Shown in pieces: positions 1-64,000 of a DNA stretch of 64,000 nucleotides. The position numbers were made by a program, and so were the translations under genes. The notes under the pieces are model-generated. The model saw nothing but the letters and a program-made list of their open reading frames with translations, had not been told where the DNA came from and did not search any database. This DNA is from Botryllus schlosseri (Eukaryota): the NCBI GenBank assembly GCA_051294905.1, contig CM119372.1, positions 23,624,001-23,688,000 on the forward strand. Reading direction: 5' to 3'. Positions within the stretch are counted from its first letter, which is position 1; the number at the start of each line of letters is the position of its first letter.

Positions 1-154
1 GGCACTTTCTTCTACACTGATACTGAGTACTACGAGGGAGAGTGGTTCAAAGATGAAAGGTCAGGATGGGGGAGAATGTACTTTGGCGATGGATCAATAT
101 ATGAAGGCGAATGGAAAGAAGATAAGCAATGTGGCCGAGGAATGCACAGATTAG
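1..154 (+). CDS. MORN3: MORN repeat-containing protein 3, internal exon (5' part outside window)
   Basis: Frame 1 reads GTFFYTDTEYYEGEWFKDERSGWGRMYFGDGSIYEGEWKEDKQCGRGMHRL, which are MORN repeats (YeGeW...G.G). Donor G|GTGAGT at 154/155, phase 1. Confidence 0.92.
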   Translation, partial: ALSSTLILSTTRESGSKMKGQDGGECTLAMDQYMKANGKKISNVAEECTD

Positions 155-336
155 GTGAGTTTCGATTTGAATCACAGGTTGATGTCTCTCAATGTAAGGG
201 TTTAATTCAGCAACTATTACCGATAGGGATGTAGGATATGATTTCTTTGGACTGAATCAACTTGGTCTTTAATCGCAGTCGATTTTGGTTGATGGATGCC
301 ACTCTTAATTATAGACTGCCTGTATATGTTGGTTAG

Positions 337-580
337 CAGAGGTGGTCAAGAAGAAAGTACTTCTACCTTTCAAAGTACTCAAGTAGACTTTGCGCACTGG
401 TACTACTTATTCACATGGTGGTGATTTGAGACTAGGCCTATACTTCCACTTGTAATTCTACTAAACATTTTTTTAGTTGTCTAGACAAAACTAGGCCTAG
501 AATACACTTTATTATTTACTTGGAAATCACTACTTCTAGTTCTACTTGAGTACCAATGATGAATACTTTGACCACCTCTG
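337..580. mobile_element. Short internally deleted member of the CAGAGGTGGTCA hAT-type MITE family, in a MORN3 intron
   Basis: TIRs CAGAGGTGGTCAA / TTGACCACCTCTG with AGTA/TACT-rich subtermini, as in 20961-22298. TSD is degraded. Confidence 0.65.
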
Positions 581-1738
581 GGGATTAGTATCTTATATAT
601 AATATTCTGCCCCTAACTCCCTATTGAAATAAGATCTGTAATATTTTGGCGGTCTATGCAAAGCCTTGTAAACATGCTTTAACTTGAATGCACCAAAACT
701 ATTTTATTATGCTGATAGAGTTAATAAGTCTTGTCTCCTGATAATGACGAGAGATTAGGGACATACCATTCCTGCGGAAGATGTATTAGATTTAAATATA
801 TAATCCCAACTACATCTGAGGAAACAATGCAACAAAGAAAATTATGTTAACTGCGCCACTGGGCGCGCGAGCTGCTGTGTACAAACGTTCAACCCAACTG
901 CATGTTGTGAGGCAAATCTTCTTAATTCGCTGTAGCGAGAATAAGGATATAACAAGAGTAAACATAGATGTGATTTAAAATAAAAACATTATATAGACAT
1001 CGTACATCATTCCAAATAAGTGTCTTATATAGAGTCAGACTGATATATCGACCGGCAGATATCTGCCTTTGTAAAAATATTGGTCTTGACCAACTTCGGA
1101 ACATATTTATTGGCCTATCAAATTACTCTGGGCATTACGAGTGTTTTATTTTCCTTGCTCTAAGCAACCCAAGTTGTTACCACTATAAAATGTTGATTCT
1201 ATCACTCCATTGTCATGAACATGAACAATTATGTGATGGTATAGCTGTGTTTCTTCAACTAGCCTACCGGATAATATACACCTTTTGGAATGGAAATTGT
1301 AGTGTATCTCTGCTCCCATTTATTGTAAATACATGAAGGTGATATGAGATGTAATTTTCAAATTATTGTCGCTAATTAGAAGTTGCACTTTGAATATGTG
1401 ATATTTTGGTATCGGTTTATTAACAAAAATCTATTATATCGTTGATACCACCATCGGTCTAAAGTTCTAATATCGGTTGGACTAGTCATATAATAAAGTC
1501 ATGGTGATTTCAATGTTGACATCCACAAATAGCCCGCTGTATTCTCGCATCACACATATTCACACAGTACCTTCTCAAATAGTATACGTTCATCTATTTC
1601 AATCCACTATGCCGACAAAAATTAGCAACATATCATCAGGCGGGCATCTTAAGAAACACTAGTATGTGGTTTCAGGCCACTCTGGAATTAAAACGATTTA
1701 GATAGGTACGGTACGGTAATATGTTGTAAACTTTGCAG

Positions 1739-1923
1739 CTTCGGAGAATCGTTATGAAGGGGAGTGGAGAGACGGGAAGAAAAACGGACGTGGAAGATAT
1801 TTTTACCTCGACTCCGGACAAGTTTATGAAGGCGTTTGGGTGAATGATATCGCCAAGTGCGGGACCATGATTGATTTTCTGCGCGAAAGTGCACCCTCTC
1901 CAACCATGTATCCAATTCCTGCA
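1739..1923 (+). CDS. MORN3: MORN3 penultimate coding exon
   Basis: Acceptor tttgcag|, phase matches the previous exon. Reads ASENRYEGEWRDGKKNGRGRYFYLDSGQVYEGVWVNDIAKCGTMIDFLRESAPSPTMYPIPA. The AKCGTMIDF...P.P...PIP motif is characteristic of the MORN3 C-terminus. Donor |GTAAGT. Confidence 0.93.
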
Positions 1924-2268
1924 GTAAGTGGTTGAGTTTAATACTCTGTGTCCCAGCAGATTAAATTCGGATTTTAAAGCTGATCATCCCTGGTGGCGCC
2001 CTAATGAGATCAATATTTCATCGCTGTGGAATCTAAGTAGCTTATGACACACTTTTTCAAAACTGACTTTTTCTTAAAACTTTAGTTTTAAGGTTTACTC
2101 ATCCACTGTGGAGGTGCTAGAGTGCCTAGTTACTTTATTCTGATCATTCATTGATCCGAGTCACATTGTTTCAAACACGCCCATGGCCAAGATATGGCCT
2201 AAAGAAAATGAAAATGGCGAGGTGGGGCCTAGATGAACCTCAAACACTTAGGCAGCGAGGCTCTAGTT

Positions 2269-3287
2269 CAGTGGTTCTCAACCTTTTTGACCTCGCAGAC
2301 CAGTAAAACTTCAAAATAAATCCTGCTGGTTACGGATGAACCTTCAACAACTAAAATTCACCCTAAATATTTGTTGATGTTTCTGCAAGGCGAAGTTTGC
2401 AAGGTCCTATTGAAGACCACTAACTTGATTGCCATTGTTTGGTGTCCATTAAAAGAAATGTGACTTAGCTATTTGCGATAGGCTCTATCATACTGCCAAG
2501 AGTTAATTCAAACGTCTCCGATGCTTTCACACATAACTTGTCCGAAACGAGTTTTAGGGTACTTTTCAACAGTTACTTATAACACTTTTCTGTTTACACA
2601 GTGGTTTCCAACCGGTGGGGAATTCAATGGTTTCTGGTGGGGAATAGACCCATTTGTTGAACACTTTTTACAGGACAGTCTACATATTTACGGACACAAA
2701 TGCGCAATTACCGTTACCAGTTAACTGCTCTGAAAATTTTATTGCGTGTTGTTCACAAAAACTCTTTTTAACTCCGGATAACCAGTGATGACATCACAAA
2801 TGCATCCAGCACGACCAGTATGACGTGAAATAACGCTTTCGCTAAATTTTGAGGGTTACCAGTATCGGTTCACAATACGGTTATGTTGCTGTTATAGGTG
2901 ATTGTCTTGTGTACTGGTGTGGTTGTGTGTCTATTGTGTACTCAAACAAGCAAATAGCTGCTCAGTAATGACAAAAGTTTTGGGTAGTGGAGAATGAAGG
3001 CTCGGAATAAATCTGAAGTGGGGAATGAAGACATAAAGGTTGCGAACCACTGTGAACACATTGTGACCAACACGTAAGATAGACCATGAACTCTATGTTG
3101 CGACACCATGCATCTAATACGTTCCACACTTCTGAATAAATTTAAAATTTGATGTCTATTTTTCTAATCAGTTGACAAGGACCCGAGATCTTGCATTTTT
3201 GAATGGAGACATAAATTTCTAATATATCTGGTGGGAATCTTGTCACAGATCGGCACCGGTCCACGGACCGGTGGTTTAGATCCACTG
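2269..3287. mobile_element. Non-autonomous hAT (Charlie/Buster-like) element in a MORN3 intron
   Basis: Ends CAGTGGTTCTCAACC ... GGTTTAGATCCACTG. 8-bp TSD ctctagtt/ctctggtt. Confidence 0.7.
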
Positions 3288-3999
3288 CTCTGGTTGGCCT
3301 TGGTCGGATACGAACCCACAGCCCCAGTGGTGCAGTGATATAACATACACCACTGCTGTAATCCAATGTCATATTATATGGACATGCATTGATGGTGCTA
3401 GTGTCCACTGTCCATACCGCCTGAAGAGGTAGTCAGTAGGACAGGGCCAAATTGAGTGCCTGGATGATTTGATCATAACAGCTGATCGATATAATCCCCT
3501 CTATCCGAATGTGGTCACTGGTCAGTAAATGAGTACTTATACTTTCATGGAGTACTTAAGTAGGTTTTGCCTACTTGTTAACTCACTCCAGTAGGCATGT
3601 TTTTTTACTACTTCCACCTCATAACGTCTGGGCAAATAGAGCTCGTATCATGGTAACTAATATAAGTGTGGAAATTGCATCAATTTGTAGTGTCGTTAGT
3701 CATTTTGCGTTATTCGTGCAGATCCTCTCTGCAATTTCAGAAGTAGGTTATCTTCATCATGCTTCCACAGTCGCGACGCAACTGTCCGTTCAATGCATAA
3801 TTCATTGCGATTTCTATGGCATGCCTAGGTGTAAGTAGTGAATTATCGGGTGCAAGGCATATTGCAAGGATTTATATTCGGGACAGAGTTTAATCCGGCT
3901 TTAATTTGCATCAAACCTCGTATATGTCTAGCTGATAGATCATCCCCGCCTAAGAGTGATCGAAATGCCTTGACATGATCCAATTTCTTCTCATTTCAG

Positions 4000-4065
4000 G
4001 TAAAATTAGAGAGCGTTGGAAATGTCCTCGAGGATGCGGAGAGCGAATTTCTACCGGAAGATTGA
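4000..4065 (+). CDS. MORN3: MORN3 terminal coding exon
   Basis: Acceptor ttctcatttcag|, phase 0. Reads VKLESVGNVLEDAESEFLPED*, matching the VK...VL..A acidic MORN3 tail. Confidence 0.85.
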   Translation, partial: VKLESVGNVLEDAESEFLPED

Positions 4066-5033
4066 ATCTGTTTGTCATCACCAAAGACAGTAACGATATC
4101 CAAAACACTGTGACCATCGGTTTTACAGTCTTTCCATTCCCGCACGCTTATAGGCTCGACGTGCTGGCAACCGTTTCCCCACTGCCAAACTTAAACATGG
4201 CAGGGTTAAGCTAAATTTTTTCTAAACAATATGTTAGCTATGCTACGCAAGTAAAATATATATTTCTATCAGTTTATCACAAATATGTCGCAATGTGGCA
4301 TTGTTGTATTAGAGCAGTGATTCGATTAACCGGTGTTCCACGGAACACTAGGAGTTGCATGAGCCAGTCTCGGGGGTTCCACGGATGCCAAGACAGACAC
4401 TAAACTCATTAATATGATTTTTGATAACGAGGCCATCTTGGTCATCATTGTTTGCAGGCAATTAGGCCCCATCATTAGCGGAATTGTGACCCATTCCAAC
4501 CGTCTCCGTGGCGTCAATGAAGTTTTTTGAGACTTTGACCCCCACCAAACTCGGATTCTCCCCTCCTATTATACCTAGGGTCGGTAGACTATAAGATTCC
4601 CCGGTCTCGCTAGAGCCCCAAGAGAGGACGTGACTGTCCTTGAAACATAATATATCGCAATACGTCACCCATTGAACTTCGCAGTTTTCCCAGCCTACCT
4701 TCGAAAGAGACGAAACGTTTTTGATCGACTCATATGCTCATAAAGGTACGGTATTTGTTCCTTCTCACTGGCTCTTTCTATGGTTTTCAGAAACGCCTTT
4801 ATTGCCAAATCTGAAAAAAAAAACATTAAAAATAACGATGGATGCGTTTGCGATAAACCGTATGTCATCATGATATTGTAGGATAGCTCGAACTGGATTC
4901 AGATATATGTTCAGGCGATTCAGGCTGGGTAAGATAGAGAGCCGCTTACTCGAGGTGTTCGGTAGGGAGGTCTATATTTAGTAACACAGAAAGACCTAAG
5001 TGTTGGAGGTTTACCTAGGCTCCTCCTCGCCAC

Positions 5034-5182
5034 CTCATCCGCGTCAGCGGTGTCTTACAAAAGCCTAGAGGTGGGCCGTGCTATAAGTCGGCAGTTACGG
5101 AAAATAAGAATAATATCGGCCTGGTGTAAATGACCATAGTAGTCGACAAACACCATGAATACCCCAAAACAAACAAACAAAC
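5034..5182 (+). mobile_element. 3' end of a SINE/LINE-like retroelement with (CAAA)n tail
   Basis: Near-identical copy at ~50026-50175 and an inverted copy at ~7172-7315 (continuing after 15202). All end in ...CACCATGAATACC(CAAA)n. Confidence 0.65.
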
Positions 5183-7934
5183 ACAGAAAGACGAATAGCT
5201 GTACTTATGGTGCAAACATTACTCTTGCTATCTTGTTTTTAGACTGTACTTTCTTTGTTAATACAGTTTGCGAAGCAAACACACTCAGGTTCAAGGTATC
5301 AAAACTTGCCAAGTTGGGTCCATATAGGCCCACTGAAAACAAATGTGGTTTAGTGGATTCATATTAATTAGACATAGATCGCCGTACAATTACCAAAATT
5401 ATGTGGTGGTGGTGGTATTGCTCTCCACCTTTTGGTGGATGAAGTAAGCAATAAAAGCACATCGTTTGCGTAGCACCAATAGGGGTTTATCCGCGATATG
5501 CTCAGATAGCAATACTAACATATCTCAGAGCGGGGTTAAATCGCCGGCGTGTCCGATTTCGCTTCCACGGTACAGTCGCAATCAATCAGTTCATTCCGTA
5601 ACAACAGCAACCAGTGCAGGCATGCACAATACAGGATATCCGCTACATTACTATCCGATTCACCTACACCTGCCGATTCGCAACCTATAAATACCTTCGT
5701 AAATTTCGTATTCTCGGCAGTGCTCGTGTCGTTGGCGTACGTCTCCTTCTGCGAGACGAACACGATTCCAATTCGCGTTTGGCACGGGGCTCATTATTTT
5801 CCTTGGCAGGTCTCATCTGATACATGCGGCTCAAGCTGCGGGCACTGACTATTCGACGCTGGTCATTTCGGCGCCTGGACACTGGACAGTAGGCATATCA
5901 ATGTTACGAACGTTTTGGCCAGCATGCGGCAATTATTTTGTTCCAAAGTTTTAGAGCCGCCAATCATTTTGGCAACGCATACACCGCACCCTACCAAACG
6001 CCATCACAATGTGAAATTCGAGTCTGATTTTGTAGTGTTCCAGGGCCATTGGAAGAATAAAATATATATTTTCGTACTCAGTACAGCGGCGGCTTTCCAT
6101 TGATAACCGTTTTATCAAAGTGAGCGCTCGGCAAGCCGGTCAAAAATGACCGTAAAATTGCCTTTGAACGAATGGAAAGTATGACGTAACCCAAATAAAA
6201 TGTGCCGTTCAATCTCGCTGTGTCCACACCATTTAGGACACCATATGCCGCTAGGGTTACCATATTTTGAAATCGGGAAAGGATTTTTCAAAATTTTCAG
6301 ACTTAGAATAGTGGAGTAAAATCCTGAAAATAAGGTGAAATTTTACCTACTTCGTGGTCGGTTGACTAAAAAAATAAATGGTCAACTGTCCGGCTCAACT
6401 ACAGAATAACAGTTTTTATTTCACACTTTATGTTGGTTGACTAAAAAAAAGGTCGTTGCCTTCGTTACCACCACGAATTTTCTACCACTTGGCGGTTTTG
6501 GCTCTGCGCTAGGGGTGGCAGGTTGCAAGGGAGCGGCAAATCAGGCTGTGTACACAGTGCACACAGCACGGAAAGATGGCTAATCATGAGCTAATTTGGT
6601 ACGGTCCAGACAGGGATTGGACTAAATCACACCTACTTGATTCGGCACCATATTTATGCTTGTGTCGGAAACTTTATCTTACCGTTGGTGTTTCAATTGT
6701 GAGCTGTGTGTGAGAGGAGTTTCTGACTGAAGCTCAAAATGATAAAGTCGTATTTACGTTTTACCATGAATAATGATCGGCTATAGATATATCGAATCTT
6801 TCTATATAGAAAGAGACTACATACACTCTTAGCGAAAAGAGTGTGTGTTCACAGTTCACACCCAAAGGGCCACAAAGGGTGGTACACGAAAACAGAACCT
6901 AAATCAGAACTATGTCGCGGTCATAAATCCTACGCGCCTACGTGTACGTACGTACATTGCATAACACGTTCCTATTACGTGCATGTATAATTTGTAATAA
7001 ACTGTTGTACTCGATTTATACCTCTGTAAAAGTCTGAGGTGGGTTCTGGTTTCGCTGAGAGTGTTTTCTGTGCAAGTGTGCAGTGCATTCAATAACTTAA
7101 TTTTGAATATATTATCGCTGATTTTGCTTCGGCGGAAGCGCGACAAGTTCAATTTTGAGGAGGCTCTTGATCTTTTGTTGTTTGTGGTATTCATCGTCTT
7201 TTCGACTATAATTGTCCTTTTCACCAGGACGATATTCTTTATAATGATTTAGTAGCTGCCGACTTAATTGTAGCGCGGCCCACTTCTATAGGCTTTTGTA
7301 AGATACCGCCTATGCCAGTGGTCGGGAACCTTTATCGACCGAAGAGCCATATTGGCCCAGTATTTTCAATTGTAAGTCCCTAAGAGCCTTACATATCAAT
7401 CAACTGTCACGTCACCATGTCATATCCTTGACGTATTGATAGCACTAATATATGGGATTCGTAGTGTACGCCATATTTTTCTGCCCAAATGGGTTGGTGG
7501 CAGTGGCGGCTCGTGACAATATCGGGTGGTGGGGCAAGGGCTGCGAGCGACTTTTATCAACATGACGTCACAATGGCGTTTTCTAACGTAAAAATGTAAC
7601 TTTATGATGGTCACATGAATTTCCCGATAACAGTGATTTTAACGAACGTAGGTGCCGCGAGAGGTTTGCCGGTGAGCCGTGACTTGAAGTGTGGTAACAA
7701 ATGTTTTATTCATTTTTTTTTAATCAAAGGATTATTTTACAAAATATACGTGAACTAAGAATCGTCCCTATGCCACGAATCAATTATCAGGTCATCCTTA
7801 GTAGCATGCGTTATGATTTCATAGTAGAGTTAGAGATTACGCAAATCGATAGGCCCTAATTTTTCTAAGCCCGTCCGAAAGTGTTTCGTACACGATCCTC
7901 GGTGTGTTACGACCACTGAGCTGGTGGTTACGAC

Positions 7935-9952
7935 CAGGGCTGTGGAGTCGGTAAATTTTACCACCGACTCTGGCTCCGACTCCGACTCCACACATTTTCA
8001 ATATACCGACTCGGACTCCGACTCCTGAGTCTAAAAACGTACCGACTCCGACTCCGACTGCTGGGTCTTTAAACGTACCGACTCCGACTCCCGACTCCGA
8101 CTCCAGCATTATTACCAATTTACTTCGAAAATTATATGCCACATTGTCAACATATGATTAACGGTGGCATGCTAAATTGTTTCATTGTGGCACAGCTCGA
8201 ATTATCCACTATGCAATTAACATGAAAGAAAGATTTCCTAAATATCCTTCCTTTTTCAAGTTTTTATAACATGGACTAATATCCACTAATATCCTGAAAT
8301 GTATGAATCATTCAAATATGGCAGATATCCAATCCTGTACAATAAAAATGTAGATAAAAATCCAAGTGTAGCTATTGTGTATGAGTCAGCAACTAATAAA
8401 GAGATTGAACTCACTAATTTTGTCATTGCACACTATACTGATTACAAGCACACACACTCGTACTACTAATAGACATTGGTCATTAATGGAATTTAGTTAA
8501 GTAGTCAAAGACCATAGCCTATGTCTAGTCTACATGTACTTAGTCAAGTATTCAAGGACTAAGACTTGTAGTCTTTCTTAATCATTTGTTCGACCCAAAC
8601 AGCTGAGCTACACTACAAATATTTTTAATTTTGTCAAGTGGGAAGCATCGTTTGGCCATATTTACATCATTTTTACAATTTTACATAACCAGCCGATGCA
8701 TTTGCTCTGCAACAGTATCATGGTACAATTCCAAAAATTGCATCAATTTTGACTGCATCGCGAAAACGCATATTGCGATTTTCTTCCCCAGTGCAACTGA
8801 GTTGCAATTTGCAAATAATGTCTAATTTTATCTATATCAGGGCAAATTTTCCGGCCAAAGGGACACATGAGATTTACGAACCATTGCGCGGGCAACTGGA
8901 ATGTTGATAACCTTTTTTTAGTCGTCCGATATCCTATAGAAGCGAACCGAATTAGGTAACATTGCAAACAAGACTTATATTAATACGCTCTAAAATTGAT
9001 AACAATATGTCATGCAACTGTGCAGTGCGCAACAAGGCCCTGGTCGCGCGAAGTGCGAAATTTTGTTTCAAGATAATGACTGAATTATATCAATAAATAT
9101 GTTGCTAATATACATTGGGGGTCGCATCTGTATACCACTGGGCTCATTTGGCAAGGACAGGATTATTCGACGTTTAGACATAGCAAAATCGACGGTATCA
9201 GTGAACATGCCTCTATTATTTTGTGCAAATGCTTTGTCGACGATCTCGCTGCGAGTGCACAACCGAAGCCGCATGTTGAACGACACGTTATTACCTAATT
9301 GCGAATATAGTTAGACTCAATTCTGTGAATATTATGTATTTATAAATTTCAGAAAGGGGCTCAAATACTGAATGCAAGAAATCTAGTGACAATGAATCAT
9401 GCGAAGTACCGAGAAAAATTTCAAGTCAAATAAATCCGCTATGAAATATTCTACTTTATGGTCATATACGAAGATCTGCGATAAATGTGGCTGGCACCTG
9501 GATACGTCAATGCGTCAGAAATGTTATTTTAGTCATCATCTAATGTCGCAATCATGCTAATCAAATTTTGGTTGGCCTTACAATTTTACCTGATGTCATA
9601 AATAATTTCGAGAATTACCTCGCAGGCCACACCTAGCCTTATCGTGTGCCAAATTTGGCCTGTGTGCCACGGGCTGGTCGCACCTGATCTGTATGGTTAT
9701 TAATAACAGTGATTGGTGGTACATAAAAATTCTATTGAAAACTCTTTGAAAGCAAATGTTTTCATGATACAGAAGTTGGAGTCGGAGTCGGAGTCGAAGT
9801 CAGGGTCATTCTCACAAACTCCGACTCCGACTCCAGTCAGTATTTTCCCCACGACTCCGACTCCGACTCCAGCTATTATAGTTTTCACGACTCCGACTCC
9901 GACTCCATCAAGCGAAAATTACCCCGACTCCGACTCCGACTCCACAGCCCTG
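7935..9952. mobile_element. hAT-type element 'C' with (CCGACT)n subterminal arrays
   Basis: TIRs CAGGGCTGTGGAGTCGG / CCGACTCCACAGCCCTG. Perfect TSD gttacgac (7927-7934, 9953-9960). Confidence 0.9.
8838..9686. mobile_element. hAT MITE 'D', nested in C
   Basis: Ends CAGGG...CACCTG. TSD atctatat/atctgtat. Homologous along its length to 29998-30676. Confidence 0.8.
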
Positions 9953-9960
9953 GTTACGAC

Positions 9961-10496
9961 TAGGGCTGGGCAGTGGGCACAATGATTCGAGTACTCGAAT
10001 CTGAATCGAGTATTAATTTTAATGATTCGAGTCGAGTAGTAAAAGTCGATTTTTTTGAGTACTGAAATTATACGCTCCTCACCACTGAAAGTTGATTTAT
10101 CAACGAGGAGTTTATCAACGATCAACGAGCTTATGCTAATTTCACTGTTGAAGCCTTGGAACCTTGGTTGGCCGTATCGTAGCATACGAAACATAAAGTA
10201 CAAAGCTACGAACGTTACTGGAAATAGCACATTTCCGAAGTCATGAGCATCCCACAATATTGTCACCAAGTGCAATGAAATCGGTATGGTCGAAAAAAAT
10301 ACCAAAGTATGCTCAATATGATGGATAACAGGCATTATATTCTTTGTGGTCGCTTAAAAGGTACATATTTGAACATTGACAAATAATATTCTGCTATGAC
10401 GTCATAATGAGTGATACTCGATTACTCGACTCGACTCGAAGCATTTTACGTGATTCAGAATCGAATCACTCAGGTACTCGATTTTGTCCAGCCCTA
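9961..10496. mobile_element. hAT MITE 'E'
   Basis: TIRs TAGGGCTGG / CCAGCCCTA. TSD gttacgac/gtaacgac. A very similar inverted copy lies at 41868-42384. Confidence 0.9.
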
Positions 10497-10903
10497 GTAA
10501 CGACCAGGTGATAGGCAACCAAAGCGGAGGTACCCGGCGTACGATTGGATCAATGGACTGGACAATTTCTAGACCTCCAATTTTCGCTCTAAAGGCAACT
10601 GCGTAAACTACGTACGGAGCAAAGATTCAATACGATTCATGTTCGCACTTGACTTGACCAGACTAATTCCAATGACTATAGAACTCGAGAGATTGCGTAA
10701 GCCTAACTGCAAAGGTCAACGAGTTCGGACACATACGCAATTGTTATCTCACAGATTGGGCCTGTCATATTGAATCCAGAACATCAATTTGAATGGTCTT
10801 TGAAGAACTAAGGACAGCAGCCTCGGAACTTCGGTCTCGGAACAGCATATCACATTTTGGCCTTGAAACTGGAGACTGTGACACAACACATACGGCTTAC
10901 ACT

Positions 10904-11154
10904 CAGTGATGGCTTTTGGGGTGGGCGAGGTGGGCGGTCGCCCGGGGCCCCCCCTGGTCGAAGGGCCCCCTCTTCGGTTTTAGCGCTTTTTTCAAGGGTT
11001 TGTAGCGGAAAGACGGGGAAATCCTTGTACCAATTAAGAAGATGATTGCGTTCAGATGAGTAAAAAGTCCCATATCTGCGAAGCTGCGATTGCATACTTA
11101 TAGCCCCCCCCCGGAAGTCTCGCCCAGGGCCCCCCAATCGTAGGGCAACCACTG
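10904..11154. mobile_element. Short GC-rich hAT MITE 'F'
   Basis: Ends CAGTG...CACTG. Perfect TSD cttacact (10896-10903, 11155-11162). GGGCCCC subterminal motifs. Confidence 0.85.
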
Positions 11155-11826
11155 CTTACACTCTATAAGTCTGCTGCGAAATCGCCGTTGGAAAATATAT
11201 TAATCAATAAATACATGAATGAAAGCCGTAAACTTAGTATACTGTTACATGAAATCATCGAAAAGTAGCATTCGCAATCTCATAACCCATCCCGGCATGG
11301 TACACTGTCAAAATCAATTCAAACAGACGAACGGCGAAGTTTGAGTAAAATTTGAAGGCCACAATTTCACAGTGAAATGGACATTGGTGAACATAAAATT
11401 ATGTGAATATTTGAATGCAAACCGAGAATCTTAGTTAGCTGTTTCATGCAATCATCGAGATATACCATTGGAAATATCATCACCGATCTCGTTATGGAAC
11501 GCTGACTAGATTAGCACAGACAGACACCGGCTTTTGCGTGAGATCCGCAATGATGGACGTAGGCTAAGTATCAGATCAGCGCGCATCTCTACCACACTCG
11601 ACCTCGAAAACGGAATAACTGCCTCAATCCTTGAGAGTCAACTTTAAGACTTGGCACCGCGCTCGATACTAAAATCAAGACATAACGTTCAAAAGCTCAT
11701 GACAGATCTAGGTATGGAACATCGTTAAAATCAATAGAGACCAATAACGGCTTTTGCGTAAATCTGTTAGTGATAAATGAAAAGTCAGCTCTCACTCGAC
11801 TTTGGAAACAAAATTACCACCCACAT

Positions 11827-13466
11827 TAGGGTTGTCCATAATTTGGAAAATCTTACGAATCCTCCGTTGTAATGTCTTATTCTATAGATTATTGATAAAA
11901 AATGACACTGAGCCTGAAAGAAGCTCACAGGAAGGCCGTTAAGATTTCGTGCAAAGCGTTTGAAAGTAGCTACCGCAGAATGGGCGTGCCACCTACCATA
12001 GAACGGCAAGAAGACTGGCAATCACGAAACCACGGCTCTTGATTGGCTAATCGGCTATGCTTCAATGACCACGACAGCAGCAGCTTGCCGCGTAGGTGAT
12101 CAAGGAGTCTGCTACCGGCGGCGATTCTGAAAGCGCATTGTATGTAGGTTGACAGATAATGATTTAGGATTAATTCAGGGAATGTTGAGGTACGAAATAC
12201 ATGATGAACAGACAACAGCTGCTTCACAAAAACGTCTAAAGCATGATCGCTTCATTGTGAAGGGAACCGCCGTAGCCTATATGCCTTGTTTTCAACGAGT
12301 GAAAGCATAGGCTCTTATGCAAGTAGCGACGGATTACTAGTTTCAGAAAGAATATATCATTATTGAATACAAATATAAAGCTTAACAATGACACTATAAT
12401 TTGTGTTATCTTATTGGGCTCAGGTTGTAGTACATAGTTGAAGTTTTGAAAGCTCTAAGAATCGGCTGAATCAGCGGGTTATGCTTGACTCTTGTCAGAT
12501 GCTTGAATCAAAATGTTTTCTCTTGCAAGTGTTGTCAAAGTCCTTGATGATGACGCAGAAAAGAGGTGTAAAAGTAAGCACTTACTATGCTGAACAGGAT
12601 ATGTCAAAGTCCTTAATATTCGCACATAACAGGGGTGTGAAGGTAGGCGCAGGCAATGCTGCATAGTGCATAGCATGCAGCATAGTTTGTACATCATATC
12701 AAGCATAGTCTGTGCTTGCATTTAAACCTCGTTTCTGCGGCATCATTAGGGACTTTGAAAACACTTACAAGTGAATTCAATTTGCTGTGAACGTCTGATG
12801 AGTGCCAAGCCTAACCGTTTGATTCAGCCGATCCCTAGAGCATTCAAAACTTCAATTATGTACTATAACCTGAGCCCAATAAGATCACACAAATTACAGT
12901 GTCATTGTTAAGCTTTATCTTTGTATTCAATAATGATATAGCCTTTCTAAAACTAGGAATCCGTCGGTATTTGCATAAGCTCCTATACTTTCCCTCATTG
13001 AAAACAAGGCATATAGGCTACGGCGGTTTCCTTCACAATAAAGCAATCATGCTTTAGACGTTTTTGTGAAGCAGCTGTTGTTTGTTCATCATGTATTTCG
13101 TACCTCAACATACCCTGAATCAATCCTAAATCATTATCTGTGAACCGACATAAAATGCGCTTTCAGAATCGCCGCCGGTAGCAGACTCCTTGATCAACGA
13201 CACAGCAAGCTGCTGATGTCGTGGTCATTGAAGCGTAGCGGATTAGCCAATCAAGAGCCGCGGTTTCGTGATTGCTAGTGTTCTCGCCGTTCTATGGTCG
13301 GTGGAACGCCCATTCTTCGGCAGCTACTTTCAAACGCTTTGCACGAAATCTTAACGGCCTTCCTGTGAGCTTCTTTCAGGCTCAGTGTCGTTTCTTATCA
13401 ATAATCTATAGAATAAGACATTACAACGGAGGATTCGTAAGAATTTCCAAATTATGGACAACCCTA
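11827..13466. mobile_element. 1.64-kb foldback (almost fully palindromic) hAT-type element 'G'
   Basis: TAGGGTTGTCCATAATTTGG ... CCAAATTATGGACAACCCTA. Arms of ~770 bp pair to ~12600/12700. Perfect TSD acccacat (11819-11826, 13467-13474). Confidence 0.92.
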
Positions 13467-16021
13467 ACCCACATAGTTCAGTGACAACCTTCAAACTTGT
13501 TACAGCGATCGATACTAACATTAAGACTTACCGTGCCAAATGTCATGACCGATCTCGGTATGGAACATCGTCAAAATCAATGGAGACCAATACCGGCTTT
13601 TGAGTAAAATCTATTTGCTGTACAATGTACATGATAGATCAGCACACACTGAACTTCGGAAACGAAATAACTACCCTTATCTTTAAGTAGCAAGCCTGAA
13701 ACTTGGAGCAGTGCTAAATACTACCTTCACGACATATCATACCAAGTTTCAAGAATTATCATGGTGCGAAGCGCCGCCAAAATCGACCTATACCAGCAAA
13801 GGTCGACTCAACGCATATTACGGTAACCGAGTTCAGATATAGATATGATTGTTACATCACACCTTAGGGGCAAACAGGCATAGTTGCCCCACTTGCTCGG
13901 TCATTTTACGAATATGAGAGAGTAAATCAGCGTTTCTTTATTGTGCGCGGCTTTGAGAGAATAGATAGTGAAAGCTTGAGCGCTCCCCGGCTAGGCATTC
14001 ACAAAGCGAAAACACAAAAGAGAATTCGATTTTCGCCGAGACTTCGCTATGTATGGGCATTTGCTAGCGAAAGCACAAAAATAACTCGGGTTTCGCTGTG
14101 ATCTCGGTATGTATTGATCGCTGTGCGTCTATAAATGGTTAAATTGTTATTGAACAGAATTTTAGTTGGGGCAATGCCCCAGTTGCCCTATAGGACGAGC
14201 CGCCACTGGTTGGTAGAACCAAATATGGTCACTACAGCAGTACATACCCACCGTGTGATACGTCAGTGACGTGGGGTTAGGGAAGGAAAGTGCATGAGGC
14301 AGTGCCTCAGATATCGTCAGGGATGAGTGAAGAAAATTGTGAACCCTTCAATGGGTATTGGTATCTTCTATCGATGTTTATGAATTGACTAGATTTTGAA
14401 CATTTTTATTCCCAAAATCACGGAATTTTTATAAATCACGGAATTTTCATATTTAGTGTTCGTAAATAAAGCACGAAAGGAGAGGTCAGGCTCAGATGAG
14501 GCACAGGCGGGCCAAGCCTCACCTATGTGTAACAGCGCAACTCATCTTAAATAGCTTAGAATTTATGATCACTGATATTAATCAAATGTAATTGTCGCGT
14601 GGAATCTGAAAATCCAAGTATTGATCGACTTCTAAAATGTTCGTCGAAAAGTAATGTTGGGTTACACACCTACATTTTTACGGCGGTGCTAGAAAGATAC
14701 TAACCAATCAAGAAAATGGATAGCTATGGCGTTGTTTTTAATTTGAATTTATAATTGTAAATATCACTTCCAAGACATTTTATTTCTTGGCGTAGATCAG
14801 AAAAACAATGTGTATTTGAAAACTGCATTGTCCTGCAAGTGTCGCCATGTCTGCTATTCTCTTTCGTCAATCAAGCTATCGTGCAATCCAAAATTTCTAG
14901 GCGCGCGATAGTGGTTAGATCGAATTCGCGAGTGGTGTTACTAACTTAAATTTCGAGATTTTGAAAATAGGGTGGCACGAGCCCCTAACCTTGGATACCC
15001 CACTGTCTTGACCCCTAAAACACATGTTTAATTGTTTATGCTGCCACGAGAATAATTATTTTCGCTGCCATGAAAATTTATCAACGATTTGCTGGAATAT
15101 TGATACAGTATAAAATTGAAAATTTCTCAAAGAGCCATATTTAATACCCAAAAGAGCCAGACATGGCTCGCGAGCCATAGGTTCCCGACCAATGGCCTAT
15201 GCGGATCAGATGGCGAGGAAAACCTGTTATCCGCCTTAACTAATACACTTGTTCTCCATTTTTATCTTTTATTTTGGGCCTGAACGCCGAGACAGTGACG
15301 CTTCTTTCTCAAGCAATAGAGAACTTATGAGACGCGGCACATTACTTGTAATTATTTTTATTGAAAAAAATTGCTTCACATTAAACTATTTCAAAATTTG
15401 CCGTAGTGTACTTAGGGCAGCACCTTCAACGAAAGCTAGGGGTGGCAGCATATGCTGCTAAGCCACTGATACAATGTATAAAATATAATTCAACACTACA
15501 AGTGTCGTCGGAAACGAAGACAGTTGTCCGTGTGATCTTGAAATACGTGGTATAAGACAGACTCAGCGATACGTTCATAAACAAGCCGTTCACTGCCGCC
15601 GCTGGACGTCGGTCCGTCGCAAGGTAGGTAGACGCAGCGAATAGTGCAAGTAACCTTCTAAAGTCAGATTACACAAGTATAACCATCACATTGCACAAAG
15701 ACATTCACCCTGTGCTATACCCAGTATAAACACTAATGCAAATTTCGCTGAATGCGGAGAACAAAAACAGACTGGTGAAACCCATCAACGATTTTGATAA
15801 AGACACCCAAATTTGCAGAAAAAGGAAGATGGCTTGAAATCATTCCCTGGTCTTGTTGATATGAAATTGAATTACCGAACGATTCAGAAAGAAATCGTAA
15901 ACATTAAGTACAAATAATATATCACATGATCAGAAAACGACAACAACACGATTATCTTCTACAAAAGGTTGGACTTCGGAATGACATGACTACCTTCGCC
16001 CTCTGGCTACGCTAGTATGAC

Positions 16022-16574
16022 TCAGTTGATATAAACCCTCTCACTGTCGACGATCTTCCACGAATTCCAACATCCTCCATCACCTGGTAGGAAAAATGAT
16101 GACATGAACATAATTATCTGTGCCACGCTTCAACCAAGCAATGACGTACCTTCCGCTAAGACTTCCAACTCGGTACCACAACCATTTGAAAATGTCTCCA
16201 CTTTCCTTAATTCCTCTGCGTAATCATCGTCAGTTAGGTACAGTGTTACTTTCCTCGAATTACAGTTGTTGACTAGAGACTGAATGTCCTCGCGTGAAGG
16301 ACGATATCGATACTTCAACGCGCATCGGACGTTCCATATCTGTGTGGCGGGAGATTTGCTTTAAAATAGGCAAGTAACCACATGTGTTAATCACTACCGT
16401 CTTTTGCTGACTAGCTGTAACTATGTTTTTCAAGTCATCCTCTTTTTGAGCGTAAAACATAGCATGGATTTGGACGTGAACATCACATCCGGACAGCTGA
16501 TTTCCTTGTTGTAAAATTCTGTTGTAATCATCGACTGGTGTCTCTCCATTCACAACAATGTGCACGACATCAAC
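16022..16574 (-). pseudogene. 3' exons of the same unidentified gene, with an apparent +1 frameshift near 16320
   Basis: Exon 16574-16150 (ttccag| ... G|GTACGT) reads VDVVHIVVNGETPVDDYNRILQQ...TDMERPMR, then continues in a shifted frame as LKYRYRPSREDIQSLVNNC...LEVLAE. After a 66-nt intron, the last exon 16083-16022 reads (G)DGGCWNSWKIVDSERVYIN*. Confidence 0.55.
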
Positions 16575-16744
16575 CTGGAATATGAGAGGAAGGAATATCA
16601 TTCGGATTCATCATAACATAAAAATATAGTACCGAACAATAATGGCCGAACCTCTGGACATCAACCAGTAAAACGCCGAAACGGTTATTGGAAGTGACGA
16701 TCAATGCCACAGCATACGTTTAAGCTTCGAGGATTGAGGCTTAC

Positions 16745-16825
16745 CTGATATTTCTTGACGGAAGTTCGAATGAGCGACCAGTCGATGATTACCTCTTCTG
16801 TGCAATCAAGCAACAGCTTGCTTAT
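16745..16825 (-). CDS. Exon of an unidentified gene
   Basis: Acceptor gcatttag| and donor cag|GTAAGC flank an 81-nt open phase-0 exon: ISKLLLDCTEEVIIDWSLIRTSVKKYQ. Confidence 0.6.
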
Positions 16826-17473
16826 CTAAATGCAATGTCTGTTTCGTGAGACAGGTTCGTATTCGTGATAATGACCATTCAATGATGCCTATCACAACTT
16901 ATTCAAAATACCGTACTATTGTATTGCTATTGCTTACTCAGTATCTCACATGGGCCTAACTGTTATGTTCGTGCATTTTACGTGGGTATCGTTTGTCTCG
17001 GATTAGTAATTGCCGTCAATCATTATTTCCTCCTGGTCGTGTTTCGTATTTATACCCTGTGTTCTGCTGTCTGCTGTATATATATCATTGGCTGGGCTTT
17101 TCGTTTTACGTTGGATCGTGTCTCCTGTATTAAAGTTATTCTGCTGAGTGCAGATAATATACTGATTTCATATTGCAACCCCGTCGTATGAGTTATTGTT
17201 CAACAAGATCAAGAACATAACACTAACACTAACCACCATCCAAATTGTGCAATTTTATCAAAATAGACCCACCTTTACTGTGTTTAGCAGCAATGAATAT
17301 TGTATCGACACATTAGAAACCCACTGAACGTCTGACACTTCGAGTCCTGACACAAAATCTCCCCAATGTGTCCATTAAGTATTCGAGGATAATTAGCTAA
17401 GCAACATACAAGCGTTGTTGCTAGATAATGGGAATTCGATACTTCGTTGCTAGAAGTAGCCTGTACTGGCTAT

Positions 17474-17899
17474 TAGGGATGGTGCGTGGGTGGGTGGTAT
17501 TTATCAATTATGGCATGATTTTACAACTTGAAAAAAACACAGTTTTTTTAAAGGCCTTAGTTTAAAACACTGTTTCGAACAAAGTATTTTAAACAATCAT
17601 GTGTTTTAAATGCAACCCTATTAATATACAATACACGGTACCTAGCGACGACTCAGGTCACATTATGTCTCAATGCTGAAGTAGGCCTACATGACTTTTT
17701 AAACGTCATCAAATGTACCAACTATAGCAATAAAATACTATACCCATAAAATCAATATCTTCAGTAAACTTTTTCAGATTGCAAGGTGCGTGAAAAATTG
17801 TAATATATGGAAAAGATTCACATTGCAGAACCTATACGAAGGTTCGTTTGTGAAAGTGAGCCTCTAGATTTCTGAGGTTCACACACAGAACCATCCCTA
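17474..17899. mobile_element. Deleted member of the TAGGGATGG hAT MITE family
   Basis: TIRs TAGGGATGGT / ACCATCCCTA. Perfect TSD ctggctat. Internal homology to 27110-28095. Confidence 0.85.
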
Positions 17900-18483
17900 C
17901 TGGCTATTTGATTGATCTTGTTTGGAAATAATAATACCACACTGAAACCGTAAATTCAACTACCAGAGATTTCTAATTCTCAGTTGTGTGTCTAAAATAT
18001 ATAGCGATTCATTGCTCTACCAAGAACAAATATTTGGTTGCTACTCGAACCGTATATAAATACAGCCTGTTGTATGCAGAAAATGCAGTAATGAATTACA
18101 GAAAACAGCGTATAGGCTATACGGACAACAATCAGACAGGGGTAGATTACTTCATGAATGAAATCGATTGCGATTACGATTACTTCTGAATCACGCGATT
18201 ACGATTACGATTACAGCAAAATCAAAGGCGAAGTCCGCAGGCCAATGCTTCTGAAAATATAACTTTGACTACTCTCCAAAATGAAACGAAGCTACAAATA
18301 AGTTTGCATATCGGCAATGTTTGGTATTCAATACAGCGAATGTTAGTATAGTGAGGCAATGGAAATGTCCAGTCATTTATAATAGCGAGTGTCAATAAAG
18401 CATGCGTAATAATTGCTAGTCACTCATGTACCGAGTGTTAAAGAGCGAGTGACTGAATGACTATAGCGCGACTCTTTCTAGAA

Positions 18484-20015
18484 CAGAGGTCTCAAACACG
18501 CGGCCCGCGGGCCGCATGCGGCCCGCCATAGCATTTTGTACGGCCCGCGATGACATTTTAGATTTTTATTAATTCGACAATATTCAAGTGTCACATATAT
18601 CTTTTCGGGTTATAAAGTGAAAATTCCCTCTTAAATCGCTCCGAAAGCCTGAAACTATTCTTTAAACTTCACTATCACATCAATTGCAAACGCTACCATG
18701 TAGTGGAAGACTCACTATTTCGCCGCATTTCCAATTCATGATGACAAAACCTGACCTATAGACGATTCGTCACTGAAATTTGGTAGTTTGACTTGGGCGC
18801 GACCTTTCTTAGAATTACTCAGACTCGGGCTAACTCGATGGCAAAATGAAAATGACTCGAGTGGACTGGGAGTGACTCGGAATGCCATGAATATGTTAGA
18901 ATCATGGACGCAACAAGCTAATAGCGTATCAGGAGAATAGCAATAGATCAGAAGGTCGCAGCTTGGTATTTCGCAAACTAAGCAAGTAGTTATGGCAACT
19001 ATTGGCGATCTGTTAGTTACATCTTTGGTCGCTAAACCATGTTATTAAGGCCACTTAAAAGTACCAAGTACCGCAGTGGTACACTCCAACGATGTAACAA
19101 CAATAGGCCGTTCGGCGTTCCGACATTTCAATCACTAGGACACATTCATTAATATATTTATATTATATTTATATTTTTTTCTGCTCCTAAATTTGAAAAT
19201 ATTTGGCCATGAGATTAATAACCTACTTATCAGAAGTATACCTGAATCCTGGATTGGAATTACAATGCTCAACTTAAAAATGTTTTGATATCAGATCAGT
19301 CTCTATTATCAATCTGTTAAATTCAAAATATTCATAGTAGCTGCAAAATTATAACCCGGCAGCTTTTATGATAGCATCATACATTTGTCCGCCCATATCG
19401 TGTCTCTATCTTATAATTGATATATAATTGATAATTGCAACAACTTATTAGGTTATGGCTCTGTAAGTAGAACTCAGACGAGTAGATGTCCTGGGGTATA
19501 GGCTGCACTGTCTGGTACTTAACTGAGAGAATGTCCTGCGTTGTAGTCGTGAATTCTTCGGACGAATATATTGTTCATACACAGTTTATTATCAACGTAT
19601 TTCGGTAGGTTTAGCATGAATCTCATCTCGTTTTAGCTCTTGCACGAGCTTATAAACGCTCGGCATAATCGCAATAGGAAGTCTACGTCACATGCTCGTA
19701 TGGGCGTGAAATACACAGTTGTCTGATACCTATACACAGCGACAATATCAAGTACAACAACAATTCTATTCAAATAGTTATAAATGTGATGATTCTTTTC
19801 GTGCCAGGCCTAAATTGATACAAAAGTAAATCACATTTTGACGATGTGTGTTTACTGTCAGTCTGCTGTATCGGCTCACTTCCAATAGGACAATTCATTC
19901 CCGCCAAACAAAGCCAACTTGGAAAGACAAAGAATACCCCTATAAAAGCTGCGGCCCGCGGCGTCGTAAAAACTGGAAAACTGGCCCGCGATGACATTTG
20001 AGTTTGAGACCTCTG
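18484..20015. mobile_element. Charlie/Buster-like non-autonomous hAT element
   Basis: TIRs CAGAGGTCTCAAAC / GTTTGAGACCTCTG with GCGGCCCGC subterminal motifs. Perfect TSD ttctagaa. A related 5' end starts at ~60996. Confidence 0.88.
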
Positions 20016-20960
20016 TTCTAGAATGACGAGCTGTTATCATGCGCGTTTGCTCTTTCTAGACTCAGTATTGAATATGATTTCTTATTATGACACTCGCTGT
20101 CTGACGCTCGCTGACATGAGCGAATCCCAACCAGCACACTCGCTGTTTTGAGAAGCGCTATTTTGAAAGAGAATGCATTTTGAACTCGCTGCATTGACGT
20201 TCGTAGTTTTGACACAAGTTATTTTCTCTGGATTCCCCTATTAATATATTTGAGGCAGAATAACCGTGACTGACCTTTTCCAGTTTCGAATTCATTGTCA
20301 TCCGCAAATCTTCCAATTTGGCACACAAATCTTGCTCAGGGCATTTGGTAATGGTTGCTTCGAAAAGTATCGAATAAAACAGTACACATGAGAGGGGCAA
20401 GACCTTTTCGAATACAAGGGTTGATTCCTGTGGGAAGTAAAGGTTGTTAGCAGCGTCACGATACGGGATAGATGAATATGCAAAGCATAAGGAGTTTAAG
20501 CGATTAAATCTCGATGATCGAAAAAAGAGCGGGCAATACCGATGACTTATTAAGACAGTGGTTCTCAACCTTGTTGTCTTCGCGGACCCCTTCTGGACCG
20601 TCAAGGACACCCGTGGCTCTAGGGTGGAGTGAAAAATGAAAATTTTTGAATTTCAAAAAAGTGTCTTGATATGTGGTGCCAAATAGCAAATAAATAAATT
20701 CTGTCATAATTTTGGGTTCGTACGCCCTCTAGTGGTCGTGCACTTTCACCGAACGAGTCGAAAATAGCCACTTTCGCCATATCTTGATAACCGCTTACAC
20801 TAGAGAGCTGGTTTTAGGCTTAAAAGATGCAGAAGCAACATGTTTCTATCTCACTTCCATAACACTTACTCTTAAAAATGAACAGAAAAAAGTTACAAGC
20901 AAATTACTGATTTTATAGGTAAAATTAAGCACTGAAGCAGTCGGTGGGATGTCAAAAGCG

Positions 20961-22298
20961 CAGAGGTGGTCAAAGTAGTCAAGAAAGCTACTCAAGTAGA
21001 AGTGGAAGTAGCGACGAAAAAATCTACTCAAGTACAAGTAGAAGTACTTCTTCCATAAGCAACCTAAAACTACTTGAAGTAGAACTAGAATTGACTGACT
21101 TTAAAAGTACTCAAGTAAGTAAGTAGTTGTGAAAACGATCCTAATTCGTTCACATGGACTGTAAAAAGGTGCAAATTGAGCTAGGCGAAAGGGGACGAGC
21201 TTGATTCATATTGATGCATACCAGCAGGTATCCAATTTTCGATAGCATAAGCATTCATCCACATCATGGGATGAAAATGATAGTATTGATATCCTCTGTT
21301 TTCTCGAACAGCGCGTTTTAGGAAGTAGCATGGTATGGCGCCATCCCCCATATTATAAGGTCCGTAGTTTAGTCGAAGAGCAATACGGAGAAGTTGTATA
21401 GGATACGGTGTAAACACTTTGCGCGATTAGTAAACGTTAGTAAAAAATATGGGGGACCGTAAAAATACCATATTGTGTATAGCTTTATTTCCGGAAATTA
21501 AAGGCATTACTACACTTGCTTTTACACTTCAACATGTATTTTATCCAGACAAAAGAACTGATATTAATTATTACTCAAAGTATATGATACTGAGAATTGA
21601 AAATAAAACATAAATACTACTTCTAAAAGCAGAACACGTCTTTCATGCCTTTAGTCCAGAAAGTTTCAAAGGTGGTTAAAAGTTTCAAGGTGGCTAAAAC
21701 AGCACTAAAACTAAATAAAAAGTCACAGTCCACTTTTCCAGGTTAGGACGCGCCATGGACATGCTAGATTACGATATGACAAGTAAATGGTAGATTGCGA
21801 AACATCAGTTTCAAAGGTTATGATGAGCCATATATACTATGATGAATTATTTTATATGGGTGAAGGGCGACAATGTGGTATGAATGTGAACGCAGGCATA
21901 TCTAGTTCTAGATATCCCTGTGTGAATGGAACCACGCGAACCCGCTACCTAAATTATATTCATCGATACTTCTGTAAAATCATACTGGTAACTCCGCAAA
22001 CACTGCGCGCGAAGCGCGACGAAAATTCTCGGCTTTTCTCAACTTTTATGAAAATTAAATGCTGAAGCTCTGTGAAAACAGCCCCGAAATTCCTCAGGCT
22101 ATCTTCCTGATTGGAAGATTGAACTACTTCTACTTGACAAACCGAAAATAGCGAAAAGTAAGTAAGTAGATCACAAAATATTACGAAGTAGAAGTGGAAG
22201 TAGCGAAAATCAGATCTACTTGAGTAAGTACCAGAAGTAGAGGAACACTACTTGATTACTTCGAAAAAGTAGAAGTACTTCGTTACTGACCACCTCTG
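20961..22298 (+). mobile_element. 1.34-kb hAT MITE with AGTA-rich subtermini
   Basis: TIRs CAGAGGTGGTCA / TGACCACCTCTG. Perfect TSD caaaagcg. Inverted copies at 48195-49478 and ~51754-52812. Confidence 0.92.
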
Positions 22299-22594
22299 CA
22301 AAAGCGTGTAGTGATTGATCTTATGACTGAGCAACATATCCCATCAATTACAACTACTTTTCGAAACTTGCTCAAACAAATGAAGCCCCCACCAAGTATA
22401 AATAGGGCTCGGGCATCAATAGTGACTTCTAAAACTGTATCTAAAACGGCGTTCATCGGCAGTGCGACCTCGCGATTTCGATAACTTAAAAACAGTGACT
22501 GTAAAGAGATTTTTTACCAACATGCTGTTGTAGGGTTTGTATCACGTGCATCACAAAGCTCCTGATTGAAAGCACAAAAATTGGAGATCCACAT

Positions 22595-22907
22595 TCAAAA
22601 CACAAATATCAATTCTATCTTGGAAACAAAATGTTTGCAAGACTTCAGTTTTTGTCTGATGAGGCCATCTCTACTTTTGAATCCTGAAACATGGGCAGAT
22701 GCTTCAGTCACCACTGTCACATGTCTTTCCACTGCCTGGTTGTGGCCAGAATAACTGAGCTATATTGGTGATGATCTTAGGTTTCCAGCTCGAGATCTGA
22801 CAAGGTCATGATTGCAGGCGGCTGTTCAATATGTCTGATGTTTAAGTTGACAATTTGGAAGATGTAGCCTCGATATTCATAATTGGAATTCGGAAGAATC
22901 TGATGCT
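22595..22907 (-). pseudogene. Transposase C-terminal fragment (hATm/'Cc8K15.2-like' type)
   Basis: Frameshifted reading SIRFFRIPIMNIEATS..QIVNLNIRHIEQPPAIMTLSDLELE..YSGHNQAVERHVTVVTEASAHVSGFKSRDGLIRQKLKS. This matches the conserved R.F.IP..N..A / EPP / PCH.QAVER.V..VTEAS...RDG.IR motif. Confidence 0.75.
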
Positions 22908-23219
22908 GGTGTCAATGTTGCTGTTTTTAGGTTTGGTTTCATTTATATATCCATCTAAGTCGTTAATTGGAACCAGATCTGCAATATTTAGAGGCTGGGC
23001 CGATCGTTCATACAAGATTGACTCTCAAATGCCAAATTTACAAGGTACTATGTGGGACAGAGTTATCATCGAGAAATCTGAACTGTCTTGCTCAATTCGG
23101 CATGGAAGTCTATTTTGTGTCATGGTTTGAAATGATTTTTTTTTTAAATATTTCTAAAATTTAGTTTCCTGTGTCACAAAGCTGCCTGATACATGAATTC
23201 GTTCTCTTGCACTATCTAT

Positions 23220-25180
23220 TAGGGATGGTGTGAACCTCTGAAAGGTTCGGGTTCGTGTGAACGCGAACCTTTCTGAAAGGTTCTGTGTGAACGCGAACGT
23301 GAACCTCATGACGTCACGCGACGTCATATTGCTAATTACAACCCTATCTTCAATGAAGTGATAGCCTATATTAATGTACACGATATACCTAGCGACGACT
23401 CGGACCACATAATGTCGCAATGCATAAGTAAAAATTGGCGTTTTAAACGTCACTAAATGTATCAACTGAGGCAATCAAAGGATAAAATACTCCCACAAAA
23501 TCAATATCTTACGCTGCTTTGCCAACAATTTCGACGAGGACCTACCAGTAAATATAAGCTTACGCCTTATCGGTCTATAGTTCAGACCGAACAATGTATT
23601 CGGCGTAGTATTGCTATTGATACTAAGCAGAGTGTAAAACGGGTTTCTAGACTTGCTACCGATATTACCCCATTAACAAGTTATACAGCAGTAGCCAACA
23701 CCTCCATCGCACTGATTTGGTTTTAATGATGCAGGAAAGATATGAAGCCTAGATTCACCACGTACGCATGTCAGAATTGTTACATCAGAAAACGATATCA
23801 GTCTCATTATTTCGTTGAATAAGCATCATTCCTTGACCACGTATTTCGCTCATGATGTTGTATGATTGCGGGTCAAGCTCACAGCAGAGAGTCACTAAAT
23901 ACTCACAAACAGAAAGCTGGATATTTCGAGCAAACTTTTGTAATGAAGCAAGTAAAACTTTTGAGATTGCCAAGGTGCATGCTCGATTAGTGTAGATTTT
24001 TAATGCTGCCAACGCCATGCATAGGGTGGCCCGCAGTTGAAATGCAATAAATTTGAACCAAAGATCTTTTATAATGAAGTGAAAATTGTAATATATGAAA
24101 AAGGTTCACAGTGCAGAACCTACCAAGGTTCTGTTGTGAACGCGAACCTCTAAATTTCCGAGGTTCACACACAGAACGCGAACGTGAACCTCTGAAAGGT
24201 TCAGGTTCGTGTGAACGCGAACCTTTTTGAAAGGTTCTGTGTGAACGCGAACGTGAACCTCATGACGTCACGTGACGTCATATTTCTAATTCCATCCCTA
24301 TATTTCAGTGAAGTGATCCTATATTAATAAATACTATACCTAGCTAGCGACGACTCGGGCCACATAATGTTACAATGCTGAAGTAATATTGACGTTTTAA
24401 ACGTCGTTAAATTTATCAACTGAGGCAATCAAATGATATGATAATCCCATAACATCATTATCTTCCGTCGCTTTGCCAACAATTTCGACGAGGATTTGCA
24501 AGGGTATATAAGATAACGCCGTAACGCTCTAGGCTAGACCAGGCAATAAATTCGTATTCGGCGTCTGAGTATTGCTACGTTGATATTGAGCAGAGCGTAA
24601 AACGGGTGTCTATACTTGTCACCGATATTACCCCATCAGCAAGTTATACAGCAATAGCCAACACCCCAATCGCACGGATTTGGTTTTCATGATAGAATAA
24701 ACATATCCAATCAAGATGGATCCCGAACGCCTGCTAGATTGTTTACATTAGATAACGATGCATTCTTTATATCAATTTCATTGATTTGTTGGATTTGAAT
24801 AAGCACCATTAGCTGACTTTACCTACACATAGCGTGTTTCACTCTTGAGGTTGTGCGATTGCGGGTCAAGCTCACAGTACAGAGTCACTGAATATTCACA
24901 AACGGAAAGCTGGATACTTCGAGCAAACTTTTGTAACAAAGCAAGTAATTTTTTTTAGAGTGGCGATGCGCAATGTGCAATGTGCATTGTGCATGCTAGT
25001 TTCGTGTTGATTTGTATGCTGCCAGCACCATGCATAGAGTGAACCGAAGTAGAAATCATACAGTAACATATGAAGTCAAGATTGACCCCGTACACCTGCT
25101 AGATTGTTTTACGTCAGACAACGATATCAATCTCATTGATTGGCTGAATAAGCATCATTCGCTGACTACATGTAGTGTAA
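23220..25180. mobile_element. Head-to-tail dimer of the TAGGGATGG MITE, second unit truncated
   Basis: Unit 1 (23220-~24185) runs through its right GTGAAC array directly into the left array of unit 2. Both units are homologous to 27110-28095. Confidence 0.8.
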
Positions 25181-25797
25181 TTGGTATGATTTATGTTCAT
25201 TTTTCTAATGATTTTGGGCCCTTTTAAGCTCGGCCCATCTCCAATTGGAAGGTTTGGGGTGCCCCAGTTAGGGTTCTGCACAAATGAATGAATCGAAAAC
25301 GAATGATCGCGCAAACTGCGCTGTGTAGCGATGAGTCAGCTGGTATCTGTTCTGTACTTGTAGCTCGGATGTCGTGAAATGACACGTCTTGAACTTCAAG
25401 ACAAATCGAACATGTTGCCAGCCCTAATGTTACCTCACGAAGTTCTGCATCAGTTTAAAATTTGACGTTTTCTTTATTTTATCAATGGACAAGCCTTCAA
25501 CATTGCATCTAGAAATTAAGGCATAAAATTGTAATTTACCTGGCAGGAATGTCGTCGCGGACCGGCGGTTGAGAACCACTGATTTAATCGACACCGTTTA
25601 CTTGATGACTTGATATTGACTCGTAAATTTTGCTCCGAGTCACGAGTCAATCCACATTTCTGAAGCGCTGAGTCAAGTCAAGTCATTTATGTAAAGTGAC
25701 TCGAGTCAAGTCAAGTCATACGACAAATTTGACTCGAGACGGACTTGAGTCAAGTCATGACTCGAGTCATCCCAACACTGCTTACTACTACCTAGAT

Positions 25798-26295
25798 CAG
25801 CGGTTCTCACTCTTTCTGTATGCGCGGGCCCCTTATATCAACTGTAGGCTAGTGATAAACAGCAACTAAATGACCAATTGACCATTCTTAAAAATAACAT
25901 CATAACTTACTATTTATGTAGAAATTGGGAATACTTTCATTATTTTAAGGCGAATTCTGTAGCTAACTTTTCTGACATACGCGGTCGTGTCTTGAAAATC
26001 CTCGCCGTCTATTTGATATGAGCGAGTGCCGAAAATCCGCTTTCAAAAAGATAGTTGGTGGCGAATGCAATAATAACGTGCAACGTTGCCAACAACACCT
26101 TTGGGTATGATTGCAACATATATGACACCAAAATTGAGAAACAGATTTTTAGTGAACATATAACGCCCAGCCTATAGTTGTTGTTGTTAGTATTGTACGT
26201 ATGGTGTTCGGCTACTATGGCCTTTTACACCAGGTCTTAAGAGTCTGACAAATCCTTCAGCGAGGGGTCCGTGGGCCCTCGGTTGAGAAACACTG
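25798..26295. mobile_element. Charlie-like hAT MITE
   Basis: CAGCGGTTCTCA ... TGAGAAACACTG. Decayed TSD acctagat/acctaaag. Confidence 0.6.
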
Positions 26296-26332
26296 ACCTA
26301 AAGGTTTTATTGACAAAGAGCAGTTTTATTAC

Positions 26333-26434
26333 CCGTTTTATGTTGCAGTGATCTTTGTGAGCAACATAAGATTGATCTAACAGATCTTCGGTTTCTTCTC
26401 GACGAACGACCCGTTCTTTTTGTGCTGTCATTTG
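26333..26434 (-). CDS. Candidate second exon (symmetric phase 1)
   Basis: Acceptor ttttgcag|, then 102 nt open in phase with the previous exon: (A)NDSTKRTGRSSRRNRRSVRSILCCSQRSLQHKT. Donor G|GTAATA. Confidence 0.3.
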
Positions 26435-26670
26435 CTGCAAAATGGTACATCCGACATATTACAAATCTGCTGTGGAATGTGGACACCGTGGATTCTCTCA
26501 TGGATGTCTGCTACTGCAGACTGGGTCGAGATCAGCACCCAGACTCGGTGCTCTGTTCAATGCTTTTGGATTTGACGATAAGAGTGGTGGGTGCGATCTT
26601 TTTACCATCGCGTTATGGTCGAGTATCAAAAAGCTTAACTCTCATTGCTCTAGTCTACCGACATTCTTAC

Positions 26671-26752
26671 CTGAACCCTTAAGCGAGGAGTTGCTTAAGC
26701 GAGTGCTGATATCACGAGAGTCAGGACGTTGATTTCGACCCTCTTCAGCCAT
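26671..26752 (-). CDS. Candidate first coding exon of an unidentified gene
   Basis: gtcATGG context 18 nt downstream of an atctttag acceptor. Reads MAEEGRNQRPDSRDISTRLSNSSLKGS, then a strong donor CAG|GTAAGA (phase 1). Confidence 0.4.
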
Positions 26753-27109
26753 GACGGTGATTATGTCATACTAAAGATTAGGTTATCAAGAATTACTGAA
26801 AAAACACATGCGCTTAGGCAATAAAAACTTAATCTCATCAGTTGTTATCATTAGTTGGCCTAAGTTTGCTAGCGTGGTAGCTTCCAATATTCTGATTGGA
26901 TGTAGTATGTTAGAGCAACAACCCCGTTAATATACTTGGTATTCTCAATTCATCCAGAATAATAGCAGAATTAAAAGTTGTTAACTACTATAACTAGTAT
27001 CGATTTTACATCAGTTGTGTCATCCTTTTATTAGATAAACAAACTGATAGAGTTGTCGTAGGCACGGACCATAGGTCCATAGCCAAGGGCTGAAGAGCTA
27101 CTTAGCTAC

Positions 27110-28095
27110 TGGGGATGGTGTGAACCCCTGAAAGGATAATCAGGTTCGTGTGAACGCGAACCTTTTGAAAGGGTTCTGTGTGAACGCGAACGTGAACCTC
27201 GTGACGTCACATGACATCATATTGCTAATTACAATCCTACATTTCAGTGATAGCCTATATTAATGCAGTCGATACCTAGCGACGACTCGGGTCACATAAT
27301 GCCACAATGATGAAGTACATATTGACGATTTAAACGTCGCCAAATGTATCAATCAATTGGGGCAATTAAATGATATAATAATCCCATGAAATCAATATCT
27401 TCCGAGGAAGTCTTGCAAGGGAATATAAGCTTACGCCTTAACGGTCTTGGCCAGACCGGACAATGTATTCGGCGTCTGAGTATTGCTACGTTGATATTGA
27501 GCAAAGTGTAAAACGGGTTTCTATACTTGCAACCGATATCACCCAATTAGTTATACAGCAGGAGCCAACACCCCAATCGCACGGATTTGATTTTTATCAT
27601 ACAATAAACATATTAAATCAAGATTGACCCTGTACGCCTGCTAGATTTTTTACATCAGACAATGATATCAATTTCATTGACTGGTTGCATGTGTATAATT
27701 CGCTGATTACCTACCTACATGTAGTGTATTTCGCTTTTGATGTTTTGTGATTGCGGGTCAAGCTCACCGCAGAGAGTCACTAAATACTCACAAACGGTAA
27801 GCTGTATATTTCGAGCAAACTTTTGTAACAAAGCAAGTAAAATTCTTGAGGTTGTGAAGGTGCATGCTCGCTGAGTGTTGATTTTTTTTATGCTGCCAGC
27901 GCCATGCATAGAGTGGCTCGCAGTGGAAATACAGTAAATTTCAACCAAAGATGTAATAATGATATAACAATTGTAATATATGAAAAATGTTCACAGTGCA
28001 GAACCTATGAAGGATCGTTTTTGAGCGTGAACCTCTAAATTTCAGAGGTTCACACGCAGAACGCGAACGTGAACCCCACGTTCACACCATCCCCA
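27110..28095. mobile_element. Full-length TAGGGATGG-family hAT MITE with (GTGAAC) subterminal arrays
   Basis: TGGGGATGGTGTGAAC ... GTTCACACCATCCCCA. TSD ttagctac/ttagctag. Confidence 0.88.
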
Positions 28096-29359
28096 TTAGC
28101 TAGTTAGCTATCGAGTTAGAGAGGTCGTCCGTCGTTGTCCCACTGGAGGAGTATGACGTTCTCTGATATCTGTTCGTGAACACGCATCATTGACAAAAGT
28201 ATTTCCTTTCGGTCCCAACTTTTCATATGAAGCCGATTTGACGCGACCGAAACAATTATTGCAATTGCAGTTAGCATGGAATGTATAGTATCAGTGATCC
28301 GGAAGAAAGCGGGGATTATTTACTGTACCCCTGGTCAACCCGACATCCATGTTGCGCGACATATGGACGGGGCTGTGTGCTGTGCACTGTGTAGGCCACT
28401 AATTCTTTGATACCAGGACATCTATGATTCTTTCGTACTTGGTCGACATTGCTATTATGATTCCCGAGCTGCCACTTTCACGTTAGCATGCTGGTCCTAG
28501 ACTTTTTGGAAGACCTGGCATAATCGGATGTGATGGCGATGAATATTAATGACAATAATTAGCATCTTCAAACCATAAATTTACTCTTGTCATAATAAAT
28601 ATCATATGTTTTTCACATCACTTCATACCCGTTTTCAGCGTTCGATACGTCAGTATTCAAATATTTACACAGCCAGTATAGTGAAGGCGGAGCATGGCGA
28701 ATAGCTTCCAGCATCATGTAAACCATCGCCCATCTAAATGTCCATAGGACGGAAATCCCCCAAACACACAGGAATAATGCAGCAATTATGAAAATCTAAG
28801 AAAGTGTGGGGTGTGGAGCCCCCAACTATGTAAGCAGTCATGGTTCAGCGTTAATTAAAACTAACCTTCTGTGATGTCATATGTCCTCGATTCACGTGAT
28901 TTATAAATCAGCAATGGAGATTGAAAATCAAGTTTGATTTCCGTCACCGATTTATACCTCAATTAGTTGATAGTGTCAGAAAGACAAAATCAGTCTAAGT
29001 CTTGAGATATATGATTTACTCCGCATTCTGTCAGGTGACATTCGTTTTGTCCCAGTGCAGCTTGTATGTTATAAGCTGGCTATAATATCGACCGACGCAC
29101 GATAAATACAGCTTTCGGAAAAAAGTGCCAACTCATCTATCTTGATCAAAGCACTGTATTTAATGCCCAGATGATAACATTATATATTAATTCTTATCTT
29201 AGTATACACTAGCAAATGGTAGTTAGGCCTCGAATTTTGGAAGTACCCAATCGCTTATATATCAACACAATGACCAGATATTACAAGGCTCGTAATTATA
29301 TCAGTATATATCCTCATCGCCGATCCCGCTGTTAACGCAAGTAGTATAGTAGATCGCTC

Positions 29360-29990
29360 GTGATGTGGCAGGGGTTCTTATGGGCCCGCTGGTGATGTGC
29401 CTGGAACTCGTGTTGGTGATGGTACCCTTTTGACCCCCCCTTCCGCTCGTGATGTGCCATGTGTTCTTATGGGATCTCTGGTGATGGTACCCTTTCGGGT
29501 ATAGGCTGCGTCGGTGATGTGCCGTGAAAACTCGTGGTGATGATGGTACCCTTTCGGGTATAGGCTGCGTCGGTGATGTGCCGTGAAAACTCGTGGTGAT
29601 GATGGTACCCTTTCAGATATATGCTGTGGTGATGAGGTGCCTATGTGGTGATGATGTGCCTATGTGGTGATGATGGTACCCTTTCAGATATATACTGTGG
29701 CGATGATGTGCCCACGGATTCTTGTGTCGTAGTGAACTAACGTTGTGGATATAGGCCGCGGTGATGAGGTGTCTATATGGTGATGATGGTACCCTTTCAG
29801 ATATATGCTGTGGTGATGAGGTGCCTATGTGGTGATGATGTGCCTATGTGGTGATGATGGTACCCTTTCAGATATATGCTGTGGCGATGATGTGCCCACG
29901 GATTCTTGTGTCGTAGTGAACTAACGTTGTGGATATAGGCCGCGGTGATGATGTGCCTGTCATGTATTCTTACGCGGTCTCTGGTGATTC
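29360..29990. repeat. Left subterminal minisatellite array
   Basis: Repeated GGTGATGATGGTACCCTTTC / GGTGATGTGCC modules, including near-exact ~58-bp and ~184-bp tandem duplications. Confidence 0.85.
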
Positions 29991-29997
29991 TCTATGT

Positions 29998-30676
29998 CAG
30001 GGCTGGCCAACCTTTTCAGCCAAAGGGCCACATTCGATTGACGAACTATTGCGCGGGCCACTGGCCGCGCGAAGCGCGAAATTTTTTTGTAGTTCATAGG
30101 TCAATAATATTGTCACTTCACTATATTGCGGGCATGTTGTATATCGCTGGGCTAAGTTTGCGAGGACTAGGCTATTCGGCGCATGGACATATCGATATCG
30201 AAAGCTGCGACCTACATGCGTCAATCATTTCGTGCCTAGGTTTTATAGTCGACGGTCTTACTGCGAGTGCAAACGCAATGTCGCATATGTTGAACGACAC
30301 TTTGTCTTCTAATCGTGAATATAGTTCGACTCAATCTGATACTTTGAGTATTCTTCCATTTTCACAAAAGGGCAACAATATTGAAAACAAGAAATCGAGT
30401 GACAACATGTGGCGGCAAACTTGTAGAAAATTTTTACCCTTGATAAATCTATCGCAAATTATTCTGCTTTAGTGTACGAAGATATACCAATATGTGAATG
30501 GCTGATGGATCTGTCAACGCGTCGGAACTGATATTTTAGACATCACATCTCAAGTGTTGCGGCCAGACTAATCAAATTTTTGGTTCGCCTTGCAAGTTCA
30601 CAATCTGTGCAATCCATTTTTGATGATATTAGAAATTTCGGAAATTACCTCGCGGGCCACAGGTTGGCCGGCCCTG
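29998..30676. mobile_element. hAT MITE (family D) inserted in the left arm
   Basis: CAGGGCTGGCCAACC / GGTTGGCCGGCCCTG. Perfect TSD ctctatgt. Confidence 0.92.
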
Positions 30677-33600
30677 CTCTATGTGTTCTTATGAGTGCGG
30701 TCGTGATTCGTACTTTCAGGCATCTCTCGCGCGGTGTTGAATATGTACGAGTCACCAACAATAACCGCACAAACGGAAACGTGGTTTGTTGTGAGGATTA
30801 CGCAGCGGGTGCGACCTATATTTCGAATGACCTGCGCGCTGAATTGTTGCCCGGGCAGCTGTTTTGTGCTACTATCGTATCGATTATTACACTAATCCAG
30901 TCAGTGCGAAATAGTTTGCTAAATCTAGGAATCACTTCCAAGGTAATATTTTGGTAATTAGTTTACCGCAGAGCCGGCGTAGACGGTTATTCGAATATCA
31001 ACAATAACCGCGTTCGCATAGTAACACTCTAAAAAGGTGTGAAATATTTGTAAAAATCCTACGACCACTCACAAGATAACACATCAGAATAGTCATCTCT
31101 CGTGGTTTGGTGTTACAAAGGTAGGAATTATAAGTAATATTTTGGACGACAATGATATATCGTTATTCTTATGGACGCGGCGACATGATAACGTTACAGG
31201 TATAGGCTGTGGTGGTGATTCGCCATGTGTTCTTATGGGTGCGCTCGCACGTCGTACTTTCAAGTATAGGTATCTCTCGCATGTCGTATTGGAAACTCGT
31301 GTTGGCTCGCTCACGCGGTGAAATTTTAGTAATCAGTTTGTCACAGAACTTGATTTCGCTGGTAAGATTTAACAAGTAACGAATAACAGACCGCCAGTGT
31401 CGGTAACTTGAATAGCGACAAATTGTCACTTATTTCCGCTCTAACCCTAATCCTCTGTGAAGTGAACGCTTATTCAACAGGATGTGATATAATTTTAAAA
31501 TCCGACGACCACTCACCGAATAATGCTTCAGACATAGCAATCCCTCATGCCCGCTCACAAGGTAATATTTCGGTAATTAGTTTGTCCCAGAACCATCGCA
31601 GACGGTGATTCGAAAACCAACAATTTGTCACTTGCCCGCGATCGCTATATGTTTCACGCCTCTCGAATAGTGGCTGACTTTAGTTGCGTGATAAGATCCA
31701 TGAAAATATTCAATCAATGTGTTAGTTTGTCAACTTGAAATGTAACTTACTACACAAATCAAGTTGAATCGTATTTGAATGTATTGATTCGACCCAACTC
31801 AAATCCTTTGACAAATCCTATTAACGCGATCTGTTGAATCGAACGTAACCTGAATATTACTGACGCCAACATTCACCCGCATCGGATCATTCACACATTC
31901 CACGCCGCTGTTTTAACACTTATAGAATCAATACCAACTATCTCTAACCCGATAATATTCAATCATTTTGGTAATTTGCCAACTTTAAATCCATTCGCGG
32001 GATGTACTAAAGGTAAATCCAAATAATCCAGAATGAAATATTTGGACTTTGACATAGTCTGAATTGAAATATATTGACAAACATGACTACCAACTTTGAT
32101 CCAGTCACATTTCAAGATCATACTTTGAAACAATCCTTGAAACTAACAACTCTATTCACGACTGAGTTTTCCGTTTATCAGTTTCAGTAAATACTATCGC
32201 GATATTTTAATGTGTTACTACACACAATAGAATCAATCAATGAAATAACACCTGTTGTAAATATTTCTAACTTGACAACCACTTGTGCATACCGTGATCA
32301 AGTTGCGACGCGATGAGTTAAATCAGGATATTTCAATCTATTTGTCGAAACCTTCAACAAACTATCAGGTTATTTTTTGTTGTAATCGAGTGAACGGAAA
32401 TAGTATTACGTCTCGATCTTTTAACATCTTACCACACCCCAAAGAGTAAAATACAAAAAAACCTTGTCAAATCAATCCGTTTGTAACTTACCCAACCAAA
32501 GCAAAAAGTATTCTTATGAAAAGTAGACAAGACTACGTGAGTAATCACCACAATCCAAAATCCATAGCAAGTTCGGTTGCATTCATAGTCCACCAACTCG
32601 TATTTTTATTCCACTAAAAGTCGTTACTATTCCGCAAGACAAAGAAATTACTATGTGGTATATTTTGTAAGACAAAAGTAATTACTTCCCAGTGTCGGCG
32701 ACTTGAGATTAACATAATATGTTTGAGTATACGAGATTTGACAGTCTGACCATCGTAGTTGAGAATTCATTTCTTACAATCGAACACAGGTGTTATATCA
32801 AAAGTTATCATACTGTAAACATAAGGATTGACACATTGATTTGACGTATGTAATAGTTGATCACGACTTGATTATTAAATTATTCGCGTTAATTAGACCC
32901 GCGTTGTGTTGAAAGTTATGACAGTAACAAACTTTTCGGAAACGTTGTTATTAACATATTGATTTGTAAAACTATACTTGTCTGAAATGTTATTGATTTG
33001 GAAGATATTCCGTGTTGGTACAAATCACTCTGCGTATTGCGGATATCAGAAAACATTTTACAAATGTAATTGTTTCCAGTACCCAAGACTAAAGATGAAA
33101 CAACAATTTCGTTTGCTGATTAACAACCGGTACAATACTTTATCATCATAAGCCGCGGTGAGAATTGAAACACTTTCGCGCATTACCCGGTGTCAAGATA
33201 TCACACTAGGTGAATTGACATACCGCCGCTTGAATAATACCTAATCCGTTCGCACCATTTCACATACTTTGATCATTACAAAAGTAAATTGTGATATGTT
33301 TGTTAGATGCATCCAATTCAGTTAGAAATGTCTGGTGCACAACAATCGTAATATCAAAAAAGTACTTGCTACACTGTTATTTGCTAAACGTGTTTTGCAT
33401 TGTGGTTCATTTGTAGTATTGATTGAAATTGTTCTTGAACCCTCAAATAATAATTCCTGACATGAAACCAAGCCGCTGAAAGTCGTTACCATCACGAAGA
33501 TACAATGTGTACGATGTTTGTCAAATGTGTCCTACCTGGCCAACAGAAAACAATTTTCACTCACTCGAAATGAAACCAATGTGATGGTCTCCATTCGATA

Positions 33601-35299
33601 TTTTGTTTGTGTCAAATACTTTGCAATGAACACATTTGCGTGGTTGAGCTTTACATCATCAAGCTGTTATTTGTAAATCAAGATTTCGGTAAACTTGTAA
33701 ATGTATCGTTTAACTAACCGACATTTAGTGATTGGGGAACATACCAGACGATACACATCCATCTCCGAAATACTGCATTGATCTTAATTTCCATCATCGT
33801 GATAATCGAAGTACATTTCTTTCGAATTCGTAACAACCGACTATGACATGATAAATTTTTGACAAGTTATGCTTAGAAGATTGGTTGCATATCGCGAAAA
33901 AAATAATATACCACTCATATTGATACTGTTACTCCATTGATCGATATTTTCAAACGAGTAAAATTTATTACTTGAGTTTCCCCGCTTAATGTAAATGAAA
34001 ACTCAACCGTCTTTTAACATCACAAAGACATTGATAAAAAGTAGGCAATCAAACACAACACTTTGTACGACACTAATTATTGTTCCACACATCTCATTTC
34101 ATACTAAGTGTATACGAAAGATATTCATGACACATGAAAATATTCCCATGCTACAAACCTGTACAATGATTGGCGGTGCTTTCAAACTGTTTCGATATCA
34201 CAAGAACTTTATTGTCTGAATGGGTGTTCATGTATCTTAATAATCAAATAGTTCAACACAGAACTAGTACGAACAGAAACATCAGAGAGTTGTTTACAGA
34301 AAAGTTTGTATATGTGCACAATATGCGAATACCATGTGTAAGTCCAGCACAATTGCGGTATCCATCCGAGTTTAGTTAACACAAATTTATTACAACGGGG
34401 TCACGTAAACTTTCGTGAAAGAAAAGCATACTCACTTCCAGAGGGTTATGTCAATGCCATAGCAGTACCCCAACAAGAAAGTACATATGTTTTCTAGTCA
34501 CGGTCCTTACATCTTTCACATAGATCAATCTACTTTGCTAACGAAAAGTGCTGAGTCATCACATGATTGCCCTCACAACAAAACAGCTAGTAGATATTAT
34601 CATACAAAAATATTCCTAACCCTTTGCGCACCAGTGACAAATCATACAACAAACATTTTTTAGGAGTCGAATTGTTGTTCAGTGTCAAGTCTACCTGTTG
34701 AAACGTACATTAAAACAACACAGTCACAATTCAATTAAAACCACGAATCTATTTTCATTTCGTCACATACAGAAAAATAAATTTTCTTTCCCCAACACAT
34801 ACTTGTAACCAATCGCTTTCATTAAACACACAACTCCATAAAAGTATTTACTTTCTACAACATAGACATTCCGATGTAGTCAAGAAATATTTTTATTAAT
34901 CAAAATCATCGACTTCTGTTCATGGTGTTAGTGTGTGCATGTCATACCTGTGGGCCTCCGTATTAAAATGGACACGACACAACTGAATGTAAGGAGATAG
35001 AAGTCTATCGCATAGCTTTACATGTGGTCTTCGCTACGGTTTCAAAAAAACGAATCATCTCTTTTGCATTGATCTAGACCGAGCAAGTTAGTTAATGACC
35101 ATGATTGTGTTTGTCATATGCGAATGATAGGGTTACTGTCAAATCTACATACAACAACCTTCTGACGATCATAATAGCAATTTCATTTTCCGCCGCTTCG
35201 TAACTGTATACCCCCAACTCGGCTTTTTTGTTCATCGACAGCTGCGTTTAACAAGACCAACGACACTGAACCCACGACGTTTACCTATGTAAAATTACC

Positions 35300-35595
35300 A
35301 CTTTCACTTGGCAGTCCGTCGTTTACCTGGCTAAACATATCATTTTCACTTGGAAATCTATTTTTTCCCAGAGTAAGAAACCTTTTTCATTTGGAAATCT
35401 ATTTTTTCCCTGGGTAACAAACCTTTTTTACTTGGAAATATATTTTTTCCCCGGGTAACAAACCTTTTTCGCTTGGAAATATATTTTTCCCTGGGTTACA
35501 AACCTTTTTCACTTGGTGATCCGTCGTTTACCTGAATAAAAATATCATTTTCCTTTGGAGATCTGGCGTTTACCCAGTGTAACAACACATTTTCT
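35300..35595 (-). repeat. 41-42-bp tandem array, inner end of left arm
   Basis: Units like TTTTTCACTTGGAAATCTATTTTTTCCCxGGGTAACAAACC. Inverted copy of 36498-36790. Confidence 0.85.
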
Positions 35596-36344
35596 TTAGC
35601 TTGTCGTCGCTAGAGTCGCTAGAGTCGCTTGGCTAGAGTCGTCGCATGATGAGACTTGAGAACATGAATTTGTTCTCCATGATGTTTGTACACCGACACA
35701 TTGTATGTACACCTCGTTTACGCGAATACTTGTGAACAATCGTGACGTTACTTGTATGTGATGGTGTATGCATTGGTATTTTTCATGGAGACAAAACACG
35801 GTCTGTAACATGTTTACTTGAATATTGGTCGTTGGTTCATGAGTGAATATCCGGATCAGGCCCCCACACACTTTCTCATATTAGTGATCCGGTTTCAGCT
35901 GACTGGAGCGACATGTATTGATCAGTAAAGACACAATATAGTAAACAGACCTGAGGAAACTCGCAAGTAACCCGGAGTTGTTAGCGCGATGGGGAACATG
36001 AATCCATCCGTTTTCCGAATACCATTATCCGTGTATCAACCAGTTACCAAAGTCGAGGAGGTGTTTTATTCAGACATTTTGACTCTGGAAAATCCAAAGC
36101 ACGAACCCGGACATCACGGACATATCGGAAACCTCTTTATTCGCCAATTCCGAAAACATACATGTCGATGTACAACAGCTCATTGTTATTGTATGTGAGT
36201 AACCAATGATTTTGATGGGATGCATCAGAGCAAGTGAATATTTGATTAGACAAATGTATCGGAGTCGTTGTTGGTGTATATTTTGTCACTGTCCGTTGTA
36301 ACAATATACAAAAATATCAAATTGTCTGGTGTGGTTGTCAGTTT

Positions 36345-36790
36345 TCAAAACGAAAATGATATTGTTACTCGGGGAAAGATAGATTTCCAAGTGAAAAACG
36401 GTATTGGTACTCAGGTAAATGATAGTTTCCAGACGAAAAGGGTTTGTTACCCAGGAGAAAATGATTAGTTACTCTAGGTAAAAGCTAGATGACCAAGAGA
36501 AAATGTGTTGTTACACTGGGTAAACGCCAGATCTCCAAAGGAAAATGATATTTTTACTCAGGTAAACGACGGATCACCAAGTGAAAAAGGTTTGTAACCC
36601 AGGGAAAAATATATTTCCAAGCGAAAAAGGTTTGTTACCCGGGGAAAAAATATATTTCCAAGTAAAAAAGGTTTGTTACCCAGTGAAAAAATAGATTTCC
36701 AAGTGAAAAAGGTTTCTTACTCTGGGAAAAAATAGATTTCCAAGTGAAAATGATATTTTTAGCCAGGTAAACGACGGACTGCCAAGTGAA
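36345..36790 (+). repeat. 41-42-bp tandem array, probably a former 14-aa peptide repeat
   Basis: 42-bp units translate as ENDIFTQVNDGSPS-like. 41-bp variants (GAAAAAGGTTTGTTACCC.GGGAAAAAATAGATTTCCAAGT) break the frame. Confidence 0.8.
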
Positions 36791-39700
36791 AGTGGTAATT
36801 TTACATAGGTAAACGTCGTGGGTTCAGTGTCGTTGGTCTTGTTAAACGCAGCTGTCGATGAACAAAAAAGCCGAGTTGGGGGTATATGACTACGAAGGGA
36901 GAGAATGAAATTGCTATTATGAGTGCCAGAAGGTTGTTGTATGTAGATTTGACAGTAACCCTATCATTCGCATATGACAAACACAACCATGGTTATTAAC
37001 TAACTTGCTCGGTCTAGATCAATGCAAAAGAGATGATTCGTTTTTTTGAAACCGTAGCGAAGACCACATGTAAATCTATGCGATAGACTTCTATCTCCTT
37101 ACATTCAGTTGTGTCGTGTCCATTTTAATACGGGCCCCACGTGTATGACATGCACACACTAACACCGTAAACAGAAGTCGATGATTTTGATTAATAAAAA
37201 TATTTCTTGACTACATCGGAATGTCTATGTTGTAGAAAGTACATGATTTTATGGAGTTGTGTGTTTAATGAAAGCGATTGGTTACAAGTATGTGTTGGGG
37301 AAAGAAAATTTATTTTTCTATATGTGAGGAAATGAAAATAGATTCGTGGTTTTAATTGAATTGTGACTGTGTTGTTTTAATGTACGTTTTAACAGGTAGA
37401 CTTGACACTGAACAACAATTCGACTCACAAAAAATGTTTGTTGTATGATTTGTCACTGGTGCGCAAAGGGTTAGGAATATTTTTGTATGATAATATCTTC
37501 TAGCTGTTTTGTTGTGAGGGCAATCATGTGATGACTCAGCACTTTTCGTTAGCAAAGTAGATTGATCTATGTGAAAGATGTAAGGACCGTGACTAGAAAA
37601 CATATGTACTTTCTTGTTGGAGTAGCTGATTTACTGCTATGGCGTTGACATAACCCTCTGGAAGTGAGTATGCTTTTCTTTCACGAAAGTTTACGTGGCT
37701 CCGTTGTAATAAATTTGTGTTAACTAAACTCGGATGGATACCGCAATTGTGCTGGACTTACACATGGTATTCGCATACTGTGCACATACAAACTTTTGTG
37801 TAAACAACTCTGATGTTTCTGTTCGTACTAGTTCTGTGTTGAACTATTTGATTATTAAGATACATGAACAACCATTCAGGCAATAAAGTTCTTGTGACAT
37901 CGAAACAGTTTGAAAGCGCCACCAATCATTGTACAGATTCGTAGCATGAGCGAGTATTTTCGTGTGTCATGAATATCTTTCGTATACACTTAGTTTGAAA
38001 TGAGATAATAATTAGTGTCCTTCAAAAGTAAAACATGTTGTCTTTGATTGCATACTTTTTATCGTTGATCGTTGTGGTTTTGAAAGATGGATGAGTTAAC
38101 ATTTACATATAGTAAGCGGAACAACTCAAGTAATAAATTTTACTCGTTTGAAAATACCGATCAATGGAGTAACAGTATCAATATGAATGGTTTATTATTT
38201 TTTGCGATATGTACCAACCTTCTAAGTAAAACTTGTCAAAAATTTATCATGTCATAGAAAAGTCGGTTGTTACGAATTCGACACAAATGTACTTCGATTA
38301 TTACGATGATGAAAATTACGATCAACGGGGGTATTTCGAAGTGGATGTGTATCGTTTGGTATGTTCACCAATCACTAAATGTCGGTTAGTTAAACGATAC
38401 ATTTACAAGTTTACCGAAATCTTAATTTACAAATGACAGCTTGATGATGTAAAGCTCAACCACTCAAATGTGTTCATTGTAAAGTATTTGAAATAAACAA
38501 AATATTGAATGAAGACCCACTCTTCGGTTTCATTATCAAGCTAGTGAAAATTGTTTTCTATTGGGTGGATATGATTTGTAAAACGATATAGACCGATTAA
38601 GCGACGTTGTTTCATATCCGTCGAGTGAGTAAAATTTCTTTGGAGTTCGGTTCAGTGAGTTAATCGCTAGGGGTTCAATCACATACAAGTAACGTCTTTT
38701 AGTGACAGAGTATTGTGATGACATTTACTTTAGTGAATGACAACGGAAAATTTTTTGATTGCATTGTCGGTGGGTTATACAAATAATTCTAGTACACCTA
38801 ACTATAGGACACATTTGGCAAACATCGTACAAATTGTTTCTTTGTGATGGTAATGACTTTCAGCGGCTTGGTCTCATGTCGGGAATTATTATTTGAGGGT
38901 TGAAAAACAATTTCAATCAATACTACACACAACCAACAATGCAAAACGCGTTTAGTGAATTACAGTGTAGCAAGTACTTCCTTATTGATATTACGATTGT
39001 TGTGCACCAGAAATTTCTAACTGAATTGGATGCGTCTCGCAAACATACCACAATTTACTTTTGTAATGATCAAAGTCTCCTCGCGATATTTTACATTTAG
39101 CACGTTCTATGGAAAGTGTGAACGGAGTTGAGTATTAATCGTGTACTTGGGATAGTGCTTTGATATTAAAGATATATTTTCACACTGTGTAATGTTTCGA
39201 TTCTCTGTTGTGAATACCGACAGTAACGACATTGATGTTAAATCCTCACTCTTGGTCATTGTAAGCGAATCCTAAACATCGCAACAGTCGGTATGGAAAT
39301 CGAACGCATGCATAATTTTAGATAGGCGACACTAACAAGTTTATTACATCCGTGAAATACTCTGAAACGTCGATTCGTGATTGTGTTAGCTATATTCATC
39401 TTCCATATCTGTGGGCACAAAGATTTCTTAACTTTGGTTACAGCTCATTCGTAAGGAATTGTTGCGTGCAATCTAATAAAGCGCAAGTCGAAGACGAATG
39501 ATTTGATTTCAATGAGCTTGAAAGTCCTTTTGTTTTGGTGTTGGGTTTAATACAATTTGTATGACTATAACGAATCCGATTCCAAAAGTGCTATGTTACA
39601 TTTAACAAAAAGTTTGATGACTTGTATTCTGATATTGATAGATGTGAAAAGTAATATGACTAGTTTATAAAATCTCGGTAATGTTCTTTGTCATGTCTGT

Positions 39701-41559
39701 GTTCAACAAATATGCGATCAAGTCTTACCATTCGATATTAACTTTCGAAGTCGACGTAAGCGGTAATTTGTTGAAGTAACAATATCGACGAGTTCAATAA
39801 TATTCCCCATCGATGCATTCGAATAATCTGTCAGCTGCAAGCTGATTAAAAACTTGATGCCGTTTTGTGGTTAACTCAAGTCAGTGGTCGCGTTTGTGTT
39901 GATTTCAGGAATGATCATGACGTGTTGGCTGGGTAAATTAGTTAATGTGGTTGTAACTATGACCGTAAAGAGTTGCTGACATTCCAATATCTTTTACGCT
40001 GTCATATATGGATTCAATTGTGATAATTTAATTCTCAGTTATTGTTCAGACATTCAAATCTCGTATATTCAAAATATAATAGGTTTATGTCAAATCGCGT
40101 ATATGCACCGATTAGTAAATACTTTGTCTTACAGAATAGTAACGACCTTTACCGTTGAATAAAAATTATCGGTCATATGAATACAACCAGGACGAATTAA
40201 TTCAAGTTTGCGAGTTGTAGTGTTATAATCAAGTAAGTGAAAACTATATTTTTAACACCGGTTAATGTTATGAATAATTCTTTTGAGTATGGTAAGATGT
40301 TAAAATTTCTCTTTGACAAACGGAAAGCCAGATCGTGAATAGAGTTGTAATGTTTCATTACTTGTTTCCAATCAATGTGCCTATAATATCGAAATGGTAC
40401 TTGGAAAGATGGTAGTCATGTTTGTTAATCTATTTCAATTCAGACTATGTTAAAGTCGAGACATTTCATTTTGGATTATCTGAATTTACCTTTAGTACAT
40501 CCCGAAAACGGATTCCGACGCCGCACTATAACATTCTTAATAATACAGGTTCGAGGATTTTCATGATAGAGTTGACAAGTGATAAGATGCGTGTCTGTAT
40601 TAAGAGTTTGATTTCAAGTTGACAAAGACAATAACTGTATAATGCACATACTTGTGATTCTTGATTCTTGTAGAGTTATAGTTGGTATTGATTCTATAGG
40701 TGTGAAAACAGCGGCGCGAATGTGTGAATAATTCAATGTGACTGAAAGTCGGCGTCAGTAATATTCATGTTACGGTCGAATCAAAAGATCACGAAAAGAT
40801 TTCTCAAATTAATTAGAATTGTACCGAATTAACACATTCAGATACGAATCAACTTGAGCTGTGTAGTAAGTTTCATTTCAAGTTGATAAATTGACACATT
40901 GCTTGAATATTCGCATGATTCTTATCATACAACTAAAGCCAACCACGTTCCGAAGTGTCGAACATATAGCGACCACCAGAAAGTGTCAAATTGTTGGTTT
41001 ACGAATCCCCGTCTGCGACGACTCTGTGACAAACTAATTACGGAAATATTACCTTGTGAGCGGGCATGAGGGATCGCTTTGTCTGAAGCATTACCCTGTG
41101 AGTGTCGTAGGATTTTAAAATTATTTCACACCTATTTGAATAAGCGTTCACTTCACAAAGGATTAGGGTTAGAGTAGAAATAAGTGACAATTTGTCGCTA
41201 TTCAAGTTACCGACACTGGCGGTCTGTTATTCGTTACTTATTAAATGTTTGAAATCAAGTTCTATGACAAACTGCTTACGAAAATTTCACCGCGTGAGCG
41301 ATCGATATGCCTGTAACACGGAGCCACGAAAGATGGTTATGTCCGAGACATTATCTTGTCAGCGATCGCGGGGTTTTGCAAACTATTTCACACCTATTTG
41401 AAGTGTTAGTTTGTGAACGCGGCTATTGTTGATATTCGTATCGCCGTCTACGCCGGCACTGTGGTAATCTAATTACCCAAACATTACTATGCGACTGATT
41501 CCTAGATTTAGCAAACTATTTTCACGCCTTTTTTGTTGAAAGTACGACATTCCGCCCGC

Positions 41560-42720
41560 AGCCTATACCCGAAAGTACGAATCACCGCCGCACCCATAAG
41601 AATAACGATATATCGATGTCGCGACTATTTACCATACCTGATACACATTCTACATCGTGCGAGAGATGACTATACCTGAAAGGGCGAATCACGACCGCAG
41701 CCATAAGACACCACACGTTTTCAACACCGTGCGAGAGATACCTATACCCGAAAGGGCGATTCATGACCGCACCCGTAAGAACACATGGCGAGTCACCACA
41801 GATCCCATAAGAATACATGACAGGCGAATCACCGCCACCACCTATAGCAAAAAAGGCGAGTCACGACTAGGGCTGGGCAAAATCGAGTACCTGAGTGATT
41901 CGATTCTGAATCACGTAAAATGCTTCGAGTCGAGTCGAGTAATCGAGTATCACTCATTATGACGTCATAGCAGAATATTATTTGTCAAAGTTCAAATATG
42001 TATGCGACCACAAAGAATATAATGCCTGTTATCCATCATATTAGGGATACTTTGCTATTTTTTTCGACCATACCGATTTCATTGCACTTGGTGACAATAT
42101 TGTGGGATGATCATGACTTCGGAAATGTGCTATTTCCAGTAACGTAACTTTGTACTTCATGTTTCGTATGCTGCGATACGGCCAATCAAGGTTTCAAGGC
42201 TTCAACAGTGAAATTAGCATAAACTCGTTGATCGATGATAAACTCCTCGTTGGTAAATCAACTTTCAGTGGTGAGGAGCGTATAATTTCAGTACTCGAAA
42301 AATCGTCTTTTACTACTCGACTCGAATCATTAAAATTAATACTCGATTCAGATTCGAGTACTCGAATCATTGTGCCCAGCCCTAGTCACGACCACGAGTT
42401 TTCACGGCGAATCACCGCCACGAGCTATACCTGAAAGGGCGAATCGCGGCCGCACCCATAAGACACAATGGCACCGTGCCACCCCCGCCATAAGACGCAA
42501 TAGCCGCATGCCAACTCACCCATAAGACATAAGAGCCGCATGCCAACACGGGATTTCGAAGCCGCGTGCGAGCGATCCCTATACTGAAAAGAGTTACCGT
42601 GCGAGAGGGGCCATAAGACGCAATAGCCGCATGCGAGCGGAAGGGGGGGGGGTCAAAAGGGTGGGGTCATCACCCCGGGTTTTCAGGCAGGTCACCACCC
42701 CGCCCATAAGAGCCCTATGC
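41560..42720. repeat. Right subterminal minisatellite array, interrupted by MITE E
   Basis: Repeated CTATACCCGAAAGGGCGAATCAC.ACCGCACCCATAAGA and CCATAAGACGCAATAGCCGCATG modules, related to the reverse complement of the left array. Confidence 0.8.
41868..42384. mobile_element. hAT MITE (family E) inserted in the right arm
   Basis: TAGGGCTGGGCA / TGCCCAGCCCTA. Perfect TSD gtcacgac. Inverted relative to 9961-10496. Confidence 0.92.
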
Positions 42721-43004
42721 AAAAAACGTTAGTTCGCGACCGATCTACTACACTACTGATGCAAACCGCAGGATATGGCAAGTATGATAAACATTCCATT
42801 TAGTATCAACTATAGGTCCAATGCCCCATTAAGCTTATCCAGTGTAACTTAAAACTCTTATAAGCTCGATAATTTGGATCAGGATGAAGATCTTAGGGAT
42901 AGCAGGCCTAATGATGAAGATTTTGGAATCGAAGATGATTCAGAACGTAGAGTAGTCCGTCAAGACAAGTTTAATGATCTGACATAGGCTTTGGGTCTTG
43001 GAAG

Positions 43005-44766
43005 CAGGGCATGGTATGGTATGGTATGGTATGGAAGTATGGTATGGATCGATATTTTGGTATGGAATATGGAACGATGCAAGTATGGTATGGAATGGAA
43101 GATTTCAATCTATGGTATGGAACGACATTTCCATACTTCCATACTTTGGTATTATATACATTTCATCGTGATCTGTGCAAGCTTCATTGAGCGTACGTTG
43201 TTCGCTGTTCACGGAATACGATCTCTTTTGTTATGTGTGAACTATTGAACGCTGTGTTGGAACAAATACACGCTTATGCCTATGCAACGGTTTTTAGGAG
43301 CACCTGGAATGACATGATTTTGTGATGCAATAATGACAACAGTTGTTGATCCGATATTCTACTGAGTCTACTAGACACGATGTCTCCGAGTGTAGTCTAT
43401 CATGTGACGCAATAATTGGTAATGTAGGCTACTCCAACTACCTCATTCCTTGAGTGACGACAGGTTACCAGCAATCATGCTGTAATGTACTAATAGCTCA
43501 ATGTGATTGATAATTACATTTCTTCTGAAACATTGTCCGCCACATTCACACTATTTACATACTGAGATATCTCATTGGTCATATTTCAAAAGCTCTCGCA
43601 TAGGATTATAGATCAGAGAGTGGGGTAGATATAGTTTGAAATTCTCGCCACGCTAACCTCGACCAAATACTGTACTAATAATCACACAGATCGCTGCAGT
43701 ACTGATTACCTGCAGCTGGGATATTTTGTGTATATTATAAATTATTGTGCGAATATTTACTTCAAACTTGCATGTGCCTCATGCCAATGTATCGGAAATG
43801 CGATGATATTTTTATGGAGGGTCCTAGATAACAATCCGCTGACTATCTCATTTTGCTCGCAGAAGCTGTAGACGTACACGGCACCTCACCACCGTGAACT
43901 AAACCTCACCAAAGGAGACTCTGTAAAACTATTACCCGGAATTAGATTCGCACCATGACTGGTTTAAGCAATAATTACACCCGAAATACCAATAATACAG
44001 GTGCTAGAAAAGGTACTTTACAAGGGTTGTAACTAAGTCACAAGGCTCCAAGTCACAAGTCAATCTCACTTTTATTGTTTTGACCCGAGTCAAGTCGAGT
44101 CATTTTCAATTCACTACCGAGTCAAGTCCGAGTCCAAGTCAGCGAGCAGAGGGTCGAGTCCGAGTCATGGTATTATGACTCGGTTCCGAGTCCAAGTCAT
44201 TGTGTTGATTGCTTAATTTCCTGTTAAAGTATTGTTAAACCCGCCTTTTATACCTCTACTTATGATATAAAATGGTTCGCATTTATAGTATATTAATTTT
44301 CCTCACTTTTAGCAGTTTCTGGTCGCATTGTCAAGTACTAGTACCAATAGACGAAATATCGATAGTGTGGTTACTTAAATATTCTTCGAAATTACAATGA
44401 AATGTCATTCTTGGCCGTCTGAGTCTCGAGTCATATGACTTGGTTCGAGTCATGCGCAATGACTCGAGGCCAAGTCGAGTCAATACACATGTTGACTCAA
44501 GTCGAGTCGAGTCATTTCCGTATTTTGAGAAAATGACTCGAGTCAAGTCGAGTCATCAGAAAATCGTGACTCGAGTCGGACTCGAGTCATTACGACCCTG
44601 TACTATATTTATGATATTGAAGTATTTGAAAGTATGGAATATGTATCAAGTATGGTATGGAACAATGTTGGTATGGTATGGAAAATTGCAAGTATGGTAT
44701 GGAGAGAGTAAGGCAAGTATGGAGTATGGAAAATCCTCGTTCCATAATATACCATACCATGCCCTG
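43005..44766. mobile_element. hAT-type element with (GTATG)n subtermini
   Basis: CAGGGCATGGTATGG / CCATACCATGCCCTG. Perfect TSD cttggaag. Confidence 0.9.
44022..44600. mobile_element. hAT-type MITE with (GAGTC/GACTC)n arrays, nested in 43005-44766
   Basis: AGGGTTGTAAC ... ATTACGACCCTG. Decayed TSD tactttac/tactatat. A similar array occurs at ~25610-25780. Confidence 0.7.
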
Positions 44767-45833
44767 CTTGGAAGAGAAATATTCGGAACTTTTAGCATCC
44801 TTGAGAATTAGAACGGATTACTAAGCAAGTGAGAGAAGATATCTCACTTTTGATCACGAGAAACGGCGTTTTCATCGTCTGGCTACTTTCGGTAGCTTTG
44901 TGTATTGCCGGGATACTGGCATTGGCATTCTACTGTTACCATGGGTTGCTGAATGAGTTAGGAATCCCGATTTACAACTCCAGTGAATGGAACATGTCTG
45001 TTGGTAGCTCAAAAAGGATCATAAGGATCCCAAAGTGTGACATTCTCCAAAACGGCAACGTGTTTAGTGCAGTAACAATTGCGCACAGTTGGTCTTCGTG
45101 AATAATACAGACACATTGAGAATAATACAGAAACATTAAATTGTTGCAATATCACAAGCACGATTGGATCATATGTGTCAGCTTTGAAATATTGTGTGTT
45201 GGTCAGACAATAAGGATGCACATGTAACCCTGATACACATGTGCCACTGCACTGCCATATGTTTATGTCAGACAGCATACATTCAAAAAAGCTAAAATAT
45301 CTAAATAATTTCAAACCTTGGCATAGTCAGCCATGGGCAAGGAGCAAGCATCCCCCAATATCTGAAGATGATGGGGGTAAGATACCTGAGTAGATTGGAG
45401 CTTACATATGTTAGGTGACTATTGCTCGAGTATCAAACGAGACAACCCACATAATTATGAGTTATTTGGACCCTGAAACTCGCAATTTATTTGTTCGGCA
45501 GAAGCAAGATCAGTTTAAATCAAACAAATAAAGCAGTGCAAATGTTTATTTGGAGTCTATTGATTTACTTTCGACTGCTTGTGGTTTTTGAACTGTTTTT
45601 TCTTAAATATATGATAAACACACAACATTAAAAGTAGTACTTATATGTGGGTTATGAGACAATGTGGTGGGTGCCTAACCCAAAAACTTGACGTGATAGA
45701 GAAAAACGAAAGTCATTTTTGAATTCAGCGCCCAAAAGTTAGTCGAAATCAATTGTCTGATCAAAGTCAACAAAAATTGTGTTGACCAGTGTGATTAATT
45801 AACGCTTGCTTAGGGATTGGTGATGCTTTAATC

Positions 45834-46649
45834 CAGTGGTCGGGAACCATTTTTGTCCGAAGAGCCATATTGGCCCTATTTTTTCCATCTCAATCCCCAA
45901 AGAGCCATACATGCCAATCAACTGTTACGTCACTTGGTAGCACTAATTCGAGCTCACTACATGGGATTCCTCGTGTGCGCCTCACCATTGATAACGCAAT
46001 TCATCGTAAGTAGCTTAGAATTTATTAACTGATATTAATCGAATGAGACTATCACACTGATTCCAAAAATCTAATTACTTGTCGACTTCTCAATACTCAA
46101 AGTATGCAGCAGTAACATAACGTTGCGGTATACACGCATACATTTTATCGCCGATACTACATAGAGCTATACTTACCAATCAAGAACGTGGATAGCTATG
46201 GCGCTGTTTGTAATTAGAGTTTGTAACTGTGAATGTCACATCCACAGCAGTTCATTTCACGCAATGTGTATTTGAAAAATGCGTTTTGATATGGGCGTCG
46301 CCATGTCTGCTATGCTCTTTGATTAATCAACGTATCGCACAATTCAAGATTTCGTGTCGGGTACACAGACTTCGCGAGTGATATTGGCCGCTGGCGTGGC
46401 AGTAACCTAAATTTGATGATTTTAAAAAGAGGGAGTTGGAGCCCCTAAACCTAAAGACGGCATTGTCTTTACCTCTCCAATACATGTTTATACTGCCACG
46501 AGAATAATTATTCTGGCCGTGATGAAAATTTACCAACAAGTCGCTGCAATATTGATCATTTCAGAATAAAAAGAAATATTTGGCAAAGAGCCATATCTTA
46601 TACCCAAAAGAGTCATATATGACTCGCGAGCCAAAGGTCCCGACCACTG
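45834..46649. mobile_element. Uninterrupted copy of hAT MITE A
   Basis: CAGTGGTCGGGAACC ... CCCGACCACTG. TSD ctttaatc/ctataatc. Confidence 0.88.
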
Positions 46650-47424
46650 CTATAATCTATCCTGGTCAAACTTTAACATTCAATATTTTATTTCACCATG
46701 TAACAAAATTTTGCAAAAGTTTTAGTTGGCTAAAATTTTTATGTATTGTGTTTTAGTATTCTAATCTAATTACCAAATACCTAAATTTTTCTGAAGTGTC
46801 CCAAATTTTGAAGAAATATCAATTTCTTTAATTTTTTATTTTACTTATAATTGCTCCGTAATAATCACAATAATTCTTTATTGGAGGTAAGAAAACGCCA
46901 ATGAAAAGGTTATTATGAAAAAATGTAGCTTACTCTTGCATCAAGTAACAGTGCAAGCACTCTAAAAATCGTCAGAAGTGGTTTTGTTTGCATGACTTGC
47001 GTCTGTGAAATGAGAAGTGGACCACAAATAACGTCACTTCACAAAATTTTGCAAAATTTTGGTTGAGTAAAAATTTTTTGTATTGTGTTTTACTATTCCA
47101 AACCAATCACTAAAATACAAAAATTTCTTCCGAAGTGTCCCTAGTCTTTGAGAAATGTCAATTTTGTGATTTCTCATTTTACTCAAAATTGCCCTGTAAT
47201 AATACGCATAATTCCTTATTAGACGTACAAATCCACTAACAAAACGAAGGAATATGCACAAATAGTGGCTGCCATAGATTATAAAAGGATGGAAACACTT
47301 CAAAAAAGTTCCGTAGTAGTTTTGTTTGCATGATTTGGGTCTATAGACTGAGAAATCTGCTGGTAATGTGGAATACAATGAAAATCGTTCATGCCCTTTT
47401 CTCGACGAAGGATATCGTTCACTA

Positions 47425-47995
47425 GTTTCAACCTTGGATTCAGAATTTCCGCATTTAATTTAGTGACTCCCGACTAAATCATCAAGTTCGTGTTGATTAG
47501 GAATGTGTGGTTTTGGATTTATATCTATATGGGAGATGTCGAAGTCGTCATCGGAGTCATTTTCTGTATCTTTAAGTCCCGTCGAGTCTTCTGGAGCTTT
47601 TTTGCCTGATAGTTTGGGCAGTGAAAACTTGCAATACGGACCAGGTGCTTAAGAGTAGATGGCACAGAAGGATATTCAATACAAAGTCATTTTTTAGCTA
47701 TTCTGAACCTTGGAATGTCACCCATACAGAAATAACAGTCATCTATAAGGTTTCGAATTTCCCTTCAGTTTCTTTAATAGAAAATGACATTGAATGCCGA
47801 TATCCCCTTAGCCATCCATCCATATTTCATCCGCATGTTTCGCATATTACATGAAATGCCCAGATTTTATCTTTGTCTCCAATCTTCAAGCCAAAGTAAA
47901 GTTAATAAGTATAAAAAACCCTACTTTTATCTGTATTTTGTGCTTAACTTGTTTCAAACTGATATGCAGACCACAGATACATCAAAATCAGCCAA
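47425..47995 (-). pseudogene. Chapaev3 transposase N-terminal zinc-finger (Chapa) region remnant
   Basis: Reads LYFGLKIGDKDKIWAFHVICETC..GWLRGYRHSMSF..DDCYFCMGDI..IEYPSVPST..NQHELDDLV..LNAEILNPRLK. This matches the YFG.KLGDQDK.WAPH..C..C / DCYFC / ELNDLVR motifs. Confidence 0.8.
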
Positions 47996-48194
47996 CAGAC
48001 AGATTACATTTGTGATTTTAACATTAATGATGAGATTATACTCACTAGATGCACAATCAGTGCATTAACAGAACAATACGAAAAGGAATTTGAGATTGCT
48101 TGCTGTAGCTATTACTTACTAACTGAGACTGAGAAGATGATTGTTACTAACAACCAACTATTATGAATCGTATGATGGATCTATGTGACGTCAC

Positions 48195-49478
48195 CAGAGG
48201 TGGTCAGTAACGAAGTACTTCTACTTTTTTGAAGTACTCAAGTAATTTTCCTCTACTTCTGGTACTTACTCGAGTAGATCTGATTTTCGCTACTTCTACT
48301 TCTATTTCGTAATTTTGTGATCTACTTACTTGCTTTTCGCTCTTTTCAGTTTGTCAAGTAGAAGTAGTTCAATCCTCCGATCGGGAAGATAGCTTGAGAA
48401 ATTTAGGGGCTGTTTTCACGGAGTATCAACATTTAATTTTCATAGAAGTTGAGTAAACCCCAGAATTTTCGTCGTGCAGTGGATGCGGAGTAACCACTAT
48501 CATTTCACGAAAGTATCGGTTAGGTAGCAGGTTGGCGTGGTTCCGTTCACACCACATTGTCGCCCTTCGCCCATATAAAATATTTCATCACAGTATATAT
48601 GGCTCATCATAACGTTTGAAACTGATGTTTTGCAATCTAACATTTATTTATCATATCGTAATCTAGCATGTCCATTGTCCATGGCGTGTCCTAATCTTTA
48701 AAACTGGACTCTGACTTTTTTTTTAGTTTTAGAGCTGTTTTAGCATACCAACTTTGAAACTTTCTGGACTAAAGACATGAAATACGTGTTCCGCTTTTAG
48801 AAGTAGTATATTTATATTTTACTTTCAATTCCCACTATCATATACTTTGAGTTCTAATTAATATCAGTTCTTTTGTCTGAATAACATACATGTTGAAGTA
48901 TAAAAGCAAGTGTAGTAATGCCTTCAATTTCCAGAAATAAAGCTACACAATATGGCATTTTTACGGTCCACCATATATTTTATTAATGTTTACTAATCGC
49001 ACAAAGTGTTTACACCGTATCCTATACAGCTTCTCCGTATTGCTCTTCGACTATACTACGGGCCTTACAATATGGGGGAGGGGCCATACCATGGCATTTT
49101 CTAAAACGTGCTGTTCGAGACAACAGATGATTAGTATCGCATTTCCATATCATTACTATGATTTTCATCCCATGATGCGGACGAATGCTTATGCTGTCGA
49201 AAATTGGATACCTCCTGGTATGCATCAATATGAATCAAGCGCGGCACCGTTCCTATAGCTCAATTTGCACCTTTTGACAGTCAATGTGAACGAATTAGGA
49301 TCGTTTTCACAACTACTTACTTACTTGAGTAGATTTAAAGTCAGTCAATTCTACTTCTACTTCAATTAGTTTCAGGTTTCTTATGAAAGAAGTACTTCTA
49401 CTCGTACTTGAGTAGATTTTTTCCTCGCTACTTCTACTTCTACTTGAATAGCTTTCTTGACTACTTTGACTACCTCTG
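48195..49478 (-). mobile_element. Inverted copy of the 1.3-kb CAGAGGTGGTCA hAT MITE
   Basis: TIRs as in 20961-22298. TSD gacgtcac/gacgtcag. Confidence 0.9.
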
Positions 49479-51753
49479 GACGTCAGTATTAATGGGAATT
49501 TCAATGAAGGACCTTGAAAACCATGGTGCGGGCAGTTTAAAAAGACTAAAATGACAATTCTAAACGACGCTTGAGGCAAATATATGCCAGAAACATGTTT
49601 TACTAAGGAATATGGTCTAGGAAATATCAAAAAATCGGCTCAACTTAATTTTTGTTACATGGTATCGTACATAGTCTCGTCGCAGCGAAAACCTACGACA
49701 CAGTTTACACTAGTGCTTCCCAACCGGTGAGTCACGAATATATTTCAGGTTGGTCGCGAAGAAACTGTCATTGTTATAGTTATAGTTACTGATTCAACAT
49801 TTCAAATATTCCGAACATTTTATATTCTCAAGTTTATACGAGTAAATGCACATTTTCCTCCGCCAAATCAAATTGTTCCTGCATCCATAAGCGCCACTAA
49901 CCACGTTTCCGTGCTCACAATAATTAGCACAATTTTGAAGACACTGCTTACACAGATCGGATGGCGAGGAGCATAGATGAGCCATTCTCGTCTGTAATCT
50001 GTTACATGCAGGACCGTAACTCCACACTCATCCGCGTAAGCGGTGTCTTACAAAAAGCCTAGAAGTGAGCCGGCTATAAGGTAGCAGTTATGGAATAAAA
50101 ATGAAGAATATCGGCCTGGTGTAAATGACCATAGTAGTCGACAAACACCATGAATACCTCAAAAAACAAACAAACTCCACATTCCACCCCCCCCAATTGG
50201 TGCATCGAGCTCGAGAGGGCCACAATTAAATCATGAATCAGCATACATTATGAACTATTTATTTGGAGAATTATGAAACTTTTTAACATCGTTAGATTTC
50301 TTGGTTTTGTTGGGGTACCCCTATCCCAAATGAAAAAAAAAACACTCATAATTTATGGAAAGAGACCTTTCGGTGTCGGCCAGTACCGCGCCACAACATA
50401 CCAAGACTTAAGACGGTTCGGCTAACATGCGACTCCGCGAAATGTGCTGCCAAAACATAGACCGCGAGAAAAATTTTGCCGAAAAGGACCATTGACTATA
50501 TAGGCGCCTAATTGGCTGTCGCCAAATATTGCTGCCCTGACAGTCTGACCCAACAGGATAAATGCCACCCGCATAGAAAAATCATTCTCTCTGGGATGAA
50601 ATATCAATTTAGAATCGTGTGCGTCACACGGATTAGTTTGCTTTTTTTAAATTTTGGTCTGTTACTTTCGGGCAATTCCAATACCCTTTGACTATTCAAC
50701 AGACGCTAGGTCACGCAACAAAAACATGCAACAAAGTAAATGAAACAACTGGCCTGGAAGATGTTATTAATAATAATCAATAATTAGATAAGTGCCCGAA
50801 ATTTCCAAAGACACCACCCCTCAGCTCTAATGGTCAATCTGATGACATGGGCTGAAAGAGATCAAAAGGGGTATTTGCAGTTACCAATATCATTGGCCGA
50901 ATGCAATCATGAATTCGGGAAAATGTTCACGATAGGCGAGACCAAATAACTACAACGCACTGACAACATAAAAATTGGCGCCCACGAGCAGTGGTTAAAG
51001 CGTTAGTTGCGAAAGGGGGTCTCGTGGGTCGCCTAATGAAATTCGGATGAAAAGTGGGTTGGTTGGGAAGCAGAAATGAAAAGCAGAAACTGGCGGAGCG
51101 AGTCAAAAATTGTAGCTATATTCTGCGACGCGTTAATTGTATTTCTATATTAAAAAGCAGTGAATTTGATTGTTAATGCATGTTGCTCAGTGGATGTATT
51201 GGTATCAGACAACGAGGAACTAACGGCTAATCGACAGGAAAAAATTATGCTTATTCGCCGTTATAATTCAAAACAATGGTAAACATGATACATTTCAAAC
51301 TCGTTTTTAACCCACAGACACGTTTTTGTTGGCACACTAAATGTATTTAGGATACTACAAAGCTTGTCTCGGTCGCTGCCTATCGAGATGTGTGCAGGTT
51401 CGTGAAATATCTTTCGTTGGTGATGGAAACTGGAGTGCTTCCGAAGTTCTCTTTTCCGAAGCCGAGTGTCTGTCGTCGTGTTTTAGCCATAATACAGACC
51501 TAAATTATACTCCACGGAGACCTGCTAGCCACAAGCTAAAAGGAGGGGTTCGCGCCTGACTCCAGTAAACAAATATTTAGCGCTCCGGTTCTTCTTGGAA
51601 TTTCGGCCGTGGGCCCTCATCTCTTTTTTGTCATGCCCGCCCGTTCATCCTTTAATCATGAGCACTGATAGACTTGTTTTACGAAATAGGGATTTGGAAA
51701 CGTAGATTTGGAAACGTATCACGTAACAATTTGAAACACAGTAACGACAGTAA

Positions 51754-52812
51754 CAGTAACGAAGTATTTCTACTTTTTAGAAGTACTCAAGTAGTTTTCC
51801 GCTTCTTCTGGTACTCACTCAAATAAATCAAATTTCGGCTACTTATAATTCGTAATTTTTGTGATCTACTTACTTACTTCTGGCTATTTGCAGTTTGTCT
51901 AGTAGAAGTAGTTTAATCCTCCAATCAGAAAGGTAGCCTAAGGAATTTCGGGACTGTTTTCACGGAGTGCCAACATCGAAATTTCATAAAAGTTAAGTAA
52001 AACCCAGAATTATCGTCGCGTTTCGCGCACAGTAGATACGGAGTGGCAAATATGTTTCACGAAAGTATCGGTGGATATAATTTAGGTAGCGGGTTGTGTG
52101 ATTCTGTTCACAACGCGTTACGTCCATATGAAATCACAGTAAATATGACTCATCACTACGTTTGAAACTACCATTTTGCAAACTAGCAATTACCTATCAT
52201 ATCGTAATCTAGCAGCCCATGCCGTGTCCTACTCTGGAAAAGTGGACTGTGACTTTTTTTTAGCGTTAGACCTGTTTTAGCAGACCAAGGTTGAAACTTT
52301 CCGGACTCTTTTTAGAAGAGTATTTTTATAATTTCTCTCTCAATTCCCTGTATAATACTTTGAGGTTTAATTAGTTTCAGTTCTTTTGTCTGGAGACAAT
52401 ACATGTTGACGATGTTGCGATCCGCCATATTTTTTATTAACGTATACTAATCGCGCAAAGTGTTAACCACGTATCCGATACAACTGCTCCGTATTGCTCT
52501 TGAAATATGGTGGAGGGCGCATTGCCATGATATTTCCGAAAACGGGATGTTCGAGTAAGCGAAGAATTACTATCGCATTTCCATATCAATACTATCATTT
52601 ACATTCCATGATGCGGACGAATGCTTATTCTGTCGAAAATTGATACCTCCCGCGCGATGCATCAATTCGAATCTAGCTCTCTACACCTTCCGCAGCTCAA
52701 TTTGCAGCTTTTGACAGTCCGTGCGAACGAATTACGACCATTTTCACAACTACTTACTTGAGTAGATTTTAAAGTCAGTCAATTCTACTTCTACTTCAAG
52801 TAGTTTTAGGTC
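51754..52812 (-). mobile_element. Truncated, more diverged copy of the same MITE
   Basis: Colinear with 48205-49380. Both TIR tips are missing. Confidence 0.8.
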
Positions 52813-53025
52813 TGGCCATTGCCCAGGTCTGGTTCACGCTGTTTAGCCTACATGCAATACTGTGAACTCTCTATACTCGTGGAAGTTACGTCACAAAGAC
52901 AAAATGCATACTATATTTCAAACGGAACTTGAAAGTGGGCAATGAAACATTTTAAAACGTTCAGTGGGACGCGGCTCTAAACAGGCTAAGTACCAATGTT
53001 CTAAAATGGCAATGTCATTACATAG

Positions 53026-54137
53026 TAGGGTTACCATATTTCTGAGTCTCAATTTCCTGACACTCTTCAGAGCCCACTAACGGATTTCGAAATTAGGTTT
53101 GAGCACATTGTCTGTCAATAAGCTTTGCTTATACACCAGAGGTTGTCACGATCCGGTTCAGGAGTATGTGGCTGCATGTGTCTTGTGTAACCAGGGTCAA
53201 AACCACATTTTCACCCCCTCCCGCCCAAATGAACAATTATCTTGGGCCCACCATTGGGAAATCTATGCAACTTCTGGGGGGGGGGGGGGGGGGGGGGGCT
53301 TGCTATATGCATCTGGTTGTTAAAAATTTTTTGAATGAATTCTGTCAATAATATTGGTTCTTCCATATATATCTTCCTATATAGTTTGATCCCCTCTCCG
53401 CCCACATGATTGATCAGAGTTAGAGGTAGAGCTGGTGGCGTATGATCACTTCGAAAATACAGGAAGCGTAATTGTACATCGTTCAGTCATGTTCATGTCA
53501 GACCGATAAGGTTATAGATCAGCCTAATGCCGGAGCTCACCACGGAACTTTATAAACACCCCACATCCGGTGGTTTCCAACCTTTTATGGTCCCGACTCC
53601 ATTTCCAATTTAAAAATTTTCCGTGGCCCAGATTAAAATTTGACGAGCTGATTACAAAAAGAACTCAACACCTTTGCCCAGACTTTCTCACGAGCTATTT
53701 TGTAAGCTTGGCATCTTCGCGAACCCCATAATAAAGGTAAACGACCCCCACGTTTAGAACCACTATCTTTGAATAAAGCATTTAAAAAGCCTTAACAGTA
53801 TCTAGGAATATACCGTTCTCCCATAATTGCGATTACAATTAGGCATATTTCCGTAAATAAAGGGTATTTTTATATATATTTTTATGGCAGTCTTCGCGAG
53901 GGCGGTCCCCATAAACAATATATATGATAGTAAATCGCGCGCAGCGCGAAAAAATTAATGTAGCATAATTCTTCCCAAAAAGAATGTTATTATGTTGATT
54001 TACGAAAAAATTATGAGCCCACGTCAAGCCTTGAAAATTTCAGACATTTAGGCATATTTTAGAAATTCCTCCCGGACGCAGCTTGAACAGTGAAATTCCG
54101 GACGTGTCCGGAAAATTCCGGACGTATGGCAACCCTA
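53026..54137. mobile_element. TAGGGTTACCA-type hAT MITE, with nested fragment and a G23 run
   Basis: TAGGGTTACCATA ... TATGGCAACCCTA, with TCCGGAC subterminal repeats. Flanks cattacat(ag)/cattacac. Confidence 0.65.
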
Positions 54138-55241
54138 CATTACACCAAGCACATGTCCTTCTTGCTGTGACTCCATGGTAACCTGCTACTGACCAATATA
54201 TCTGCAATCATAAACACGATCGATGAAACATTGAAGATAGACAATATCTATTGTTGCCAATGTTACATTCATTGAATCGATCGACGCAGTCGGCATCATA
54301 TTGCAGCAATCGGATGATGACTGCGATTGCAGCTCAAAAAAGCGAATACTGAGCCGATTATACATCAGCGATGCAAGCGTGTTTCGGATATACCCTAATA
54401 TTAATTCCAAATATAAATCCAGAGATGCGTAAGAATCGCACGTAAGTTTATTAAATTGCTACGCCGACAACGCTGCGTCTGATACGGTCTTAAGACATAC
54501 AGTAGTGCCATTGTCTAATTCACTGTCAACGTGACATTCAGCTGCACTCACTCAGAAAAATATTCCCCCTTATAGTCCAGACAACGGCAATCTATTTATT
54601 TACTGATAAATATTACAATCAGGCAAACATACCAGCGAATATAATAAATGTTAGCGATACAGTACCATACCTCGTTTGTTCTCGGTGGCGCCTCGTCCCG
54701 AGATTAGGTATTCGAAAGGCGTGCGAAATTCTTTGGTCAACATGCGTATTCTCACATGAAAATGTAACTTCATGAAGGCTAGGTTAATGATCTATAGTGG
54801 TACATGGTTAGAAATACACACTATTTTCGCTAAGAGTGCAACAACGCAGTGTGGTTTTCTCTAATTAATTGTTTTTCAACCGTTTATGGCGCCTTGAAAC
54901 GCTTGATGCATTACAAAATTATCACAGAACACAAAACGAAATATTAGCAAAACGAATGAAAAGATGAAACGCAAATAATTACTTTGATAATAATAATATT
55001 TCCTAACAGTTATCACAATTTATACACCCACATATAGGTCAATGAGGTGTATGGACTAGTTTGGATAATTGATATGCATGTACAAGTACAGGGTTTCCAT
55101 GCGATAAAATACGAGGACGACTTTTCACCTATCTGGAATTTTAATCTTGGAAAACACTGCTGCCCAGTTCTCACGTACAGAAGTGCGCAATGAAATACAA
55201 ACACACATGACCGCATATTTTCATAGACACAATGAAAGGCG

Positions 55242-55456
55242 TTAGCAATCGTTTCTCACACGTTGTTCACGCTCAGTAATTTCGACGATCTCCGATTTCG
55301 TAGAAAATCCGAGTGGAGACACTGATATTTCGACTTTTTTCAACTTTCTCCAAATAATATCCAGTAGGTCAGAGTATAACAACGGGTTCATGGCACTGTT
55401 TATAGGGACGATGAGTAGTCCAGCTGGCAGATAGGCGTCGTTGGAGACTTTGACAC
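55242..55456 (-). CDS. Relaxin-receptor/LGR-like class A GPCR, last exon (ECL3-TM7-C-tail)
   Basis: Acceptor ttttag|. Reads (G)VKVSNDAYLPAGLLIVPINSAMNPLLYSDLLDIIWRKLKK...RNDC*. PINSAxNPxLY is the LGR/RXFP TM7 motif. Confidence 0.88.
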
Positions 55457-55821
55457 CTAAAATCATTTTTAAACATTTCTCAGCCCGGTGGAAAATGTCA
55501 TCAATCCAAAAGTTCAAGTAGGCTGGTTTATTATTATTTTGATCAGAACAGCACGGTAATACGATGCAGTTTATAGATACTGATTTAGTCGAAATCACTC
55601 AATCAAAACACCAACGGTGACCTAGCGGTGCAATTAAATTTGATTTGAACGGATGATTTGCACCCTATATAGTTGTTTCTGCGCGGCAGTCTGAATCCTG
55701 CGTTGCCGATTATAGGCGCAGAAGCCTGTCTAATGGGGTTATCTGCGGATGCTAATCGTTGTAATTCATATACGTATTCCATGACTTTAATAACGTAATA
55801 ACACGCTCAATTCGGATTCGA

Positions 55822-56003
55822 ATGAAGATAGCTGACGAATAGTGCAGCAACAGCAACATACAACTTGATGAAGATATAGCAGACACGTAGCGCAGCAACA
55901 GCAACATGCGAATTCATGAAGATAGCAGGCACGTAGTACAGAAACAGCAACAGACAACTTGATGAAGATAGCTGACACTTAGCACAGCAACAGCAACATA
56001 CGG
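55822..56003. repeat. ~46-bp minisatellite, 4 copies, in a GPCR intron
   Basis: Units ATGAAGATAGCxGACACxTAGxxCAGCAACAGCAACAxACAACTTG. Confidence 0.85.
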
Positions 56004-57564
56004 CCGACCAACGTAACAGAATTAAGATTAACGTAAGCAAGGAACCAAAGTAAGATTTACAATTAATTTTCCGTTAACGTAAATAATCAACAACTGGTGG
56101 TTCGCGGACGCTTTATATAAGAAGAAGAACAGCCTATCTGAACAGGTAAGAACAGCCTATCTGAAAAGGCTTGATTACAAATGATTACTAAAATCAAGAT
56201 TAACAAATGAAATGCGTAATCGAAAACAATAGTCGACGTATACGATATGGAATAGTTGGAACCCTCGACATCGTCGTCGGTTCAACAGTTACAGCACGGA
56301 GTTGTAGATCATTGGTACAGAAGGGATGTTATGATCATGATGAGCGCTGACCTTAGATATGCTGGATTATACGATATAAACCTGGCCAAGAAAAGTTTTG
56401 GATGGTTTAGGACAGAGGTCAAAACCTTATTTGACAAAGGACACCTATTTACCCTATATTTTCAATTGGCAATGCGTTGGCGTTGATGGCACCACCTTAA
56501 CGGCGGCGATAGCACCGTTTATGAAGCCACTTCAGCGGTTATGACACTTTGTACACGTGTACAGATAGAGGAATCACATATATCAGGGGTGTGCTGTCAA
56601 ACCTTTTGTTGATAAGTGGGTCATGTGGACATAACCACCGGAAACTGTGGGCCGCATATATAGGTTTCCCAATCCTAGCATGGCCCAAAATAGCAGAGCG
56701 ACTTATCAAAATCATTCTATATCGAATTCCACATAGAATTAATTATTTCCTGAAGGCGAATAGCACCCATCGCGAAATTTTTTTAGGTTATAAATTTTGT
56801 CAACATATTCGTTCTCTTAGCCCACTAGAGCTTAGATACGACGTGCCAAACCAGGGGTGTCCAACCCGTTGCCCGCGTGGTATTTTTTCGAAATAATCAC
56901 CTACGTAGGTTAATTTATGATGAAATTACAACATGCTTCAATAAAGTAATTAGTTGCACTGGGGCACACCAAGCTAACCCGCGACAACCTTATAAAAAGT
57001 CTTAACCGTACGGCATGAACATGGCTGATGCATAATTATGTGTCCTAAATTTCGAGGACACCACCAACATAAGCTCTACCGGGGCCTGGACCGAGATACG
57101 ATCAAAAGTAATATTAACATATGCAATTACCAGTATTATTGCGATTTATTTGAATGACGCGTTTACCAGTGTCGTTTCATCGATTCACTAACAGAGATCT
57201 AGTTGTTTGGATGGACACGTTGAAACGCTCTACTGGAATATGTCGAGTCTAATTCCTAAACCTAATGCTAACCCCTAACCCAGTGGCAGGGCTTTGGAGC
57301 AGTCGTAAATTTTAAACTGCCTAAGCTCCAGCTCCGGAGCTCTCTTTTATCATAAAGTAGCTCAGGCTCCAGCTCTGGAGCTCATTGATAAGCACTGATC
57401 GGGCTCCAGCTCCGGCAACTATGGTTCGGTTGTAGCAGCCGCAAGGAACCGTAATTCTGTGGGGGTATGCAAAGTCCTGTGACGTGATGATTAATTCGTG
57501 TCGTCTGTTGATGACGTCATATCCGCACGAGAATGCACTTCACTCAATGCCATAGCATGTACAT

Positions 57565-58228
57565 TAGGGCTCTTCAAAAATGACTATTTTTGTCAAATCG
57601 TACTGGCTACTTGATAAAATTGTTAGGTTACCTAATTTAAGCCTACACACAAAATTTGGTTCAATTCCAGCCAGTAACCGCTTTGCTACAGGAGAATAAA
57701 GTTTCTATTTATCACATAAAAATAAATAATAAAAAATTTGAAAATTTTCTGTTCACCCCATGAAAGTGTTAGGCTGTCTATAGAAACGATGCTCACCAAA
57801 TTTGGTTCAATTCCAACCAGCGGAAGCGCAGTTATTGCCGTCGAAAAATTTGGATTTGAATAAAATAGTATTTACGGTGACCGATTCTTTTTTTATTGAT
57901 CATAGTTGAGCTCACCGTAAATACTATTTTATTCAAATCCAAATTTTCCGACGGCAAGAACTCCGCTTCCACTGGTTGGAATTGAACCAAATTTGGTGAG
58001 GATCGTTTCTATAGATAGCCTAACACTTTCATTGGGTGAACAGAATATTTTCAAATTTTTTATTAATAATTTTTTATGTAATAAATAGAAACTTTCTTCT
58101 CCTGTAGCAAAGCGATTACTGGCTGGAATTGAACCAAATTTTGAGTGTAGGCTTAAATAAGGTAACCTTACAATTTTATCAAGTAGCCAGTACGATTTGA
58201 GAAAAAAAGTCATTTTTGAAGAGCCCTA
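57565..58228. mobile_element. 664-bp foldback hAT-type element in a GPCR intron
   Basis: TAGGGCTCTTCAAAAATGAC ... GTCATTTTTGAAGAGCCCTA. ~315-bp arms and ~30-bp loop. Perfect TSD atgtacat. Confidence 0.92.
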
Positions 58229-59904
58229 ATGTACATTGTAGGTACACACATACACATTGTCGTGACACAGTGACATGGCGTTTTAATACCGGTACTGCAC
58301 TCGTTAATATCAAGCCACACATGACTAATTTAATCTTGATCCGGTGCGATTTGTTCAACTGTAACTGCAGGAATGAGCGCATGTCCTGACCTTATCAGAA
58401 GATATCTACGTTTTACCAAATATACCTAATGGTCGGAAATCGATATTGGTGAGCTCGTTACCAGTCCGTCCGTCATCGCTAAAGTTTAGTGGCATATAGG
58501 TTCAAACGAATCGAATAAACTCAGAATTAGTGCCACTGAGAATCTGGTGCTGCATCAATATTCCAGAACTTAATGCAAAGCCGTACACTGTACAGTCAGT
58601 AACCAATTAAACTACAAGCTCGCAAGTGACATTGCGCGACAATTCAAGAATACGAGTGTATCAAGCCGCCAAGAATGAATACAAAAAATTGATGTTTACA
58701 AATTGGAAAGCGCGCATCCCATCACCTCTTATATTCAACACCAGGGCAGGGTTCGGACATCGCACTTACTAGCTCGCATCGCGACAACTGTATGTGTACT
58801 ATAATAGCGATCTGGGCTGCTTCGATGCATTTCCCTATTTACGTTTGCAAATCGTTACTGGAGTAAACGATCATGCGCTTGAATGAATTTCAATTCGCAG
58901 GCATAAATGATAACACAGTGTCCAATTTGGCGCTACGATTAAAAATACTATCAACAAAGGTCGTGCATTTGCTCATCCAATTCAGAATGGAAACGATGTT
59001 TCTTGGCACGTGGCATGCGCGCCTCCAAATCGAAATGTGCAGCAAGGTCATGTTTTATTTTCTGGCGTTATATATTCGTCTCATTACTAATTAGGTAAAT
59101 TGTTCAGCTCACATAAGCATCAATCCCGCTTTGTGACATGCATGGATTTTATTATTTTTCGAACCACACAATTGGCCATCATGGTTGTGCTGAAAACGAA
59201 ATTGCGGGTAAACCTATAATAATGAGTATAATAATAAGTAATTACGGAGTAAGCGCGGCAAATCCAGCCTACCCAGGTTTGGTACCTATATGAACATGGT
59301 TACTGGTACCCGACCGACGTTACTGTGTTGACTAACAAAATGTCATCAATCTATTCTAGAATTACCCGCTTTTTACGATAGTGTATTAGTGTTGACTAAA
59401 ATAAAATATCATCACTCTGACTCGGATCCCGATTTACCCGAGTTTTACGATACTCTGACGTTCACTGCGTCGGAGTCGCATTTTTCATGGCATTTGAAGC
59501 ATTTTCATAGGAAACGAGGACAAATTCCCAAAAAGAGGACATTTAGGCGTCCTCCGAGGACACTTTCAATTTATTGAAAAAAGAGGACATATGGTAACCC
59601 TAACTAAACGTGTTTTTGACCCCAATATTGGTTATAGTTATTTTGCAAGTGCGTCTGTTCCCCACCAGAAATCTCTGAATTCCCCACTAGTGGGAAATTC
59701 CGGTTGGAAACCACAGCCCTAACCCTAACCTGGTCTCATCCATCACCCAATCCAAGCCCATCTCATGATCATTATTTGTCCCTCAGCTAGTTTGAAAATG
59801 TCGCTGTAGAATGCAGATCGTTGGTTACTATGTGCAAATAAAATTTTAATATGTTCAATGAGAGACAAAATAATTCTCGATTTTGTATGACAATCAATAT
59901 TCAC

Positions 59905-60065
59905 CGCAAAGCTTCAATAATCCCATTATGCATATCGGCATCCAGCATAGGAAGTCCGAAGCGAGTATCCAGGTCAGTTTGCGTTGCATCATAATGTTTT
60001 GTTTTCTTATTTTATCTTCTCCAGAATATGACCGATTTAGCGTCATCTTTTCCTTTGTCGCGAGT
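59905..60065 (-). CDS. Same GPCR, ICL3-TM6 exon
   Basis: Acceptor cttttag|. Reads (R)LATKEKMTLNRSYSGEDKIRKQNIMMQRKLTWILASDFLCWMPICIMGLLKLC. DFLCWxPI is the LGR TM6 motif. Donor G|GTGAAT. Phases match both neighbours. Confidence 0.88.
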
Positions 60066-60505
60066 CTAAAAGGAGTGTTCTCGTGAAAATAATACATTTT
60101 CCTTTGCGAAGTGTTATATTTTTTTCATTCACGTTTTAAACAACGCGGATGAGGTAACAAACAATTTTCAATTTTATGTATCACGTCTGCTGCGGTTAAT
60201 GCAGAGTGTTAAAAAACACAAACATTAACATATCATTTTCACACATAACGAAATCGAAAACGATAATCTGGAGAGAATTCCAAGTCTCAGAAACAGCGCC
60301 AATTGTTATCGGTACATGCCCGCAGTAATATAGCTTATTAGACCGATTTGATCCTCGCTAATCAAACTCTTGTGGACTTGCATATTACATGTATATGCTC
60401 AACTACCGAATGCCTTGTTATTTGAATGCTATGAAATAAATCGAGGATAATAATAATTAAATTATATAAATATATTATCAAGCACATGATGTGGTATACA
60501 CTCAC

Positions 60506-60890
60506 CTGTATAGAAGTACGTAAACCACAAGCATAAAAGCAAAAGCGATGAAGTTGATGATCAAAATCAGAGTAGAATATATCCAAGCTTTGTCTTTCCT
60601 ACGATCGGGAAAGAAGGTCGGAAGACAGACGGTGTGACCCGAATTCGTAAAGTACCGTGATGTTGGGATTCAGTTCTGTAATTAGACTCTTCAAATCGCC
60701 CCAATCCGTGTTCCTACATTGTAGGCTATTCTGTAAGTATGTTTTTCCGTTGTGAGTATTGTATCCAATATTTGATACATACACGCTGTCTTTGCCTCGA
60801 GTTGAATCATTGTGCATGAGATCGAGCCATTTTATTGTGTATAAGATTTCATCATTATTTATCATCTTGAAGAAATCATTTTCGCTGAAG
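60506..60890 (-). CDS. Same GPCR, long ECL2-TM5 exon with +1 frameshift at ~60640
   Basis: Reads FSENDFFKMINN...DWGDLKSLITELNPNITVLYEFG, then in a shifted frame GHTVCLPTFFPDRRKDKAWIYSTLILIINFIAFAFMLVVYVLLY. Donor AG|GTGAGT. Upstream exons not found in the window. Confidence 0.75.
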
Positions 60891-60995
60891 CTGAAGATAA
60901 GAACAACGTCATGTCCTGCGTATATATCAGAGATCAGCAATTTTGAGCGTGGAAATTTAATATTGGAGGACTCTGCAACTGATGATAATTTACGC

Positions 60996-61570
60996 CAGGG
61001 GTCTCAAACCTGCGGCACGCGGGCCGCATGCAGCCAGCAAGAGCATTTTGTGCGGCCCGCGACGGCATTTTTGATTTTCAAGTATTCGACAATATATTCA
61101 ACCGCCACATATCAATTTTAGATTCGAGATCTTCAAGTTCACTCTAAAACTACTCCTATAAACATGAAATCTCATTTAACTTCACTATCACATCACTTTC
61201 AAAAGCTATAGGCCTACCATGCATGCGATGCAAGATCAGCTATTATGTTACATTTTTAGTTCACAATAATAAAACATTACCGATTGATGATTGGTGACTG
61301 AAAATTGTGATTTGGAATTGGGCGCAACCGTTCGTAAAATACTCGAATTCGGACTGAGATGGCTCGAGTTGAGACGGGTCAAACGTTAAAATCAGAAAAG
61401 GACTTGCGATTCGGAACGACGTGACTTGGTACGACCACAGACGCAACAAACTATCAAACTGTAATAGCGAATAGTAATATATCAAAAGGTCGTAGCTTGC
61501 GCTACGTAAGGTATATAACTATCTAATCAGGAAAGTATGGAAACCATTGGCATTCTGTTGCCCCCATGAT
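60996..61570. mobile_element. 5' part of a Charlie-like MITE related to 18484-20015
   Basis: CAGGGGTCTCAAACC..GCGGCCCGC start, colinear with 18484-19030. Right end not found. Confidence 0.7.
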
Positions 61571-62853
61571 ATATAGTTAGTTACATCTTGGGTGATCTTT
61601 GGGGTCTTTATCCATGTAATTATCGCCGGTGGCGAGTAAAGTAGAGGTACGCTCCACAGCTGTAACACCAAGGCAATCTTCGGCGAGTGGACATTTCTAT
61701 TCCAGGGGTACGAGATGCATTGTGAAATAAGGACTACACTGTAAATCCGCAGGGTCGTATTGAACACTTCATAACACTTTTTTCTGCGTACAGACACACT
61801 TTTTGGGCATATAAACGCATTGGGCCATTATCGTCGCAACGCTTCTGCGTATTTCTCCGTTTACTTGTAACACTTCGCCACTGCGGCTTATTTTCAAGAA
61901 AATTTATACTTGATAATGTATCATCAATTTCGCATTGATAAACCATCGGTACGCTTGGAGATCACATTAAATCATGTTATATGTAAAATAATATTACTCA
62001 CTTGACCCAGCACCAAGTTTAAGGGTAATATTTCATTGAAATATACATATTCCCCCGTGACGCAGAGGGGTCACCACCTTCGTTACGGTAGAGCGCGCTC
62101 GATTTCAATTTGGATTTGAATTAGTGGTTCGTCAGGCTTCAGGCAGAGAGTAGGGTACACGATAAAACTTGGCGAAATGGATATATTGAAGCAGTTTCTA
62201 CTACCTGATGGCGTAAAGGATCGTAACATCCATGTACTGTAAGGTATGGAAATGCGGTAAATGTTATTGAATATATGTAATGTGAGAATAGTCATAAAAT
62301 GAACTCGTTTTGACATTGCAGTAAGGTCGTTTGTTTTAGATGTTTTAGTAGGCTACTGATATCGCTCATTCATATGAATGTTCTTTAGATGTTTTAAAGA
62401 ATATGATTCGTCTGATCTTATTGCTGGATGATCGAGCTTCGAATCTGATAATATATCATGCTGCGACCAGGTCCAGTACTACGGTACTGATGGGAAGCTG
62501 CTATAGAAGTAACTTTTTTGACATAAGGATAAAGGGATGTTCTCTTTATCCACACTGAAATATCCCTATGTAGGCGATATTGTGGTCCATTGTGGACAAG
62601 TACTGCAACGTCAGCAATTGAATGCCGGTATGACAGACATGCAACGGTTTTCATTGTTTTTCAACTGCAACACATTATACACTGTCCTGTTTATTCTAAG
62701 TGGTAAGGTGTTAACTAAAGCGATTTTTTTGACATGTCAAAATAAGGTCAAAATTTTGTCAAAATTGTACCGTTAGGTCAAAAATTGCTAAAATTCTTTA
62801 CAAAATCAAAATTTTGTTGGCAACTTGCATTTCGTTTGTATCGTAGATGATTG

Positions 62854-63447
62854 CACTATAGAATGTAAACGTGGAATGGCAGCGACCGATTTTGCAGCTT
62901 CATTCCACTTCACTGAAGCTTTACTCAGACTTATTTTACGGCAGCTACTGTAGGATTTATGACAATCCAAAAGTTGTCTTCCAGAGCTCAGAATTTACTG
63001 AATCTGGTCTTGATCGAAAGCTACTGTCGCACGGATTCCGAAAATATCAATCAAAATAGGGTCAGGCTCCGCACTTAGATGACAAATCACCCTCAACATC
63101 TAAAATTTGCATTGTTCAGAACAATCGGATGAACGCACAACAATGACCATAACAATGAACCATTGCGGCTCTTCGATTGTTCGGACAATGCCGATAATTC
63201 AGACTTGAAGGGCGAATTCTAAGCGGTTCAGTGCCTGATCATATTTTCATTTACATTTTCTGAGTCAGTGTGACAGTAGCTTTCGATCAATACCGGATTC
63301 AGGTAATTCTACGCTCTGGAAGACGACTTTTGGATTGCCATAAATCCTACAGTAGCTGCCGTAAAATAAGTCTGAGTAAAGCTTCAGCGAAGCGGAACGA
63401 GGCTGCAAAATCGGTCGCTGCCATTCCACGTTTACATTCTATAATTG
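62854..63447. mobile_element. ~600-bp palindromic non-autonomous DNA element with CACTA-like end
   Basis: CACTATAGAATGTAAACGTGGAATGGCAGCG pairs with CGCTGCCATTCCACGTTTACATTCTATA. Arms pair, with increasing divergence, to ~63130/63175. TSD unclear. Confidence 0.75.
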
Positions 63448-64000
63448 CACTGTCGGTGATCTTATCATTTTACAATTTACATCTTGTAGCCCACTTTATA
63501 GTCCCACCGTTGTAGACGGACCATCGTCTGGTCATTGTGAATCATAAATTGTCAAATGAAACAAATACTCAACACAGCCTATTGCACTATCCTAACTGAA
63601 GCAAGACTGCGTGGGCATTGGTTTTTCTATTAGAAACCGTATGATGAAAAATTTTGATGTAGACAACTTTGTCATAATGAGAGAGAGAGTGCAGTGGACG
63701 CACAACTTCAGTGTTGCCGGCCAACAACTGCAGCTGGTGAACGTTCTTTCTTAATTCTTGCCACGCTACTTAGTTAGGACAGACACTTTCTACCCGAAAA
63801 TGTAGGAAAGTATCTTTCGTTGTACTACAACAAATTTTTAATTATTTCTACCATAATACGAGATGTAACTAATACTAGAATTATTCATGAGTCGAGATTT
63901 CGATAAAATAAGTTCTTTTTCATGTAAAAATTTGTCAATTTTCATGCTAAAAGATTTTTTTCAGGTCAAATTACTTCGGAAGAACAGACAGCCCCAGTCA

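Follow-up and report, generated by a model that had tools for sequence, protein, structure and literature searches.

A probable rearranged member of a high-copy family of giant-palindromic Maverick satellites in Botryllus schlosseri

Vertebrate Mavericks are reported to end in an (AGT)2 or (AG)3 motif, to carry terminal inverted repeats and to be flanked by 6-bp target duplications; their reported length is 12.7–24.6 kb, with inverted repeats of 46–1,447 bp (mean 402) (PMC8097293). The element described here occupies positions 29340–42757 of a 64,000-nucleotide stretch of Botryllus schlosseri DNA (the window). It is very probably a rearranged and probably immobile member of a high-copy, non-autonomous family of giant palindromes, which are satellites of resident Maverick/Polinton elements. 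Like Mavericks/Polintons (polintoviruses), the window element has (AGT)2 ends, inverted termini and a length inside the reported range, and its family makes 6-bp duplications. Unlike Mavericks, the satellites lack genes for polymerase, integrase, ATPase, protease and capsid, as searched in the window copy, and their inverted repeats reach 6–7 kb, of which ~5 kb per arm is non-Maverick by comparison with aut1, an autonomous element from this genome (below).

Snap-back or copy-back defective viral genomes are described as symmetric palindromes that retain the parental replication ends and depend on the parent (review, PMC13506859; AAV snapback genomes, PMC8235507). The satellites share with them a highly symmetric palindrome, little or no coding capacity, parental ends and a probable dependence on the parent. 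In contrast, the snap-back genomes of these accounts form anew at each infection and are parental throughout, whereas the satellites are heritable, integrated and diversified, with hundreds of terminus matches, mostly non-parental arms and a small frame of their own in the centre. Long inverted repetitions are also present in the DNA of incomplete adenovirus particles. Foldback transposons (Drosophila FB, Galileo), members of the MULE or P superfamilies with 9- or 7-bp duplications, have long inverted arms that contain tandem repeats, are mostly non-coding and are mobilised in trans. The satellites have similar mostly non-coding arms with tandem repeats, but their duplications are 6 bp throughout and their ends are those of integrase-bearing Mavericks. 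MITEs, which measure tens or hundreds of bp, have only the ends in common with an autonomous partner, which they outnumber. The sharing of the satellites with their autonomous partner is likewise limited to the ends, but they stay mostly near helper length, which suggests a constraint such as packaging. A literature search, judged by titles and the openings of abstracts, found no published account of such a palindromic family.

The window element opens with AGTAGTATAGTAGATCG and closes with the reverse complement of AGTAGTGTAGTAGATCG, and AGTAGT stands at both inverted termini, as the initial annotation had described. The flanking hexamers, aacgca and gatgca, which it had called similar, agree at four of six positions; the other 13 elements with both ends located all have a perfect duplication. 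Inverted homology was recovered at the positions given in the annotation, in five pairs: 30909–31117/41312–41521 (80.6%), 31307–31946/40671–41301 (84.9%), 31988–32180/40314–40514 (79.9%), 33266–33534/38805–39076 (90.8%) and 33540–35595/36498–38564 (92.9%, rising to 97–98% closest to the middle). It does not run continuously for ~6.25 kb inward as had been proposed: 3419 nt of each ~6.26-kb arm can be aligned, at a mean identity of 89.7%, and two segments, one on each arm, have no partner (Table 1). The window copy is thus without the near-full-length symmetry of a snap-back genome, which is present in the other copies (97.9–99.9%). Apart from a few short blocks and the terminal 17 nt, the outer ~1.5 kb of its two arms consist of unlike repeat types. 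Between the arms lie 902 nt, in agreement with the proposed spacer of ~0.9 kb; however, this gap is not the loop of a palindrome, as 35635–36340 is a stretch of inner right arm that has 99% identity to inner arms elsewhere in the family and lost its partner through a deletion.

Table 1. Features of the window copy (window coordinates).
Feature	Position	Strand	Remarks
Left flanking hexamer aacgca, one half of a candidate target-site duplication	29334..29339	.	4/6 match to right hexamer
Left terminus AGTAGTATAGTAGATCG and subterminal repeats, GGTGATGTGCC-type motifs	29340..29997	+	95–98% identity to the ends of copy C11b
Tandem arrays of 59, 19 and 184 bp	within 29340..29997	+	left subterminal region
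Nested 679-bp hAT-like MITE, ends CAGGGCTGGCCAA...TTGGCCGGCCCTG	29998..30676	.	
8-bp duplication CTCTATGT of the 679-bp MITE	29990–29997 and 30677–30684		
Left arm	30677..35595	+	32090–34100: 97–99.6% identity to A-type copy C5:818600-834500
Left-arm-only segment, without partner on right arm	32181..33265	+	inverted pairs in A-type copies elsewhere
41-bp tandem repeat array, left arm near inner end	35343..35516	.	
Unique deletion junction: 39-nt filler, local repeats of GTCGCTAGA-like sequence	35596..35634	.	
Right arm, inner part, unpaired	35635..36497	+	35635–36340: 98.8–99.6% identity to A-type inner arms
Right arm	36498..41859	-	A-like to B-like sequence change at ~37840–38590
41-bp tandem repeat array, right arm	36577..36750	.	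degenerate 42-bp repeats at 36343–36595
Right-arm-only segment	39077..40313	+	98.4–100% identity to B-type copy C8:26212800-26228400; inverted pairs elsewhere
Nested 517-bp hAT-like MITE, ends TAGGGCTGGGCAA...TTGTGCCCAGCCCTA	41868..42384	.	very high copy number
8-bp duplication GTCACGAC of the 517-bp MITE	41860–41867 and 42385–42392		
Right terminus, AGTAGTGTAGTAGATCG inward, and subterminal region, GCATGCGGCT-type motifs	42385..42757	-	differs from left end; nearest end type, aut2
Right flanking hexamer gatgca	42758..42763	.	

In this genome, the same termini occur on two autonomous elements, which supports the assignment of the ends to Polintons/Mavericks; both contain a pPolB match, and one also an integrase. 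The first, aut1 (C1:5923771-5942033), begins with the same AGTAGT end and has a perfect 6-bp duplication. Pfam was applied to this autonomous element only. It encodes an integrase in an open frame (rve and chromo, E 2.7e-16), a polymerase of 1214 aa (PF03175, E 5.5e-8) and an A32-like ATPase (a weak match), and the nearest clusters of a 432-aa frame carry a DJR-like domain, a lead towards a DJR capsid. The second, aut2 (C2:33149836-33166020), has the same end and, again, a perfect 6-bp duplication. Across the genome, 34 of the 38 pPolB matches scored have no stop codon, and potential helpers with open genes are present. No sign of these functions was found in the window element itself: 0 of its 99 frames of at least 50 aa reach the Pfam cut-off, with no match to PF03175, rve, capsid, ATPase or protease. 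When it was searched by tblastn with the aut1 open frames of at least 70 aa, matches came solely from frames inside the aut1 terminal repeats, and the aut1 polymerase and integrase gave none. The initial annotation, which had recognised no pPolB, integrase, ATPase, protease or capsid motif, was right in this respect.

The satellite ends are collinear with the terminal repeats of aut1 and aut2 over ~140 nt, with the first 17–28 nt in common, and an alignment of 11 ends contains 42 invariant columns. Homology between the satellites and aut1 is limited to the outermost 1.1–1.4 kb per end, and the remainder matches nothing in aut1. Because ~5 kb per arm has no detectable Maverick (aut1) origin, the satellites can be called derivatives with respect to their ends only. 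The commonest end type is built of GGTGATGTGCC motifs, and aut1 and aut2 bear other motif flavours. Judged from the sequences, the satellites probably depend on Mavericks for their movement.

The 17-nt terminus, with at most one mismatch, occurs 367+384 times (751) in the genome, compared with 5+14 for the reversed control, and the terminal 300 bp has at least 116 matches (40 scored of 1871 candidates); these copy numbers are lower bounds in which satellites and autonomous elements are counted together. Twelve other copies were fetched, and all 12 are giant palindromes, each with two 6–7-kb arms that are near-perfect reverse complements (97.9–99.9% arm-to-arm identity over 4.5–7.0 kb). The satellites stand at many sites, each with its own target duplication, which is a perfect 6 bp in all 11 with both ends located. 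Palindromic copies with 6-bp duplications, for which the annotation had proposed a search, were thus found, and the duplication it had expected is perfect in the family and in both autonomous elements, but not in the window copy. Copy size is mostly ~13–15 kb (range 7.5–20.8 kb among the fetched copies). The proposed near-genome-length unit agrees with this clustering near Maverick length, but the window copy is an unlikely working unit, since its hexamers do not match, its ends are of different types and its centre is missing. Between the arms, 8 of the 12 copies have the same kind of unique centre (760–953 bp in seven; interrupted and 2.5 kb long in C11b), with one conserved 93-aa frame. Differences between copies number 1217 on both arms versus 51 that are arm-specific or other, and therefore the arms evolve together; inner arms are 93–99% alike between copies.

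At least two subfamilies contributed to the window copy, a mosaic in which one forms the left arm and another the outer right arm and in which the two ends are of different repeat types. A block-by-block comparison revealed that its separate blocks are each 97–100% identical to different family copies. The left-arm-only segment has 39 other genomic matches at 90–98%, at least 12 of them as +/- pairs, and the right-arm-only segment is found in other copies in inverted pairs, one member on each arm. The arms therefore belong to different subfamilies and, contrary to what had been assumed, are not copies of one another. A unique deletion of ~1.9 kb, whose junction holds templated filler, took out the inner part of the left arm together with the entire centre and its 93-aa frame, and the canonical centre (~0.9 kb) is absent from this copy. 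Of the 39 best matches elsewhere in the genome, none crosses the 35595|35635 junction; contigs of runs X15 and X18 have loose ends at 35635, and a piece in X16 starts there.

The initial annotation had proposed that one end of a Polinton-like genome was copied back on itself. As an event at or just before the window insertion, this can hardly be correct. The Maverick termini and near-palindromic layout agree with it, as does subfamily C9a/C10a, in which both arms carry 813–949 bp (89–92%) of the unique subterminal region at the right end of aut1, an arrangement that would fit such a copy-back origin. However, the architecture is common to all 12 other copies, with perfect duplications in the 11 with both ends located, and therefore the palindrome was inherited and did not form locally. 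The window arms, moreover, match other copies better than each other, and the element holds no Maverick coding remnant. Different flanks and duplications exclude the other copies as segmental duplicates of the window locus. It is also very improbable that the family is an ordinary foldback DNA transposon (e.g. MULE/FB-like or P/Galileo-like) with a transposase encoded elsewhere and Maverick-like ends by chance. Its very long inverted arms, subterminal tandem repeats and almost complete lack of coding capacity would suit such an element, and the genome does contain other DNA transposons (the hAT-like MITEs). But the collinearity with autonomous Mavericks extends far beyond the first 6 nt, the duplication has the same length as theirs, and one subfamily carries unique Maverick subterminal DNA in its arms. 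Further, no transposase-like frame was found in 13 copies, as searched by Pfam on the 99 window frames and four frames of two other copies, and by lists of frames of at least 150 aa in the remainder.

For the hybrid structure of the window copy, we give nearly an even chance to two neighbouring insertions that were joined by unequal recombination or deletion. The window copy may then derive from two insertions, an origin that the initial annotation had itself named as contrary to its proposal. It is possible, if tentative, that co-replicating satellites recombined before integration and that two mutations in the flanks followed. Because there is a target-site preference for KRYGYW (34 flank matches; control, 0), the partial agreement of the hexamers is weak evidence either way. 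A search for an empty site of the window insertion found none. An artefact in which two palindromic copies were mis-joined through their common inner arms during assembly is improbable. The abundance of the family, the similarity of the inner arms between copies and the unequal hexamers speak for it, and the contigs compared are all short, with none spanning the element. Against it, the contigs of the assembly are chromosome-sized, which suggests long reads; the filler at the central junction is templated, as is usual in genuine repair; and an X1 contig contains the left junction without differences, though it reaches just 28 nt into the element.

In the mechanism that we propose for the satellites, the integrase of resident Mavericks would act on them in trans, and the protein-primed polymerase and capsid of Mavericks would probably serve them as well; the preserved length of the family, near the genome size of the helper, suggests packaging. 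During propagation, the identity of the arms might be kept up when a displaced single strand folds back on itself as a hairpin that is corrected or copied, or by arm-to-arm gene conversion in master copies. Concerted arm evolution points to one of these two steps, and in-place gene conversion alone could explain it with no snap-back intermediate. A joint reading, which we regard as doubtful, is that the satellites are heritable palindromic genomes of full genome length that the helper polymerase copies starting at the common ends, that use the capsids of the helper and that renew their arms through a hairpin of the displaced strand in each cycle. The length of ~13–15 kb would then follow from packaging in helper capsids, the 93-aa loop protein would be the sole conserved cargo, and the flavours of end repeats would follow helper lineages. 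The window copy would be a recombinant between lineages, and satellite lineages would therefore meet and recombine. If true, snap-back defective interfering DNA would have an integrated counterpart that Mavericks support.

What is known of the replication and movement of Mavericks/Polintons comes mainly from inference on their genes. Natural elements in which the cis-acting ends alone are retained show what the helper machinery requires, a part that MITEs and defective interfering genomes have played for transposases and viruses. Here the common part is narrowed to the outermost 1.1–1.4 kb per end with its collinear terminus, in which the lineage-specific repeat motifs look like candidate binding sites; the family also has one small conserved gene. 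It is a large source of long palindromes, and therefore of instability, in this genome. With its central deletion and hybrid arms, the window copy exemplifies the fate of such palindromes after insertion.

Each arm of the window copy also harbours one MITE. The 679-bp MITE is missing in copy C11b, and contigs of three runs contain joints without it (29987/29989 to 30677/30682). At the 517-bp MITE, the joint from 41858 to 42384 occurs in contigs of all four runs.

The left end of the 13.4-kb window element lies at position 29340, where it reads AGTAGTATAGTAGATCG, and the right end lies at 42757 as the reverse complement of AGTAGTGTAGTAGATCG; both inverted Polinton-like termini are thus placed exactly where the initial annotation had put them. 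The hexamers flanking the element, aacgca on the left and gatgca on the right, are similar as described, with 4/6 positions equal. The inverted homology that had been proposed to run about 6.25 kb inward is present in the individual pairs (see table), but it is patchy, and 3419 nt per ~6.26-kb arm align, at 89.7% identity. The segments 32181–33265 and 39077–40313 have no partner on the opposite arm of the window element, and its outer ends agree over 17 nt and a few short blocks and otherwise carry differing repeats. None of the 99 frames of at least 50 aa passes the Pfam cut-off, in agreement with the earlier failure to recognise coding motifs, and Rfam and tRNA scans of window 29000–43100 returned no family and no tRNA.

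The genome (495.5 Mb, 219 contigs) was searched for related ends and arms; match counts, for which the best 38–40 candidates were scored per search, are lower bounds. The terminal 300 bp has at least 116 matches (best 40 of 1871 candidates scored), and, with one mismatch allowed, the 17-nt terminus is present 367 times in forward and 384 times in reverse orientation, compared with 5 and 14 for the reversed control. The first 100 places listed include 35 candidate pairs of neighbouring +/- termini, 15 of which are spaced 13.0–14.7 kb as computed from their positions. Twelve other copies were examined, chosen as ten terminal-300-bp matches, one 20.8-kb terminus pair and the two nearest relatives of arm-specific segments, with one choice sharing no more than family membership with the terminal-300-bp set. 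Each of the 12 is homologous to the window element and forms a giant palindrome, with an arm-to-arm identity of 97.9–99.9% over 4.5–7.0 kb. The A-type relative (on C5) and the B-type relative (on C8) have a single end within the stretch examined. The search for palindromic copies with 6-bp target-site duplications of their own was successful, as all 11 satellites with both termini located carry perfect ones (cacaca, caccgg, cgcgag, gactag, gacgca, gacgtg, cgcggc, cacaac, gaggtg, gatggc and gttgtt). The palindromic layout is therefore inherited within a mobile element and did not arise by a local accident or an error of assembly. The initial observation is correct for the most part, but the single snap-back event proposed for the locus was wrong in scale: the locus belongs to a family of palindromic Maverick satellites, of which it is a hybrid and damaged member. 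Among the papers listed by full-text searches, none describes a palindromic, foldback or non-autonomous Maverick/Polinton derivative family in its title or the opening of its abstract. The family has a target-site preference, with 34 termini adjoining a KRYGYW hexamer (GACGTA, TACGTT, GACGCA and similar), against 0 for the control pattern; uniform hexamers would give no more than about 6. In copy C2a the right terminus is doubled (L034:6302 and L034:7323, 1,021 bp apart) with the same flank after each, which is a local duplication across the element end.

Copies diverge from one another by 5–25%, while the two arms of each copy are near-identical. Over a ~1.1-kb inner-arm segment, 15 pairwise comparisons of six copies gave 1217 differences shared by both arms versus 51 that are arm-specific or of other kinds. 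The second arm may be renewed from the first during propagation; when a palindrome replicates by protein-primed strand displacement, the strand set free would fold into a hairpin, which could be corrected or copied. In-place arm-to-arm gene conversion in master copies is a possible alternative source of the arm identity. MITE insertions mirrored on both arms, which would be a sign of large-tract homogenisation, were looked for and not seen, an uninformative result.

The Polinton link of the termini was borne out by two autonomous Mavericks with the same end and perfect duplications. An 18.3-kb terminus pair (aut1, C1:5923771-5942033), through which the polymerase was found, has the end AGTAGTGTAGTAGATCGCTCGTG as in the satellites, the duplication gccgag, and terminal repeats that align over 443 nt at 99.5% plus a 196-nt block at 96%. 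Its open frames stand in a row on one strand and include an integrase with rve and chromo domains (E 2.7e-16 and 4.7e-9), a 1214-aa polymerase frame matching PF03175 (E 5.5e-8) and a frame with weak similarity to A32-like ATPases. The protein-atlas clusters nearest to a 432-aa frame carry a DJR-like domain in 14–30% of members (score 0.98), which makes this frame a DJR-like candidate as a lead only. A subsequent protein search of the genome with the aut1 polymerase yielded at least 38 matches (best 38 of 438 candidates) at 92–100% identity, 34 of the 38 being stop-free. One polymerase match is enclosed by the second terminus pair, aut2 (C2:33149836-33166020; duplication taggct). The (AGT)2 end motif and perfect 6-bp duplications are common to these elements and the vertebrate Mavericks, for which Barreat and Katzourakis (PMC8097293) also give terminal repeats of 46–1,447 bp and sizes of 12.7–24.6 kb.

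To what extent the satellites consist of Maverick sequence was assessed with blastn of aut1 against all 13 of them. The matches are confined to the terminal 1.1 kb on the left, 1.4 kb on the right and one 127-nt island; nothing in the ~16-kb interior of aut1 matched any satellite, and the remaining ~5 kb of each satellite arm has no match to aut1. Copies C9a and C10a contain, on both arms, 813–949 bp (89–92%) of the unique region inside the aut1 right terminal repeat, which fits an origin of their arms by the copying back of one Maverick end. Both arms of C9a and of C10a keep an intact 214-aa frame, which shares 89% protein identity with a shorter, 121-aa open frame in the right subterminal region of aut1. 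The nearest protein-atlas clusters contain OB-fold nucleic-acid-binding families (scores 0.93–0.95); the relationship is a lead only, and the frame may encode a single-strand DNA-binding protein retained by some satellites.

The first 140 nt of nine satellite ends and both aut1 ends were aligned, and 42 columns are invariant among these 11 ends. The collinear blocks are AGTAGT...GATCG, TATGGG, AAACTCGTG, TTTTGA-C7-T and GTGTTCTT. Between them, in the first 140–200 nt aligned, stand motifs that are repeated within an end and whose flavour depends on the lineage (see table). The satellite flavours match in part those of different autonomous lineages, and the window copy has one flavour at its left end and another at its right. 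These motifs look like candidate lineage-specific binding sites.

Between the arms, 8 of the 12 other copies share a homologous centre (the centres of the A-type and B-type relatives lie outside the DNA comparison). Seven of these centres measure 760–953 bp and are 85–94% alike, one being interrupted by an insert, and that of C2a is about 75% alike; two other copies have a different, 330-bp centre. A 93-aa frame whose start is conserved lies in the shared centre; it is absent from the window and is open in 9 of the 10 copies compared, among them some with only 60–65% protein identity. A crude codon-position count (36/33/39) had suggested that the frame is non-coding, which was overturned by a codon-aware comparison of 10 copies, divergent ones included: its pN/pS of 0.49 is the lowest of six frames (0.57–1.54 for the other five), and the three codon positions show 729/487/880 differences. 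From 5.8 billion proteins, a profile search retrieved five unnamed proteins of 90–93 aa on ~1-kb contigs (E 8.6e-52 to 1.8e-38), and Pfam gave no match. Of five structure models only one, with eight strands, is confident (pLDDT 74.4); its best matches, alpha-crystallin-type beta-sandwiches, are sub-threshold (Foldseek E 0.025, Z 5.5) and too weak for a fold assignment. Central stop-to-stop frames of 152–167 aa in other copies, present in several frames, were dismissed as junk translations.

Features of the window element and of related copies (window positions unless a fetched sequence, L0nn, is named).
Feature	Position or motif	Strand	Remark
Inverted pair	30909-31117 / 41312-41521		80.6%
Inverted pair	31307-31946 / 40671-41301		84.9%
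Inverted pair	31988-32180 / 40314-40514		79.9%
Inverted pair	33266-33534 / 38805-39076		90.8%
Inverted pair	33540-35595 / 36498-38564		92.9% (97-98% adjoining middle)
hAT-like MITE	29998-30676		perfect 8-bp duplication
hAT-like MITE	41868-42384		perfect 8-bp duplication
214-aa frame	L021:1362-2003	-	
214-aa frame	L022:5042-5683	+	
214-aa frame	L027:1131-1772	-	
214-aa frame	L028:5742-6383	+	
214-aa frame	L041:7821-8183	+	partial
93-aa frame	L043:6609-6887	-	
93-aa frame	L036:44-322	+	
93-aa frame	L037:6930-7202	-	
93-aa frame	L046:7502-7774	-	
93-aa frame	L033:6916-7188	-	
93-aa frame	L048:7429-7695	-	
Terminal motif flavour	GGTGATGTGCC		most satellites and window left end
Terminal motif flavour	GCACATCGTA		aut1
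Terminal motif flavour	GGTGAGCGGCT		aut2
Terminal motif flavour	GCATGCGGCT		window right end; nearest to aut2

Judged by the closest relatives of its blocks, the window copy is a mosaic. Segments 32090–34100 and 35635–36340 are 97–99.6% identical to the A-type copy (C5:818600-834500), 39090–40340 is 98.4–100% identical to the B-type copy (C8:26212800-26228400), and 29340–29840 and 36590–37090 are 95–98% identical to copy C11b. Elsewhere, inverted pairs are formed by the left-only segment (+/-) and by the right-only segment (-/+); thus, in the subfamily to which it belongs, each arm-only segment is found on both arms. The right-end type is also found at both ends of other 12–17-kb elements. With blocks from different subfamilies, the low arm identity therefore reflects subfamily divergence and not age. 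The canonical centre is missing from the window copy. In near-identical relatives, the equivalent of 35635–35999 belongs to both arms, at a spacing of about 1.0 kb, and that of 35500–35595 is found about 500 bp farther from the middle. Of the 39 best other genomic matches, none crosses 35596–35634. The deletion, ~1.9 kb in the coordinates of one relative, took away the inner left arm together with the centre and its 93-aa frame. At this site, a 39-nt filler repeats adjoining GTCGCTAGA-like sequence and resembles the product of templated repair. The two inserted MITEs have relatives elsewhere in the window: a second copy (94%) of the 517-bp element lies at window 9974–10496, with 6880 first-look candidates for the family in the genome, and a 76% relative of the 679-bp element lies at 9236–9392.

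Among the 14 elements with both ends located, only the window copy has flank hexamers that do not match. Two later mutations in the 12 flank bases are unlikely, because the window blocks are 97–100% identical to their relatives, and the KRYGYW target preference means that two independent sites could resemble each other. An inversion was rejected: each of its partner junctions (TGCGTT or GATGCA beside a terminus) was seen a single time, on contigs C11 and C7 rather than the window contig C2, at about the chance frequency given the target preference. The non-matching hexamers, the identity of the blocks, the target preference and the lack of inversion partners on the same contig therefore lead us to favour an origin of the hybrid from two adjacent insertions that recombined or lost the DNA between them by deletion. 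The formation of a recombinant ahead of integration ranks somewhat lower. A mis-join in the assembly is improbable, even though the locus is covered only by short contigs, from four runs, among which no element-spanning piece was found.

The flanks were also compared with other sequences. The element-free joint of 29339 to 42758 is not among the 15 joints listed, beside which there are 223 more. No paralogous empty site was found; the left flank is single-copy, and on the right some 240 nt of unique sequence precede another repeat. A contig from a second individual (run X15) stops at 29338, at the element boundary, and differs at 13 of 499 positions over window 28840–29338; the left flank is highly polymorphic. 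The repeat on the right (window 43000–43357) is a separate high-copy one with at least 40 copies at 89–94%. Directly adjoining the element on its left, 30 nt (29310–29339) are 100% identical to L045:301-330 (G000:C6:682913-682942). This site is followed at a distance of 106 nt by a family terminus that abuts inner-arm sequence, and a copy of the nested-MITE sequence precedes it by 107 nt.
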